DNA from: an uncultured archaeon | GTDB lineage: Archaea; Thermoplasmatota; Penumbrarchaeia; JASLWR01 | DNA length: 53,786 bases | Assembly (NCBI GenBank): GCA_964342815.1 | Contig: CAYFHS010000018.1 | Coordinates: 11,631-65,416, forward strand | Direction of reading: 5' to 3' | Part shown: positions 1-53,786 of the stretch, piece after piece | How positions within the stretch are numbered: position 1 is the first letter of the stretch | Layout: each line of letters starts with the position of its first letter | Made by a program: the position numbers and the translations under genes | Notes under the pieces: model-generated | What the model was told of the DNA's origin: nothing | Databases searched by the model: none | Seen by the model: only the letters and a program-made list of their open reading frames with translations

Positions 1-141
1 CGGCAAATGGATTCGGCAAATGGATTCGGCAAATGGATTCGGCAAATGGATTCGGCAAATGGATTCGGAAAGTGGATTCGGAAAGTGGATTCGGAAAGTG
101 GATTCGGAAAGTGGATTCGGAAAGTGGATTCGGCAGGCGGG
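1..141. repeat. 13-bp tandem repeat array, 10 units, truncated by the window edge
   Basis: 5x CGGCAAATGGATT (1-65), then 5x CGGAAAGTGGATT (66-130), then degenerate CGGCAGGCGGG; no spacers. Confidence 0.97.
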
Positions 142-153
142 TTAAGAACCTTG

Positions 154-1662
154 TCAATGATGTCTTCCCTTAAGGTACAAAAAAACTAAAACGATCATAA
201 TCAATACCGCCAAAATAACATTCGTAGATGAGAGTTTCCAGACTTGTCCATTTCCGGTTTTTTTCGGTCCAACGACATTCACCGTTTGATTAAGAGTTAT
301 ATTGTGATAACCGTCAGATACCATTATGTAAATGAAGTTCTCCCCAATTTTAAATATCGAGGTATCAAGAGAGTAGTTCCAGTTTGAAAATCCATCCATA
401 GTAACCACGGATTCCCAGCTGACGTTGTCGTAGCTTATCCAAACCCCTTCTATATGCCTGTTATCCCATGCCTTCCCTTTGAGAATATAAGGAACGCCCG
501 CCTCCAGGTTCTCCGGGGGATTTTCGAGTTTGACGTCGGGGGGTCTAATATCTTTTGTAAGGCCGAGGCAGTATAAATTTCCGTCGTCAGAGCCGAAATA
601 CACATTGGAGGCATATACGGCGGGAGAAGATTCGATCCCCTTACCGGCGCTAAATTTCCATAGTACCACACCTGTGGATTTATTCAGACAGTAGAGATCA
701 TTGTCGTGTGATCCGAATAGAAGAAATCTCTCGGTAATGGCCGGGGAACTTTTCACCTTTCCCTCGGTTGTAAAGCTGTATCTCAGTTCCCCCGATTCGG
801 CGTCGATACAATACAGAGAATCGCCGGAGCCCACGTAAACTGCCTCATGGTCCACGGCAGGTGACGAAAAGATATCATTCCCGGTGCTGTAGTTCCAGTG
901 CAAAGTGCCGTTATTGGCATAATGGGAATATATGTTCATATCCATTGAACCGTAATAAACCATACCGTCAAGCACCGCTGGGGAGGACGGTATATAGCTG
1001 GTCGTGTAGTTCCAGACGTGGTCACCCGTTTGAATATCAATTGCATAAAGCTTCCCGTCGCAGGAACCTGCGAATAATAATCCGTCGCTGATGGATACGG
1101 AGGTGTGGACATATCCGAACGATGTGAAATTCCACTCTTCCCGTCCCTCGAGGGTGAAGGAGTAAATTTTATTATCGTAGGAACCAACGAAGACCAGATC
1201 ACCGTATAAATTGGGTGATGATTTGATCTGGCTGTTGGTAGTAAAATTCCATACGCCCTCGCCGGTGGTGGCATTTAATGCATAGATCGAATTATCGTTG
1301 CACCCAACAAATATCGTGTCATTTTGTATCGCAGGGGAAGACTCGAAACTTCCCTCCACCGATATATTCCATATTTCCGTACCGTTGAATGCGTCCAGAC
1401 AGAATAATTTCCCGTCATTGTTCCCAAAATAGACCCTGCCGTCCACAACGGCCGGTGACGTTCTTATTGCGGCATGGGATTGGAATTTCCAGTTGACGCT
1501 CGAGTTCAAATCAAGCTCTGTCCGGAAAAAGCCGTCATTATTGGGATTCCCTCTGAACTTCCACCAAGTTCCTTCACTATCTGCTGCACTGGCATGCAAA
1601 GGTATGACGAATAGAGATATTGCGATAAATGCCGAGATCCATCGATTGAGGTAACGGGTCAT
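154..1662 (-). CDS. Secreted PQQ-like (BamB-type) beta-propeller repeat protein with C-terminal Ig-like domain and membrane anchor
   Basis: Signal peptide; repeated W.F......SSPAV.DG.VY.GS.DG.LY.LD..TG motifs; hydrophobic C-terminal helix. Confidence 0.88.
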   Translation of the reverse strand: MTRYLNRWISAFIAISLFVIPLHASAADSEGTWWKFRGNPNNDGFFRTELDLNSSVNWKFQSHAAIRTSPAVVDGRVYFGNNDGKLFCLDAFNGTEIWNISVEGSFESSPAIQNDTIFVGCNDNSIYALNATTGEGVWNFTTNSQIKSSPNLYGDLVFVGSYDNKIYSFTLEGREEWNFTSFGYVHTSVSISDGLLFAGSCDGKLYAIDIQTGDHVWNYTTSYIPSSPAVLDGMVYYGSMDMNIYSHYANNGTLHWNYSTGNDIFSSPAVDHEAVYVGSGDSLYCIDAESGELRYSFTTEGKVKSSPAITERFLLFGSHDNDLYCLNKSTGVVLWKFSAGKGIESSPAVYASNVYFGSDDGNLYCLGLTKDIRPPDVKLENPPENLEAGVPYILKGKAWDNRHIEGVWISYDNVSWESVVTMDGFSNWNYSLDTSIFKIGENFIYIMVSDGYHNITLNQTVNVVGPKKTGNGQVWKLSSTNVILAVLIMIVLVFLYLKGRHH

Positions 1663-1855
1663 ATTATCTTCCTGTGGACGTTTCGCTTTGATTTAATTAG
1701 ACAATGGAAAAGGCTTTGTATTCATGGAATCACAAATCGTAAGGATGTAGCTGAATATTATCTATGGTATAAAATCGCAGTCCGGAAAAACCGAGTTTGC
1801 TTAATGCAATAATACGCTATCAAGATTTAAATAAATATAGCCTATCTTTACTCTG

Positions 1856-2497
1856 ATGAATATTTCGCCAGTGCTAAGCTCACTGATAATAGGACTAGGG
1901 GCCACAGCCTCCTGTCTCGGGATATGCATGCCCTTTCTGGTTCCCTTCATAATCTCGAAGGACGATACCGGTAAAAAAGGGCTTTCTACGGTGGTAATAT
2001 TCTCATTTGGCCGCCTGCTGGTCTACTTGACCATGGGCATTCTTTTCTACTTTGTTTTTTCCGAACTTCTCAACGACGTGGAAAGTATTTCGGAGATCAA
2101 GGGATTCAAATATCTTCCTGGTATTCTGGGAGCGGTCATAATTATTTACGGCCTCTGGACCCTGTTAAAACTGCCTGGGTTGAAAATATGCCCCGCGAAA
2201 TATGCCAAGGGGGGCGTAACAATAATTATGGGAATGCTTATCGGATCCTTCATCTGCCCGCCGTTTATCTTCATGTTGATCTCGATCATAGAAGAATCAA
2301 TAATAGTTATGATATTGTCTGTCATTATGTTCTGGATTGGCAGTTCGGTTTCCATTATCATTCTGGGTGCTGTATCGGGAAGATTTTCCTCCTTCCTGAG
2401 AGAAAAGAAAGGACAGGTTTGGGTAAGGAATGTGTGCGCCTTCATGCTTATATTTACCGGTATCTGGTTTATTGCGACGGTGTTTATGAATCAATAA
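1856..2497 (+). CDS. Polytopic membrane protein, DsbD_2/TauE-SafE (CcdA-like) family
   Basis: About 6 TM helices; SCLGICMP, F..GRL..Y and CPP motifs. Confidence 0.7.
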   Translation: MNISPVLSSLIIGLGATASCLGICMPFLVPFIISKDDTGKKGLSTVVIFSFGRLLVYLTMGILFYFVFSELLNDVESISEIKGFKYLPGILGAVIIIYGLWTLLKLPGLKICPAKYAKGGVTIIMGMLIGSFICPPFIFMLISIIEESIIVMILSVIMFWIGSSVSIIILGAVSGRFSSFLREKKGQVWVRNVCAFMLIFTGIWFIATVFMNQ

Positions 2498-2525
2498 AAG
2501 AATAAAAAAAGAGGCGAAATAGAAA

Positions 2526-5500
2526 ATGCAGAATTCTCCCACCATATTTTTCCGGATATCTCTCTTGTTCATCCTCATGATCATTATTATTCTATTTATA
2601 CTACGGTTCCGACTCAATCCTTATTTCAAAATAGGTCTTCGAAATACAACGAAAAGACTTCCCCAGGCAGTAAGTCTGGTGATCGGAGGTGTCATAGGGA
2701 CCTCGGTTATTGCGGGAGCCCTCATAACCGGGGACAGCCTTAATGAGATGGTTGCGGACCAATCCGTAAAAGCTCTTGGTGATATAGACGTGGCGGTTAC
2801 TTCACCCAAATTCTTCTCCCAATCACTTTTTACCGTTATAAATGATGATCCTATTCTAAATAAATTGACGGACAAGGTGGCTCCCATGATCGCTCTCACT
2901 GGTACCACCCGCCACAATGAATCCGGTGCCCTCGAGAATGCGGTGAATGTATACGGTATCGACAATTCAATCTATGAATTCGGTTTTTTCCATTACAGCG
3001 GGGAAAAGATTCCCAACATCCAGGAGAACGAGTGTGTTATCAACAGCATTCTTGCCCGTAATCTAAAAGTGAACCGCGGTGATCTGATCACACTGAAGCT
3101 GGGAAACACGAATCCGTCTGATGCGTTCTTTCTCACTTCCTCAGATCAATTCCACGAGATAGAACTATCAATAAAGGAGGTCTCGGAGAATAAAGGTCTT
3201 GCTGGTATCAATTTATTGTCCAGGAACACAAACGTAAATAATCTATTTTTGAGATTGGACGTCCTGCAGAGAAGAATGGGGATCGAGGGAAATATCAATA
3301 CCGTGATCTTGTCCAATTCCGGGGACGAATTTTCCGGAGTTGAAAAGGGGAGGGACGTATCGAAGAGATTGAGGGAAATACTGGATAGAGAAATAGGTTA
3401 TATTGAAGCTGGCTACAGCGTTCAAACCGATGACCAGAGCGTCATAATAACCCATGAGAATGTTCTTTTCGATTCTGAAGATCTGGCTCCGCTCGAAAAA
3501 GGACGGATTAACTCGCAACTACTGACGTATTTCGTAGACTCTATCTCCCATAACGGCTCAATACTCGCTTACTCTACCATCACAGGATTGGACCTTGCCC
3601 GTGACAAAAGGTTCGGGGATTTTTATTCTGAAGGCGACAGTCTTGTACTGGAAAAAATCAAAAACGACGGTATTATTATTAGCAACTGGACGGCAATGGC
3701 TTTGGGAGCAGGGCTTCATGACTTTCTTAGCATAAATTACACGATTTTGGATGATAATTACGGAGAGCACACTCAAAGCATGGAACTACGTGTCGAAGCC
3801 GTAATAGAGCTGGACGGTAAGGCATCAAACAAATGGCTGATGCCTGAGCTTCCCGGTATAAAAAATATCGATACTTGCGGTGAATGGGACCCGCCTTTCG
3901 ATATTGACCTTTCTGCCCTGCAAAGTAGGGATCTGGATTACTGGGACCAGTACCGGGGAATTCCCAAAGGCTACATCGACCTTGATCTTGCTCAAAGCAT
4001 TTTCGGTAATTTCCAGGGGAATCTCACTCATTTACGGATCGAAACCATGGGGAATCATGAAAACGTTCTTGAGAAGCTTAATAACACCGTGGGCATAAAC
4101 AATTACGGAATTTCGATAAAAGAAGTCAAGGCGGAGCACCTGGCCACCGGGGAAAGTCTTTGGGTGCTGACCGGAATGTTCCTGGCTTTCGGGGCTCTCG
4201 TGGTAGGAGCCGGTGCTTTGTTGATTATCAATATCTTCAGGAACATGGCTCTTGACAGGAAACGAGAGATAGGTATATTAAGGTCTCAAGGAGTAAAAAG
4301 GAGTAATGTGGCTGTCACATTCTTTACCGAAGGAATCGTATATTCCATTGCCAGCGCTGGAATCGGGACAGCGGTCGGTGTTGGTGTTGGCAGCGGGATA
4401 GTTCACGCGCTCAATACCATTTGGAGCCGTTCGGTCGAATCCAACGATATCCACCTGTATTTTTCTTACTATACTTTGCTGATTTCATTCGCTCTCGGAT
4501 TATTCATATGTATCATATCGGTTATAATCCCCGTTATCCAGGTCTCGGGGATGAAGATCACGGATGCAATAAGCAGGGGTCGCACAGAGAAAAGTTCCCA
4601 TGGTATACGGTTCCCACGCACAGGAATTATTCTTATGATCATTGGAATTCTGTTGAGCTGTTTCTTGCTCAATTCATTTAATTACGAAATTGCTCTGCTG
4701 GGCCCGGTCTTGATACTGCTAGGATCCGGATTATATGCTCATTCAAGGAAGCCCTCCCATTGTGGTATACTTGATCTAACAGCAGCGATTATGATTTTTT
4801 ATGTCATTATCTATGGTTTGGTAAATATGAAAGGAGATGGTGGACCTACCGTGACAATTTTCATGTTCAATGGAATCATTTTGATCGCCGCCTTTTTTCT
4901 GTTATATAGGAACCGATTCATGTGGTTTTCAAGAAAATTGGCTGGAAGGGGGGCCGAAGGAATGATAGCCGTATCGGGGATGATTCGGCAAAAGGGGGTA
5001 TTTCTATCGGTACTTTCGGTGGCTTTCGTGGTTTTTATAATAACCGCCCTTTCGGTCATCGGATCATATCAGAGCGCAAATCTCGAAAACCAGCTTGAAG
5101 GTCATACCGGGGGATACGATATACGGGTACTATCTTCAATACCGTTCACCGGCGATCTTGCAAAAAGTAATTTCACATTTCTCGACGATACATCCGTAAC
5201 TCAAATAAGGTCGGTAGGAGAGCCGGGTGGAACCTGTTCCAACATGAACGCCAGATTCCCGCCCCAAATTTTAGGCGTCCCTGAAGACTTTGTTGAAAAC
5301 AACAATATAAAATTCGCCGATCACATATACGAAGGAGTGGGTGACCGAGGAGTTTGGCGGGCTCTATCTGACCCTTCGGAGCAGCATATACCAGTGGTGG
5401 TGGACAAGAACACGCTTATCTGGGTGTACAACAGCGCTCTTGGAGATACCTTCAGCATCACCGGCGACATGGGTGATGAATGGAGGATCAAAGTTGTGGG

Positions 5501-6110
5501 AATGATGGATAGTTCCATATTAGCAGGGATGTTCATCATGAGTCAGGAAAATATCGAAAAAGTATTCCCTCTCACAGCAAAATACAGCTTTTTTTTACTG
5601 AAGACAAATGATGATTTGCAGGCAAAGACTGACGCTATAGAGAAAGAGATGAGTTACTATGGTATGGATGCTGCTGTGACTGAGGATCTGGCGAGATATA
5701 ATCTGGATTTCGAGGCGTCTTATCTTCGAATATTTCAGATATTCCTGATACTGGGAGTTTTCATTGGTACCACTGGTATAGCAGTGATGGTCTACCGATC
5801 GGCATCCAAGAGAAAATATGAGATAGGTGTGCTGAGATCCATAGGATTCTCAAAAAGAAGGGTCGCATTTTCCCTTGTACTAGAGGCAAGTATCACAAGT
5901 CTCTCAGGTATAATAATAGGTGTTTTGGGAGGAATGAGCGCTGCTTATCTATCATTTTCCGCTTGGGGCGGTACCGGTTTTGTTTTTCCGGTGTGGGCGG
6001 TTATATTAATACCTGCTTCAATCTATCTCATTTCGGTAATATTCTCGCTCATTCCTGCTTATCTATCGTCAAAAGTAGAGCCGGCGGTCTCCCTTAGAGC
6101 CCAGGAGTGA
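2526..6110 (+). CDS. Large FtsX/MacB-like ABC transporter permease (duplicated)
   Basis: Two FtsX TM blocks with R.REIGILRSQG and RKYEIGVLRSIGFS motifs; ends KVEPAVSLRAQE. Confidence 0.88.
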   Translation: MQNSPTIFFRISLLFILMIIIILFILRFRLNPYFKIGLRNTTKRLPQAVSLVIGGVIGTSVIAGALITGDSLNEMVADQSVKALGDIDVAVTSPKFFSQSLFTVINDDPILNKLTDKVAPMIALTGTTRHNESGALENAVNVYGIDNSIYEFGFFHYSGEKIPNIQENECVINSILARNLKVNRGDLITLKLGNTNPSDAFFLTSSDQFHEIELSIKEVSENKGLAGINLLSRNTNVNNLFLRLDVLQRRMGIEGNINTVILSNSGDEFSGVEKGRDVSKRLREILDREIGYIEAGYSVQTDDQSVIITHENVLFDSEDLAPLEKGRINSQLLTYFVDSISHNGSILAYSTITGLDLARDKRFGDFYSEGDSLVLEKIKNDGIIISNWTAMALGAGLHDFLSINYTILDDNYGEHTQSMELRVEAVIELDGKASNKWLMPELPGIKNIDTCGEWDPPFDIDLSALQSRDLDYWDQYRGIPKGYIDLDLAQSIFGNFQGNLTHLRIETMGNHENVLEKLNNTVGINNYGISIKEVKAEHLATGESLWVLTGMFLAFGALVVGAGALLIINIFRNMALDRKREIGILRSQGVKRSNVAVTFFTEGIVYSIASAGIGTAVGVGVGSGIVHALNTIWSRSVESNDIHLYFSYYTLLISFALGLFICIISVIIPVIQVSGMKITDAISRGRTEKSSHGIRFPRTGIILMIIGILLSCFLLNSFNYEIALLGPVLILLGSGLYAHSRKPSHCGILDLTAAIMIFYVIIYGLVNMKGDGGPTVTIFMFNGIILIAAFFLLYRNRFMWFSRKLAGRGAEGMIAVSGMIRQKGVFLSVLSVAFVVFIITALSVIGSYQSANLENQLEGHTGGYDIRVLSSIPFTGDLAKSNFTFLDDTSVTQIRSVGEPGGTCSNMNARFPPQILGVPEDFVENNNIKFADHIYEGVGDRGVWRALSDPSEQHIPVVVDKNTLIWVYNSALGDTFSITGDMGDEWRIKVVGMMDSSILAGMFIMSQENIEKVFPLTAKYSFFLLKTNDDLQAKTDAIEKEMSYYGMDAAVTEDLARYNLDFEASYLRIFQIFLILGVFIGTTGIAVMVYRSASKRKYEIGVLRSIGFSKRRVAFSLVLEASITSLSGIIIGVLGGMSAAYLSFSAWGGTGFVFPVWAVILIPASIYLISVIFSLIPAYLSSKVEPAVSLRAQE

Positions 6111-6130
6111 TTCTATTGTAGTATGAAAAA

Positions 6131-6634
6131 TCAGCGTCTTCCCTTGTGATGTAATCTCAATACATCCACTTCCACTTCACTGACCTTATGGATCAAGAAA
6201 GATAAGGGTCCAGGCAGTGCCAGCCAAAGGCTTTTAAAGATAATTTCACCAGAAACATCCACGGGCTCCATCTCTCTCAATGTAATAATGCCACGGTCGC
6301 ATTTCAGATAACCTACCCTTTTGTTGTTTCCATCCTGGTTTTTGAAAAAAAGATACAGGTCCCCGGTCAATGGGGTGGTAGAGTCACCATATCGCATGAC
6401 CAATTTATATCGTTCATTGTAGAATAACGCAATACTCGTGGAATAATTCTGTATACTTTGAGGCGCCTCCTCCTCGAGATGGATGTTCCTTTCCTCAAAA
6501 TGGATCAGTCCAAAATTCTTTGAATAAAAGACGTTCCCGTCTTTGTTGATCTCAGTTATTACATCAACGATATCGGACCAGTACATCTCGGTGGTCTCGT
6601 AGATATCTTTCGGGGAAGGGGGAAGCATCCTCAT
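6131..6634 (-). CDS. Hypothetical protein
   Basis: 167-aa ORF filling the gap between neighbours, protein-like composition; no motif recognised. Confidence 0.6.
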   Translation of the reverse strand: MRMLPPSPKDIYETTEMYWSDIVDVITEINKDGNVFYSKNFGLIHFEERNIHLEEEAPQSIQNYSTSIALFYNERYKLVMRYGDSTTPLTGDLYLFFKNQDGNNKRVGYLKCDRGIITLREMEPVDVSGEIIFKSLWLALPGPLSFLIHKVSEVEVDVLRLHHKGRR

Positions 6635-6701
6635 GTTCTGGATTGATGATGAAAGACTTTATAAGTTTTTCGTGTTGAAATCGTTTATCGTATACCAACC
6701 A

Positions 6702-7910
6702 CTAATCATTAAGGAAGCTGTCGATTCGATCCAAAGCCTCTCCCAGCATTTCCTCTTCGGGTAGGAAGACTATCCGGAAATGTCCTTTGCCGTAAACAGG
6801 GCAGAAACCGGAACCGTGTACGGTAAGAACATGACACTTGTTTAGAATATTCAATACAAAATCCTCATCATCCTGGTATCTGGGGTCTTCTATCTTCGGA
6901 AAGATGTAAAAAGCTCCGCCTGGAAGTCGTGTGGAAAGTCCCTCGATCTCGTTGATCCTTTTGTAGGTAAAATCCCTTCTCTTCTTAAGTTTGGTGTTCA
7001 GTTCAGCCAGGTAATCGTCATACCTCTTCTCGAATGCCTTCATGAGACCGTACTGTGAGGGTACGTTGGAACAGAGTCGGGACCTTGCCTGTTTGAGTAC
7101 TCCGTCCCAGATATCCACCATGGCACCCGTGGGATCGTTCAGAGCCATGTATCCGCAGCGCCAACCAGGAGCAAGAAATACCTTTGAAATTCCATTCAGT
7201 ACCATCAGCGGGACGTCCTTGCTCAACGAACCCATGTTCACCGCACTTTCCTCAAAGCTCATCTTATCATATATCTGGTCCGATACAAGATACATCCCTT
7301 TGTGCTCCCCCACAACGTCGATTATCTCCTTCAGAGTCTTTTCTCCGTAGAGAGCACCGGTTGGATTGTTGGGATTTATCACTGCCAAGGCCCTGGTATC
7401 ATCGGTGATCTTTTTCCTGATATCGTCAATGTCCGGCTGCCAGTCCTCCTCTTCCATAGTTCTGTAGGGGACGGGATCTCCGTTAAAGAACCGCGTGTAA
7501 GTGATATAGGGCGGATAGCTCGGCCCTGGAATTAGAAACCTTTCCCTTTTCTGAAAGGTGGCCCCAATAAGTATCTGTAAACTTTCCGTCACTCCGGTTG
7601 TGACAATTACGTTCTCTTGAGATATCGGATTCCCTTCCCTATTTTCCTTCACTACTATCTTTTCCAACAGTTCTGGGATCCCAGCTGAGGGACCATAGAA
7701 GTTGTTACCCTTTTGAATCGCATCTATGCATGCTTTCTTAACAAAATCAGGGGTGTCGAAATCATACTTTACCGGATCACCAATATTCAGCTTTAATATA
7801 TCGATCCCACGTCTCTCCAGCTTGGAGGCATAAACCTCTATGTCCCGGATAGCGTATTTTATCTCGTTTGCTCTTTTTGTGACGGGGATAGTATACTTTG
7901 AACTCGTCAT
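6702..7910 (-). CDS. alaA: Class I/II PLP aminotransferase, Pyrococcus-type alanine aminotransferase
   Basis: YAIRD, LNIGDPVKYDF, INPNNPTGALY, GISKVFLAPGWRCGY (PLP lysine), GAFYIFP, HGSGF. Confidence 0.85.
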   Translation of the reverse strand: MTSSKYTIPVTKRANEIKYAIRDIEVYASKLERRGIDILKLNIGDPVKYDFDTPDFVKKACIDAIQKGNNFYGPSAGIPELLEKIVVKENREGNPISQENVIVTTGVTESLQILIGATFQKRERFLIPGPSYPPYITYTRFFNGDPVPYRTMEEEDWQPDIDDIRKKITDDTRALAVINPNNPTGALYGEKTLKEIIDVVGEHKGMYLVSDQIYDKMSFEESAVNMGSLSKDVPLMVLNGISKVFLAPGWRCGYMALNDPTGAMVDIWDGVLKQARSRLCSNVPSQYGLMKAFEKRYDDYLAELNTKLKKRRDFTYKRINEIEGLSTRLPGGAFYIFPKIEDPRYQDDEDFVLNILNKCHVLTVHGSGFCPVYGKGHFRIVFLPEEEMLGEALDRIDSFLND

Positions 7911-8130
7911 TTTGAGTCCCTCGTAATTTTGTCAGGGAAACCTGATAATACTATAACAGTTATCGATAAAATTCCTGGCATCAAAACTCTCGGGGCTTTA
8001 TTTATTTTTGTATGAATTTACAAGAATGGATGATTAACAGCCCACATCCATACAAGTAGGTTTTTCTTTCTCTTAATGGTACTTTATTTAAAAAAGGTTT
8101 ATAACGTTTAATTGCCTTACCCCATCCGGC

Positions 8131-8625
8131 ATGACAAGAGTTAAAGTCATTAATGAACCTACCGAAATTGTTCCCCTGCTGCTTGCAGTGGATACTCCGA
8201 TAAAACGTAGGATTTTCAATGAACTCATTAACGACTGGTGCACCGAGGAGATAATTTTCTCGAAATACGGTAAGGAAGGGGGAGATGCCCTTCGCTTTTT
8301 CGAGAAACAGAAACTAGTGGAAACACTTTGGCAGCCTGGGGATAACCACAATCAGGAAAAAGCCTATCGTGCTTATTACGATAGTATTCACATAAACGTT
8401 GCCTGCTCCATGAAAGAATTGTCTCTTGCTCTCAGAACCGCCATCATGGATGAAGAAGATTTTAAAAAGATCGAAGACGAGATATATGATTTCGTAACTG
8501 AAGTGGGTATGTATTCCGGTGACGTCCTGGAAGCCTTGAAGATATCTTCCACTGAACTCAAAAGCCTCATAAGGCGTTCCACACGTCTCGAACACCGGGG
8601 ACACCGAATAGAGAGGATAAATTAG
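8131..8625 (+). CDS. Conserved archaeal ArsR-like winged-helix regulator
   Basis: IVPLL..D...KRRIF.EL...W....I..KYG.EG.DALRFFEK.KLVET.W pattern recalled from a euryarchaeal ArsR-like family. Confidence 0.6.
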   Translation: MTRVKVINEPTEIVPLLLAVDTPIKRRIFNELINDWCTEEIIFSKYGKEGGDALRFFEKQKLVETLWQPGDNHNQEKAYRAYYDSIHINVACSMKELSLALRTAIMDEEDFKKIEDEIYDFVTEVGMYSGDVLEALKISSTELKSLIRRSTRLEHRGHRIERIN

Positions 8626-8785
8626 ACGGCCCCACTTGTTGAATCATAAAATTTTTCCGATTTCTTGCGATCTGCTTACCAATTATTTATATGATATAAT
8701 ATGTTCGAAACTTGACGCCGTTACCTGTCATAGTTTGCGAAATCGCAGTCCGTTGACATTATCCCTAAGCCCACTTGCTGAGGGA

Positions 8786-8896
8786 GATGGAGAAACCGAT
8801 TTTCTTCGATATTGCAGAACTAGTTCTGCTTACACTCGCAATTACCCTTCGGTTGTCCAGGCGTGCCTTAAGCTACGCCGAGGCAGAGCGGGTACC
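8786..8896 (-). other. Non-coding structured element, partial copy of the 19467-19517 motif with an insertion containing a 16-bp palindrome
   Basis: Reverse complement of 8786-8815 (GCAATATCGAAGAAAATCGGTTTCTCCATC) matches 19490-19516 (GCAATATCGGAGAAACTTTTCTCCACC); GCAGAACTAGTTCTGC at 8814-8829. Confidence 0.55.
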
Positions 8897-8970
8897 GGAG
8901 TGAAGCAGGAATCCAGAAGGATCGATTTCGCTGAATCAATATACCTACAAAGATACGATCAGGGGCGGAT

Positions 8971-9486
8971 ATGATCGAAGTACTTCGGATGGGACATCGT
9001 CCATCCCGGGACAAACGGATCACGACTCACGTCGGTTTAGTTTCCAGGGCCTTGGGGGCGGAGAAGATATATATTCCCGGGAACGATCTTAAAATGAAGA
9101 AAACCCTGGAGCGGGTGGTACAAATGTTTGGTGGGGATTTTCAGGTGGATGTGTGCTCTGGAACAAAAGAGATATTGCGGCAGCATACTGGGGTCGTGGT
9201 CCATCTTACCATGTATGGAATGAGTTTACCGGATGGGATTAGGAGATTAGAAACTGAATATGAAAACCAAAATATTCTCACCGTCGTCGGTGCACAGAAG
9301 GTACCGCGATACATCTTTGAAAGAGCGGATCTAAACGTCTCGGTAGGGAACCAACCACACAGCGAAGTCGCCGCACTGGCACTTTTCCTAGACCGCATTT
9401 CGAAAGGAACTTGGATGGATCGAGACTTTGGCGGTAAAATAAAGATCATACCTGATGACAGGAATAAGCGCGTGATAGAACAATAA
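8971..9486 (+). CDS. trm56: tRNA (cytidine(56)-2'-O)-methyltransferase, SPOUT family
   Basis: VLRMGHRPSRDKRITTHVGLVSRALGA, VHLTMYG, VGAQKVP, VSVGNQPHSEVAALA. Confidence 0.95.
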   Translation: MIEVLRMGHRPSRDKRITTHVGLVSRALGAEKIYIPGNDLKMKKTLERVVQMFGGDFQVDVCSGTKEILRQHTGVVVHLTMYGMSLPDGIRRLETEYENQNILTVVGAQKVPRYIFERADLNVSVGNQPHSEVAALALFLDRISKGTWMDRDFGGKIKIIPDDRNKRVIEQ

Positions 9487-9532
9487 TAACGGGATTCAAC
9501 CGGGATTTTTCGCTTGAAGGGAGATAAAACAT

Positions 9533-10087
9533 ATGGCCAATAATATTATGGACTATGAAAAATGTATACAGACCTTGATAAAATTCGGTGTAGATGACAG
9601 CGTTATCATTCACAGCCAGATGGTGGAACGCCTCGCGAACAAGATAGGCCAACTTATCACCGCCAATAATGGTACACCACAGAAAGTGAACTTCGAGATT
9701 ATGCGGATGGGGGCACTGCTTCACGATATTGGTAGAAGTAAAACCCACAGCATCAAGCACGTTATGGAGGGTGTCCGGATCGCGCGAGAATTGAACCTAC
9801 CACAAGATGTAATTCATATTATCGAGAACCATATTGGGTCGGGTTTAACACCGGACGAAGCATACGAGAATGGGCTGGAGAAGAAAAATTATTTCCCACA
9901 GACTCTGGAAGCAAAACTGGTTGCATACGCGGACAATCTCATAGCCGAGAATCGACAGATCAGCCTGTCCGAGGGTATTCGCAGGTACAAGGAGAAGGGT
10001 CTTACAACTGCGGCAGAGCGTTTGGAAGAAAGCCATAGATATCTGACCGAACTGGCCGGAACAAAGATATACACTGTGAGAATATAA
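9533..10087 (+). CDS. HD-domain (HDIG) metal-dependent phosphohydrolase
   Basis: HSQMV, GALLHDIGR, H.MEG, IIENHIGSG, P.TLE.KLVAYADN. Confidence 0.88.
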   Translation: MANNIMDYEKCIQTLIKFGVDDSVIIHSQMVERLANKIGQLITANNGTPQKVNFEIMRMGALLHDIGRSKTHSIKHVMEGVRIARELNLPQDVIHIIENHIGSGLTPDEAYENGLEKKNYFPQTLEAKLVAYADNLIAENRQISLSEGIRRYKEKGLTTAAERLEESHRYLTELAGTKIYTVRI

Positions 10088-10103
10088 TACTGAAGGTATT
10101 CCA

Positions 10104-10793
10104 ATGGCTGAAAGCAAGATCGAAGTTACGTGGTTGGGTCATGCTGCTTTTATGATAGCTCTGAACGGGAAGAAATTATTATTCGATCCATGGATCGACG
10201 GTAATCCACTATCGCCACTTGGCAGTTACAGGGACATCAAGAACGCTGATTACATTCTGGTAACTCATGACCACAGTGACCACGGACTTGAGGACGGCGC
10301 CAGAATAAGCGGGGCAACCGGGGCAGCTTTTGTAGGTGTGTTCGAGCTTGCTAATCGGGCTAAGGATCTGGGTGCCGCGAATGTCCTTCCCTGAAACACC
10401 GGTGGCGTAATTGGGGATAACAATATTGAGATATACTTTACTCCGGCTTACCATTCTTGCGATGTGGGGGTTCCCTGCGGATTCGTGGTAAGAATTGGCG
10501 ATACTACCATCTATCATTCCAGAGATACGTCACTTTTCCGGGACATGGAATTGATCGCCGAAAGATACAATATCGATCTTGCACTTCTTCCCATCGGCTC
10601 CACCTATACCATGGACCCCTACGATGCCATGAGAGCGGTCAAACTCCTGAATCCCAAAAAGGTCATTCCCATGCATTATAACACCTTTCCTCAGGTGGAA
10701 CAGGAACCCGAAAAATTCCGTCATCTCGTTCATGCCAATTGTAGAAATTGTACGGTAATTGTGATGGAGCCTGGAGTGAAAGTCATCCTTTAA
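10104..10793 (+). pseudogene. Metallo-beta-lactamase-fold hydrolase (UPF0173-like) interrupted by an in-frame TGA at 10392-10394
   Basis: TWLGHAAF...DPW...THDHSDH in the first part and AYHS...YHSRDT...LPIG..YTMDP...IPMHYNTFP in the second, same frame across CCC TGA AAC ACC GGT GGC. Confidence 0.75.
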
Positions 10794-10884
10794 TAAGGGG
10801 AATAAGAAATCGATTTTTTTTTTAGAAATGTAATACTTAAATTAAATAATACAGTTATTCTATTGGAGTTAGAGGAGGAGTTCA

Positions 10885-13800
10885 ATGAAGACCGCACAAT
10901 TAATCAGAAAAAGCATGATATTTCTGTTCATTTCCGCAATCCTTTTTGGCAGCATCCTTGTTGGAATGGGACTTCGGGAAGAAGTTGATCGGAGCGTTCC
11001 GGTAATTGAAGAAAAAGGTAATGATAATACCTTTCAGGAAACCAGGGCCTTTCCATGGATCCAATCCGTATCTCCTGCTAATGGTTACATAGGATCCGTT
11101 CACGAGATCATGGGAGCGGATTTTGGGGATAGATCCGGGAAACTTGGTCTTGAAAATGAAACGGGTTATATATTCTGGATAAGTTTTGACGATTGGGGGA
11201 ATTTTACTATCAATTTCACAGTTCCAAATAACCTGACAAAGGGAGATTACACCATTATCGTCGAGCATGAAGATGGTAATCGGTCTTATCGTAATTTCTC
11301 GATATATGCAATGCCCACCATCAATTCCATATCCCCTCCTCAAGGACCGTTTTGGGGTACTTTCCGGATCATTGGTGAAAATCTGGGAGACAGCCCTGGG
11401 CGGGTGGTATTTTACAGTATAGTAGATGGAGAGATCAATCATTTTCCGGGATTCGCCGAATGGACTGACATTGCGATCAACATAACACAGCTCCCGGACC
11501 GCATTTCAAGCGGTGAATTTTACATTATTACCCAGGCGGGACTCAAATCCAACAACCTCACCATTACACTTACCGAACTGCCGAAAATCAAAGAAATTTC
11601 ACCCAAGGATTCAATTTACAGGGATATGGAGATCACAATAACCGGGACTGGTTTCGATTCCACATCCCTACCGCTACCCTTCAATTTTGCCGTTTGGTAC
11701 GAAATGGTTTCCGGCCAGGGCGAGGACGCGGAGGTCATGTGGGCAAGGGAGAACTGGGCTATTACCGAATGGCAGACCGACGGCGATAATAATTCGGTAA
11801 TTAAAATGAGATTGCCATACTCGGCCAAGTTTGGGAGCTGCAGGATAATTGTTGAAGCGAACGGAACCCTGTCCGAACCATTTACCATTAAAGTTTTGAA
11901 GGCTGAGGTGAAAATAACCGAACCTGAAATGAACGCCACCGTTTCCGGTACTATCGATATCGTAATAAAAATACCCAAGGGAACGAAGAGTGTAAACGTC
12001 ACCATCTATCCATATGAATCTGTAAACGAAGAAGAGTACGGATACGGAGAAGGGTTCTGGGCAAATGTCACGTTTATCAACGTTACGGTTGGGCCAACAG
12101 ATACCAGCGTAACGGTAAAATGGGATACGACGGACGAGGAAAATGAAAAATATTATATAATATCTGCAAGCGCTCACAGCATTGACGGAGGTTATGGCTC
12201 TGCCAGCTCAGAATCAATAAAGGTTTTCATCTCCCAGGTGGTTGCGTCACTTACAGCTGTAATAGTCACCACCGTTGTAGCCGTCGGAGTATCTGCAGGA
12301 GTGGGCGCAATAATCGGGGGAGGTGCCGCAGCTTCGGGGAGCGCGGGAGCAGCCAGCGGTGGGGCAACAGCGCAGGGCGCGGCTTCCGGTGCGGGTGGAT
12401 CTTCGAGCTGGTTTCTGAAATTACTTAACAAGTTGCGTGCCCTCTTTGGAGATATGGCGGAGGAAAAAATTGAAGACCTGGTGGAAAAGGGCGGGGAGAA
12501 GCTGGATGATAAGGTGGACGAGAAAAATTTTAAAAAGAAGATCAAGAAAAGCGTACCTATCCGGGCTTTTCTCATATCAGTGGGAATTGCCACCATTGCT
12601 TTTTCATTATTCATCAACGGAGGTTTTTTCGGTTGGAAAGGTTGGATGGACCTGCTTATTGCGATACCCTTCGCGCTTCTGATAGTTGTGACATTGATGG
12701 GTGCAAAGAATCTTTTCCTGTTTTGGCTCGGTGATAAAATAAAGGTGAAAAAGAGATGGAGAATGGGGATAATAGGTCTTTTCCTGCTGGTTGTGACCTG
12801 CATTCTCGGCTCCCCCATGGGGGATATCGGAGAGATCGAAGACCGGAAATGGAAACACAGAAAGAAGGCAAAGAAATATCTGCTGGCGTTCGGGGTCCTG
12901 GCCTCTTCGCTGGTGCTCCTCTCCATGCTCATGGTTTTCGGTGCACTTTCCATAATAGAAAGCGGTTTCCTGCGATTCACAGTAGCCTATCCCGGTGCAA
13001 TGGCATGTATCATCCTTGCCTTCTTCCCTCTGCTGCCGTTCAAGGGATCGCCCGGAAACAGTATCTGGAAATTGAGTAAAATTTTGAATATTGCAATATT
13101 GTTGGGAATCATGGCAGTCTATCTGCTGTTCAGCCAGTTGTGGATCCCCGGTTGGTCACTGATCATCGTTGGGGGGGGAGCAGCAGTCATTCTCGTTCTA
13201 TCCCTAGTTATGTTCGGAGTTATGGGTGAGCTTACACCTTTCAGGGAAATAAAGGCCAGAAAACACACCGAAACCTTAAACAATCCTGATGTTGAAAAGC
13301 GCAAAGATGCCAGAAAGAAATTAATAAAAATGATGGTGAAATATCCAAATGCGCTAAGAAGCTGCAGCAAGGATATAATAAAGGTGAAAACTGAATCCCC
13401 CGAGATCCGAGAAGAGATCATCGAGCTCTTGAGCACAGGTTCCGATATTGTACCGTGGCTTTTCATACCGCATACGGACCGGATATCTAAAAGAATGGAA
13501 AAAGCCCCGGAAGTTGAGGGTAAGAAATGGGCGGGTGTTCTTGTCAAATTAGAAAACGAAAGGAAAAATATCGAGGAGTACCCTGATGATGAGGTCCGGG
13601 ATTCGCTGATCAAACTTATCGAGCACAAGGATGATGATGACGTTGAGAAGGAGAAGGAGCTAGATATCCCCAAGGTAGATTCACACGAGGAAAAGGATAC
13701 AAAGGAATCTGAGGACGATGAGGGGGACGGGGAGAAAAAAGAAATAAGTCCTGGTGAGCCTGAAACAGAAGAGGAGAAAACGGATAAGGAAGCGAAAGAC

Positions 13801-14343
13801 CTTAAACCCGCGGACGAGGACGAATTCGATCTGGATCTGGATGACGACGAAACCGCTCCGGAAAACTGGGATTTTAACGGTGATGAAGCAAGTCCTGCTA
13901 CACCTCCCAAGGCAGGGGAGGCTCATACCGAAAGCAAGAAATGTCCGGGCTGCAGTGCACCACTTGCTCCACCTTACCGTTTCTGCACGGGCTGCGGAAT
14001 GAGTATGGAGGAAGATACAGGAAAAGATGATATCTGGGATGATCAACCTAATGAGCCGGAACCGGCCCCGGAAATACGGCCAGCCACGACTCAGGAAGAT
14101 TTAAAGACTCCGGCAGAAAATTCTTACGATGATTGGGATGATGTGGAAGAAACCCCTCCGCTAATGGCAGTTGATGACGGCCCCGAAACGGTTGACGAGG
14201 CGGAGATATTCGATATTCCCGGTGTTGAGCCATCAGCATCGGAAGAACCGGATGAGGATTTACCGGCACTACCTCCCGGGAAACCGCCCGAATTATCGGA
14301 AAAACCCGATGAAGAATCGGAAAAACCACCATGGATGAAGTAA
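10885..14343 (+). CDS. Large membrane protein: IPT/TIG and Ig-like domains, multi-TM region, acidic disordered region, zinc ribbon, Pro-rich tail
   Basis: P.I.S(V/I)SP..G and I.G..(F/L)G repeats; Gly/Ala-rich helix; TM block; CPGC...CTGC; DDWDD-type acidic motifs. Confidence 0.8.
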   Translation: MKTAQLIRKSMIFLFISAILFGSILVGMGLREEVDRSVPVIEEKGNDNTFQETRAFPWIQSVSPANGYIGSVHEIMGADFGDRSGKLGLENETGYIFWISFDDWGNFTINFTVPNNLTKGDYTIIVEHEDGNRSYRNFSIYAMPTINSISPPQGPFWGTFRIIGENLGDSPGRVVFYSIVDGEINHFPGFAEWTDIAINITQLPDRISSGEFYIITQAGLKSNNLTITLTELPKIKEISPKDSIYRDMEITITGTGFDSTSLPLPFNFAVWYEMVSGQGEDAEVMWARENWAITEWQTDGDNNSVIKMRLPYSAKFGSCRIIVEANGTLSEPFTIKVLKAEVKITEPEMNATVSGTIDIVIKIPKGTKSVNVTIYPYESVNEEEYGYGEGFWANVTFINVTVGPTDTSVTVKWDTTDEENEKYYIISASAHSIDGGYGSASSESIKVFISQVVASLTAVIVTTVVAVGVSAGVGAIIGGGAAASGSAGAASGGATAQGAASGAGGSSSWFLKLLNKLRALFGDMAEEKIEDLVEKGGEKLDDKVDEKNFKKKIKKSVPIRAFLISVGIATIAFSLFINGGFFGWKGWMDLLIAIPFALLIVVTLMGAKNLFLFWLGDKIKVKKRWRMGIIGLFLLVVTCILGSPMGDIGEIEDRKWKHRKKAKKYLLAFGVLASSLVLLSMLMVFGALSIIESGFLRFTVAYPGAMACIILAFFPLLPFKGSPGNSIWKLSKILNIAILLGIMAVYLLFSQLWIPGWSLIIVGGGAAVILVLSLVMFGVMGELTPFREIKARKHTETLNNPDVEKRKDARKKLIKMMVKYPNALRSCSKDIIKVKTESPEIREEIIELLSTGSDIVPWLFIPHTDRISKRMEKAPEVEGKKWAGVLVKLENERKNIEEYPDDEVRDSLIKLIEHKDDDDVEKEKELDIPKVDSHEEKDTKESEDDEGDGEKKEISPGEPETEEEKTDKEAKDLKPADEDEFDLDLDDDETAPENWDFNGDEASPATPPKAGEAHTESKKCPGCSAPLAPPYRFCTGCGMSMEEDTGKDDIWDDQPNEPEPAPEIRPATTQEDLKTPAENSYDDWDDVEETPPLMAVDDGPETVDEAEIFDIPGVEPSASEEPDEDLPALPPGKPPELSEKPDEESEKPPWMK

Positions 14344-14514
14344 TCTACACCAAGAGTCACGTTTCCTACCAATCAAACTATAGGTTCAGGTGAAATTCAA
14401 AGATTCTATCCTTCAAACAAATGAATCGATGTATTACCTTTTTCGTGGTAGGATCAGTTAGGAGAAACCGAAATACTGAGATGGAACTTCAATGCTATAA
14501 ATGAGGAAATTGAT

Positions 14515-14646
14515 ATGGAAACAGATGTTCTTTGTCCTGACTGTGGAGAATACCTTATTGATGACAATCCGGAAGATGATGCAGGTGATAATTTAATATA
14601 TTGTCCAAAATGTGGCTTTATTTCTAGTAAATTGACTCTGACCTGA
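14515..14646 (+). CDS. 43-aa zinc-ribbon microprotein (below the ORF-track cutoff)
   Basis: Translates METDVLCPDCGEYLIDDNPEDDAGDNLIYCPKCGFISSKLTLT*; GAGGA about 8 nt upstream of ATG; two CPxCG knuckles. Confidence 0.7.
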   Translation: METDVLCPDCGEYLIDDNPEDDAGDNLIYCPKCGFISSKLTLT

Positions 14647-14963
14647 GAATATTGTACCTTAGCTTTTTTCGCTACGCCCAATATTTACTCCCTTTCGTCG
14701 CCGTTCCCTTAATTGAAGGACTTAAAGAGGCCATAACGTTAGTTATGCGAGTGCGCTAGCACCGCGATGAGCGATAGCGAACGGAGTATTACAAACTGCT
14801 TGAAATCAGCATAGGAGTGTCTCTTAATCATGGCTGTGAGCGGTCATATATCATTTGTCGGGAACCGCTGCCGTTATACGATGCTCAAATTAGCCGAAGA
14901 GACAATTTGACATTCGTTTTTTTCCATGGTCCGGTTCCCGAACCGATGTGCCGTTTATTTTCA

Positions 14964-15225
14964 AGTGACAAATGGCAAGTCGATTTTGTTGGCGGTTCTA
15001 TTCGAAAAGATCGGAAACTAACTAAGATTGATAATCAGTTTATTTTGTCCTGACCTGTCATGTAAAGACTGGAACAAAGTGACTGTCTTCTTGGTAAAGT
15101 TGAGCCAGAATGGATCGGCTTTACGGGAGAAGCCATTTGAGCAAAGCGAAAATGGATTCCGCAGGACCGAAGGGGCTGCGAATACAGATATATCATCGGG
15201 AAAATCTACATTTCCATTTGTCACT
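14964..15225. mobile_element. MITE-like non-coding insertion with 12-bp terminal inverted repeats
   Basis: AGTGACAAATGG (14964-14975) / CCATTTGTCACT (15214-15225), plus GATTTT/AAAATC; contains the 63-bp dispersed repeat; no target duplication seen. Confidence 0.4.
15062..15124 (+). repeat. 63-bp dispersed repeat, copy A
   Basis: 61/63 identical to the reverse complement of 19664-19726. Confidence 0.95.
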
Positions 15226-15362
15226 CTCTGTGATTAAATGAATTATTATCATCAAAGCCCATACCATACAAATACTCGATTTCACTCTTCATATATCTCT
15301 TCTGCAAAATCTAAGAGAAATTTTAATATATACATTAGATATATATTGTATATTGTGAGAAT

Positions 15363-15602
15363 GTGGACATCCATACATATCCCATTAAATTGAAAAGACA
15401 TGCTGCCCTTCGGTTGATCGAACGCTTTGACATGAGTATTGAGGAATTACGCCATATGATCAAGACTGGTAGACACATTAAAAAACCGAAGAGTGAAGGA
15501 GATATTGGAATTATCGAAAGAACGATTGGCAAGAGAAAGATTCGGATTAAGTTCAAAGTCGAACAAGGAGTTGTATGGATCATTACAGTTGAAGGAGGAT
15601 AG
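15363..15602 (+). CDS. DUF4258-like (BrnT/RelE-fold) putative toxin
   Basis: 79 aa; HA..RL.ERF.MS.EEL motif; ends V.WIITV; 4 nt before the partner gene; TATA-like TTTTAATATA at about 15322. Confidence 0.7.
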   Translation: MDIHTYPIKLKRHAALRLIERFDMSIEELRHMIKTGRHIKKPKSEGDIGIIERTIGKRKIRIKFKVEQGVVWIITVEGG

Positions 15603-15606
15603 TACA

Positions 15607-15900
15607 ATGAGTAATTGCCCCGAATGCGGCCAACCACTTGGAAAAGAAAAGAGAGAATTATCGCCTGGTGTATATGCCGATGTTGAGATATGTTCCCAAT
15701 GTGAAGACGAGTGGATAGATGAAGACGAATACGAAAAGCTCAGGTCATTATTCAAACGAAAGGCATTCAAGATCGGAGGAAGCCTTGCGGTAAGAATTCC
15801 CAAAGAAATTGCGGATGCGGTTGGCCTACATGATGGAGATGAGATGAACATTTCCATAGCCAATCATAAAGTAATAATTGAACCGGCAGTATCTTCGTAG
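15607..15900 (+). CDS. Putative antitoxin: YgiT/MqsA-like zinc finger fused to an AbrB/MazE/SpoVT DNA-binding domain
   Basis: Start moved to ATG 15607 (GGAGGA at 15593-15598); CPECG...CSQC, then RKAFKIGGSLAVRIPKEIADAVGLHDGDEM. Confidence 0.85.
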   Translation: MSNCPECGQPLGKEKRELSPGVYADVEICSQCEDEWIDEDEYEKLRSLFKRKAFKIGGSLAVRIPKEIADAVGLHDGDEMNISIANHKVIIEPAVSS

Positions 15901-15968
15901 AGTAGATTATATATTGGGCTTTGATGATAAAGAAAAAATTCATTTTCCAGAGAGCAGTTTGTAATTTC

Positions 15969-16090
15969 GCATAACGTCTTGCGGATTCCCGAAGTTGCGT
16001 GGGTGGGAGGAGTTCTATCTCACAAGATCGGAGGGGGAGCAATTTGGGTGAAGGCCGACAGGCCGAGAACCGGTAATCCGCTAGTTAGGC
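15969..16090 (+). other. attC-like recombination site, 122 bp
   Basis: GCATAAC-GTCTT-GCGGATT...CCCGAAGTTGC/GCAATTTGGG...AATCCGC-TA-GTTAGGC; long imperfect hairpin; spacers 5/2 nt are atypical for canonical attC. Confidence 0.6.
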
Positions 16091-16154
16091 CAAGTGTGTC
16101 ATCAGATACATCGAGGCGAAGTGAGCCCGGACGACCGATTCCAAGAAATTAATA

Positions 16155-17171
16155 TCAATCCTTCTTGCTGCGTTTCCACATTGAGGGATATGTCAGGGTC
16201 TCCATCAATACTCTCGTCGTCCGAATCCCGATCCCTTTATCCGCCTTCATCACCGCTCCGGTGCTAAGTGTGGCCTCACCAAGTGCCACAACCTCGCCCT
16301 TGCGCGTGAGAAGCGCTACCCGGTCCCCGACCTTGATCCCGTTCTCCACCTTTGATATACCGTTCACCCCCACGTCAGCACCGTGACATATTGCATCCAC
16401 CGCAGTGTCTTTTAAAATAATCTTCGGAAGTCCGCCTAACATCGTTTCCATGGGTTTTACTAACTTTCTAATGGCGGACTCATCTCCATTTTCACCATAA
16501 GTAATCCACGCATCCTTCAAGCTCTGGAGCTGAGCGCACTCCGACTCGGGAAAAAGCCCGGCTTTCGTGCGACGGAGCTCTTTGAGATGCGCACCAACGC
16601 CTAGTGCATCACCGATATCAACAGCGAGTGTACGGATATATGTACCGCCCTGGCATCCCACCTTGACCAAAACGTTCCTTCGGTCAAGTTCCAGAAGTTC
16701 CAGGTAATAGATCTCACGTACCCGCAGCTGGCGTTTCACCGCACTCTTTACAGGCGGAAATTGGTATATCCTGCCGGTAAAATCCCGAATGACTGATTTC
16801 AATCTATCCTTTCCTACCTCCTTATGCAGGTGGATTATCCCGACATATTCCTTTCCCGCCCCCAGAAGTGCGTCAACCATCCGTGTAGCCCTCCCAAGAG
16901 CTACCGGCAGAACTCCGGTTACCTGCGGGTCAAGTGTACCGCAGTGACCTGCCTTGTCGATTCCAAATATATCACGAACCCATGCTGATACCTGATGACT
17001 GGTGGGATTCTTCGGTTTGTCGATATTCACGACGCCCTTGTCTACCAGATCCTCCACAGAGCGTTCTTCAGGGATCGTCCCGACATTCAGATTTATTGGG
17101 TCGAGATCTTTGATGAGCAGGTTCTTTGGTTCTTTTTCCCGCTCGATGGGTAGTAAATTTTCACTGGACGT
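16155..17171 (-). CDS. truB: H/ACA pseudouridine synthase Cbf5 (TruB family) with PUA domain; probable ACG start at 17171 (first canonical start is GTG 17057)
   Basis: GVVNIDKPKNPTSHQV, KAGHCGTLDPQVTGVLP, GGTYIRTL..DIG; conserved LP...LLIK...G..PEERS N-terminus lies upstream of 17057. Confidence 0.95.
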   Translation of the reverse strand, partial: TSSENLLPIEREKEPKNLLIKDLDPINLNVGTIPEERSVEDLVDKGVVNIDKPKNPTSHQVSAWVRDIFGIDKAGHCGTLDPQVTGVLPVALGRATRMVDALLGAGKEYVGIIHLHKEVGKDRLKSVIRDFTGRIYQFPPVKSAVKRQLRVREIYYLELLELDRRNVLVKVGCQGGTYIRTLAVDIGDALGVGAHLKELRRTKAGLFPESECAQLQSLKDAWITYGENGDESAIRKLVKPMETMLGGLPKIILKDTAVDAICHGADVGVNGISKVENGIKVGDRVALLTRKGEVVALGEATLSTGAVMKADKGIGIRTTRVLMETLTYPSMWKRSKKD

Positions 17172-17727
17172 TCCCGTTCCCCCCTTGTAGAAGACCCTTT
17201 GCGCGCATATCGTTCACAATGATGTCCCGTATCTTGTCTGGTAGATATTTCGAGGAATCTATATCTATGTCGTAAAAGGAAGTATCGTTTATATCGAAGC
17301 CATATATCTCCATATAACGCTTCCTGTTGCCATTTTCCCTTCGCTCGTTCTCATCCATTACTGCTGCAATCTTCTTTGCCTCACGTCCTGCAACCCTTTC
17401 AGCTCTCGTTTCGGGCGGAGCATGCAGCCAGATTTTATAAGCAAGAACATTGTGGCGGTATGCCATGTAGCCGGCCAATCTTCCCTCGATTATTATATCC
17501 GAATCCCTGGCGAGTTCTACCTGTCTTGCATCCAGCTCACGGTCTATCTCCGGGTGGTGGAACACGTAATCCCCGAATTCCCCTACGCTCATCCCTTTCT
17601 CAGCACCCATTTTTCTAAAGATATCACCTGTATAGACGTATTCAATATCAAAATCCTTTTCCAGCAGTTTTGCCACCGTGGTGGTACCTGTTCCAGAAAG
17701 GCCACCGATAGTAAGTGCTAACATCAA
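17161..17727 (-). CDS. cmk: Cytidylate kinase, archaeal type
   Basis: IGGLSGTGTTTVAKLL, GDIFR..G.EKGMS, IIEGRLAG, R.ERV..RE; usual position beside DUF106 and cbf5. Confidence 0.93.
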   Translation of the reverse strand: MMLALTIGGLSGTGTTTVAKLLEKDFDIEYVYTGDIFRKMGAEKGMSVGEFGDYVFHHPEIDRELDARQVELARDSDIIIEGRLAGYMAYRHNVLAYKIWLHAPPETRAERVAGREAKKIAAVMDENERRENGNRKRYMEIYGFDINDTSFYDIDIDSSKYLPDKIRDIIVNDMRAKGLLQGGNGNVQ

Positions 17728-17728
17728 C

Positions 17729-19396
17729 TCATCTTCGTTTTTTCTTTCGAGATATCTGTTTTTTCAGACGTTCGGCTTCCTGTGTAGCTTTCGCAAGCAA
17801 CTCAAGCGCCCGGTCCTCCTCCCCCACCATCAGGGCATTTTCGGCATCCTTGAACTTGTACTCGGCATCGGTAACATCAGCCCCGTATTCTCGGGCATTT
17901 GTGAGAATCAATTTAGCATGCGAGAACGCCTCAGAAACCTCTTTCTTCTTTGACACCCTGTTTTTCAAATTTCTGTAAACCTCTTCCGCCCTTTCCACAG
18001 CTCCCTCGATCTCTCGTGAATTGTACAATGCCTTGATACCCTGATATTCTGCTGATTCATCTTCCACCGTCATCATCATTGATTTTGCCATTTTCAGAAG
18101 TTGGCCGAACTTTTTTTGCACCTTCTCGTAGCTCTTGTCGTGCTTTTTCAGTTTATTGATCTGTTTTCTCATCTCCTGTGATCTTTTCAGAGCGCCCTTG
18201 TAATCCGATTTCTTTATGTCCGACTCCATCTTCTCGTAGTGCTTGTCAAGGTGGTCTGGACTGATCTTTCTTATACCGTATAAAAGTGACCGGATCTCCT
18301 TTGCCTCGTCCAGGGTCTTTCTGTAATACTTCTTTTCATTCCGGAGTGAGTTGCTCACTTCCTGGACTCTGCTTAAAGCGTCTTTGAACGAACCTTTCTT
18401 GAGAGACCTTTTAGCGACTTCGATCTCTGATTCCAGCTCATTGGGATTCATACCGTCCGCCCTTGCTTTCGTCACCGCCTTGGCAATATCATCCACCCTT
18501 CTCTGTGTCCGATAAAAAGCTTTTTTCGTCTCTTCCAATTCTTCCTTGCTCACCCGCCCGTATTCCATTGCCCTGGTAAAATCATTCACGGCGTACATTT
18601 TCTTGGCGTTATCTAGTTTATCTTTTATGGTATCCAGCGGGAAACTGACCTCATCCTCGAAATCCGTAACCGAAGCTTCCAGATCCTCCACCATAACCAA
18701 TATCTTCCTTCGCTCTTCTTTCAAGGCCTCATTGAGCTTTTTTGTGAACGAATATCTCTTCAGTGCATGCTGGATACCCATCCCCAATGGGAATGATATC
18801 AGCATGTAAACCAATATCCACTTTGGAAAAGGGAAATAGCAGCAAAGATTGACCTTGTCCATCATATGCATTGTGAGATTCCAGGGGACGCTCAGGGTAG
18901 CAACTTCCAGCCCATCGATGAAATCGGCCCATATCCAAGTGAATATGGCAATAGCGATGAGCATCGTGTAAACCATCATCTTCATGTTGGTGAACATCAT
19001 GTTCTGCTGCATGGACATCATTTTCTGTTGGTATACAGTGATCTTTCTCTCCTTTTCAGTATCACCGCTCATTTTCGCTTCTTTCAAAGCCTTATTTATG
19101 GTCTTTATCTGTTTCTGGTTCTTGGCCATTTCAATCCAGTCAGTTTGGAAATGTCTTATTGTGGACGATATGGCAACCAGTATCATACCAGCTAGGAGAA
19201 ATGTTATCAGAGGAAATCTGTAGTCGAATCCGATCAATGGTGTCAACACGATTCCGATAAAACCGGCGATCTGCATTCTCAGTTCCATGTTGAACATGAT
19301 AAAAACGGTAATGAATCCCAGGAAAATCAATATAAAACCCGAAGGTCCCTTGCACATTTCGGGGGTTGATCCGGGTTTATTATTCGCAGATGTCAT
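17729..19396 (-). CDS. DUF106 (EMC3/TMCO1/Get1, Oxa1-superfamily) membrane protein with an extra approx. 340-aa helical repeat tail
   Basis: IGFDYRFPLITF, RHFQTDWIEMA, K.M.YTM...I.IF.W, VPW, WI..Y...S.P; tail with about 5 A...G.D....E....A...L..G....A repeats. Confidence 0.85.
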   Translation of the reverse strand: MTSANNKPGSTPEMCKGPSGFILIFLGFITVFIMFNMELRMQIAGFIGIVLTPLIGFDYRFPLITFLLAGMILVAISSTIRHFQTDWIEMAKNQKQIKTINKALKEAKMSGDTEKERKITVYQQKMMSMQQNMMFTNMKMMVYTMLIAIAIFTWIWADFIDGLEVATLSVPWNLTMHMMDKVNLCCYFPFPKWILVYMLISFPLGMGIQHALKRYSFTKKLNEALKEERRKILVMVEDLEASVTDFEDEVSFPLDTIKDKLDNAKKMYAVNDFTRAMEYGRVSKEELEETKKAFYRTQRRVDDIAKAVTKARADGMNPNELESEIEVAKRSLKKGSFKDALSRVQEVSNSLRNEKKYYRKTLDEAKEIRSLLYGIRKISPDHLDKHYEKMESDIKKSDYKGALKRSQEMRKQINKLKKHDKSYEKVQKKFGQLLKMAKSMMMTVEDESAEYQGIKALYNSREIEGAVERAEEVYRNLKNRVSKKKEVSEAFSHAKLILTNAREYGADVTDAEYKFKDAENALMVGEEDRALELLAKATQEAERLKKQISRKKKRR

Positions 19397-19466
19397 GTGT
19401 TACAACTCACCCCCCTAATCAGTATTTTGGCATATGTAATTTACTAACAATTGCTTCTCATATGAA

Positions 19467-19661
19467 GGTGACCCATACTGGCTCCCGGCGCAATATCGGA
19501 GAAACTTTTCTCCACCACCTGTAGGTACGCAAGTACCGAAGGAGCAGGTGCATACCAATGCTCTGGAGCCCGTAGATTTCATCTTGAAATTGAGGGATTG
19601 AGGCAATCTCTGATTGTCCAGAGTGAAACTGCTCACCACACAGGACAAGTGGTGACTTGTC
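19467..19661 (+). other. Hairpin-rich non-coding segment, possible structured RNA or group II intron domain I remnant
   Basis: GGAGAAA/TTTCTCC; CACCTG/CAGGTG enclosing GGTAC-GCAA-GTACC; GACAAGT/ACTTGTC; resemblance to intron DI is from memory only. Confidence 0.35.
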
Positions 19662-19663
19662 GT

Positions 19664-19749
19664 GTAAAGCCGACCCATTCTGGCTCAACTTTACCAAGAA
19701 GACAGTCACTTTGTTCCCGTCTTTACGTGTAAAGCCGTCCCATTCTGGC
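19664..19749 (-). repeat. 63-bp dispersed repeat copy B (19664-19726) plus tandem partial copy (19729-19749)
   Basis: 61/63 to copy A; GTAAAGCCG(A/T)CCCATTCTGGC repeats with a 65-bp period. Confidence 0.95.
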
Positions 19750-19922
19750 ACCCGACATAGAATCGAGGATTCTATTAGGGTTAATAGAAACTTGTTTCTA
19801 TGTCACCCGTAGGCATACTTGCCGAGGGTGCAGCAATAGCATGGGTATTGCACATGACTATCGGGCAACCACCCGATAGTCGCAGCAACACTTTAGAGTG
19901 TTGCGGAGCAAAGCGGGCATGT

Positions 19923-19960
19923 CTTTACCAAGAAGTCAGTCCAAATGTTCCTGACTTTAC
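19923..19960 (-). repeat. Degenerate 38-bp copy C of the dispersed repeat
   Basis: CTTTACCAAGAAGTCAGTCCAAATGTTCCTGACTTTAC is 31/38 identical to 19689-19726. Confidence 0.85.
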
Positions 19961-19987
19961 TTGCTAAGATGAATTTTTTTCCCAACA

Positions 19988-20707
19988 TCATATCTTCGCT
20001 GATATGTCTATCTCCATTGACACAGGATCATTCTCGTCTTTACTCAGTTTCTCCCTAAGAAACCAGGGTGAAATTACTTCTATACGATCATGGTAGTGGG
20101 TTCTTTCCGGTATTATTATTGCACCTTCCACACCCTCTATCTTGCACGGATGGCAATTTACACTCCCAAAGGTCCGCCCCTTGTCCGTAAATCCTTTTAT
20201 CCGGATACAATCTACTGAAGAAAGCGCATCCAACCCGGGAATGGATTCGAGGTCCAATTTGATATTGAAAGTACCGCTGAATGGTTCAAAGCCGAGTTTT
20301 TCTTTTATCTGGTCCCGGTAATGCACCAGAGAAATATAGTAAGCACCCTCTCCAAAACCTGATTCAAGGGTACCGGTTAATCTTACCAGCTTTTTGTTCC
20401 TACCGGGGCCGAATATGCGCCTGTACTCATTGAACCTTCCAAGGAGAACATTCCTGCCCGATTCGGTGATTTTTATCTTCGATGCCTTCTTTGTGTAGCT
20501 CCGCTTGATCAATCCAACTTTTTCCAGCTGAATTAGATATGAGGAAGCGCTCTGTTGGCTCTTCCCTAACCATTCCGCTAATTCTACGGTTTTAAGAAGG
20601 ATGAAATCATGGAGACATCCCTTTAAGGCTAAACCCCTCAGCACATCGACATAAATCGGCTCTATCATAGTCATACACGGCTCAGTATTATATTGGACTA
20701 TCTTCAA
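19988..20707 (-). CDS. ribK: CTP-dependent riboflavin kinase with N-terminal winged HTH (RbkR-like)
   Basis: ELAEWLGKSQQSASSYL HTH; G.LESGFGEGAYYIS, LGFEPFSGTFN, RTFG.V, I.PERTHY, EVISPWFLR. Confidence 0.92.
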   Translation of the reverse strand: MKIVQYNTEPCMTMIEPIYVDVLRGLALKGCLHDFILLKTVELAEWLGKSQQSASSYLIQLEKVGLIKRSYTKKASKIKITESGRNVLLGRFNEYRRIFGPGRNKKLVRLTGTLESGFGEGAYYISLVHYRDQIKEKLGFEPFSGTFNIKLDLESIPGLDALSSVDCIRIKGFTDKGRTFGSVNCHPCKIEGVEGAIIIPERTHYHDRIEVISPWFLREKLSKDENDPVSMEIDISAKI

Positions 20708-20841
20708 ATCCCAGCGACGTGGGAAATAAGGCTATCAGGGTAACAATAGTCAATGAAGCGACCTCTCTCCCAAGAAATTGGAATTTTGATTCTCCGACTA
20801 TAGACGGCTATTGATTCTTGCATCAAGAATGGACTGTTTAT

Positions 20842-21513
20842 TCACTGCGGAGGTTGAACCATCCCTGGTTGTATCTGTCCTGGAGGGGCTTGACCAGGTG
20901 CTTGGTAACCTGGCTGTATTTGTCCCATCTGTGCTTGCTGCATGGGAGGCTGTTGTACGGGAGCGCCTTGCATGGGGGCTTGGCCATATCCCTGCTGCAT
21001 GGGTGCTGGGGCCTGCTGAACCGGCGGTGCAGGCATTTGTGACTGTTGAAGGGGTTGGGCTGCTGCGAATGAAGTCTGTTGTTGATACCCCACCATGGAA
21101 CCGGAAACAGTATTGAAATCCCGTACCTGATTATCTTGTGCATTATGTTCCACCACTTGCTCTTGGGGGAATTGTTGTTTTTCGGCACTGCTGAGGGTAA
21201 ACGCGCTCATATCGACCTCGCCATCATCTTCGAAAGTGGTTTTGAAGCTCTCCTGTCCGAAGGTTCCTTGCTCTTCAGGAGGGTAAAAACCAATTTTTGT
21301 ATTCACTTTTATGTTTCCCCTGACGGCTTTGCTTATATTCTCCAATATCCTTTTGTGTTTTCCCTTGGAAAGGATAGTCAATACAACCAACGCTATTACC
21401 AAAAGGAGTATCAGTGCAATGGTACCGAATACCACAACCTGTACCCAGGTTTTGTAACTTTCCATTAACCCAAACAATTTCACATCTCCTTGTCTATTTT
21501 TACTTTCTACCAA
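20842..21513 (-). CDS. Single-pass membrane protein with Gln/Pro-rich cytoplasmic tail
   Basis: N-terminal TM helix; QAPMQ/PPGQ repeats. Confidence 0.75.
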   Translation of the reverse strand: MVESKNRQGDVKLFGLMESYKTWVQVVVFGTIALILLLVIALVVLTILSKGKHKRILENISKAVRGNIKVNTKIGFYPPEEQGTFGQESFKTTFEDDGEVDMSAFTLSSAEKQQFPQEQVVEHNAQDNQVRDFNTVSGSMVGYQQQTSFAAAQPLQQSQMPAPPVQQAPAPMQQGYGQAPMQGAPVQQPPMQQAQMGQIQPGYQAPGQAPPGQIQPGMVQPPQ

Positions 21514-24233
21514 TTATCATCATATTCATCATCATAATCAGGATAATCATCGTCACCCACCATGAACTGTTCCGCTTCCTCTCCCCACCCACTGGGATCA
21601 TACTCTTCACGTTCTATCTCGTCCATGCTCTTTCTATCATCAACGAAGAATGAATCGACATCCAGACCCTTGGAATAGGATCTCCGTCTAATGAGCAGGA
21701 ATATAACCAGAACAATGACCGCCAATAGCATGACGCCTCCCAATATCAAAAGAATAAGACCCAACGAAGAGGAAGACTTTACTGGTGCTTTGTTTAGAGC
21801 GTCCAAGGGATACGGATCCAGCTTCGTGACGTTCGTGGTGGAATCTCCAGGTCCTTTTCCCAGGTTCCATTCGTCGGGTAATCCGTCTTTATCCGTGTCC
21901 TTGCTTATGGATGGATCCATGGGGAAAGCATCAAGGATAAGGCCCGTCTCTGAGTCCCTTTCATTCATTTCATCATTCCAGCCGTCGGGGTATCCGTCAC
22001 CATCGGTATCCAAACTGGCGGCTGCATCGTCCGGAAAGGCATCAGCAGAGGTTCCGTTGGCATTATCTCCAAACCCATCACCGTCTCTATCTAACCATTG
22101 GGTCGGATTATCCGGAAATGCGTCGAGCTTCAGGTAAGTGGTGGAAGTGCTCTCGTCCATACCCGGATTCCATTCATCGGGATATTTGTCACCGTCAGCG
22201 TCCAAGGCTGCGGCGGGATCGGCTGGAAAAGCATCTGCATTATTTCCGGTCTTATTGTCCCCGTAACCGTCTTTATCGCTGTCCTTCCACTGGGTCGGTT
22301 CGGTGGGAAACGCATCTGCATTGTTTCCGGTTTTATTGTCCCCGTAACCGTCTCCGTCAATATCCCGGGATTGCGTCTCATCGGTCGGAAAGACATCCAA
22401 CTCAAGGTCCGTGGTTGAACTTGACTGATTGTAACCTGTGTTGTACTTATCAGGATACCCATCGCCATCACTGTCCAAAGAAGCCGACGGATCATTTGGA
22501 AATGCATCAGTATGGCTAAGATTGGTGGTGGAATCTGAAGCGCTCTTCCCCTCGTTCCACCTATCGGGGAATCCATCGCCATCACTATCGACAGAAGCCG
22601 CCGGATCGGTTACGAAATTGTCGATCCCTTCAAGGCCTGTGGTGGAGTCGGCTGCGCTTTTATCCCGGTTCCATTCATCTGGAACTCCATCCCCGTCGCT
22701 ATCTAGAGAGGCCGCAGGGTCGTTTGGATAATGATCAAGCCTTAAAAGACCGGTGGTGGAATCCCCTGCATTCTTACCAACATTCCATTCGTCCGGTATG
22801 CCGTCCCCGTCGGAGTCATGTGAGGCCGCAGGGTCTGTCGGGAAATCATCCAGACGTGATAAATCGGTGGTGCTGTTAAGAGGACCCATCCCAGGATTCC
22901 AACTATCCGGATACCCATCGTCATCAGTGTCCATGCTAGCTGCCGGATCGTTGATGAAATCGTCCAGTCTCAATTTTGGGATAGATGTGGAATCCTGTTC
23001 GGATTTTCCGGGATTCCAGTCATCGGGATATCCATCCCCATCCGTGTCGTTATGAGCCGCGGGATCCGAAATGAACATGTCCAGACTCAGACCGGTTGTC
23101 GAATCGCTTTTACTCTTTCCAGGGTTCCAGCTATCGGTGTAGCCGTCAGAATCAGTATCCATCGAAGCTGCGATATCATTGGGAAATGCGTCGGTATGAG
23201 TTATGCCCGTGGTGGAATCTTCCTTTGATTTTCCAGGGTTCCAGTTATCGGGATATCCATCCCCATCCGTATCAATTGCAGCAGCAGGATCTGTAAGGAA
23301 TCTATCCGGATCATTACCGCTTTGATTGTCACCGTAACCGTCCCCATCAGTGTCTATCCACTGTGTGGATTCATACGGAACGCCATCATTGCCGTTGAAA
23401 TAACCATCTCCGTCAATGTCCCAATCGCGATTATCCCCCATACCGTCATTATCCGTATCGTTCCACTCATTGGCATCATATTCAAAAGCATCATTTTGAT
23501 TAAGTATTCCGTCTCCGTCTATGTCAGGTTCCTGGCCATCCGGGATGCCATCTTCATCAAAATCACGCCATTCATAGCTATTGGATGAAAAAAAGTCGAG
23601 ACCTCCTATTTCGGGATATTTTGGATCCGGCATACCATCGTGATCATAGTCTTGGTAGTGGATACTATTACTGGTAGGAAAATAATCGGCATCATCTCCA
23701 TAGCCGTCTCCATCAGTGTCAGTGGTTGATACATCATCAATATATAAAACAAAAATTAAGAACATCAATGTGCGGCCGCTGAATTGGGGTTTGCCAGTAT
23801 TATTGAATCCATAGGCGTCTTCTGGTGGGAGAATAATGGTCTTGTTCTCCCCCACTTTCATTCCTAAAACCGCATCTTTAAATCCTTGTATAGTATTGGT
23901 AGTAACTTTATAATCACCCTCGCCCCCCGATGCGAAATTATAATAATAATTTGACCTTGGAATTACCGCTTTATTATGGACTCCCGCTATATTTGTTGTG
24001 AACATCAATCCATCCATATAATAACCAACGTAATCCACATAGGGCTCGTCGTTTGACGTCACCACTGCATTATCTACTCGTCGGGTTCTCTCGCTTTCTA
24101 GCTCCACAGGTACGATCCGTTTATCTCTGGTATTCGAATCGACGTGTTGGTGTGAAACCCATACGGGAGCGGTTGCCATTATTATTAAAGATAGGACGAT
24201 TACGATGGTTCTGACGTTCAGACTCGCAGACAT
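21507..24233 (-). CDS. Surface protein: FKBP-type PPIase domain, about 20 thrombospondin type-3-like Ca-binding repeats, TM anchor, acidic tail
   Basis: VDYVGY..DG..F...I.GF..AVLGMKVGE.KTIILPPEDAYG; D.DGDG.PD...DAFP.DP repeats. Confidence 0.88.
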   Translation of the reverse strand: MSASLNVRTIVIVLSLIIMATAPVWVSHQHVDSNTRDKRIVPVELESERTRRVDNAVVTSNDEPYVDYVGYYMDGLMFTTNIAGVHNKAVIPRSNYYYNFASGGEGDYKVTTNTIQGFKDAVLGMKVGENKTIILPPEDAYGFNNTGKPQFSGRTLMFLIFVLYIDDVSTTDTDGDGYGDDADYFPTSNSIHYQDYDHDGMPDPKYPEIGGLDFFSSNSYEWRDFDEDGIPDGQEPDIDGDGILNQNDAFEYDANEWNDTDNDGMGDNRDWDIDGDGYFNGNDGVPYESTQWIDTDGDGYGDNQSGNDPDRFLTDPAAAIDTDGDGYPDNWNPGKSKEDSTTGITHTDAFPNDIAASMDTDSDGYTDSWNPGKSKSDSTTGLSLDMFISDPAAHNDTDGDGYPDDWNPGKSEQDSTSIPKLRLDDFINDPAASMDTDDDGYPDSWNPGMGPLNSTTDLSRLDDFPTDPAASHDSDGDGIPDEWNVGKNAGDSTTGLLRLDHYPNDPAASLDSDGDGVPDEWNRDKSAADSTTGLEGIDNFVTDPAASVDSDGDGFPDRWNEGKSASDSTTNLSHTDAFPNDPSASLDSDGDGYPDKYNTGYNQSSSTTDLELDVFPTDETQSRDIDGDGYGDNKTGNNADAFPTEPTQWKDSDKDGYGDNKTGNNADAFPADPAAALDADGDKYPDEWNPGMDESTSTTYLKLDAFPDNPTQWLDRDGDGFGDNANGTSADAFPDDAAASLDTDGDGYPDGWNDEMNERDSETGLILDAFPMDPSISKDTDKDGLPDEWNLGKGPGDSTTNVTKLDPYPLDALNKAPVKSSSSLGLILLILGGVMLLAVIVLVIFLLIRRRSYSKGLDVDSFFVDDRKSMDEIEREEYDPSGWGEEAEQFMVGDDDYPDYDDEYDDNW

Positions 24234-24425
24234 TCATATCACCATTGATCATTTTTTGCCTTTAATGAAGATAGTGTACAAAAGTTTTTCCTTGGAATAT
24301 TTTTTTCTGTACGGAGTAAATTTTTTTTTCCTGTTTCTATGGAGCGATAATATTATTATAAAGATACTTTAAATTTATGTATTCGTTTATAATTAATGTT
24401 GCTTTGCAAGCTACTGGAATCGACT

Positions 24426-25394
24426 TTAAAACTTAATAAAATCAAGAACAATGTCCACCTTTCCATACAAGACGAAGAATACCGTACAAATCCACAGAGC
24501 CATCACTGTCACCATGTACCCATCGGAAAAGACCTTCTCCGGCTCGGCACCCATATTGCGGATGTGCATCAACTGAAGATACCTGAATACTCCGAATACA
24601 ACAAAGGGTATTGTCAGGACCATGCCATTATGCGGGGCCAATGCGGAATACAGACAATATACAACAATGGTTGCGCAGGCTGTAATTGTGATAAAATGAT
24701 TGAGCATTTCTACGGAGTAGCCCTTGTAGACACGCCTATATTCACCTGCTTTCCTTCCGCCCATTTCCACCATCTCTGACCGACGTTTTCCAAAAGCCAG
24801 AAAGAGAGCCAGCAGTAATGTACAAATGATAAGCCACCACGACATCCTCGCTCCCTCAACGGAAGTAATACCTGCGATGGCACGGAGTACGAATCCGGCG
24901 CCAATGGTAAATGCATCGACCAAAACCATGTATTTTAGCAGGAAAGTATAGAGAACAAATATGATGAAATAGATTACAAGGATCAAAGAAAAAGAACCAT
25001 TGATTAGAAAATAGGACGCCAGTGGACATCCAACGTACAATAATATCATGACAATTACCGCAAAATTCACGGACAGTTCGCCGGATGCAACCGGTCTTTT
25101 GCTCTTTATGGGGTGTAGTCGGTCCTTCTTTCGGTCCACCACGTCATTAAGGATGTAAATGGATCCTGACATCAGGCAGAAAAAAACAAAACCAAGAAGA
25201 GTCTTGATGAAATAATCAGAGTTCGTCAGGTTGTAGGAGAAAATAAGACCAACGAACAACAACAAGTTCTTGTACCATTGGTACGGCCTCAGGGTCTTTA
25301 TCAGGGAAACAACGAACATCCAATGCATTATAATAATATTATTAAAAAAAGGTTTGTCCGAAATTTGCATAGACGGGCATCCCCCCGGATCCAA
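24426..25394 (-). CDS. UbiA-family prenyltransferase (decaprenyl-phosphate phosphoribosyltransferase-like); true start probably 25328 or 25319
   Basis: LRPYQWYKN, YILNDVVDRKKDRLHP.K..RPVASG, LFLAFGKRRSE. Confidence 0.9.
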   Translation of the reverse strand: MDPGGCPSMQISDKPFFNNIIIMHWMFVVSLIKTLRPYQWYKNLLLFVGLIFSYNLTNSDYFIKTLLGFVFFCLMSGSIYILNDVVDRKKDRLHPIKSKRPVASGELSVNFAVIVMILLYVGCPLASYFLINGSFSLILVIYFIIFVLYTFLLKYMVLVDAFTIGAGFVLRAIAGITSVEGARMSWWLIICTLLLALFLAFGKRRSEMVEMGGRKAGEYRRVYKGYSVEMLNHFITITACATIVVYCLYSALAPHNGMVLTIPFVVFGVFRYLQLMHIRNMGAEPEKVFSDGYMVTVMALWICTVFFVLYGKVDIVLDFIKF

Positions 25395-25406
25395 CGGAGG
25401 CAGTGC

Positions 25407-26516
25407 GTGCAGGTACTAAGGGTCAACAAAATTTATGGAGAACTGTACCGGAATGAGATCCGATTTATGGGAGTTCTCAAAAAAACCTGCCTGTTCGAAG
25501 AAGACGGGGATTATATATTCATACCGTTGAGTCGAACACTTACCGCTGATGAAATGGAAAAACTGGATTTGGCAGTATGGGATGCATACGCTTCGATAAA
25601 TCCAATAAAGCACCGGGAAAAGATCGAATTACCAAGCTGTTCCCCGGTTGAACGAGAAGGCCTGAAAAGATCTAAAAAGAAAACGACACCGCAAAATAGG
25701 GTAATTGCCCGATTGAGGGAATTTGGCTTTCCCGAACATATGTTGTATGCAGTTCCAAGAAAATGGGAGCGCTTTGGTGAAATACTCATAATTAGGTTGA
25801 ACGAAGTTCCGAGAGAATATGAATCGCTCATGGCAAATGCTTTCATGGAAGTCTTGGGGGCGACCGCGGTGTTCGCGGACCATGATGGTATCAGGGGCGA
25901 ATTTAGAACACCCGAACTTCGACGAATTGCAGGGAAAAAAAGTGTCACTACACACCTGGAGAATGGTATACGTTATACATTCGACGTAACGGGAATTATG
26001 TTTTCCTCGGGGAATATTGACGAGAGGGTGCATTTTTCAAAAATAGACGCTTCTGATGAAACCGTGGTCGATATGTTTAGCGGTATTGGTTATTTCACTT
26101 TGCCTTTGGCTGTCTACGGAAGACCTCGTAAGATTCATGCTATAGAAAAGAATCCGCAGTCATTTTCATATTTGAAATTGAACCTGGAAAAAAATCGAGT
26201 AACAAATGTCGTGGATCCAATTCTAGGTGACAACAGGGAAGTCGGGCCCACCAGTGTAGCAGACAGGGTTATAATGGGATATCTTCCTACAGCCAACATT
26301 TTCATCCCACGGGCATTGGAATTTCTTAGACCAAGCGGAGGGATCATTCATTTTCATTATACCTGCAAGAAGAAAGAACGTGAAACTATTGTGAATAAAG
26401 CTTTTAGAGATGTGCTTCATGAAAATGGAAGGGTATACGAAATTATGGATCTGAGAGTAATTAAATCCTATGCTCCCTTCATCTATCACTGCGTGGCCGA
26501 CGTGCGTGTCGGATAA
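25407..26516 (+). CDS. taw2: Trm5/TYW2-family SAM-dependent tRNA-modifying enzyme, likely Taw2
   Basis: Start set at GTG 25407 after GGAGG; GEFRTP, ENG..Y.FD....MFSSGN..ER, VDMFSGIGYF, E.NP, DRVIMGYL, GGIIHFH. Confidence 0.7.
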   Translation: MQVLRVNKIYGELYRNEIRFMGVLKKTCLFEEDGDYIFIPLSRTLTADEMEKLDLAVWDAYASINPIKHREKIELPSCSPVEREGLKRSKKKTTPQNRVIARLREFGFPEHMLYAVPRKWERFGEILIIRLNEVPREYESLMANAFMEVLGATAVFADHDGIRGEFRTPELRRIAGKKSVTTHLENGIRYTFDVTGIMFSSGNIDERVHFSKIDASDETVVDMFSGIGYFTLPLAVYGRPRKIHAIEKNPQSFSYLKLNLEKNRVTNVVDPILGDNREVGPTSVADRVIMGYLPTANIFIPRALEFLRPSGGIIHFHYTCKKKERETIVNKAFRDVLHENGRVYEIMDLRVIKSYAPFIYHCVADVRVG

Positions 26517-26601
26517 GTTGTTAAAAGGGAAAACAACGGGTAAAAATAAATCAAAGGAAATCATTGTATCAAGCAAATTACAAATCTATCAGGCGAAATT
26601 T

Positions 26602-29031
26602 ATGACCAATATAAAATTGATAAAAATAACAGTGGCGAGTATAGTATTGCTCTTCCTTCTTTCACCCCTTGGAGCATTGGGGAATCACACCGATATCGGT
26701 TCAGGGAACGAGACACTTATTCCGGATTTAAACGGATCGATGAACTCATTTGATAACCATGGATCATCGATTTTGACCAGTAAATATATTCGTCCTCCAA
26801 GGAAAGCCGATGCCATCGATGTTTATTTGAAAGAAAAGATGGCGGAGGCGGCTCCAAATGAAAAATTGGACATCATAGTACAGTTCGGGGATACGTTCGG
26901 TCATTACGATAGATTATCCCTGGAAAGAGCTGGAATCGAGGTCCTGCATACTTTTCCCGGTCTCGATATTTTCCACTGCTTGGCCACGGCTGAGCAGGTT
27001 CGGACGATCAATAATAATCAGAGGATTTTTTATATCGAGTATAACGAAGAATTGGTTTATTTTATGGATCTTTCCCTGGAAACCATAAAGGCAACCGATG
27101 CAATGTATTCAATAATTCAATCGAAGGATGGAGCAAGCCAGGGAAAGATCGACGGAACAGGGGTCACCGCAGTTGTGCTGGATTCAGGTATAGATGCCGG
27201 ACACCCCGACCTTGATTACAAGGAAAAGACCGTAATGAACTTGAAATCCGATGCGGATATGGTGTGGACCGAGGTTGAAAACTCCGACACTTCATCCGGC
27301 CATGGAACTCATTGTGCCGGTACCGTTGCCGGAAATGGTGATGCATCCGGTGGTGCCAGAAGAGGCGTTGCACCTGGCGCCAAATTGATCGGCCTTTCCA
27401 CCGGTGAAGCTTTTTTCATACTGAATGCAGTTGGTGCCCTGGAGTGGGTGTATCAGCATTCCAAACCGCACAACAATCCCTACAATATCAGGGTCGTATC
27501 CAACAGCTGGGGAGCCGGCGGCGGAACGTACAGTCCCAACGATTCGATCTCCATGGCAATAAATAAGATTACGTTTGAAAACAACGTCGTATGTGTTTTT
27601 GCTGCTGGGAACTCCGGTGGAACAGGTGAGGATATCCGGAGCAGCAACTACGGCAACACTCCTTCTGCAGTTTGTGTGGCCGCAGCGGAAAGGGATGGGA
27701 GTGGAATCGCCAGCTTCTCTTCCCGGGGTATGGATGGATATAATAGTACCTATCCGGATATCGCGGCCCCCGGCGTAAGGATATGGTCCACTGCGGCCCG
27801 TCGTACTCTAATTAGCGCCATGACCAAGCAGAACGCTGAAGTGATCGACCCCTACTATTTCGCCATTTCAGGTACAAGCATGGCCACTCCTCACATATCC
27901 GGCGTGATCGCACTTCTTTGGCAGGCATGTCCTTCCATGCGTATCTCTGACGTACGGGACCATTATGAGGGTGACGATCCGGAATGGTCAACGAGAGATG
28001 ATACCAGAATGCATGAGAGCGAGCTGATCATGAAAGCAAGTGCGGATTATATGCAACGGAGTGAAGAGAACGGAATACCGGATAACTGGTCAGTGGGATA
28101 TTTCCAGAATAATTTCGATTTTGCCCAGGGTTACGGTCTGGTTAATGTTAGAAAAGCGGTGGCTCTGGCCAGAACCCTGGAGGAGCTGCGGACCCGAGAT
28201 TTCGACGGGGACGGTCTAGTGGATTATCCCGATGCCACGGTCTTCGATGCTGAAAAACAATATCTTAAAGTGATCAAGACAAAAAATCTATCCTACCCTA
28301 CAACCCAGTTGGCAACCGGATGGCGGGGAGAATGGACGCGGTTCACAAACCAGACAAACAACCAGAAGAAATTGGAGACCGATCAAAGCCACTTTGTATT
28401 TGTCCCTGAATTTGCTAATCAAATGATAATTGATCTTACCTACAGGGTGATAAATGTACCTGAGTTTTCTGCGGTTTCCCTCGCACTTGTTATCGATGCC
28501 AATCTGGACGGTAATATCGACTGGCGCCAGAATCTAGCTTCAGGCCGTCTTTCGGGCCAAAAGCATTCCGTGCTCGCCCTGGATTCTGGCGAGTTTGCGA
28601 AGTATCGAAACCAGCAGTGGATGTTCAATATTGAAGGGCAGGGAATCGACCTTACCGCTTTGAATCTGTTCCAAGGGACTTCGTACAGCGAAATTAAGGT
28701 TGAATTCGACGCTGGTATCGAGATAAGTCTCGACGAACTCCCTGCGGATGGAAATTCCATACCTTTACCTTCAATTCAATCAAGCTCCTCACCGCTGGAA
28801 CCCATTGCTATCGGATCCCCCCAGACAACCGAGGGGCTCACCATGGAGCGTTTGGTTTTCGATATGGGAGAAATAGAGGGATTGGAGGATATGAACCCTG
28901 TTGAGGGCGAAGGCGGCGGCCTGGCCTCGCTTCTGATATGGCTGGGTGTTATCGCTCTTGTCCTCCTGGCAGCTATTACTGCGTATCTCGTGAGAAAGAG
29001 AAAACTAAGTGCAAGGGAAGACGACAAGTAA
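26602..29031 (+). CDS. Secreted, membrane-anchored S8 (subtilisin-like) serine peptidase
   Basis: Signal peptide from ATG 26602; VLDSG, GHGTHCAG, FAAGNSG, GTSMATPH; C-terminal TM plus basic tail. Confidence 0.93.
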   Translation: MTNIKLIKITVASIVLLFLLSPLGALGNHTDIGSGNETLIPDLNGSMNSFDNHGSSILTSKYIRPPRKADAIDVYLKEKMAEAAPNEKLDIIVQFGDTFGHYDRLSLERAGIEVLHTFPGLDIFHCLATAEQVRTINNNQRIFYIEYNEELVYFMDLSLETIKATDAMYSIIQSKDGASQGKIDGTGVTAVVLDSGIDAGHPDLDYKEKTVMNLKSDADMVWTEVENSDTSSGHGTHCAGTVAGNGDASGGARRGVAPGAKLIGLSTGEAFFILNAVGALEWVYQHSKPHNNPYNIRVVSNSWGAGGGTYSPNDSISMAINKITFENNVVCVFAAGNSGGTGEDIRSSNYGNTPSAVCVAAAERDGSGIASFSSRGMDGYNSTYPDIAAPGVRIWSTAARRTLISAMTKQNAEVIDPYYFAISGTSMATPHISGVIALLWQACPSMRISDVRDHYEGDDPEWSTRDDTRMHESELIMKASADYMQRSEENGIPDNWSVGYFQNNFDFAQGYGLVNVRKAVALARTLEELRTRDFDGDGLVDYPDATVFDAEKQYLKVIKTKNLSYPTTQLATGWRGEWTRFTNQTNNQKKLETDQSHFVFVPEFANQMIIDLTYRVINVPEFSAVSLALVIDANLDGNIDWRQNLASGRLSGQKHSVLALDSGEFAKYRNQQWMFNIEGQGIDLTALNLFQGTSYSEIKVEFDAGIEISLDELPADGNSIPLPSIQSSSSPLEPIAIGSPQTTEGLTMERLVFDMGEIEGLEDMNPVEGEGGGLASLLIWLGVIALVLLAAITAYLVRKRKLSAREDDK

Positions 29032-29224
29032 AACAGCTGCTCTCATGGTCTTGGACCCGGGAAATGTTGATTTTCGATCAACCCGTTCTGTTCTCAAACA
29101 AGAGTTATAAATCGACACCACATTTTATATAGGAGGACCTGGATTTTGTGGATAGGTCAATCGACATCGGCCCGTCCCAATGGACGTTCCGTCCTTTGAA
29201 AAAACAATTTATTAGTGATATACC

Positions 29225-30763
29225 ATGGAGGAAATTGGTTTTCTTTCCCATTGCAGGAACTGCCGTAAGACACGTCTATTCGAAGATTACCAGTGCACGA
29301 AATGCGACACTGAGCATTCACGTCGTTTACGCGATGGGAAACGAATAAAAGATGCGGATATAAAGGAGGCCGTGCTGAAAACACAAGAGAGAATATGTCC
29401 TCAATGCCGTGAAATGGTTCCATTGAAAATAATCACAGATCGGGAAATGCTGGGTCTGCTAGTTAGAAAATATCCTTCATGCCCAGAATGCCAGATCGAC
29501 CTAAGCGATGAAGCCATAGAGGTCACCGTTTCTCTGTTCGATGATTTTTCGATTCACATAAAGAGTTTTAAACTAGAGGAAATGCGGCTCTGCCTGGGAT
29601 TGATAATACTTCTAAGACATTTTAAAAAATACATACCGGAAGATGAAGAGTTCAAACCGGATTTCTATGAGTGGAAGAAATGGGCCGTCTCCACGGTGAT
29701 ATCAAAAATAACCGATACCACCAGCCCTGCCCAGATGGCCTTCGGTCGTTTCCTGCTGGATTACCAATCCGCGCCCGAAAAAATGATAAACGAACTTGTA
29801 AAGGAGCATTTCGGGAATATCGAACTTAAGGTGGAACTTCTGGGTTTGTTTGGCTTCAAGAACGAAGCTCCCGGGGAAAAGAAGAAGTTCGAAGACCAGC
29901 TCGAGAAAGTCCTTGCAGAGAAAACCGGCGTAGAGCAGGAACCGGTAACATTATCCTCAGTGGAGATGTACCAGTATGAACTTGTCTTTATACAACAAAG
30001 TGAGGAAGATGACGAAGATGAAGATGAAGATGAAGATGAGGACGAGGACGATGAGGAAGAAGAGGAGGAGTCCGGGTACAATAGAATAATGAAGGAGATC
30101 GAAATTGACATAAACAAATTATCATTCAAGACAAGGACGACAAAGGTAAAGAAAAAACATGGAAAAGAGGCAACAATTGCAACATACCACGCGGTTCTGG
30201 TTATTGATAACGCTGGGAAAACCGTATATCTCTACAGGGCTGAAGGATTCGTTCCTAAGGATGATAAGCAGACCTCTTTTCGGGGACGAAGACTTTTGGA
30301 TGCCGTCATAAAGACACAGGCGGATCCGACCAAGGATGCCGGGGACATCTTCTCTCCCGATTTCTTCGACAAACTGCCCTGCAACGATATTTGCTATATT
30401 GCACACAGACTTGGAAAACCTTATCTTGCAACCTATGAATTCCGGGATATTGTATTCGGCCCTGGTGAGGACAGGGATTTTTCATCTTACGAGGCTGGTC
30501 CCGAAGAGGGATTTACAAAGCCGGAACCACGCGAAGAGATGATCCGAGCGATACTTAACCAGGGGGAGTGGGCCAAGCTTCATAAACGGGTTGGAATCTG
30601 CCAACAATGCGCCGGAATAACAAGACCCTTCCTCCGGGAGAAATGGGAATGCCCGGAATGCGGCAGCCGAGAACCCGCAAAGGAATATTACTGTTCGAAC
30701 TGTGTCTCCGCCATAGGTGTCGGTGATTCACGTTGCGGGAATTGCGGAGAATTTCTGATATGA
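29225..30763 (+). CDS. Hypothetical protein with N- and C-terminal multiple zinc ribbons and a central Asp/Glu tract
   Basis: Four CxxC near the N-terminus and four at the C-terminus; EEDDEDEDEDE tract near 30000-30070. Confidence 0.75.
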   Translation: MEEIGFLSHCRNCRKTRLFEDYQCTKCDTEHSRRLRDGKRIKDADIKEAVLKTQERICPQCREMVPLKIITDREMLGLLVRKYPSCPECQIDLSDEAIEVTVSLFDDFSIHIKSFKLEEMRLCLGLIILLRHFKKYIPEDEEFKPDFYEWKKWAVSTVISKITDTTSPAQMAFGRFLLDYQSAPEKMINELVKEHFGNIELKVELLGLFGFKNEAPGEKKKFEDQLEKVLAEKTGVEQEPVTLSSVEMYQYELVFIQQSEEDDEDEDEDEDEDEDDEEEEEESGYNRIMKEIEIDINKLSFKTRTTKVKKKHGKEATIATYHAVLVIDNAGKTVYLYRAEGFVPKDDKQTSFRGRRLLDAVIKTQADPTKDAGDIFSPDFFDKLPCNDICYIAHRLGKPYLATYEFRDIVFGPGEDRDFSSYEAGPEEGFTKPEPREEMIRAILNQGEWAKLHKRVGICQQCAGITRPFLREKWECPECGSREPAKEYYCSNCVSAIGVGDSRCGNCGEFLI

Positions 30764-31293
30764 GGGATCAAATGGCGAGCGATAATGACTTTGATATATC
30801 GGACGAAGTGACTCGCCTCATGGGCAAGAGCGAGGATTTCGAAGCAAGAGAGGAGCTTCGCAACCTTTTGGGTGTGCTTATCTTCATGAATATTTTAATC
30901 CTCTTGAACCTGATACTCGTACTTATTTACCCGAAAGGAGGGAACTACGGCTGCGCGGTCCCGGGGATTCTCATCAATATCGCCTTTTTCATTACCGCTG
31001 TGATGTATTTCATTCTGGGATCCCGGTTCGCAAGCGAAATGGAGGATGAAAATGATTACGACCCGGACGTTCAGTTCCTAATCGACAAGGAAAAGGCGAA
31101 AAAGATATCCATGCTCTTCTTCGGTGCTGCCCTCTTGATGTCCGCCGGTGCAGTTGCGTGCGGATTCATATTTAAGGACGGCCTTTTTCTCACGTATCCG
31201 ACCATTCTGCATTTAATAATGCTAATAGTGATGTTGTTTATCACGAATAAGACCATGTCGGAAAACGATGCCTTCGACGTTATAAGGGACTAG
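30760..31293 (+). CDS. Hypothetical membrane protein, about 4 TM
   Basis: ATGA overlap with the upstream stop; hydrophobic helices. Confidence 0.7.
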   Translation: MRDQMASDNDFDISDEVTRLMGKSEDFEAREELRNLLGVLIFMNILILLNLILVLIYPKGGNYGCAVPGILINIAFFITAVMYFILGSRFASEMEDENDYDPDVQFLIDKEKAKKISMLFFGAALLMSAGAVACGFIFKDGLFLTYPTILHLIMLIVMLFITNKTMSENDAFDVIRD

Positions 31294-31295
31294 TA

Positions 31296-32207
31296 TTATT
31301 GTAAATTTCTCCGAAGTTCCTGCACCCTTTTCATGAAAAAACGGAGCCTGGCCATCTTCCGCGGGTCCTCACCATCCAGTAAATGCGTAAGATGCCAGCA
31401 GATCATGGCGTGAGCCCCCCACTGGATATAAAATGGCAAAAGTTCGAGTTCTCGGGGTTCAATCTTCCGTATAGAATTGTATTCTTTTAAAAATATATCT
31501 TTCAATTCATGGTCCAGCCGGTTATGGATAAAGCAGAATCCGTTGATTGTTACCCCGATATCATAGAGAAAATGATCGGTGCATACTTCCTCGAAATCAA
31601 CAATCGCCACCAGCTGGTCTCCGTTCCATAAAGAATTGTCGGGAAAAATATCCCCGTGAACCAGTCCCACCGGGAGTTTTTCTAAAAGCGCTTTCGAGAG
31701 AAATTCTGTTTGTTCAATGAAATATTCAAATATTTCAGGATATTGGTGATTGGAACCGTTGAAACGCGATATCGTTCTTTGGCATAGTCCGATATTCAAT
31801 GCATTTTCTTTCTCATACCGTACCCATCCTTTTAGAAGGTGCAACCGGGCAACTGTCCTCGCGATCACGGCAACGGTCCGTGGATTTATCGAGCCTTCGT
31901 TTCCCTCGATATAATCATACAAAACAATATTTCCATACAAACTTTTCGTAATGTATTCTCCATCACTTCTTGGAACCGGGAATGCAGCGGGAAATTTTTC
32001 CTGTTGAAGATATGTTAAAACGTCAATCTCGTGCTGAATATCTTTTAGGGATTTTTCTGTAAATATCCTCAAGAGGGAATCTCCGCTCTCCGTGCTCAAC
32101 CTGTAGTTTGTGTTGGCATAACCGCTATGGAGTCTTGTGAGGGATTGGATGCCGATTATATTGTAGAATTTTTTTATTTCATGAACGTTTTTTATAGATA
32201 AATCCAT
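31296..32207 (-). CDS. APH/choline-kinase-fold phosphotransferase, type II homoserine kinase-like
   Basis: G..NTNYRL, E...L.YL....FP...P, VHGDIFPDN, IVDFEE, YDIG. Confidence 0.85.
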   Translation of the reverse strand: MDLSIKNVHEIKKFYNIIGIQSLTRLHSGYANTNYRLSTESGDSLLRIFTEKSLKDIQHEIDVLTYLQQEKFPAAFPVPRSDGEYITKSLYGNIVLYDYIEGNEGSINPRTVAVIARTVARLHLLKGWVRYEKENALNIGLCQRTISRFNGSNHQYPEIFEYFIEQTEFLSKALLEKLPVGLVHGDIFPDNSLWNGDQLVAIVDFEEVCTDHFLYDIGVTINGFCFIHNRLDHELKDIFLKEYNSIRKIEPRELELLPFYIQWGAHAMICWHLTHLLDGEDPRKMARLRFFMKRVQELRRNLQ

Positions 32208-32405
32208 GATGTTGGGAAAGCGGAAATGGTATTAAAAAATTGTTATAATCGCAAATCTCCTCGAAACCTTCTATCATTTCTGGAAAAAATCTGTCAGCGT
32301 AGACGGATTTCACCATCCGTATTTACAGGTCAGTCTTAGGATTCATTTAACTTGACAAACCATTATCGGTCATACGTCAATACAGGTCAATATCGAAAAC
32401 CTCTA

Positions 32406-32789
32406 TTAATAAAGGAAGATTGCTACTGCAAAGTATCCCACTCCTGCAGTTATAAGCAGTTCGAAGACCAATATCAGGATACCTATAACGTTCCCGGTAG
32501 TCCCCGTAGCTGACTTATCACGTTTAAATGATTTTATTATGTAGATCAACTGAACGATACAACATCCCAATATTATTAGAAATACAACGGGAACGAAGTA
32601 TTTTGTCGTGATCCCTGCTACTATCAAACCCACAACAAGAAAGAACCAAAATCCTGCCAGACCCAGATAATACGGAACATCGCTCTTCTGAGGGACAAGC
32701 CCTTTGACTTCCCTGTCGGCTCTACTTTCAGTCATGTATATCGCTTCCCGGAGGTTCACGTAATTCGCGGTTGAAACGTTCACCTCCAT
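32406..32789 (-). CDS. Small hypothetical membrane protein, 3 TM
   Basis: 127 aa with three hydrophobic segments. Confidence 0.65.
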   Translation of the reverse strand: MEVNVSTANYVNLREAIYMTESRADREVKGLVPQKSDVPYYLGLAGFWFFLVVGLIVAGITTKYFVPVVFLIILGCCIVQLIYIIKSFKRDKSATGTTGNVIGILILVFELLITAGVGYFAVAIFLY

Positions 32790-33009
32790 TTTAACTATTA
32801 TACGAATCTCTGCGAATATAAAAATCTATCTCTATAATAATGGTAATTTGTTATATTAGATGGGATCAACACAAGATGGAATTAACATCGCATAGGATTG
32901 ATGGAGAAATTGATATTATTCCCGGATTTCTCATTCAAAACCAGAATCCGAGCACAATGATTATCTACGCCGTGTGTAATGGTGGGCTGGAACTGCTGGA
33001 GATTTCCTG

Positions 33010-35157
33010 ATGTCGGTGAAATTCTGTAAAAAATGCAAACAGTTGATGCCTCCGAGAACCGTAAAATGCCCCAGGTGCGGTGAACAGGACGGGGGTATAT
33101 CCGAGATGAGCAGAAGAAGCCTTACAACCCTGGTCAGAGGCAGCCGCGGTCGGGCAACGAAGGGTCCACTGTCTCAAGAACCGGTAGGAAAAAATGTTCA
33201 AAAGAAATCGGAAACAAGCACCAGTAAACCCCCTCTCGGTTACCCCTTGTTCCCTTTCGGAAAAATAAGGGGCGGCCAGATCAATTTTCTGAACGACTGT
33301 AAAAAAGCCTTTATTAAAGGTATGCACCTTGTTGCCTACGCTCCCACCGGAATAGGCAAGACCGTGGCCTCGCTGGTACCGGCTCTTGAGGAAGCTATAA
33401 AGCAGAAGAAAACCATTCTTTTCCTGACCTCGAAACAGAGCCAGCACAAGATGGCTGTGGATACCCTTCGCAGTATCTACAATAAATCCTCATATCTTCT
33501 GGAACTTCTCAAAAAGACGCGACCGAGAGATTCTTTATCGGAGAATGCACACTCAGGAGCGGTCAATCTCGTAGTTGTGGATATCATATCCAAACAGGAT
33601 ATGTGCCCACGCGGTTTTGCCCGGGAATATCACGCAGTATTCAACGAATTCTGTAAAATGGAAAAGAAATTGAAGAAATGTCCATATCTTCATGGGAAGA
33701 AGACGGATGTTTATAGAAAGATCGAAGAGGAGATCCTCCACGTTGAAGAGTTAAAGGAGATTGCAGTGGCACATATGATGTGTCCCCATATGGCAGCCCT
33801 TTCCGTTGCAAAATACGCTCACGTTATCATTTGCGATTATAATTATCTTTTTTCAGATATCGCCGCTGCAATGTTGGAAAAGATGGAGCTTGAGCCCGAT
33901 GACATCATCGCCATCGTGGACGAAGCACATAATTTGCCGGATCGTATTCGTTCTCATCTGAGCGGCGACATCACCCTCAATCGAATGAGAGACGCCATGT
34001 CTGAACTGCAGGAGGTCGATCCTCAACTGCATCATTTCGTTAAACAGATGAAGGACGTTTTCGCAAATATCTTTTCGTCCATAGGGGAAGACCGGGAGAA
34101 GATAGTCCCCAAAGAGAAATTAATAAATGAAATTGAAGCCATCCTGCAGGGAACTCTCGACGGCCCTATGAGTATAAAAGAGTTATATGATCGGCTAATA
34201 GAAGAGGGAGAAAATCGACTTGAAGCGGGAAAAGGGACAAACACCATACTGCATCTGGGTGAATTCCTGCAAACGTGGTCCAAGGACCAGCCTGGAACGG
34301 TCCGCTTCGGCACCACCAAGGGAAGGACCAGTCTGTGCTATCGACTCCTTGACCCGTCTACCATATCGGGACCGGTATTCAGCGGACTGCATTCCGCCGT
34401 ACTCATGAGCGGAACCCTTTTTCCCCCACGGATGTACGCCGATATACTGGGATTGGGATTCGAAAGAACCGTTCTTCGAGAGTATCGTTCGCCTTTTCCC
34501 AGGGAGAACCGTCCCATATACGTCGTGGAAGACGTTACCACGCTGTACAAGAAACGCGGACCGGATATGTACCGGAGGATGGCAGAGACGATTACCGAAG
34601 CATCAGGGACCTTCCATGGTAATCTTGCCGTCTTTTTTCCATCTTACGCACTACTCCAGGAGATTGAGCTTGAGCTTTCCGACTCCTGGCTGCCTAAACA
34701 GCTGGTCATTGAGGAAAAAAGTATGAAGAAAGCTGACAAAGAAAGACTTTTTCAAAAGCTTGAACGGCTCCGGTACATGGGGGGTGGAATTTTATTGGGT
34801 GTGCAGGGTGGTTCGTTATCGGAAGGGACAGATTACCCGGACGGCCTGTTGAAGATGGTCATGGTAGTTGGCATACCGCTGGCCCCTCCCTCCCTAGAAG
34901 TGGAACTGCTCATCGGCTATTACAAAAAACTGTTCGGCCAATCAATGGGATATAAATATAGCTACCTGTTCCCGGCTCTTTCGAGAGTGCTGCAGGCGGC
35001 AGGAAGGTGTATTAGGAGCGAGGAAGATCGTGGTGTGGTAATGCTAATGGACCGAAGATTCGCCCAAAGCACGTTCAACAAGCACTTTCCTGGAGATTTC
35101 CAAATAAGAAAATCTCACGATATGATGAATGAGATAGCGGTTTTTTTCAATAGTTGA
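33010..35157 (+). CDS. xpd: XPD/Rad3/DinG-family FeS DNA helicase with N-terminal zinc ribbon
   Basis: APTGIGKT, FeS cysteines (MCP, FC, CPY, CP), DYNY, VDEAHN, MSGTL, FFPSY, GSLSEG, QAAGR.IR..ED.G. Confidence 0.92.
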   Translation: MSVKFCKKCKQLMPPRTVKCPRCGEQDGGISEMSRRSLTTLVRGSRGRATKGPLSQEPVGKNVQKKSETSTSKPPLGYPLFPFGKIRGGQINFLNDCKKAFIKGMHLVAYAPTGIGKTVASLVPALEEAIKQKKTILFLTSKQSQHKMAVDTLRSIYNKSSYLLELLKKTRPRDSLSENAHSGAVNLVVVDIISKQDMCPRGFAREYHAVFNEFCKMEKKLKKCPYLHGKKTDVYRKIEEEILHVEELKEIAVAHMMCPHMAALSVAKYAHVIICDYNYLFSDIAAAMLEKMELEPDDIIAIVDEAHNLPDRIRSHLSGDITLNRMRDAMSELQEVDPQLHHFVKQMKDVFANIFSSIGEDREKIVPKEKLINEIEAILQGTLDGPMSIKELYDRLIEEGENRLEAGKGTNTILHLGEFLQTWSKDQPGTVRFGTTKGRTSLCYRLLDPSTISGPVFSGLHSAVLMSGTLFPPRMYADILGLGFERTVLREYRSPFPRENRPIYVVEDVTTLYKKRGPDMYRRMAETITEASGTFHGNLAVFFPSYALLQEIELELSDSWLPKQLVIEEKSMKKADKERLFQKLERLRYMGGGILLGVQGGSLSEGTDYPDGLLKMVMVVGIPLAPPSLEVELLIGYYKKLFGQSMGYKYSYLFPALSRVLQAAGRCIRSEEDRGVVMLMDRRFAQSTFNKHFPGDFQIRKSHDMMNEIAVFFNS

Positions 35158-35276
35158 AGATAGTGATCAATAGTCTTCGATACAAATATCAATTAACATT
35201 TCGATGTTCGTTCCAAAATCTATTTTAATAATCTTCGACAATTCAATAAGCATAAAATCGAAGGAAGGTGAACATT

Positions 35277-38200
35277 ATGAGTAAAATATTTCCGATTATA
35301 GCTGTGGTCGTTTTATTGGGTGCTGCAGTCATAGCAGGCATTTACCAATTGGACGGCCCGGGAACAGATACTGCCAATAATAAAAAATCCGCTGGTGGGA
35401 TAAATCTTGAAAAATGGAAGGAATATTCGAAAAACATTGAAACCCCGGAGATCGTGACAACGGATCCAGGAATTGCCAGGGCAACTCCTGGTGGGGAGCT
35501 GGAAAAGATCGCTCGATTGGAAGGTCTTAACAACTTCACCGATGGAAGTGAAGGGAGCTCGGGAGATAACCAGAGCGGAGCTCCAAGAGAAGAAGCAGGT
35601 TATTCCGAAGACGCGGATTCCGATTCAATGAAAGCAGGAGCTAGTGACGAGGAAGTTCGCGAAGTTGAGGAAGCCGACCTCGTAAAAGTGATCGATGATA
35701 CCTTGTATGTATTGAACAGCTACAGAGGATTATTGGCGGTTGACATTTCAAATCCGGAAGACGCTCACATTGTCGGACAGTGTTCCGTGATTGGTTATCC
35801 GGTGGAGATGTACGTCGTTGATTTCCTTGCTGTTATCACCGTGAGGACCGATTACAACTTCTGGCACCGATACTGGGGACAGGAAGAAATTTCCGGGGAT
35901 GAGAGCGGTAATGTGGGAACCATGATATATATCGTGAACGTGGGGGACCCATCTCATCCGGCAATCCTCAAGATCGTGGAACTGGAGGGATTCCCGGTAG
36001 AGTCTAGGAGAGTCGGGCATGTCATCTACCAGGCCACCAACACTTACGGGTGGTACTGGTATAACAATGAAGGAAAGGAGGAGACAATTGTAACCAGTAT
36101 CGATTTTGGGGATCCCGACACCCTGGGAATGAAAGATCAGGCTAGATTCGAGGGAAGCTCAAGCCAGGTTCACGCCAGTCCCACAGCTTTCTATATCGCG
36201 GAACCCGTATGGATATATGAAGAGGATGTAAGGGAAGAGCAGTTCGAAAAGGTTAACGATTCGGGAGAAGGGGTGGATGAGAAAAAAATTGAGAAAAATG
36301 AAGAAAAATCATTGTGGGACTATCCTTTCGATGATTGGTACCGCTACTATACCGATATAAGCTATCTCGATATAGAAGATCCGGATGGCGACATAGTCGT
36401 AAGAGATTCATTCAGGGTTCCAGGTCAATTGCACGACAAGTATCAAATGGACGAGTATGAAAATACATTCAGAATGGTAACCCACTTCAGGAAGGGAATC
36501 GGTGAATCCAGATTATATATAGTTGATATTTCTAATCCGAATAATATCAATGCCCTTGGAACTCTGCTTGTGGACGATGCTGGTAGCTTGATGGCAACGA
36601 GATTCGCGGGTAAAAGGGCCTATACCATACATTTACCCAGGGCAATAGATCCTCTGGACGTCCTTGATCTTTCAGATCCTTCAAACCCCAAATTATGCGA
36701 TGTTTTCGAAATGCCCGGTTGGGTGACGCACATGGAGGTCAGGGGAATGAAGATCATTGCGTTGGGAGTTGACGACTCGGAAGGCCAGAGGAACATTGCG
36801 GTATCTCTTTTCGATGTGAGCGACCCGTACAATGTGGTTATGGAGGAAAGGGTTCGTCTTGGCGGTGATTACGCGTATTCCGCGGCCAACTGGGAACCGA
36901 AGGCTCTTACCGTCGACGAGATTCATAATGTGGTAATCGTACCCTACACATCATGGTCGAAAGATTATAGAAATGACAATTCGGGTGTACAGATCGTTGG
37001 ATTCGATCTCGCGGAAGGAGACCTCTGGCTCGGCGGTAACGTTTCCGGTCCATATTCTATTGAGCGGACCAGGGTCGTTGGAGATTGGATTCTGGCAACC
37101 TCTTTTAAAAGCCTCCAGGTCATGGACATCAGCGACCTTAAGAACCCGTCTTTGGTTAAAATGATAGATCTGTGTGTCAACGTAAAAGACTTGGTGCCGG
37201 TTGGAGAATACGTGATCCAGATGGTTCAGGATTGGTATGATGGAAGTGTTGTGCTTCGCAGTGTCGTGGAACCGAACGACATCACTGCTATCGACACTCT
37301 GACACTTGAATCCAATTGGGCTCGATTATTCAGTATAAATGATGAGCTAATTCTCGCGGCCAATGTATACGAGGATGAAAAAATGCGTGGAAAGTTATTT
37401 AGGGTAAGTCTGAACGCTGGTGGGGACATCACTGCCACAGACCTACAGGGACTCCCCGACGGAGTTACCTTCAATGATAGGACCAATTACTACCCCTGGT
37501 ACGGGTATTATGAGGACGACATAATGATCGACCGGTCACGCTTTTCACGGTCAGTCTATTTTCCTAATTCAGGTGAAGATAGGTTCGCCCTTACCGGTGA
37601 TTCGCTGATCTACTATCATATCGGAGAACATCCATATTCGAAATGGGAGTATAACAAAGAATATGACCAGTACATTCCGACATCTGAGGAGAAAGGCAGC
37701 GATGAACTGTTCGTTTTCAATCTCTCCGATCTCTCTCGGGTTCCTGCTCCCGGTTCCGTAAAGCTCGAAACCTATTCCTTCGTGGGCTTCTCTGTTTGGG
37801 ATAGTACCGTGTACGTACAGCACCGAATGACCGGTGTTAATGTCCTTAATCGTTCTCAATACAATAAATGGAATGGGGATTGGTACGATTATTACTATTA
37901 TGAATGGTATTACAAGAATCACGTTGTTGGGATCGACTGCGTTGATACGGCCGCGCCCCGGCTAATGGAAGAATACAACATACCCGGCAGGATGATCGGT
38001 GCAGGTGAGGATGTCATATATACGGTTTCCGAGTGGAGTGACGACCGGTCCAACATAACCCTGAATACACTGACCTTATACGACGATGCTGCCGAGATCA
38101 CCTCAGCAGTTAATCTCGGGAATGGATGGGTAGAGGTGGTGATGGACGGAGAGACAGCATATGTTGTTGACCGGCCATACAATTACTACTATTATTACGG

Positions 38201-38513
38201 TTACCGCGGTTCCGGAAACCTTGAAGCGAACACTTCATTCAGAGTAATCGACTTTTCCGAACCGAACGTTCCGGTATTGCAATTATCAGCCTCTCTCCAG
38301 GGGGCCCTGAATATCGAGATGGTGGATCAGGGACATATCGTGTTTCACGATTCCTCCCTCTCCTCCATGATGGTATATTCAACACATGGCTTTCCGGAGA
38401 TGGAATTCGAGTCCATGCTGCTCCTTCAAGGGTATGCCTCCACACTAAGAATAAGCAATGATGTTCTTTATGTTCCTCAGGGGTACTATGGGGCGATCAG
38501 CACGCAGCTTTGA
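35277..38513 (+). CDS. Secreted beta-propeller domain protein (Beta_propel/COG4880-like)
   Basis: VEEADLVK, G.L.DKY.MDEY...FR.VT, ATRF.G.RAY, IDPL.V.DLSDPSNP; N-terminal TM/signal; ATG 35277 after GGAAGGTGA. Confidence 0.85.
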   Translation: MSKIFPIIAVVVLLGAAVIAGIYQLDGPGTDTANNKKSAGGINLEKWKEYSKNIETPEIVTTDPGIARATPGGELEKIARLEGLNNFTDGSEGSSGDNQSGAPREEAGYSEDADSDSMKAGASDEEVREVEEADLVKVIDDTLYVLNSYRGLLAVDISNPEDAHIVGQCSVIGYPVEMYVVDFLAVITVRTDYNFWHRYWGQEEISGDESGNVGTMIYIVNVGDPSHPAILKIVELEGFPVESRRVGHVIYQATNTYGWYWYNNEGKEETIVTSIDFGDPDTLGMKDQARFEGSSSQVHASPTAFYIAEPVWIYEEDVREEQFEKVNDSGEGVDEKKIEKNEEKSLWDYPFDDWYRYYTDISYLDIEDPDGDIVVRDSFRVPGQLHDKYQMDEYENTFRMVTHFRKGIGESRLYIVDISNPNNINALGTLLVDDAGSLMATRFAGKRAYTIHLPRAIDPLDVLDLSDPSNPKLCDVFEMPGWVTHMEVRGMKIIALGVDDSEGQRNIAVSLFDVSDPYNVVMEERVRLGGDYAYSAANWEPKALTVDEIHNVVIVPYTSWSKDYRNDNSGVQIVGFDLAEGDLWLGGNVSGPYSIERTRVVGDWILATSFKSLQVMDISDLKNPSLVKMIDLCVNVKDLVPVGEYVIQMVQDWYDGSVVLRSVVEPNDITAIDTLTLESNWARLFSINDELILAANVYEDEKMRGKLFRVSLNAGGDITATDLQGLPDGVTFNDRTNYYPWYGYYEDDIMIDRSRFSRSVYFPNSGEDRFALTGDSLIYYHIGEHPYSKWEYNKEYDQYIPTSEEKGSDELFVFNLSDLSRVPAPGSVKLETYSFVGFSVWDSTVYVQHRMTGVNVLNRSQYNKWNGDWYDYYYYEWYYKNHVVGIDCVDTAAPRLMEEYNIPGRMIGAGEDVIYTVSEWSDDRSNITLNTLTLYDDAAEITSAVNLGNGWVEVVMDGETAYVVDRPYNYYYYYGYRGSGNLEANTSFRVIDFSEPNVPVLQLSASLQGALNIEMVDQGHIVFHDSSLSSMMVYSTHGFPEMEFESMLLLQGYASTLRISNDVLYVPQGYYGAISTQL

Positions 38514-38525
38514 AACGAATGTGGT

Positions 38526-39677
38526 TCAATTAAAGCGGTCCGCCAGTTCGCGGACCTTCTTTTTTATATTTTCATCAGGCCCGCTGTTGTATACCTCCGC
38601 CAACAATCCGCCGATCTCATCCATCTCGGAGATACCCATTCCTCGATGTGTAAGTTCCGCAGCACCAATTCTACCGCCTATATCGATGAAGATACCGGAA
38701 TTTTCAAGATTATGACAGAACTCCGCCGCAGTTTTCTCCGTGAGATTCAGAAGTATCTGATGTGATTCGGTAAATCCCTTTTCCCTGAAACGAACCGGTA
38801 AACCCATTTCATACAATACGGATGCCAACGCCTTTGCATTTTTAATTACACGGCGGCCGTAATCCTGATCCGATACCATCTCTTCCATAGAAAGGCCGAG
38901 GGCCGCTATACGGTTCATATGTACGTTATCCACCAGACCGATACCATTGTCAGTATCAATATCATGAAGGGCTCTTAGACGCTTCGAAAGGTCTTGGGAA
39001 TCCGTGAGCATTATACCCCCCTGGGGCCCGTAGAATGTCTTGTGAGTGCTGCCGAACAGCACCTCGACTCCTTCGCGGATCGGGTCCTGGAATTCACCTG
39101 ATGCTATCAATCCTAAAACGTGCGAACCGTCATAAACGCAATGAACCGATTGGTCCAGTTCCCCAATGCTCCGGCAAATTTCCCGGACGGGTTGGGGGAA
39201 CAAGAGAAAGGATGATCCCAGTATCACCAGTTTTACATTTTTTTTAATTATCGATTCGAGGGTACCGTTTACATCGATCTCGAAGCTTGCAGGATCGGCT
39301 GGGATTTCAACCCTTTTTCTGTGGAATCTTTCCAGGCCGAACGGGTAACCCCCGACACTGAATGGAAGCATTGCAACCGTATCTCCCGGAGAAGTATAGG
39401 AAAATAGAGCGGTCAGATCACATATGTTCCCGGAAAGCGGTGTCACAATAGCATGATTCACCTTGAATAAAGCTCTCGCCAGCTCTTCAGTGGCGGCGAT
39501 TATTTCACGCGAATAGCAGGTTCCACCATACCATTCGCTGTGATATCTGCCGGCCAGGTCACTTGCCAATGCTTCTCGTACCAAGGGGGACAGATAATTT
39601 TCGGAAGCGATCAGGTTTAGTCCCCTGCTGCGGTATTTCTCGTGTTCTCGTAATAGATGTGAAATCTTTGAACTCAT
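38526..39677 (-). CDS. glyA: Short, divergent archaeal-type serine hydroxymethyltransferase-like protein
   Basis: LNLIASEN, YDGSHVLGLIA, STHKTFYGPQGG, GFTESHQ, GG.IG.AELT.RGM; YAEG motif absent. Confidence 0.75.
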   Translation of the reverse strand: MSSKISHLLREHEKYRSRGLNLIASENYLSPLVREALASDLAGRYHSEWYGGTCYSREIIAATEELARALFKVNHAIVTPLSGNICDLTALFSYTSPGDTVAMLPFSVGGYPFGLERFHRKRVEIPADPASFEIDVNGTLESIIKKNVKLVILGSSFLLFPQPVREICRSIGELDQSVHCVYDGSHVLGLIASGEFQDPIREGVEVLFGSTHKTFYGPQGGIMLTDSQDLSKRLRALHDIDTDNGIGLVDNVHMNRIAALGLSMEEMVSDQDYGRRVIKNAKALASVLYEMGLPVRFREKGFTESHQILLNLTEKTAAEFCHNLENSGIFIDIGGRIGAAELTHRGMGISEMDEIGGLLAEVYNSGPDENIKKKVRELADRFN

Positions 39678-39695
39678 TTGCTCACCTACAAAAAA

Positions 39696-40382
39696 TTACT
39701 TGAATATCTCTTTTTTTTCCTTGTACCACAATACCAGATCCAGGTGTTCGAGGGGTATTTTTATGTCTCTTGCGAATCCGGCCATTTTTCTCTCCATTGC
39801 GAAATACCTTTCCCTTGAAATTGTTTTCGGTATGGCGTCGATCACTTCCAGCAAAACAAGGTTCTTAAGAATATGCCGATCAAGAATGGCAAGCTCCTTT
39901 CCCATGCCGATATTTCTCAGAAAATGACTGGCTTCTTTGTACCCGATCCCCTTTATATTTTTAACCAGCCATTCGCGTTTATCTTTCTCCCCCTGTTCAT
40001 CTCCTAACCGAGCTTTTATGGAGAGATTTCCATTGATAGAAAAGAACTCTCGGGCTCCAACGATATACCTCGATTTGTTGTTTTTAAAACGAACTCTGTT
40101 GATCTCGCCGGCAATTACTTCGGGGCCGGCATTCAATAGGATTTTTTTTTCCTTCAATCTGCATATGGTCTCCCAGCATATTTTTGCACTGGATTGAGGG
40201 GTCAGTATACAGAAGATCAGTTCATGGAAAACTTCCTCTTCGCTGCCATTTAACCAAACGTTCTTGAATTCTTGCAGCCTGGATTCAATATCATACTTTA
40301 TGGATCCATATATTTCTATAACCTTTTTTTTATGCGACTCGGTCCGTTCCCGCAAATTGTCATAGTTTTGCATATCCATCAC
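39696..40382 (-). CDS. ogg: 8-oxoguanine DNA glycosylase / AP lyase (archaeal Ogg)
   Basis: EL.FCILTPQSSA, RF.N.K..YI, LVKNIKGIGYKEASHFLRNIG, AILDRHIL. Confidence 0.92.
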   Translation of the reverse strand: MMDMQNYDNLRERTESHKKKVIEIYGSIKYDIESRLQEFKNVWLNGSEEEVFHELIFCILTPQSSAKICWETICRLKEKKILLNAGPEVIAGEINRVRFKNNKSRYIVGAREFFSINGNLSIKARLGDEQGEKDKREWLVKNIKGIGYKEASHFLRNIGMGKELAILDRHILKNLVLLEVIDAIPKTISRERYFAMERKMAGFARDIKIPLEHLDLVLWYKEKKEIFK

Positions 40383-40629
40383 TAAAAAAAAATCAAATAC
40401 CTAAATTCTCCAAGGGCGGAAGAACAGTTGACCAATATAAAAGAGTTTTTAGAGATGTTAAGCTAAACAGCTGTTGTCAATGGAAGTCTATACAGCATGG
40501 AAAGTGATTGGAAAAAAGTGGAAATTCTCATAAACTATATATTAGAAAATAACAATGCCCTGATACCCTAACCTGATGACAGGGTAAAAGTTTTTACAAG
40601 GTTCCCTTGAATCCGTATCACACAAAAAG

Positions 40630-42000
40630 GTGGTCCTATTGGTAAGCCGGCAAAAGAAGAAAAAAAAAGTGACTAGAGGCAGTCAGAAAACGAAAAAATC
40701 ATCTGAAAAACGAATTGCATTCAAACTGGATGATGACCTCAAGGAGGTTGATGACGTCGAGAAAGATGATGGGGATATTGAATTCGAGGATGAATTCCTC
40801 GAATCGGAAGATGAGGAGAACGAAGCTAATAATAAAAAAGCAAAAGGAAAGGTGACCTTTAAACTGGATGATGAAGAAACGGATGAGGAAGAAGAAGATG
40901 ATGAGATCCGAGCATCATCCAGGAAAAAGACAGAAATTAGAAAAAAACCGAAAAGGAAAAAAAAGAAGAAAACAAAGTTTTCCATCCCAAAAAAAGAAAC
41001 TGGAACTAAAGGAAAAAAGGATGAAGACGAAGAGGAACCGGAAGAGGAAGATGAAGAGAAGGATGAGAAAAAGAAGAAAACTGCCAAAAAAGTTAGCCCT
41101 GAAAAGACGGCCACGAAGTTGATTAAGAAACGCGAAGTTGTGGACAAGAAAAAAGTCCTGCTACTCGCAAAGAAGAACATGGAAATAGAAAAGGCATTGG
41201 ATAATTTTAAACGTGCATACCGATCACTGCGAGAGGAAGTTGACACACTTGCTTCTGAGCGGGATACCAAGGAAGCGCTCATCAACAAATATCAGAACAA
41301 ACTGGATCTGTACGCTCAGGATTTCGATAACTTCAAACTGCGATCGAAAAAAGAGAAAAAGGAGATCGAAGTAAGGGGGAACCAGAGGTTAATAAAGAAG
41401 ATGTTGGGCATTTATGACAATTTCGATCGGGCCATCGAGAACACGGACCCTGATGAAAAAGCCAAAGGACTGCTGGATGGGGTCGAAATGATGCGAAAGA
41501 ATTTTCTTGGGATTCTAGCAGAAGAGGACATAGAAGAGATCGAGAGTATCGGCAAGAAATTCGATCCTAGACTTCACGAAGCCGTAGCCATGGTGGATGA
41601 CGAGGATTATGATGAAGATATCGTTTGTAGGGAACTGCAGAGAGGTTTCAAGTTCAAGGATGAAGAGCTTGATGAGGAAGAGGACGCTGAAGATGAGGAA
41701 AACGAGGATGATAAGGAGAAAGGAGAGGATGGTAAAAAGGAAAAAAAGAAGATGGGTGAATTAATTCGGCCCGCAATGGTTCATGTCTCGAAAGGTGGTA
41801 AGGGAAAAAAGAAAAAGAGCAAAGGGGAGAAGAAAGCCAAAGACGAAAAGAAGGATGAGCGTGAGACTGTTCGGAGAAAAAAACCAAAATCATCCGGAAC
41901 CAAAAAGAAAGCATCGGCAAAAAGAAAGGATCGGTCGGGATCCGCGGGAATTTCAACCAAAAAGAAATCTAAGAAGAAAAAGAAGGTCAAGAAGAAATAA
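40630..42000 (+). CDS. grpE: GrpE nucleotide exchange factor with long charged low-complexity extensions
   Basis: DFDNFK.R, I.DNFDRA, GVEM, G.KFDP.LHEAV, LQRGF, LIRPAMV.V. Confidence 0.85.
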   Translation: MVLLVSRQKKKKKVTRGSQKTKKSSEKRIAFKLDDDLKEVDDVEKDDGDIEFEDEFLESEDEENEANNKKAKGKVTFKLDDEETDEEEEDDEIRASSRKKTEIRKKPKRKKKKKTKFSIPKKETGTKGKKDEDEEEPEEEDEEKDEKKKKTAKKVSPEKTATKLIKKREVVDKKKVLLLAKKNMEIEKALDNFKRAYRSLREEVDTLASERDTKEALINKYQNKLDLYAQDFDNFKLRSKKEKKEIEVRGNQRLIKKMLGIYDNFDRAIENTDPDEKAKGLLDGVEMMRKNFLGILAEEDIEEIESIGKKFDPRLHEAVAMVDDEDYDEDIVCRELQRGFKFKDEELDEEEDAEDEENEDDKEKGEDGKKEKKKMGELIRPAMVHVSKGGKGKKKKSKGEKKAKDEKKDERETVRRKKPKSSGTKKKASAKRKDRSGSAGISTKKKSKKKKKVKKK

Positions 42001-42089
42001 TCGCGCTTTTTGATTGAGAATAATCCCTTGTCAAATCGTTCGGATAAGAAAAGCCGGAAATTAATATTAGAATAGAATAGCGTTTTTTT

Positions 42090-45000
42090 ATGATACAGCG
42101 GGATTCATCCGATGATGGGTGTGAATACATGGGTACAGGTAAGCCAAAGACCTTTTATTTCGATTATGAACTGGGTGAAATTGATCGAGATACTGACAAT
42201 CTCATCAAGCTGGAAGAGGAACGTCAACAAAGAAAGATTATTTTGATCGCTTCGGAGAGTGTTTCCCCTAAACCGGTTCGGGAAGCTCTTGGAAGCGTAT
42301 TCACCAATATATATGCCGAGGGCTATCCGTCTACGAGGATGGGTATCGATAACATTGAAAACCTGCTGGATCACAAACACCAGTTATCGTATTTGAGAAG
42401 GTATTCGGACAATAAATATTACAAGGGAACCGAATACGTCGATTTTATTGAATCCCTGGCTCAGAAACGGGCTGCCCGTTTGTTCGCAACAGAGAAAATA
42501 GCGGCAGAAAAAATTTATGTTAATGTGCAACCGCTTTCCGGAGCCCCGGGTAACAATGCGGTTTTCACAGCTTTTCTCAAACCGGGGGATACCGTGTTAT
42601 CCATGGCTCTTACCTGCGGCGGACATCTTAGTCACGGTAGTGAGATCAATCGCTCAGGAATTAATTTCAATATTATTTCCTACGGTGTCGAGACAGGAGA
42701 AAATAAGCTGAATTACGATAGAATAAGACGCTTGGCTGTGGAATCAAAACCGAAATTGATCATAGCCGGCTACAGTGCTTACCCGTGGGATATTGACTGG
42801 AAAGAACTGCGGAAGATCGCCGACGAGTCAAGCCCGGGATGTCTTCTACTCGCCGATATCTCCCATATTGCGGCATTGATCGTGGCAGGTATACTCAACA
42901 ACCCCATAGAGTATGCTGATGTGATCATGAGCACGACCCACAAGGCTCTTGCAGGTCCAAGGGGAGCGATCCTTTTAACCACGGACCCTCAAAAAGCGGA
43001 ACTCATAAACAGAGCAGTATTCCCAGGGGAGCAGGGCGGCCCTCATGTGAACAATATCGCCGCTCAGGCTGTCTGTTTCAACATAGCGGGCAGTGAAGAG
43101 TTCAGGGAATATGCAAAAAATGTGGCCGCCAACGCAAAATATTTTTCAGAGGTGTGCCGTGAGCTGGGTCTTGAACTGGCTTACGGGGGTACCGAGTCGC
43201 ATCTATTCCTCATCGACCTAAAATGTCTTGGCAGGAAGAACGGTTATTACGTCACAGGGGAACTGGCAACAAGGATACTGGATCAATGCGGTATAACCGT
43301 CAACAAGAATACGATCTCCGGGGACGAAAACGCCACTCATCCAACTGGAATACGCATCGGTACACCATGGATCACCCAGAGAGGATTCACCCGGGAAAAC
43401 ATACGTGTTCTCGCAAATATCATATATAAAATACTATCCAATATTGTTCCATTTCATTATGTGGGACAGCTGGATGACGTTGGAAGAGGAAAGATCTCAC
43501 TTAAGGTCCTCTTGGAAGCCAAGAACGATGTGGCAGCATTGATTCGCGAAGTTGATACTAAACCAACGGAATATTCTAGTGGATATCCTCATTATTTGGT
43601 CCCGGAAATGCAAAATGGAACAACTCCTCTCCACGATATACATCTGAAAGCCGGTGCGGTAATGTCCCACCATCATGGATGGTCGCTCCCTTCGTATCCA
43701 CGAAACGAGAATTCGAGTACTTTTATCAGTGACGGCGGATGCAACAAGATAATTCGCCTAAGAGGCGACGGAGAACGCCTACGTCCGTTCTTGCAGCAGA
43801 TCACCACCGGGAACATGTTGCTGGAACTTGGTGAGAGTAAACGCACTTTTCTACTGGACGAAAAGGCAATAGTTTTGGACGACATTCTCGTTCATCGCGT
43901 GAAAGATGAGCGAGATGGGTTTGATACCTACCTTATCGAGACCTCTGCCGTGAACGGAGAAACCGTTATAGAATGGTTACGAGGGCTTGCCGACGGCTAT
44001 ATCATATTCGATGAGGATGACGTATATGCCAAGGTCGAAGGCCCGGTTGTGGTAGAGGATCTGCAGACCGATCCAGATCGAGCGGTACGGAGAACCTGTC
44101 TACTGGTAACGACCGATAAAAGCGGCCCCCTGTCCGAGACTATCCCCGGGACCGATGATCTTAAAGTGGGCCGCAATATAATCGTAGAAGTAGACGGGTT
44201 TGAACTAAGTGTATGCCGCGAGACTGCAGGGAAAGCTGACGTACTTCATCTTTACACCCATCCCGATAATGCCCCATCACTCTGGAAATACCTCCTGGAA
44301 AAGGTACCGGGAATTTGTTCCGCCGGCTTTGATATGATCGAGGATTACAGAAAAAAGTCCGGTTTACCGGATTATGGAACTGAAGTTACTGCTCTAGATC
44401 TCTACGAGACTGACCCGGGAAATTTCGATCTCACTAAGCCCTATTTCATCGGTGGAAAACAATTGTTAAGGAATATTCCCAACACTAATGAAAAGAAGAA
44501 ATGGGAGTGGACCCCCGGCGGGAGCGGTCTCAAACGAACGCCTCTCTATGAAGAACACGTTAGACTGGGTGGAAGGATAGTACCTTTCGTGGGGTGGGAA
44601 ATGCCTGTTCAATACCAGGGCATAAGCGAGGAACATATTGCAGTACGAACAACAGCTGGCCTGTTCGACGTGGCTCACATGGGTGTCCTGGAATTTTCAG
44701 GAACTTACGCAGCAGACTTCCTGGATATGATGACGTCCAACTACGTCAGATGGATAGTCCCAGGAGAGACCCAGTATGCATATATCCTGGGACCTGGAGG
44801 CGAGGTCCTTGATGATATTTTTATTTACCGCCTTTCCAAAGAAAGATTCATGATGGTAGTGAATGCAGCCAATGCTGACAAGATCCTAAACTGGGTTAAC
44901 GCTCTAAATTCAAATCAGTACAATTTTGATGCCAAGAATCCTGCATTGGAAATGCCTCCCGGGGTTCTTATAAGAGACCTTAAGGACCCTTCATCCGGAA

Positions 45001-45788
45001 AGGACATGAAAATAGACCTGGCCTTTCAGGGTCCCGAAGCGCTTAACGTTCTTCTTGTGTCCATCAATAAGGAATATTTAAGGCAGCTTAAATGTCTTGA
45101 AAAAGCGAAGTTTATGAAGGCCCGTCTGAAGGGAATCGAAGTGATCATAGCCCGCACCGGATACACGGGAGAACCCATCGGATTCGAGATATTCGTTCAT
45201 CCGGACAATGCAGTTTCTGTGTGGAGGGATCTCCTCGAACACGGTGAAAAATATGGTGTCAAACCGGCAGGTCTGGGGGCCCGGGATTCCACCAGGACAG
45301 AAGCGGGTTTCCCGCTGTACGGCCACGAGATAGAGGGGCCTCTGGGCGTTTTCCCTATGGAGAACGGGTATGCTCAGTTCCTTAAATTACACAAACCCTA
45401 CTTCATAGGACGCCATAAAGCTCTCAAAATGGCTGAAGGCGTGAAAATGGATATTGCAAGGTTCAGGATGAACAAGCCAAACGTAAAGATGCTCCATACT
45501 GGTGACCCGGTATCGAACAGGAGGGGACAGTGCATCGGTCACGTGTCCAGTTCCGTCCTTGTGGGTGATCATCAGATCGGGTTGGCATACATCCGGAAGA
45601 GGGATTCGAGAATCGGTGCCAAGATCAATATATTCCCGCTACCCCACGGAAGAAAGGCACCTAAAGAATTGCCCCGGGACCAGTGGAAAGTGGGAAATAA
45701 AACCATAATTCCAGAGGAAGCTGCAATAATATCGAGATTTCCTGAGCAGGATGAAATGCTCGAAAGGGCAAGCAAGTACAATAAATAA
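42090..45788 (+). CDS. glyA-gcvT: Serine hydroxymethyltransferase fused to glycine-cleavage T protein (partial plus full GcvT); start possibly ATG 42129
   Basis: LIASES, YAEGYP, VNVQP.SG, STTHKALAGPRG; then LKRTPLY..H...GG..VPF.GWEMPVQY, GLFDV.HMG, ARTGYTGE.GFE, GLGARDSTR.EAG.PLYG.E. Confidence 0.93.
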   Translation: MIQRDSSDDGCEYMGTGKPKTFYFDYELGEIDRDTDNLIKLEEERQQRKIILIASESVSPKPVREALGSVFTNIYAEGYPSTRMGIDNIENLLDHKHQLSYLRRYSDNKYYKGTEYVDFIESLAQKRAARLFATEKIAAEKIYVNVQPLSGAPGNNAVFTAFLKPGDTVLSMALTCGGHLSHGSEINRSGINFNIISYGVETGENKLNYDRIRRLAVESKPKLIIAGYSAYPWDIDWKELRKIADESSPGCLLLADISHIAALIVAGILNNPIEYADVIMSTTHKALAGPRGAILLTTDPQKAELINRAVFPGEQGGPHVNNIAAQAVCFNIAGSEEFREYAKNVAANAKYFSEVCRELGLELAYGGTESHLFLIDLKCLGRKNGYYVTGELATRILDQCGITVNKNTISGDENATHPTGIRIGTPWITQRGFTRENIRVLANIIYKILSNIVPFHYVGQLDDVGRGKISLKVLLEAKNDVAALIREVDTKPTEYSSGYPHYLVPEMQNGTTPLHDIHLKAGAVMSHHHGWSLPSYPRNENSSTFISDGGCNKIIRLRGDGERLRPFLQQITTGNMLLELGESKRTFLLDEKAIVLDDILVHRVKDERDGFDTYLIETSAVNGETVIEWLRGLADGYIIFDEDDVYAKVEGPVVVEDLQTDPDRAVRRTCLLVTTDKSGPLSETIPGTDDLKVGRNIIVEVDGFELSVCRETAGKADVLHLYTHPDNAPSLWKYLLEKVPGICSAGFDMIEDYRKKSGLPDYGTEVTALDLYETDPGNFDLTKPYFIGGKQLLRNIPNTNEKKKWEWTPGGSGLKRTPLYEEHVRLGGRIVPFVGWEMPVQYQGISEEHIAVRTTAGLFDVAHMGVLEFSGTYAADFLDMMTSNYVRWIVPGETQYAYILGPGGEVLDDIFIYRLSKERFMMVVNAANADKILNWVNALNSNQYNFDAKNPALEMPPGVLIRDLKDPSSGKDMKIDLAFQGPEALNVLLVSINKEYLRQLKCLEKAKFMKARLKGIEVIIARTGYTGEPIGFEIFVHPDNAVSVWRDLLEHGEKYGVKPAGLGARDSTRTEAGFPLYGHEIEGPLGVFPMENGYAQFLKLHKPYFIGRHKALKMAEGVKMDIARFRMNKPNVKMLHTGDPVSNRRGQCIGHVSSSVLVGDHQIGLAYIRKRDSRIGAKINIFPLPHGRKAPKELPRDQWKVGNKTIIPEEAAIISRFPEQDEMLERASKYNK

Positions 45789-45803
45789 TCAAAAGGTGAG
45801 ATA

Positions 45804-46205
45804 ATGTCAGAAGAATTCGAGATAGACGAGGATTTAAGATACACGAAGAACCACGAATGGATAAGAGTGGAAGGGGATTCAGGTTTTGTCGGGGTGAGTG
45901 ATTTTGCCCAGAAACAATTGGGTGATATCACCTACATCGAGTTTGAGGTCGAGAAGGACGATGAAGTTGAAGCCGGGGAAATCTTCACCACCGTGGAGGC
46001 GGTAAAAGCGTCCGAACCGTGTTACCTGCCTGTCTCCGGAAGGATAATCGAGTTGAATTACGAACTTGAAGACGAACCGGAGTTGGTGAACAAAGATCCC
46101 TACAGGAAAGGGTGGATGGTTAAGATCGAACTCCTTGAATCTTCCGAACTGGAGGAACTGCTAAGCCCCGAGGAGTACAGAGAACTGCTTAAGGAATTGG
46201 AATAA
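45804..46205 (+). CDS. gcvH: Glycine cleavage system H protein
   Basis: YTKNHEWI, G.SDFAQKQLGDI.Y, EAVKAS lipoyl lysine, LVNKDPY..GW. Confidence 0.97.
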   Translation: MSEEFEIDEDLRYTKNHEWIRVEGDSGFVGVSDFAQKQLGDITYIEFEVEKDDEVEAGEIFTTVEAVKASEPCYLPVSGRIIELNYELEDEPELVNKDPYRKGWMVKIELLESSELEELLSPEEYRELLKELE

Positions 46206-46227
46206 TAAAAATAGTTCGTGATTCTAG

Positions 46228-47049
46228 ATGGACATTCAATATTATAATAAAGTATATCGGGAATTGAACAAACCCGAAGACATACCCCGATTATCGAAGA
46301 AGTACACCCTACCGGAGGATATGCTTCTGGTGATCTACACCCAGAGGGCTGTCAGGGATGTGATTCGAAGATTCTACAAGATCAAATCCCGTTCAACCCA
46401 ACATTACCGGCACTGGAAGAGGGGGACCACACTTCTGGAGATCGCCAGATCCGATTATTTTTCACCGGTCCTCACTGCTAAACTGGTTCTGGTTCATCAC
46501 GGTGTGGGGCGAAAAACCTTCAACAATTACCTGAGAGATCCTTCTCTCATCGATAATCCCCGCCTGAAAAGAGAGATCGAAGAGGTGGTGGCCAACGATA
46601 TCATCTACTCACCGGAGGGGAACCGTATCCAACGGGAACGGGGGATAATGGCTGAGCGTGAGATCGCCGAGTGGTTAACGGAGATGGGAGCAGAATATCT
46701 TCGAGAGAACGACTTGAGAGAAATGGGTATGGAAAAGACACCTGATTTCAAATTGAAGAAACCTCTTGTTTACGGCGGGATCGAGCTGCAGTGGGTGGAA
46801 TCCAAGGCCAGTTTCGGTGATAAAGGCAAGTTGAAAGAAGATTTCAGAAATCAGTTGAGACCTTACCTGAAAATGTACGGGCCGGGGATGGTGATCTACT
46901 GGTATGGTTTTATAACTCCCCATGCTGAAGAAAAAGATATCATTGTCGGCAACCGCAGCATTCTTATCGATTACGCAAACATCTGGGTTAAAAAGGACGA
47001 GGACTCATCACTGGGTCCACCGCATGCTCTCCATGGGAAAGGCCAGTGA
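46228..47049 (+). CDS. CDIN1/C15orf41 (TPD-domain) PD-(D/E)xK nuclease homolog
   Basis: E..LR.....KTPDF, WVESKASFGD, QL..Y...YGPG.VIYWYG. Confidence 0.8.
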   Translation: MDIQYYNKVYRELNKPEDIPRLSKKYTLPEDMLLVIYTQRAVRDVIRRFYKIKSRSTQHYRHWKRGTTLLEIARSDYFSPVLTAKLVLVHHGVGRKTFNNYLRDPSLIDNPRLKREIEEVVANDIIYSPEGNRIQRERGIMAEREIAEWLTEMGAEYLRENDLREMGMEKTPDFKLKKPLVYGGIELQWVESKASFGDKGKLKEDFRNQLRPYLKMYGPGMVIYWYGFITPHAEEKDIIVGNRSILIDYANIWVKKDEDSSLGPPHALHGKGQ

Positions 47050-47262
47050 TGTTTTTATATTGGCAACCTCTGTGAACTGGACCACGAAATCAGAAGCACT
47101 CTTCTCACAATCGGTCTCGAAAATGATCATAGCATCGGGTTGACCGAACATACCTAGAGATCGGATTATCTTGACCCCTTCAGGTGTGACGGGATTCTTC
47201 AGCAACTTGATGGCTTTTGTGTTCTTGCCCGGCAGGGTCTCGAAAAAAGTGACGAATAACAT
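47008..47262 (-). CDS. Small ferredoxin-fold protein (DUF3303/GYD-like)
   Basis: Start set at ATG 47262; PEGVKII...G.FG..D...IFE.D pattern. Confidence 0.6.
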   Translation of the reverse strand: MLFVTFFETLPGKNTKAIKLLKNPVTPEGVKIIRSLGMFGQPDAMIIFETDCEKSASDFVVQFTEVANIKTSLAFPMESMRWTQ

Positions 47263-47353
47263 ATGATTACCTCTTCTGTTTATTGGTGCATACATAGATA
47301 TATTTTTTCAATTGATTTTCGGTTTTCAGTTAAATTAACGAAGAAATAGCTTT

Positions 47354-47863
47354 TTAATAAATAACTTCTAGGGTTACGAATGATTCCGAATTGATGATTA
47401 GATGGGTCAATCGAATCTTGTAATCACCTTCGCCTAGCGGAAGGGGGCCGTTGAATTCCTTGTTGGTTGCAAGACAATCCAATTTTATGAATTGCTTGGA
47501 TTCACCCTTTACCTGATACCATACCAATTCGGCATTTGTATCCCCAGTATTATCTTTATTGAGAGGTAGGATATTATCACCGATGTTGATAAACTCGATA
47601 GATGCCATAAAGCGATTTCGGAAAGAAACTGTCACTGTATCCGAAGATGTATTACCAGCCCCATTGACAGAGTTAATTTTCGAAACCAATTTATCCATTT
47701 CCATTTCGATATCCAGTTTCATCTGGTATTCCTGATATTCGTTGAGACCGGCAAAAACTCCGGGAATGGTTACTGCCATCAGTATAGCAATTATAAACAA
47801 TTTCATCGGGAGCTCAATAGAACCGTCTTTATCCTGATATAAAATCCTACGTACTCGTGTCAT
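47354..47863 (-). CDS. Pilin-like protein with class III-like signal peptide
   Basis: Basic leader RVRR..DKDG|SIELP, then a hydrophobic helix and amphipathic helix; beta-rich head. Confidence 0.55.
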   Translation of the reverse strand: MTRVRRILYQDKDGSIELPMKLFIIAILMAVTIPGVFAGLNEYQEYQMKLDIEMEMDKLVSKINSVNGAGNTSSDTVTVSFRNRFMASIEFINIGDNILPLNKDNTGDTNAELVWYQVKGESKQFIKLDCLATNKEFNGPLPLGEGDYKIRLTHLIINSESFVTLEVIY

Positions 47864-47895
47864 TTACATCACAAAAAAAGATAATCACGCTTAAT

Positions 47896-48399
47896 TTATC
47901 CTCTAACTACCAGGATGTTGCCTGTATAAGATGTGAAATCCTTTTTTTCACAAGTGACTTCTACAGCCCCGGTAGCTGTATTTGGGGCAAGTGTAACTTC
48001 CAGATTGTTAAATGTGACGGTCCCGTCGGCGGCAGTGGTCAATGGTAACACGTTCTCGGTACCACTACCTCTCAATGAAACTACTGCCCCAACCACTTTA
48101 CTGTTACCTGCCCAAACAGTAATAACAAGATTGACATTTGCGGAAGCTGGTTGATAGATATCGGCCCCACCAACAACTGTTACCGTTATTTTATCTGGAA
48201 CAGGTTGCCCGGAATTTACACTGATTTTATCGATTGTGTCCGGAGCATCTCCAATTAGAGATAGCCAGGCCATTATGATCCCCAGGGCCACCACCGTAAC
48301 GATTATGACGATAAAGAGATACAGGGGCATTCCCAGTATATCTGCACTGCGATCTTTTGATAATCTTCTTCGCGATCTATTTTTAATCATATCTACCAC
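47896..48399 (-). CDS. Pilin-like protein with class III-like signal peptide and Ig/carboxypeptidase-regulatory-like domain
   Basis: RRRLSKDRSA|DILGMPL, TM helix; V.GAVV.L.G...TT..DG.V.F motif. Confidence 0.55.
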   Translation of the reverse strand: MVDMIKNRSRRRLSKDRSADILGMPLYLFIVIIVTVVALGIIMAWLSLIGDAPDTIDKISVNSGQPVPDKITVTVVGGADIYQPASANVNLVITVWAGNSKVVGAVVSLRGSGTENVLPLTTAADGTVTFNNLEVTLAPNTATGAVEVTCEKKDFTSYTGNILVVRG

Positions 48400-48577
48400 T
48401 CTTCGTATTATGAGATTTCTGGTATATATAATTTGTCAGTTTCAAATATTTCTGGTTACGGACTTAAATAATACCTTCAGTTGCCAAATGTCGGTAGTGA
48501 CAAATTCATTCAATCTCCCTTTCCGCACTTGAACTCTCGACCAAAAATAGTTATATACTCGAATAAATTACATTAGA

Positions 48578-50824
48578 ATGATGTTGAAGCAAGCGAAGTT
48601 CGGCCTCACCGGTATAATCGTGCTTTTCATAGTACTGCTCGCGATCCCGACCACAGTTTCGAACACGGACTCGAATATTGAAGTATCCCCATACGAAAGA
48701 AAAAGTCCAAGCACGAAACGGGCGGAAAATCTATCTTGCACAGTTCACCTAAGCAATACGATCCTTAGATCAGGCGGAAGCGCTCAGCTAAATGTTACAG
48801 TCACCAAAGGGTTGTTACCCATGTATAACGTAGCTGTGGTGTTTAGCTGTACGGCAGGTACTTTCGATCACTATAACGGCACCACCAATATTTCAGGTCA
48901 GATATCACTAAATTATACCGCCCCGACACTTAACATAACGACGGAAATTACGTTATTTATAGTAGCAAACCGGACCGAACCAGATGAGGTCCGATCGAAT
49001 ATTACAGTAAAAGTGCTATCGGAAATCGATTTTCTCTCCCCATGGGTCGTGTCCACAGCTCCGGGGAATAATTCCGCCAATGTCAGTATAGAAACCAACT
49101 TAACGATTGAGTTCTCGGAAAGTATGAATGAAAGCTCTCTAATAAAAGCACTTTCTGTATCTCCTCATTTCGAATATGAATTGAAATGGCAGGGTGATAA
49201 TTTAACAATAAAACCACTGTCCTTTCTTTCGTACGATTTAAGCTATCGATTTGATCTGTCATCCCTTTGCACTGACCTGTACGGAAATTCACTTCGAGAA
49301 TTTTCGGCAGCTTTTACTACAGAGAAATTAGTTATTCCGTTACGCAAGTTAAACGTTACTATAGACCATTCGCAGTATTCTTACAGTGGTGAGTATCAAA
49401 CTATAACCCTTAACGTTAACAACGGCTCAAATCCCATGGCAAATGTTTCAATTACAGTTATTGTACTGGAAGGGAATATTTCCTCTATGGGAGGATTTTC
49501 CGATTCAGATGGAAATTTCTCATTTATCCATACTTCACCTATTGTTACCACACCCATAATCGACTATATTTTCATTAATATTACCATTGTGGATTTCGAG
49601 GATTTCCGGACCATGCTTATGATCAATGTAACCCCTCGTACTGAGCATTTGATAAGTCAAAAACTGGCATTGGAGGACGGGACCGTTGTTGAAGGATACG
49701 GTATGGCGAACGGAACAGTAATATTAATGCTTGAGGAAGGTATTAATCCTACACCGCTTTCAGCCGGCTTCATGGACATATTCGTGAATGTCTCGAGCCA
49801 TGGTCAAGGCGAGCTCACATGGCTGAATTTGAGTGTAAGATATCTCTTTATTCCGAAAGACCTTGATAAGCAGGATATTGCAATTTATTACCTTTACAGC
49901 CTCGCCGGCCCCTGGTTGAAATGTATGCGAACCGGCAGCTTCCCATCGAAGAACATAGTCTGGACGAATATATCACTTCTAAATGCCGATTATCCACTGA
50001 CCGTGGCACCTCGTGCAAAGAGCTCTGCAACACAGGTAAAGGCAAGCATCACGGGCATGGTAACGGATCAAGCAGGCCGAGGACTCTCAGACGTTTCTGT
50101 GGGATTATATCGAACCGGTGTCAATATTCGTACGGTTAAAACCTCCGACAATGGTTCGTATTTTATTGACGACCTTGAAACCGGTGCTTACGAGATTAGG
50201 GTCGATGAAACGGGATACGAACCAGTTTCATTATTGGATCGAATCGTGATCGCAGGGGCAAATTCATTTGATGTTTCTCTGGAAAAGAAGCATACCCCTG
50301 CCAGCGGTGAAATTAAAGCAGAAAATGAGGGTTATGGAGTTTATATGGTCTTTTTGATATTATTTCTGGTCCTGATCATCGTAATAATCATAAAAATGTA
50401 TTTCATACGGGGGATGAAAAGGGATCGACCTATTGATAGAAAGGATTTGAAAGAATTCTATTATAAGCCAGGCAGCATCGGGACCGATATACCAAAAAAA
50501 CATAAAACGAGAAAAACCTGGCCCATAGAATACCCCGAGCGGGGGAAGCAGGAGAAGGGAGAATACGAATGCCCGGTATGCGGCAGCGGGGTTTCCCAGA
50601 ATACCAACTCATGCCCAGTATGCAAAGCCACTTTCGTAGATGGTGAATTCGTGTGTCCCGACTGTGGCATCCCTTTATCTGCTGAAGACTCGAATTGTAG
50701 GATATGCGGGACCATCTTTGGAGAAGGGACAAGCAGAGAATGGAAATCGGCAAATGATAAAGATCGGATCGCATCGGCAGGAGTTATCGAAGATTTCATC
50801 GTCGAAAAAGAATGGGACCGCTAA
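48578..50824 (+). CDS. Secreted Ig-like (Big_5-type) and carboxypeptidase-regulatory-like domain protein with TM and cytoplasmic double zinc ribbon
   Basis: P.VVST.P.N....V..ETNLTI.FSE.MN; G.VTD..G..L..V.V; four CxxC after the TM. Confidence 0.8.
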   Translation: MMLKQAKFGLTGIIVLFIVLLAIPTTVSNTDSNIEVSPYERKSPSTKRAENLSCTVHLSNTILRSGGSAQLNVTVTKGLLPMYNVAVVFSCTAGTFDHYNGTTNISGQISLNYTAPTLNITTEITLFIVANRTEPDEVRSNITVKVLSEIDFLSPWVVSTAPGNNSANVSIETNLTIEFSESMNESSLIKALSVSPHFEYELKWQGDNLTIKPLSFLSYDLSYRFDLSSLCTDLYGNSLREFSAAFTTEKLVIPLRKLNVTIDHSQYSYSGEYQTITLNVNNGSNPMANVSITVIVLEGNISSMGGFSDSDGNFSFIHTSPIVTTPIIDYIFINITIVDFEDFRTMLMINVTPRTEHLISQKLALEDGTVVEGYGMANGTVILMLEEGINPTPLSAGFMDIFVNVSSHGQGELTWLNLSVRYLFIPKDLDKQDIAIYYLYSLAGPWLKCMRTGSFPSKNIVWTNISLLNADYPLTVAPRAKSSATQVKASITGMVTDQAGRGLSDVSVGLYRTGVNIRTVKTSDNGSYFIDDLETGAYEIRVDETGYEPVSLLDRIVIAGANSFDVSLEKKHTPASGEIKAENEGYGVYMVFLILFLVLIIVIIIKMYFIRGMKRDRPIDRKDLKEFYYKPGSIGTDIPKKHKTRKTWPIEYPERGKQEKGEYECPVCGSGVSQNTNSCPVCKATFVDGEFVCPDCGIPLSAEDSNCRICGTIFGEGTSREWKSANDKDRIASAGVIEDFIVEKEWDR

Positions 50825-50944
50825 TTGACCGGGTGAGAAGATTTCCATATAGAAGTTATGTTCCCTGGAAGTCATATGGCAAGATTTATAAACCTTGGTG
50901 AAGAATTATTAAATGTCCCAAGCGAATCCGATTGGTGTGAATAA

Positions 50945-51493
50945 ATGATAAAAAGAAGCTCGTTGTGGATCATTCTTATTACGATATTAATCGCGGGTTC
51001 GACCGGATGTATAGATACAGAGCTTATGGATGCTGTGTTACCGCATTATGAAGAAGAGCTTCCAAATTACATCATTACTGAGAAGATATCCCTTTCTTAT
51101 CAATTCAACACATCCATTCCCGGAACTCCGGCTCAATTGAGATACGATCCCAATCCCCTGGAATTCCGTATTCTCGATGATACTCCCTGGATGAAAATTG
51201 AGATCACGGTCAACCTGGACAAGAACGACCTTCTTCAAGAATTACTGGAGATCCTTGGAGTTAACCTCAATCTAACCAGGCATGTGAATATTATAATAAC
51301 AGACCCGAAAAGTAAGGTATGGTATGTTAGAGATTTCTATGACACCGAAACCCCTGAGCCGGAATTGCTGTTCTCTCCGCAGCCGGGCATCTGGACCGTG
51401 GATGTGGAAGCAAAGGGAATCGGTGGAGAGATCGAGGGGTTTCAGGTCTACGACGGATTTGAAATTAAGATATTCACCTATGAGCCCACTTGA
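50945..51493 (+). CDS. Hypothetical lipoprotein
   Basis: Signal peptide ending IAGSTGC; beta-rich body with a PGIWTV.V motif. Confidence 0.7.
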   Translation: MIKRSSLWIILITILIAGSTGCIDTELMDAVLPHYEEELPNYIITEKISLSYQFNTSIPGTPAQLRYDPNPLEFRILDDTPWMKIEITVNLDKNDLLQELLEILGVNLNLTRHVNIIITDPKSKVWYVRDFYDTETPEPELLFSPQPGIWTVDVEAKGIGGEIEGFQVYDGFEIKIFTYEPT

Positions 51494-51517
51494 CGTTTTT
51501 CACCGAGAGATGAGTCC

Positions 51518-52057
51518 ATGTGCCACCCTGCGGGAGACGAGAAAAGAAAACGGAAAAGAAAATTGAGGGTTGTCAGACCATCTCCAGAATCGTTCGGAAA
51601 ACGGTTCGGAACAAAAAAGACAGAAAACGCTTCTAACGAAGAGAATGAAACATCACCACTAAGTGAGAAAGATAATAAAAAATTACTCGAACTGCAGGCT
51701 GGTTGGATAAAGAAACTTACAACCAAGGGTGAAATGACGTCTTTTGATTTCTCCCTTGAAGGAACATCCTCCCCCGGATCGGATGTATCTCTTCAGAACT
51801 CTGTCCAAAAAGGATCGCATTCGAAAAAACAATCCGAAACCCTTGTCGAATTACTACCTCGAGATGATTCTGTCAAAGACGAAATCCCGGATGAGATCCG
51901 TTCGAGATATGAGAGAATGGTATCGGAAATTCACTGCTTTTTGGATTCCCACAATGATGATTTGAAAAGGATGTTTGAGCATCATATAAAAAAGATCCTG
52001 ATGGAAATTCATGATGAATTTCGAACGACCATTGAAGAAAAGGAAAGCGATGATTAG
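51518..52057 (+). CDS. Hypothetical protein
   Basis: Charged ORF with C-terminal helical segment, co-oriented with neighbours. Confidence 0.55.
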   Translation: MCHPAGDEKRKRKRKLRVVRPSPESFGKRFGTKKTENASNEENETSPLSEKDNKKLLELQAGWIKKLTTKGEMTSFDFSLEGTSSPGSDVSLQNSVQKGSHSKKQSETLVELLPRDDSVKDEIPDEIRSRYERMVSEIHCFLDSHNDDLKRMFEHHIKKILMEIHDEFRTTIEEKESDD

Positions 52058-52205
52058 GATTCTCTCCACGATCACCAAGTTGGACTAATGCAAATAATTG
52101 ATAACTTTGTATCAACAAATACCGATATTGTTATATAAAGAAAATCCATTAGAGGGGAGGAACGGATATTCCTGTAAGAAAAATAATTCATGTAGAGGTA
52201 TGTAA

Positions 52206-52667
52206 ATGGCGAAAAAGAAGGTTATTAAAAAGAGCGTGCCAACAGGTGCGATGAAGGATGCTTCCCAGATGAGGGTCAAGGACCTTGTTATCACGGATGA
52301 GTTCAAAAAGATAACACAAAGTTCCTCCGGAAAGGAGGCTGCCGGACAATTAATGGCGATTCCCCGTGGTGTGGTACTCGCCATTGACGATGCAGGTAGC
52401 GTTAAAGGTGTTCTCACAGCGAGAGAATTCTTGAAGGCCATCGTGGACGGAAAGAATCCCACAGATACGGCTGTAACCGATATGATGAACACAGATGTCA
52501 TGGAAATCCCTTACGATTCGCTTCTGGATGATGTGGTACCTGAAGTTACAAAGAGAGATCCCTATGCCGTAGTGGTGGTGGATGCCGATGGTATATTCAA
52601 GGGTTATTTCTCCCCCAAGGATTACCAGGAAGCATTGGCCAGGATCAATTATCGAAGGTCAAGATAA
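52206..52667 (+). CDS. CBS-domain pair protein
   Basis: V.D......G.VKGVLT.REFL, V.DMMNTDV, VVVD.DG.F.G.FS..D. Confidence 0.85.
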   Translation: MAKKKVIKKSVPTGAMKDASQMRVKDLVITDEFKKITQSSSGKEAAGQLMAIPRGVVLAIDDAGSVKGVLTAREFLKAIVDGKNPTDTAVTDMMNTDVMEIPYDSLLDDVVPEVTKRDPYAVVVVDADGIFKGYFSPKDYQEALARINYRRSR

Positions 52668-52889
52668 TACTAGATTACTCCTGCATTGCAGAAGCGGTCT
52701 TTGTGTTTAGGAGATAAATTCCAAACACAAAAGATTATATCGGGGATCCACCCATCGTTCATGCGGTGCATGGGATGTAAATACTTGAATCTAACCTGTC
52801 GGACGATGTCTCTATGGCCGAACAATATTTCAAGTTGAGATTTTCGACGTCAGGTTAGTTCTTACAATAACTTACCGGGGGTAAGCAGA

Positions 52890-53519
52890 ATGAGTAAAAT
52901 AAACATAGAAGATGAGACAATTTATATTGGTGATGTTTGGAAATCGACCGAAATGTTGAAGGAAGATATCAAAGGAAAAATAGAAATCGGAAACTTCGAT
53001 ATTACGGATGAAGCAGTTGCGCTTAAGCAACTCACCTCAGCAATGCTTCTCTACACCAAGATAGAATTGAAACTCCCGAACGATTTCATTGCAGCAAGCA
53101 GGGAAAATGCTGAAGGGAATAACATTTCATTCGAGGAATACCTGCGTATAAAGCTCTCGGACAGCTCCGGTGAAGCGGAAAAACCCGAGGAAGAAGAGGA
53201 GGCTGCTGAGGAAGAGGACGAAGAAGAAGCGGAGGAGGAGGAAGCAGTAGAGGAAGAAGAGGAAGCTGCTGAGGAAGAGGATGAAGAAGGAGCGGAAGAA
53301 GAAGATGAGGAAGAAGAAGAGGAGGAGGAAGAAAGCCAAGATGAGGAAGAAAAGGGTGCTAAACCCGATTGGGACAACGAGGAGGAGACCGCCGTTCCTC
53401 AGCAAATCGTGAAGGTGAGGTGTCATAACTGCAAAAAACCCATCACTATAACATCATCCGAGAGACCCATCACCGTGACCTGCCCCAACTGTGGAGCAAA
53501 GGGACGGTTAGAGCAATAA
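52890..53519 (+). CDS. Hypothetical protein with long poly-Glu tract and C-terminal zinc ribbon
   Basis: E-rich tract about 53180-53350; CHNC...CPNC. Confidence 0.8.
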   Translation: MSKINIEDETIYIGDVWKSTEMLKEDIKGKIEIGNFDITDEAVALKQLTSAMLLYTKIELKLPNDFIAASRENAEGNNISFEEYLRIKLSDSSGEAEKPEEEEEAAEEEDEEEAEEEEAVEEEEEAAEEEDEEGAEEEDEEEEEEEEESQDEEEKGAKPDWDNEEETAVPQQIVKVRCHNCKKPITITSSERPITVTCPNCGAKGRLEQ

Positions 53520-53786
53520 TGGAGTGTGTCGACTTGTCAGAAAAATATTACCCGCCTCCCTACGGGCATCAGCAAAGCCAGGAACAAACAGCACTATCAC
53601 AGGGTCAGTACCCACCTCCCTACGGGCATCAGCAAACCCAAGAACAATCGGCACTACCACAGGGTCAACACCCACCTCCCTACGGACAGCAGCAAACCCA
53701 GGAACAATCGGCACTATCACAGGGTCAACATCCACCTCCCTACGGACAGCAGCAAACCCAGGAACAATCGGCACTATCACAGGGTC
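53519..53786 (+). CDS. Partial CDS running off the window, with 20-aa (Y/H)PPPYG...Q-rich repeats; start may be TTG 53534
   Basis: Open plus-strand frame MECVDLSEKYYPPPYGHQQSQEQTALSQGQYPPPYG...; GGAGTG upstream of TTG; absent from the track because it has no stop in the window. Confidence 0.75.
   Translation, partial: MECVDLSEKYYPPPYGHQQSQEQTALSQGQYPPPYGHQQTQEQSALPQGQHPPPYGQQQTQEQSALSQGQHPPPYGQQQTQEQSALSQG
53549..53786 (+). repeat. 60-bp coding tandem repeat, about 4 units
   Basis: Units start at 53549, 53609, 53669 and 53729. Confidence 0.95.

Follow-up and report, generated by a model that had tools for sequence, protein, structure and literature searches.

A likely integron-like gene cassette with a three-way-junction recombination site in the chromosome of an uncultured archaeon

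Results

The Locus and the Predicted Cassette

The window, i.e., the whole stretch of 53,786 nucleotides that was analysed, belongs to an archaeal contig, Cbf5 and the adjoining housekeeping genes all being archaeal, and no tRNAs were found in it. A predicted cassette is flanked on its left by a small zinc-ribbon gene and on its right by the 3' end of cbf5, which is encoded on the minus strand and ends at 16155. The features of the cassette and of its borders are as follows.

14725..14769, plus strand: collapsed site at the left border (covariance model R1, filters off: 24.8 bits, E 1.3e-3)
14743..16084, plus strand: predicted cassette, 1342 nt (sequence, junction comparison)
14751..14762, plus strand: conserved cassette-start hairpin GTGC-GCTA-GCAC (sequence, family comparison)
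14788..14800, plus strand: arm X of a cassette-specific stem (pairs with X' over 13/13 bases)
14958..15230, plus strand: conserved non-coding leader block (common to cassette c of contig C69, ~88% identity in the 3' part)
15061..15125, plus strand: miniature repeat of 65 nt inserted in the leader (absent from the C69 homologue; no part of the cassette system)
15236..15261, plus strand: inner inverted repeat, left arm (brackets the two genes; C69 homology stops just before it)
15363..15602, plus strand: putative toxin, 79 aa (DUF4258, PF14076, 21.8 bits, below the cut-off of 25)
15607..15900, plus strand: antitoxin, 97 aa, N-terminal zinc ribbon and AbrB/MazE (PF04014, 43.5 bits, cut-off 24.7)
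15915..15945, plus strand: inner inverted repeat, right arm (inverted-repeat search)
15953..15965, plus strand: arm X', partner of X
15969..16090, plus strand: attC-like recombination site (model R1: 119.7 bits, E 1.8e-24)
15969..15975, plus strand: first box of the site, GCATAAC, followed by a 5-nt spacer (sequence)
15981..15991, plus strand: left stem arm of the site (alignment structure)
15992..15998 and 16039..16045, plus strand: arms of hairpin A (alignment structure; length variable across the family)
16053..16064, plus strand: hairpin B, the side hairpin GGCC-GACA-GGCC (co-varies across the family)
16071..16081, plus strand: right stem arm of the site, followed by a 2-nt spacer (alignment structure)
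16084..16090, plus strand: second box of the site, GTTAGGC (sequence)

An earlier sequence-only reading had described a solitary cassette ending in an imperfect hairpin, and most of its particulars held. The strings GTTATGC (14742–14748), GCATAAC (15969–15975) and GTTAGGC (16084–16090) are exact in letters and position, the first, at the cassette start, is the exact complement of the second, and the 122-nt element is bounded by the second and the third. The 5-nt (15976–15980) and 2-nt (16082–16083) spacers, the GGCC-GACA-GGCC side hairpin at 16053–16064, the two small co-oriented genes inside the cassette (15363–15602 and 15607–15900) and the position just downstream of cbf5 were likewise confirmed. 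The "imperfect hairpin" is corrected to a three-way junction with two inner hairpins, "solitary" held only in part given the second, collapsed site at 14725–14769, and the claim that array and integrase are lacking holds only within the 53-kb window. For the claimed circle of 1342 nt (14743–16084) the arithmetic of the unit held and the circle itself was not found.

The sequence TAGTTA is identical at both junctions (14740–14745 and 16082–16087), and the crossover can therefore not be placed more finely from the window locus alone. The collapsed site at the left border consists of CATAAC (14732–14737), a loop GTTA and GTTATG (14742–14747), followed by the start hairpin; its interior is deleted. 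The start hairpin is present after the left junction (14751–14762) and absent after 16090, exactly as expected for a crossover inside GTTA. When the sequence before insertion is reconstructed, it reads as an imperfect palindrome with two box-like halves; it may have been a secondary target, or else it may be the stump of an older site. What the locus adds beyond the arrays described below is one complete unit, at what may be a secondary site, on a clearly archaeal contig, so that both insertion junctions are visible.

Cargo, Leader and Repeats Inside the Cassette

The cargo is read as a toxin–antitoxin pair, in which the toxin is putative, with a weak family match, and in which activity is inferred. 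No match to the toxin was found among solved structures, and the antitoxin also matches TIGR01439 and TIGR02609. The two genes are co-oriented and 4 nt apart, and the pair is kept at 68–70% identity in six other genomes of the class. In these genomes the homology begins 40–50 nt 5' of the first gene, which fits the inference that the pair has its own promoter. A sigma-70 promoter scan was set aside as not meaningful for an archaeon. In a same-genus copy (G001 C33; L032 1882–2332) the upstream region and the antitoxin are kept and the toxin gene is absent.

The leader block (~270 nt) is bounded by a 15-nt inverted repeat (14964–14978 / 15211–15225) and is shared only with C69:1540–1753. Its substitutions are not protein-coding-like, the window having TGA where C69 has GGA, and it is possible that the block is a structured non-coding element. 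The first ~490 nt of the window cassette show 75–88% identity to cassette c of C69, in which another gene pair is encoded on the opposite strand. Such a homologous leader with different cargo is taken as cargo swapping. The array on C69 (L014, 483–1094 and 1774–2623) is read as one of toxin–antitoxin cassettes; the pair in its cassette b is paralogous to that of the window, and another of its pairs, on the opposite strand, encodes 197 aa and 106 aa.

A related leader copy with 12 differences, found on contigs of two runs, is without the 65-nt repeat (joint 15060>15126). Repeats of this kind, 65–66 nt long with ends GTAAAG...CTTTAC, occur genome-wide in dozens of copies, single as well as head-to-tail, among other places at C17:65376–65571, C3:22871–23129 and many contig ends, often where contigs break. 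The copy in the window leader has no obvious target duplication.

In two cassettes that are not related to each other, that of the window and one on contig C7 (L017 ~5720–5781 and 7340–7365), the cargo is enclosed by inner inverted repeats. The repeats of both have a GAATTAT-like core in common, and homology between related cassettes ends there. It is conceivable that these repeats hint at a second level of cargo exchange.

Structure of the Recombination Site

Folded as a single sequence the 122-nt element is no better than shuffles (DNA z = 0.17), its RNA fold gives no signal on either strand (z of -0.87 and 0.09), and an Rfam search of the window at gathering and permissive thresholds returned nothing relevant. 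The site is judged real because comparison with its relatives supports it, and not on the basis of the single-sequence fold. When 20 copies were aligned, 91% of cells were paired in a 33-pair structure, compared to 25–46% with the partners slid, and 66 compensatory cells were observed against 25 in shuffles, a number that 0 of 500 shuffles reached. Changes on both sides were found in 15 of the 33 pairs. The structure is made up of an end-box helix, an inner (L) stem of 10 pairs, and a junction with hairpins A and B; the inner stem is 92% paired and 6 of its pairs changed on both sides. The family structure also includes a further small hairpin just past the second box, which belongs to the start of the next cassette. 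Conservation of the unpaired junction motifs extends to other families of the class and to a Bacteroidia contig. The site family and its structure are thus shown by comparison.

The end boxes fit RYYYAAC / GTTRRRY, with the family variants GTATAAC, GCCTAAC, GTTATGC and GTTATAC, and some deviate at one position. The interior departs from that of a canonical attC, for which an unpaired central spacer of ~5/6 nt and a plain variable terminal loop are expected: the spacers are 5/2 nt, and two hairpins branch from a three-way junction at which unpaired motifs are conserved.

In each of the 20 copies the gene-sense strand gives the better fold (mean -49.4 compared to -38.5 kcal/mol), and G-T wobbles outnumber A-C mismatches by 42 to 13. 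Both counts favour the gene-sense (top) strand. They are a proxy and not an assay, and the strand used remains an inference, as does folding as a single strand. The same two observations also speak for an element that acts as RNA, i.e., as a structured 3' region or a non-coding RNA made from the gene-sense strand. This reading is very unlikely, as no Rfam family was matched, the genes of many cassettes run antisense to the site, and both the box rule and the recombinase link described below would be left unexplained.

Related Sites, Arrays and the Box Rule

The window's own genome (G000) was searched as an assembly of 4.35 Mb in 116 contigs that is 88.9% complete. A search for similar hairpins, set beforehand as a check, was positive: about 20 sites were found (21 related copies, 66–72% identity), several of them in arrays. 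The end of contig C14 has seven sites in 9.7 kb, contig C69 (4.2 kb) is filled by four, and C2 has two, and on each of these contigs the criterion of at least two co-oriented sites less than 4 kb apart is met. Single full sites are present on C42, C4, C47, C68, C1, and C7, with weak second model matches ~1 kb from those on C42, C4, and C7 (filters off; E 6.5e-4 to 0.064). The window itself has one full and one collapsed site. Of 37 genomes from the class, 9 give matches to the site model, as do 13 of 151 sampled from the phylum.

In the arrays the first box of a site is the complement of the second box of the preceding site, i.e., of the start of its own cassette, and it is not complementary to the adjacent box. 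Nine cassettes are informative: eight fit their own start, none fits the adjacent box, and one fits neither. Included in the eight are the window, one case from a genome of the same family and one from another family with a new variant (TTAAGC/GCTTAAC). The orthologue of the single exception in a same-family genome obeys the rule. Across families the co-varying box variants are TTATGC, TTATAC, TTAGGC, and TTAAGC. The crossover is placed inside GTTA because the first boxes in the arrays match their own cassette starts. This supports, although indirectly, the earlier prediction that the cassette boundaries fall at GTT. The arrays and the box rule are shown, and the rule is the logic of integron cassettes; excision itself is inferred.

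A second pairing is specific to each cassette. Arm X is found ~46–62 nt into the cassette and arm X' in the roughly 15 nt that precede the first box, and in at least eight cassettes their sequence differs from cassette to cassette while the position is kept.

The box rule is symmetric under strand reversal and does not fix the orientation of the unit. The orientation given here, with the site at the 3' end, rests on parsimony at the window locus, where the unit is complete, and on one comparison between C7 and the same-genus genome G001. The C7 cassette and its G001 counterpart have only the first ~125 nt after the junction in common, up to the inner repeats, and their upstream sites are of different subtypes. 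This difference in subtype argues that a site moves together with the cassette located 5' of it. Genes occur in either orientation relative to the sites, and in many cassettes they are antisense.

Evidence for Mobility

Neither the joint 14742/16085, nor a circle, nor an empty site was found in four runs, in which coverage was thin and only contigs were available. All four contigs with an identical Cbf5 carry the cassette or run into it, and contigs from other samples that span the junctions are unchanged. An empty site was also sought in relatives. In the same-genus genome the flanking genes are separated by ~920 nt of unrelated sequence that includes an N gap, and in G003, a genome of the same family, neither of the two left-flank genes was detected by tblastn within 4.2 kb of cbf5. 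Across the populations sampled the cassette appears to be fixed, and it may be inactive. Its mobility is inferred, no empty site, circle or read-level joint having been found.

It is therefore fair to ask whether the sites are merely repeated structural or regulatory elements (terminators, insulators or REP-like elements), and whether the cassette look arises by homologous recombination between repeats without a dedicated recombinase. The fixation of the cassette in all samples, the failure to find a circle or an empty site and the strongly conserved interior sequence speak for this. Against it, first box and own cassette start co-vary although kilobases apart, X/X' is cassette-specific, genes are found in either orientation and the link to a recombinase recurs. 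We consider this explanation unlikely.

A Candidate Recombinase

No protein of the 88.9% complete assembly reaches the cut-off for IntI (TIGR02249, cut-off 265). A search for tyrosine recombinases, also set beforehand, found four in the genome, among them a candidate without the IntI insertion that adjoins sites in several genomes. This best candidate, a protein of 391 aa encoded on C7, is the closest to the IntI model, which it matches with 203.5 bits in two pieces, the IntI-specific region (model positions 169–233) being skipped. When compared with VchIntIA (2a3v), 70 IntI residues face 29 of the C7 recombinase. The catalytic residues R, K, H-x-x-R, H, and Y are invariant. The protein passes the archaeal XerA model NF040815 with 222.4 bits and its best solved relative is P. 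abyssi XerA (4a8e). Because the XerA score is just over the cut-off of 220, the possibility remains that it is a housekeeping enzyme, and its identity as the enzyme of the system is inferred.

The C7 recombinase has ~95 extra N-terminal residues that are not part of XerA, of which the N-terminal ~70 form a conserved alpha/beta domain. The predicted fold of the domain has a mean pLDDT of 81.5 and is best matched by the N-terminal domains of two helicases, T4 UvsW (Z 7.3) and archaeal XPB (Z 6.1). With such scores kinship cannot be told from a merely similar arrangement, and the likeness is no more than a possible lead. The domain (L059 1501–1800, residues 1–100) is conserved from archaea to Bacteroidota, with W37, K42, W44, and P47.

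The gene for the C7 recombinase is located 1.8 kb from a site and faces it. Relatives are encoded 0.9–2 kb from sites in G010, G014, G003, and G011, which together with G000 makes five genomes of the class, and the same proximity is found on one Bacteroidia and one Spirochaetota contig. The proximity of site and recombinase gene is thus shown. The sites on the two bacterial contigs (Bacteroidia, L086 4718–4843; Spirochaetota, L078 8984–9104) have the same build; each is located ~2 kb downstream of the recombinase gene and faces it. The cassette of the Bacteroidia contig has a 20-nt inverted repeat that links its start and end.

In G000, G010, G014, G003, and the two bacterial contigs the recombinase gene is found past the 3' end of the array, towards which it points, and not at the 5' end as in the intI–attI layout. 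The arrangement is the mirror image of that layout, and how insertion would take place there is unexplained. The recombinase gene also has a site beside its stop codon. This site consists of the outer stem and the first box, after which palindromes replace the usual interior, and in G010 the box of this site matches the start of the adjacent cassette. It is possible that it serves as the docking site of the system, though at the "wrong" end. Such stop-codon sites were seen at L017 5600–5690 (C7 ~141600–141690), L063 2560–2650, and L086 ~2620–2720, where TCC/TCG is followed by palindromes or direct repeats. No second box by which the gene would come to lie within a site was found upstream of the recombinase gene in G000, G001, G010, or the Bacteroidia contig.

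The obvious alternative is an ordinary integron cassette with a true attC, the classical IntI either being missing from the 89%-complete assembly or acting from another cell. In favour of this the boxes are close to RYYYAAC/GTTRRRY, the site is 122 nt in size, the array spacing is below 4 kb, and arrays without an integrase (CALINs) have been published for archaea, including Thermoplasmatota. On the other hand no protein is at the IntI cut-off, the spacers are 5/2 and not ~5/6, a three-way junction is conserved in the interior, every one of the 20 copies has its better fold on the gene-sense strand, and a recombinase other than IntI accompanies the site in several genomes, archaeal as well as bacterial. 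A classical integron is therefore unlikely.

It may also be proposed that the unit is a non-autonomous single-stranded DNA transposon of the IS200/IS605 kind, which inserts 3' of TTAG and is moved by an HUH (Y1) transposase. The strand bias, the structured end, the tandem insertion and the insertion beside a tetranucleotide without target duplication all fit. Against this no Y1 transposase (PF01797) was found in the 88.9%-complete assembly. The IS200/IS605 family (IS608) is moreover not known to recognise its ends by a co-varying 7-bp box duplex. Such a transposon is a very improbable explanation.

Discussion

We propose that the stretch from 14743 to 16084 is one cassette of a chromosomal integron-like site-specific recombination system, with the inferred involvement of a Xer-type enzyme, and consider this the likely explanation. 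The cassette would carry a folded recombination site at its 3' end, and the first box of this site pairs with the bases that open the same cassette. If the cassette were excised by a crossover in GTTA, the product would be a circle in which the two boxes, the X/X' outer stem and the start hairpin are brought together in one branched structure. The unit would have been inserted between the small zinc-ribbon gene and the 3' end of cbf5, at a short palindrome or at the remnant of an older site. The partner enzyme would be the Xer-type tyrosine recombinase encoded on another contig, without the IntI insertion and with the conserved N-terminal domain of ~70 aa. The initial suggestion that this is an orphan cassette from a non-canonical tyrosine-recombinase system is thereby supported. 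It would have been refuted by the absence of related sites or of a recombinase from the genome and by presence/absence boundaries in relatives that do not fall at the GTT positions, and neither condition was met.

It is tempting to go further and to regard the system as a second kind of integron, present in archaea and bacteria, in which a Xer-like recombinase without the IntI helix and with an N-terminal domain of its own captures and shuffles cassettes at folded three-way-junction sites, by the strand opposite to that of classical integrons and anchored at the opposite end of the array. At present the balance tips slightly against this bolder reading. Integron integrases are held to have gained single-strand recombination by way of one extra helix (PMC7790495). 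If the bolder reading is true, the same border logic without the extra helix and with a differently built site would point to a second, or an ancestral, route to gene capture, and cassette arrays would be worth looking for in a wider range of hosts.

Several known systems come close. Integrons and CALINs of archaea have been described as chromosomal cassette arrays, mostly without a nearby integrase, the CALINs being spread over several phyla, with Thermoplasmatota among the hosts (Ghaly et al., 2022, Sci Adv, PMC9668308). The IntIs of these systems have the IntI-specific domain and their attCs the standard fold, which differs from the present site. The motifs of our site were not found in the supplementary text of that study, which may not list all of its sites. 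The IntI insertion is not fully conserved in an "integron-like" subgroup of simple tyrosine recombinases (Smyshlyaev et al., 2021, PMC8138268), but that classification assigns no cassette system or site to the members without it. In the literature searched there was no description of a cassette system run by an enzyme lacking the insertion, only of integrase-less arrays (CALINs). XerCD is reported to act on the folded single-stranded attP of phage CTX, an IMEX (Val et al., 2005). The resemblance lies in a Xer-type recombinase without the IntI helix and in a folded single strand as substrate, the latter being inferred in the present case. The difference is that a phage genome integrates at dif via the host XerCD, that neither cassette arrays nor a three-way junction are known in that system, and that its enzyme is not known to have an additional N-terminal domain.

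A close comparison can also be made with the sedentary chromosomal integrons, such as the superintegron of Vibrio cholerae with its ~125-nt VCR attC sites. Like the archaeal system these have arrays with long sites that are alike within a genome, inverted end boxes of the AAC/GTT type, a first box that pairs with the start of its own cassette, frequent toxin–antitoxin cassettes, and stray cassettes at secondary sites. Classical integrons recombine the bottom strand. The archaeal system differs from them in that no IntI was found and the candidate enzyme is without the IntI insertion, in the 5/2-nt spacers and the three-way junction of its site, and in the conserved 5'-end hairpin and cassette-specific outer stem of its cassettes. 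It differs also in that the gene-sense strand folds better and that the recombinase gene faces the 3' end of the array.
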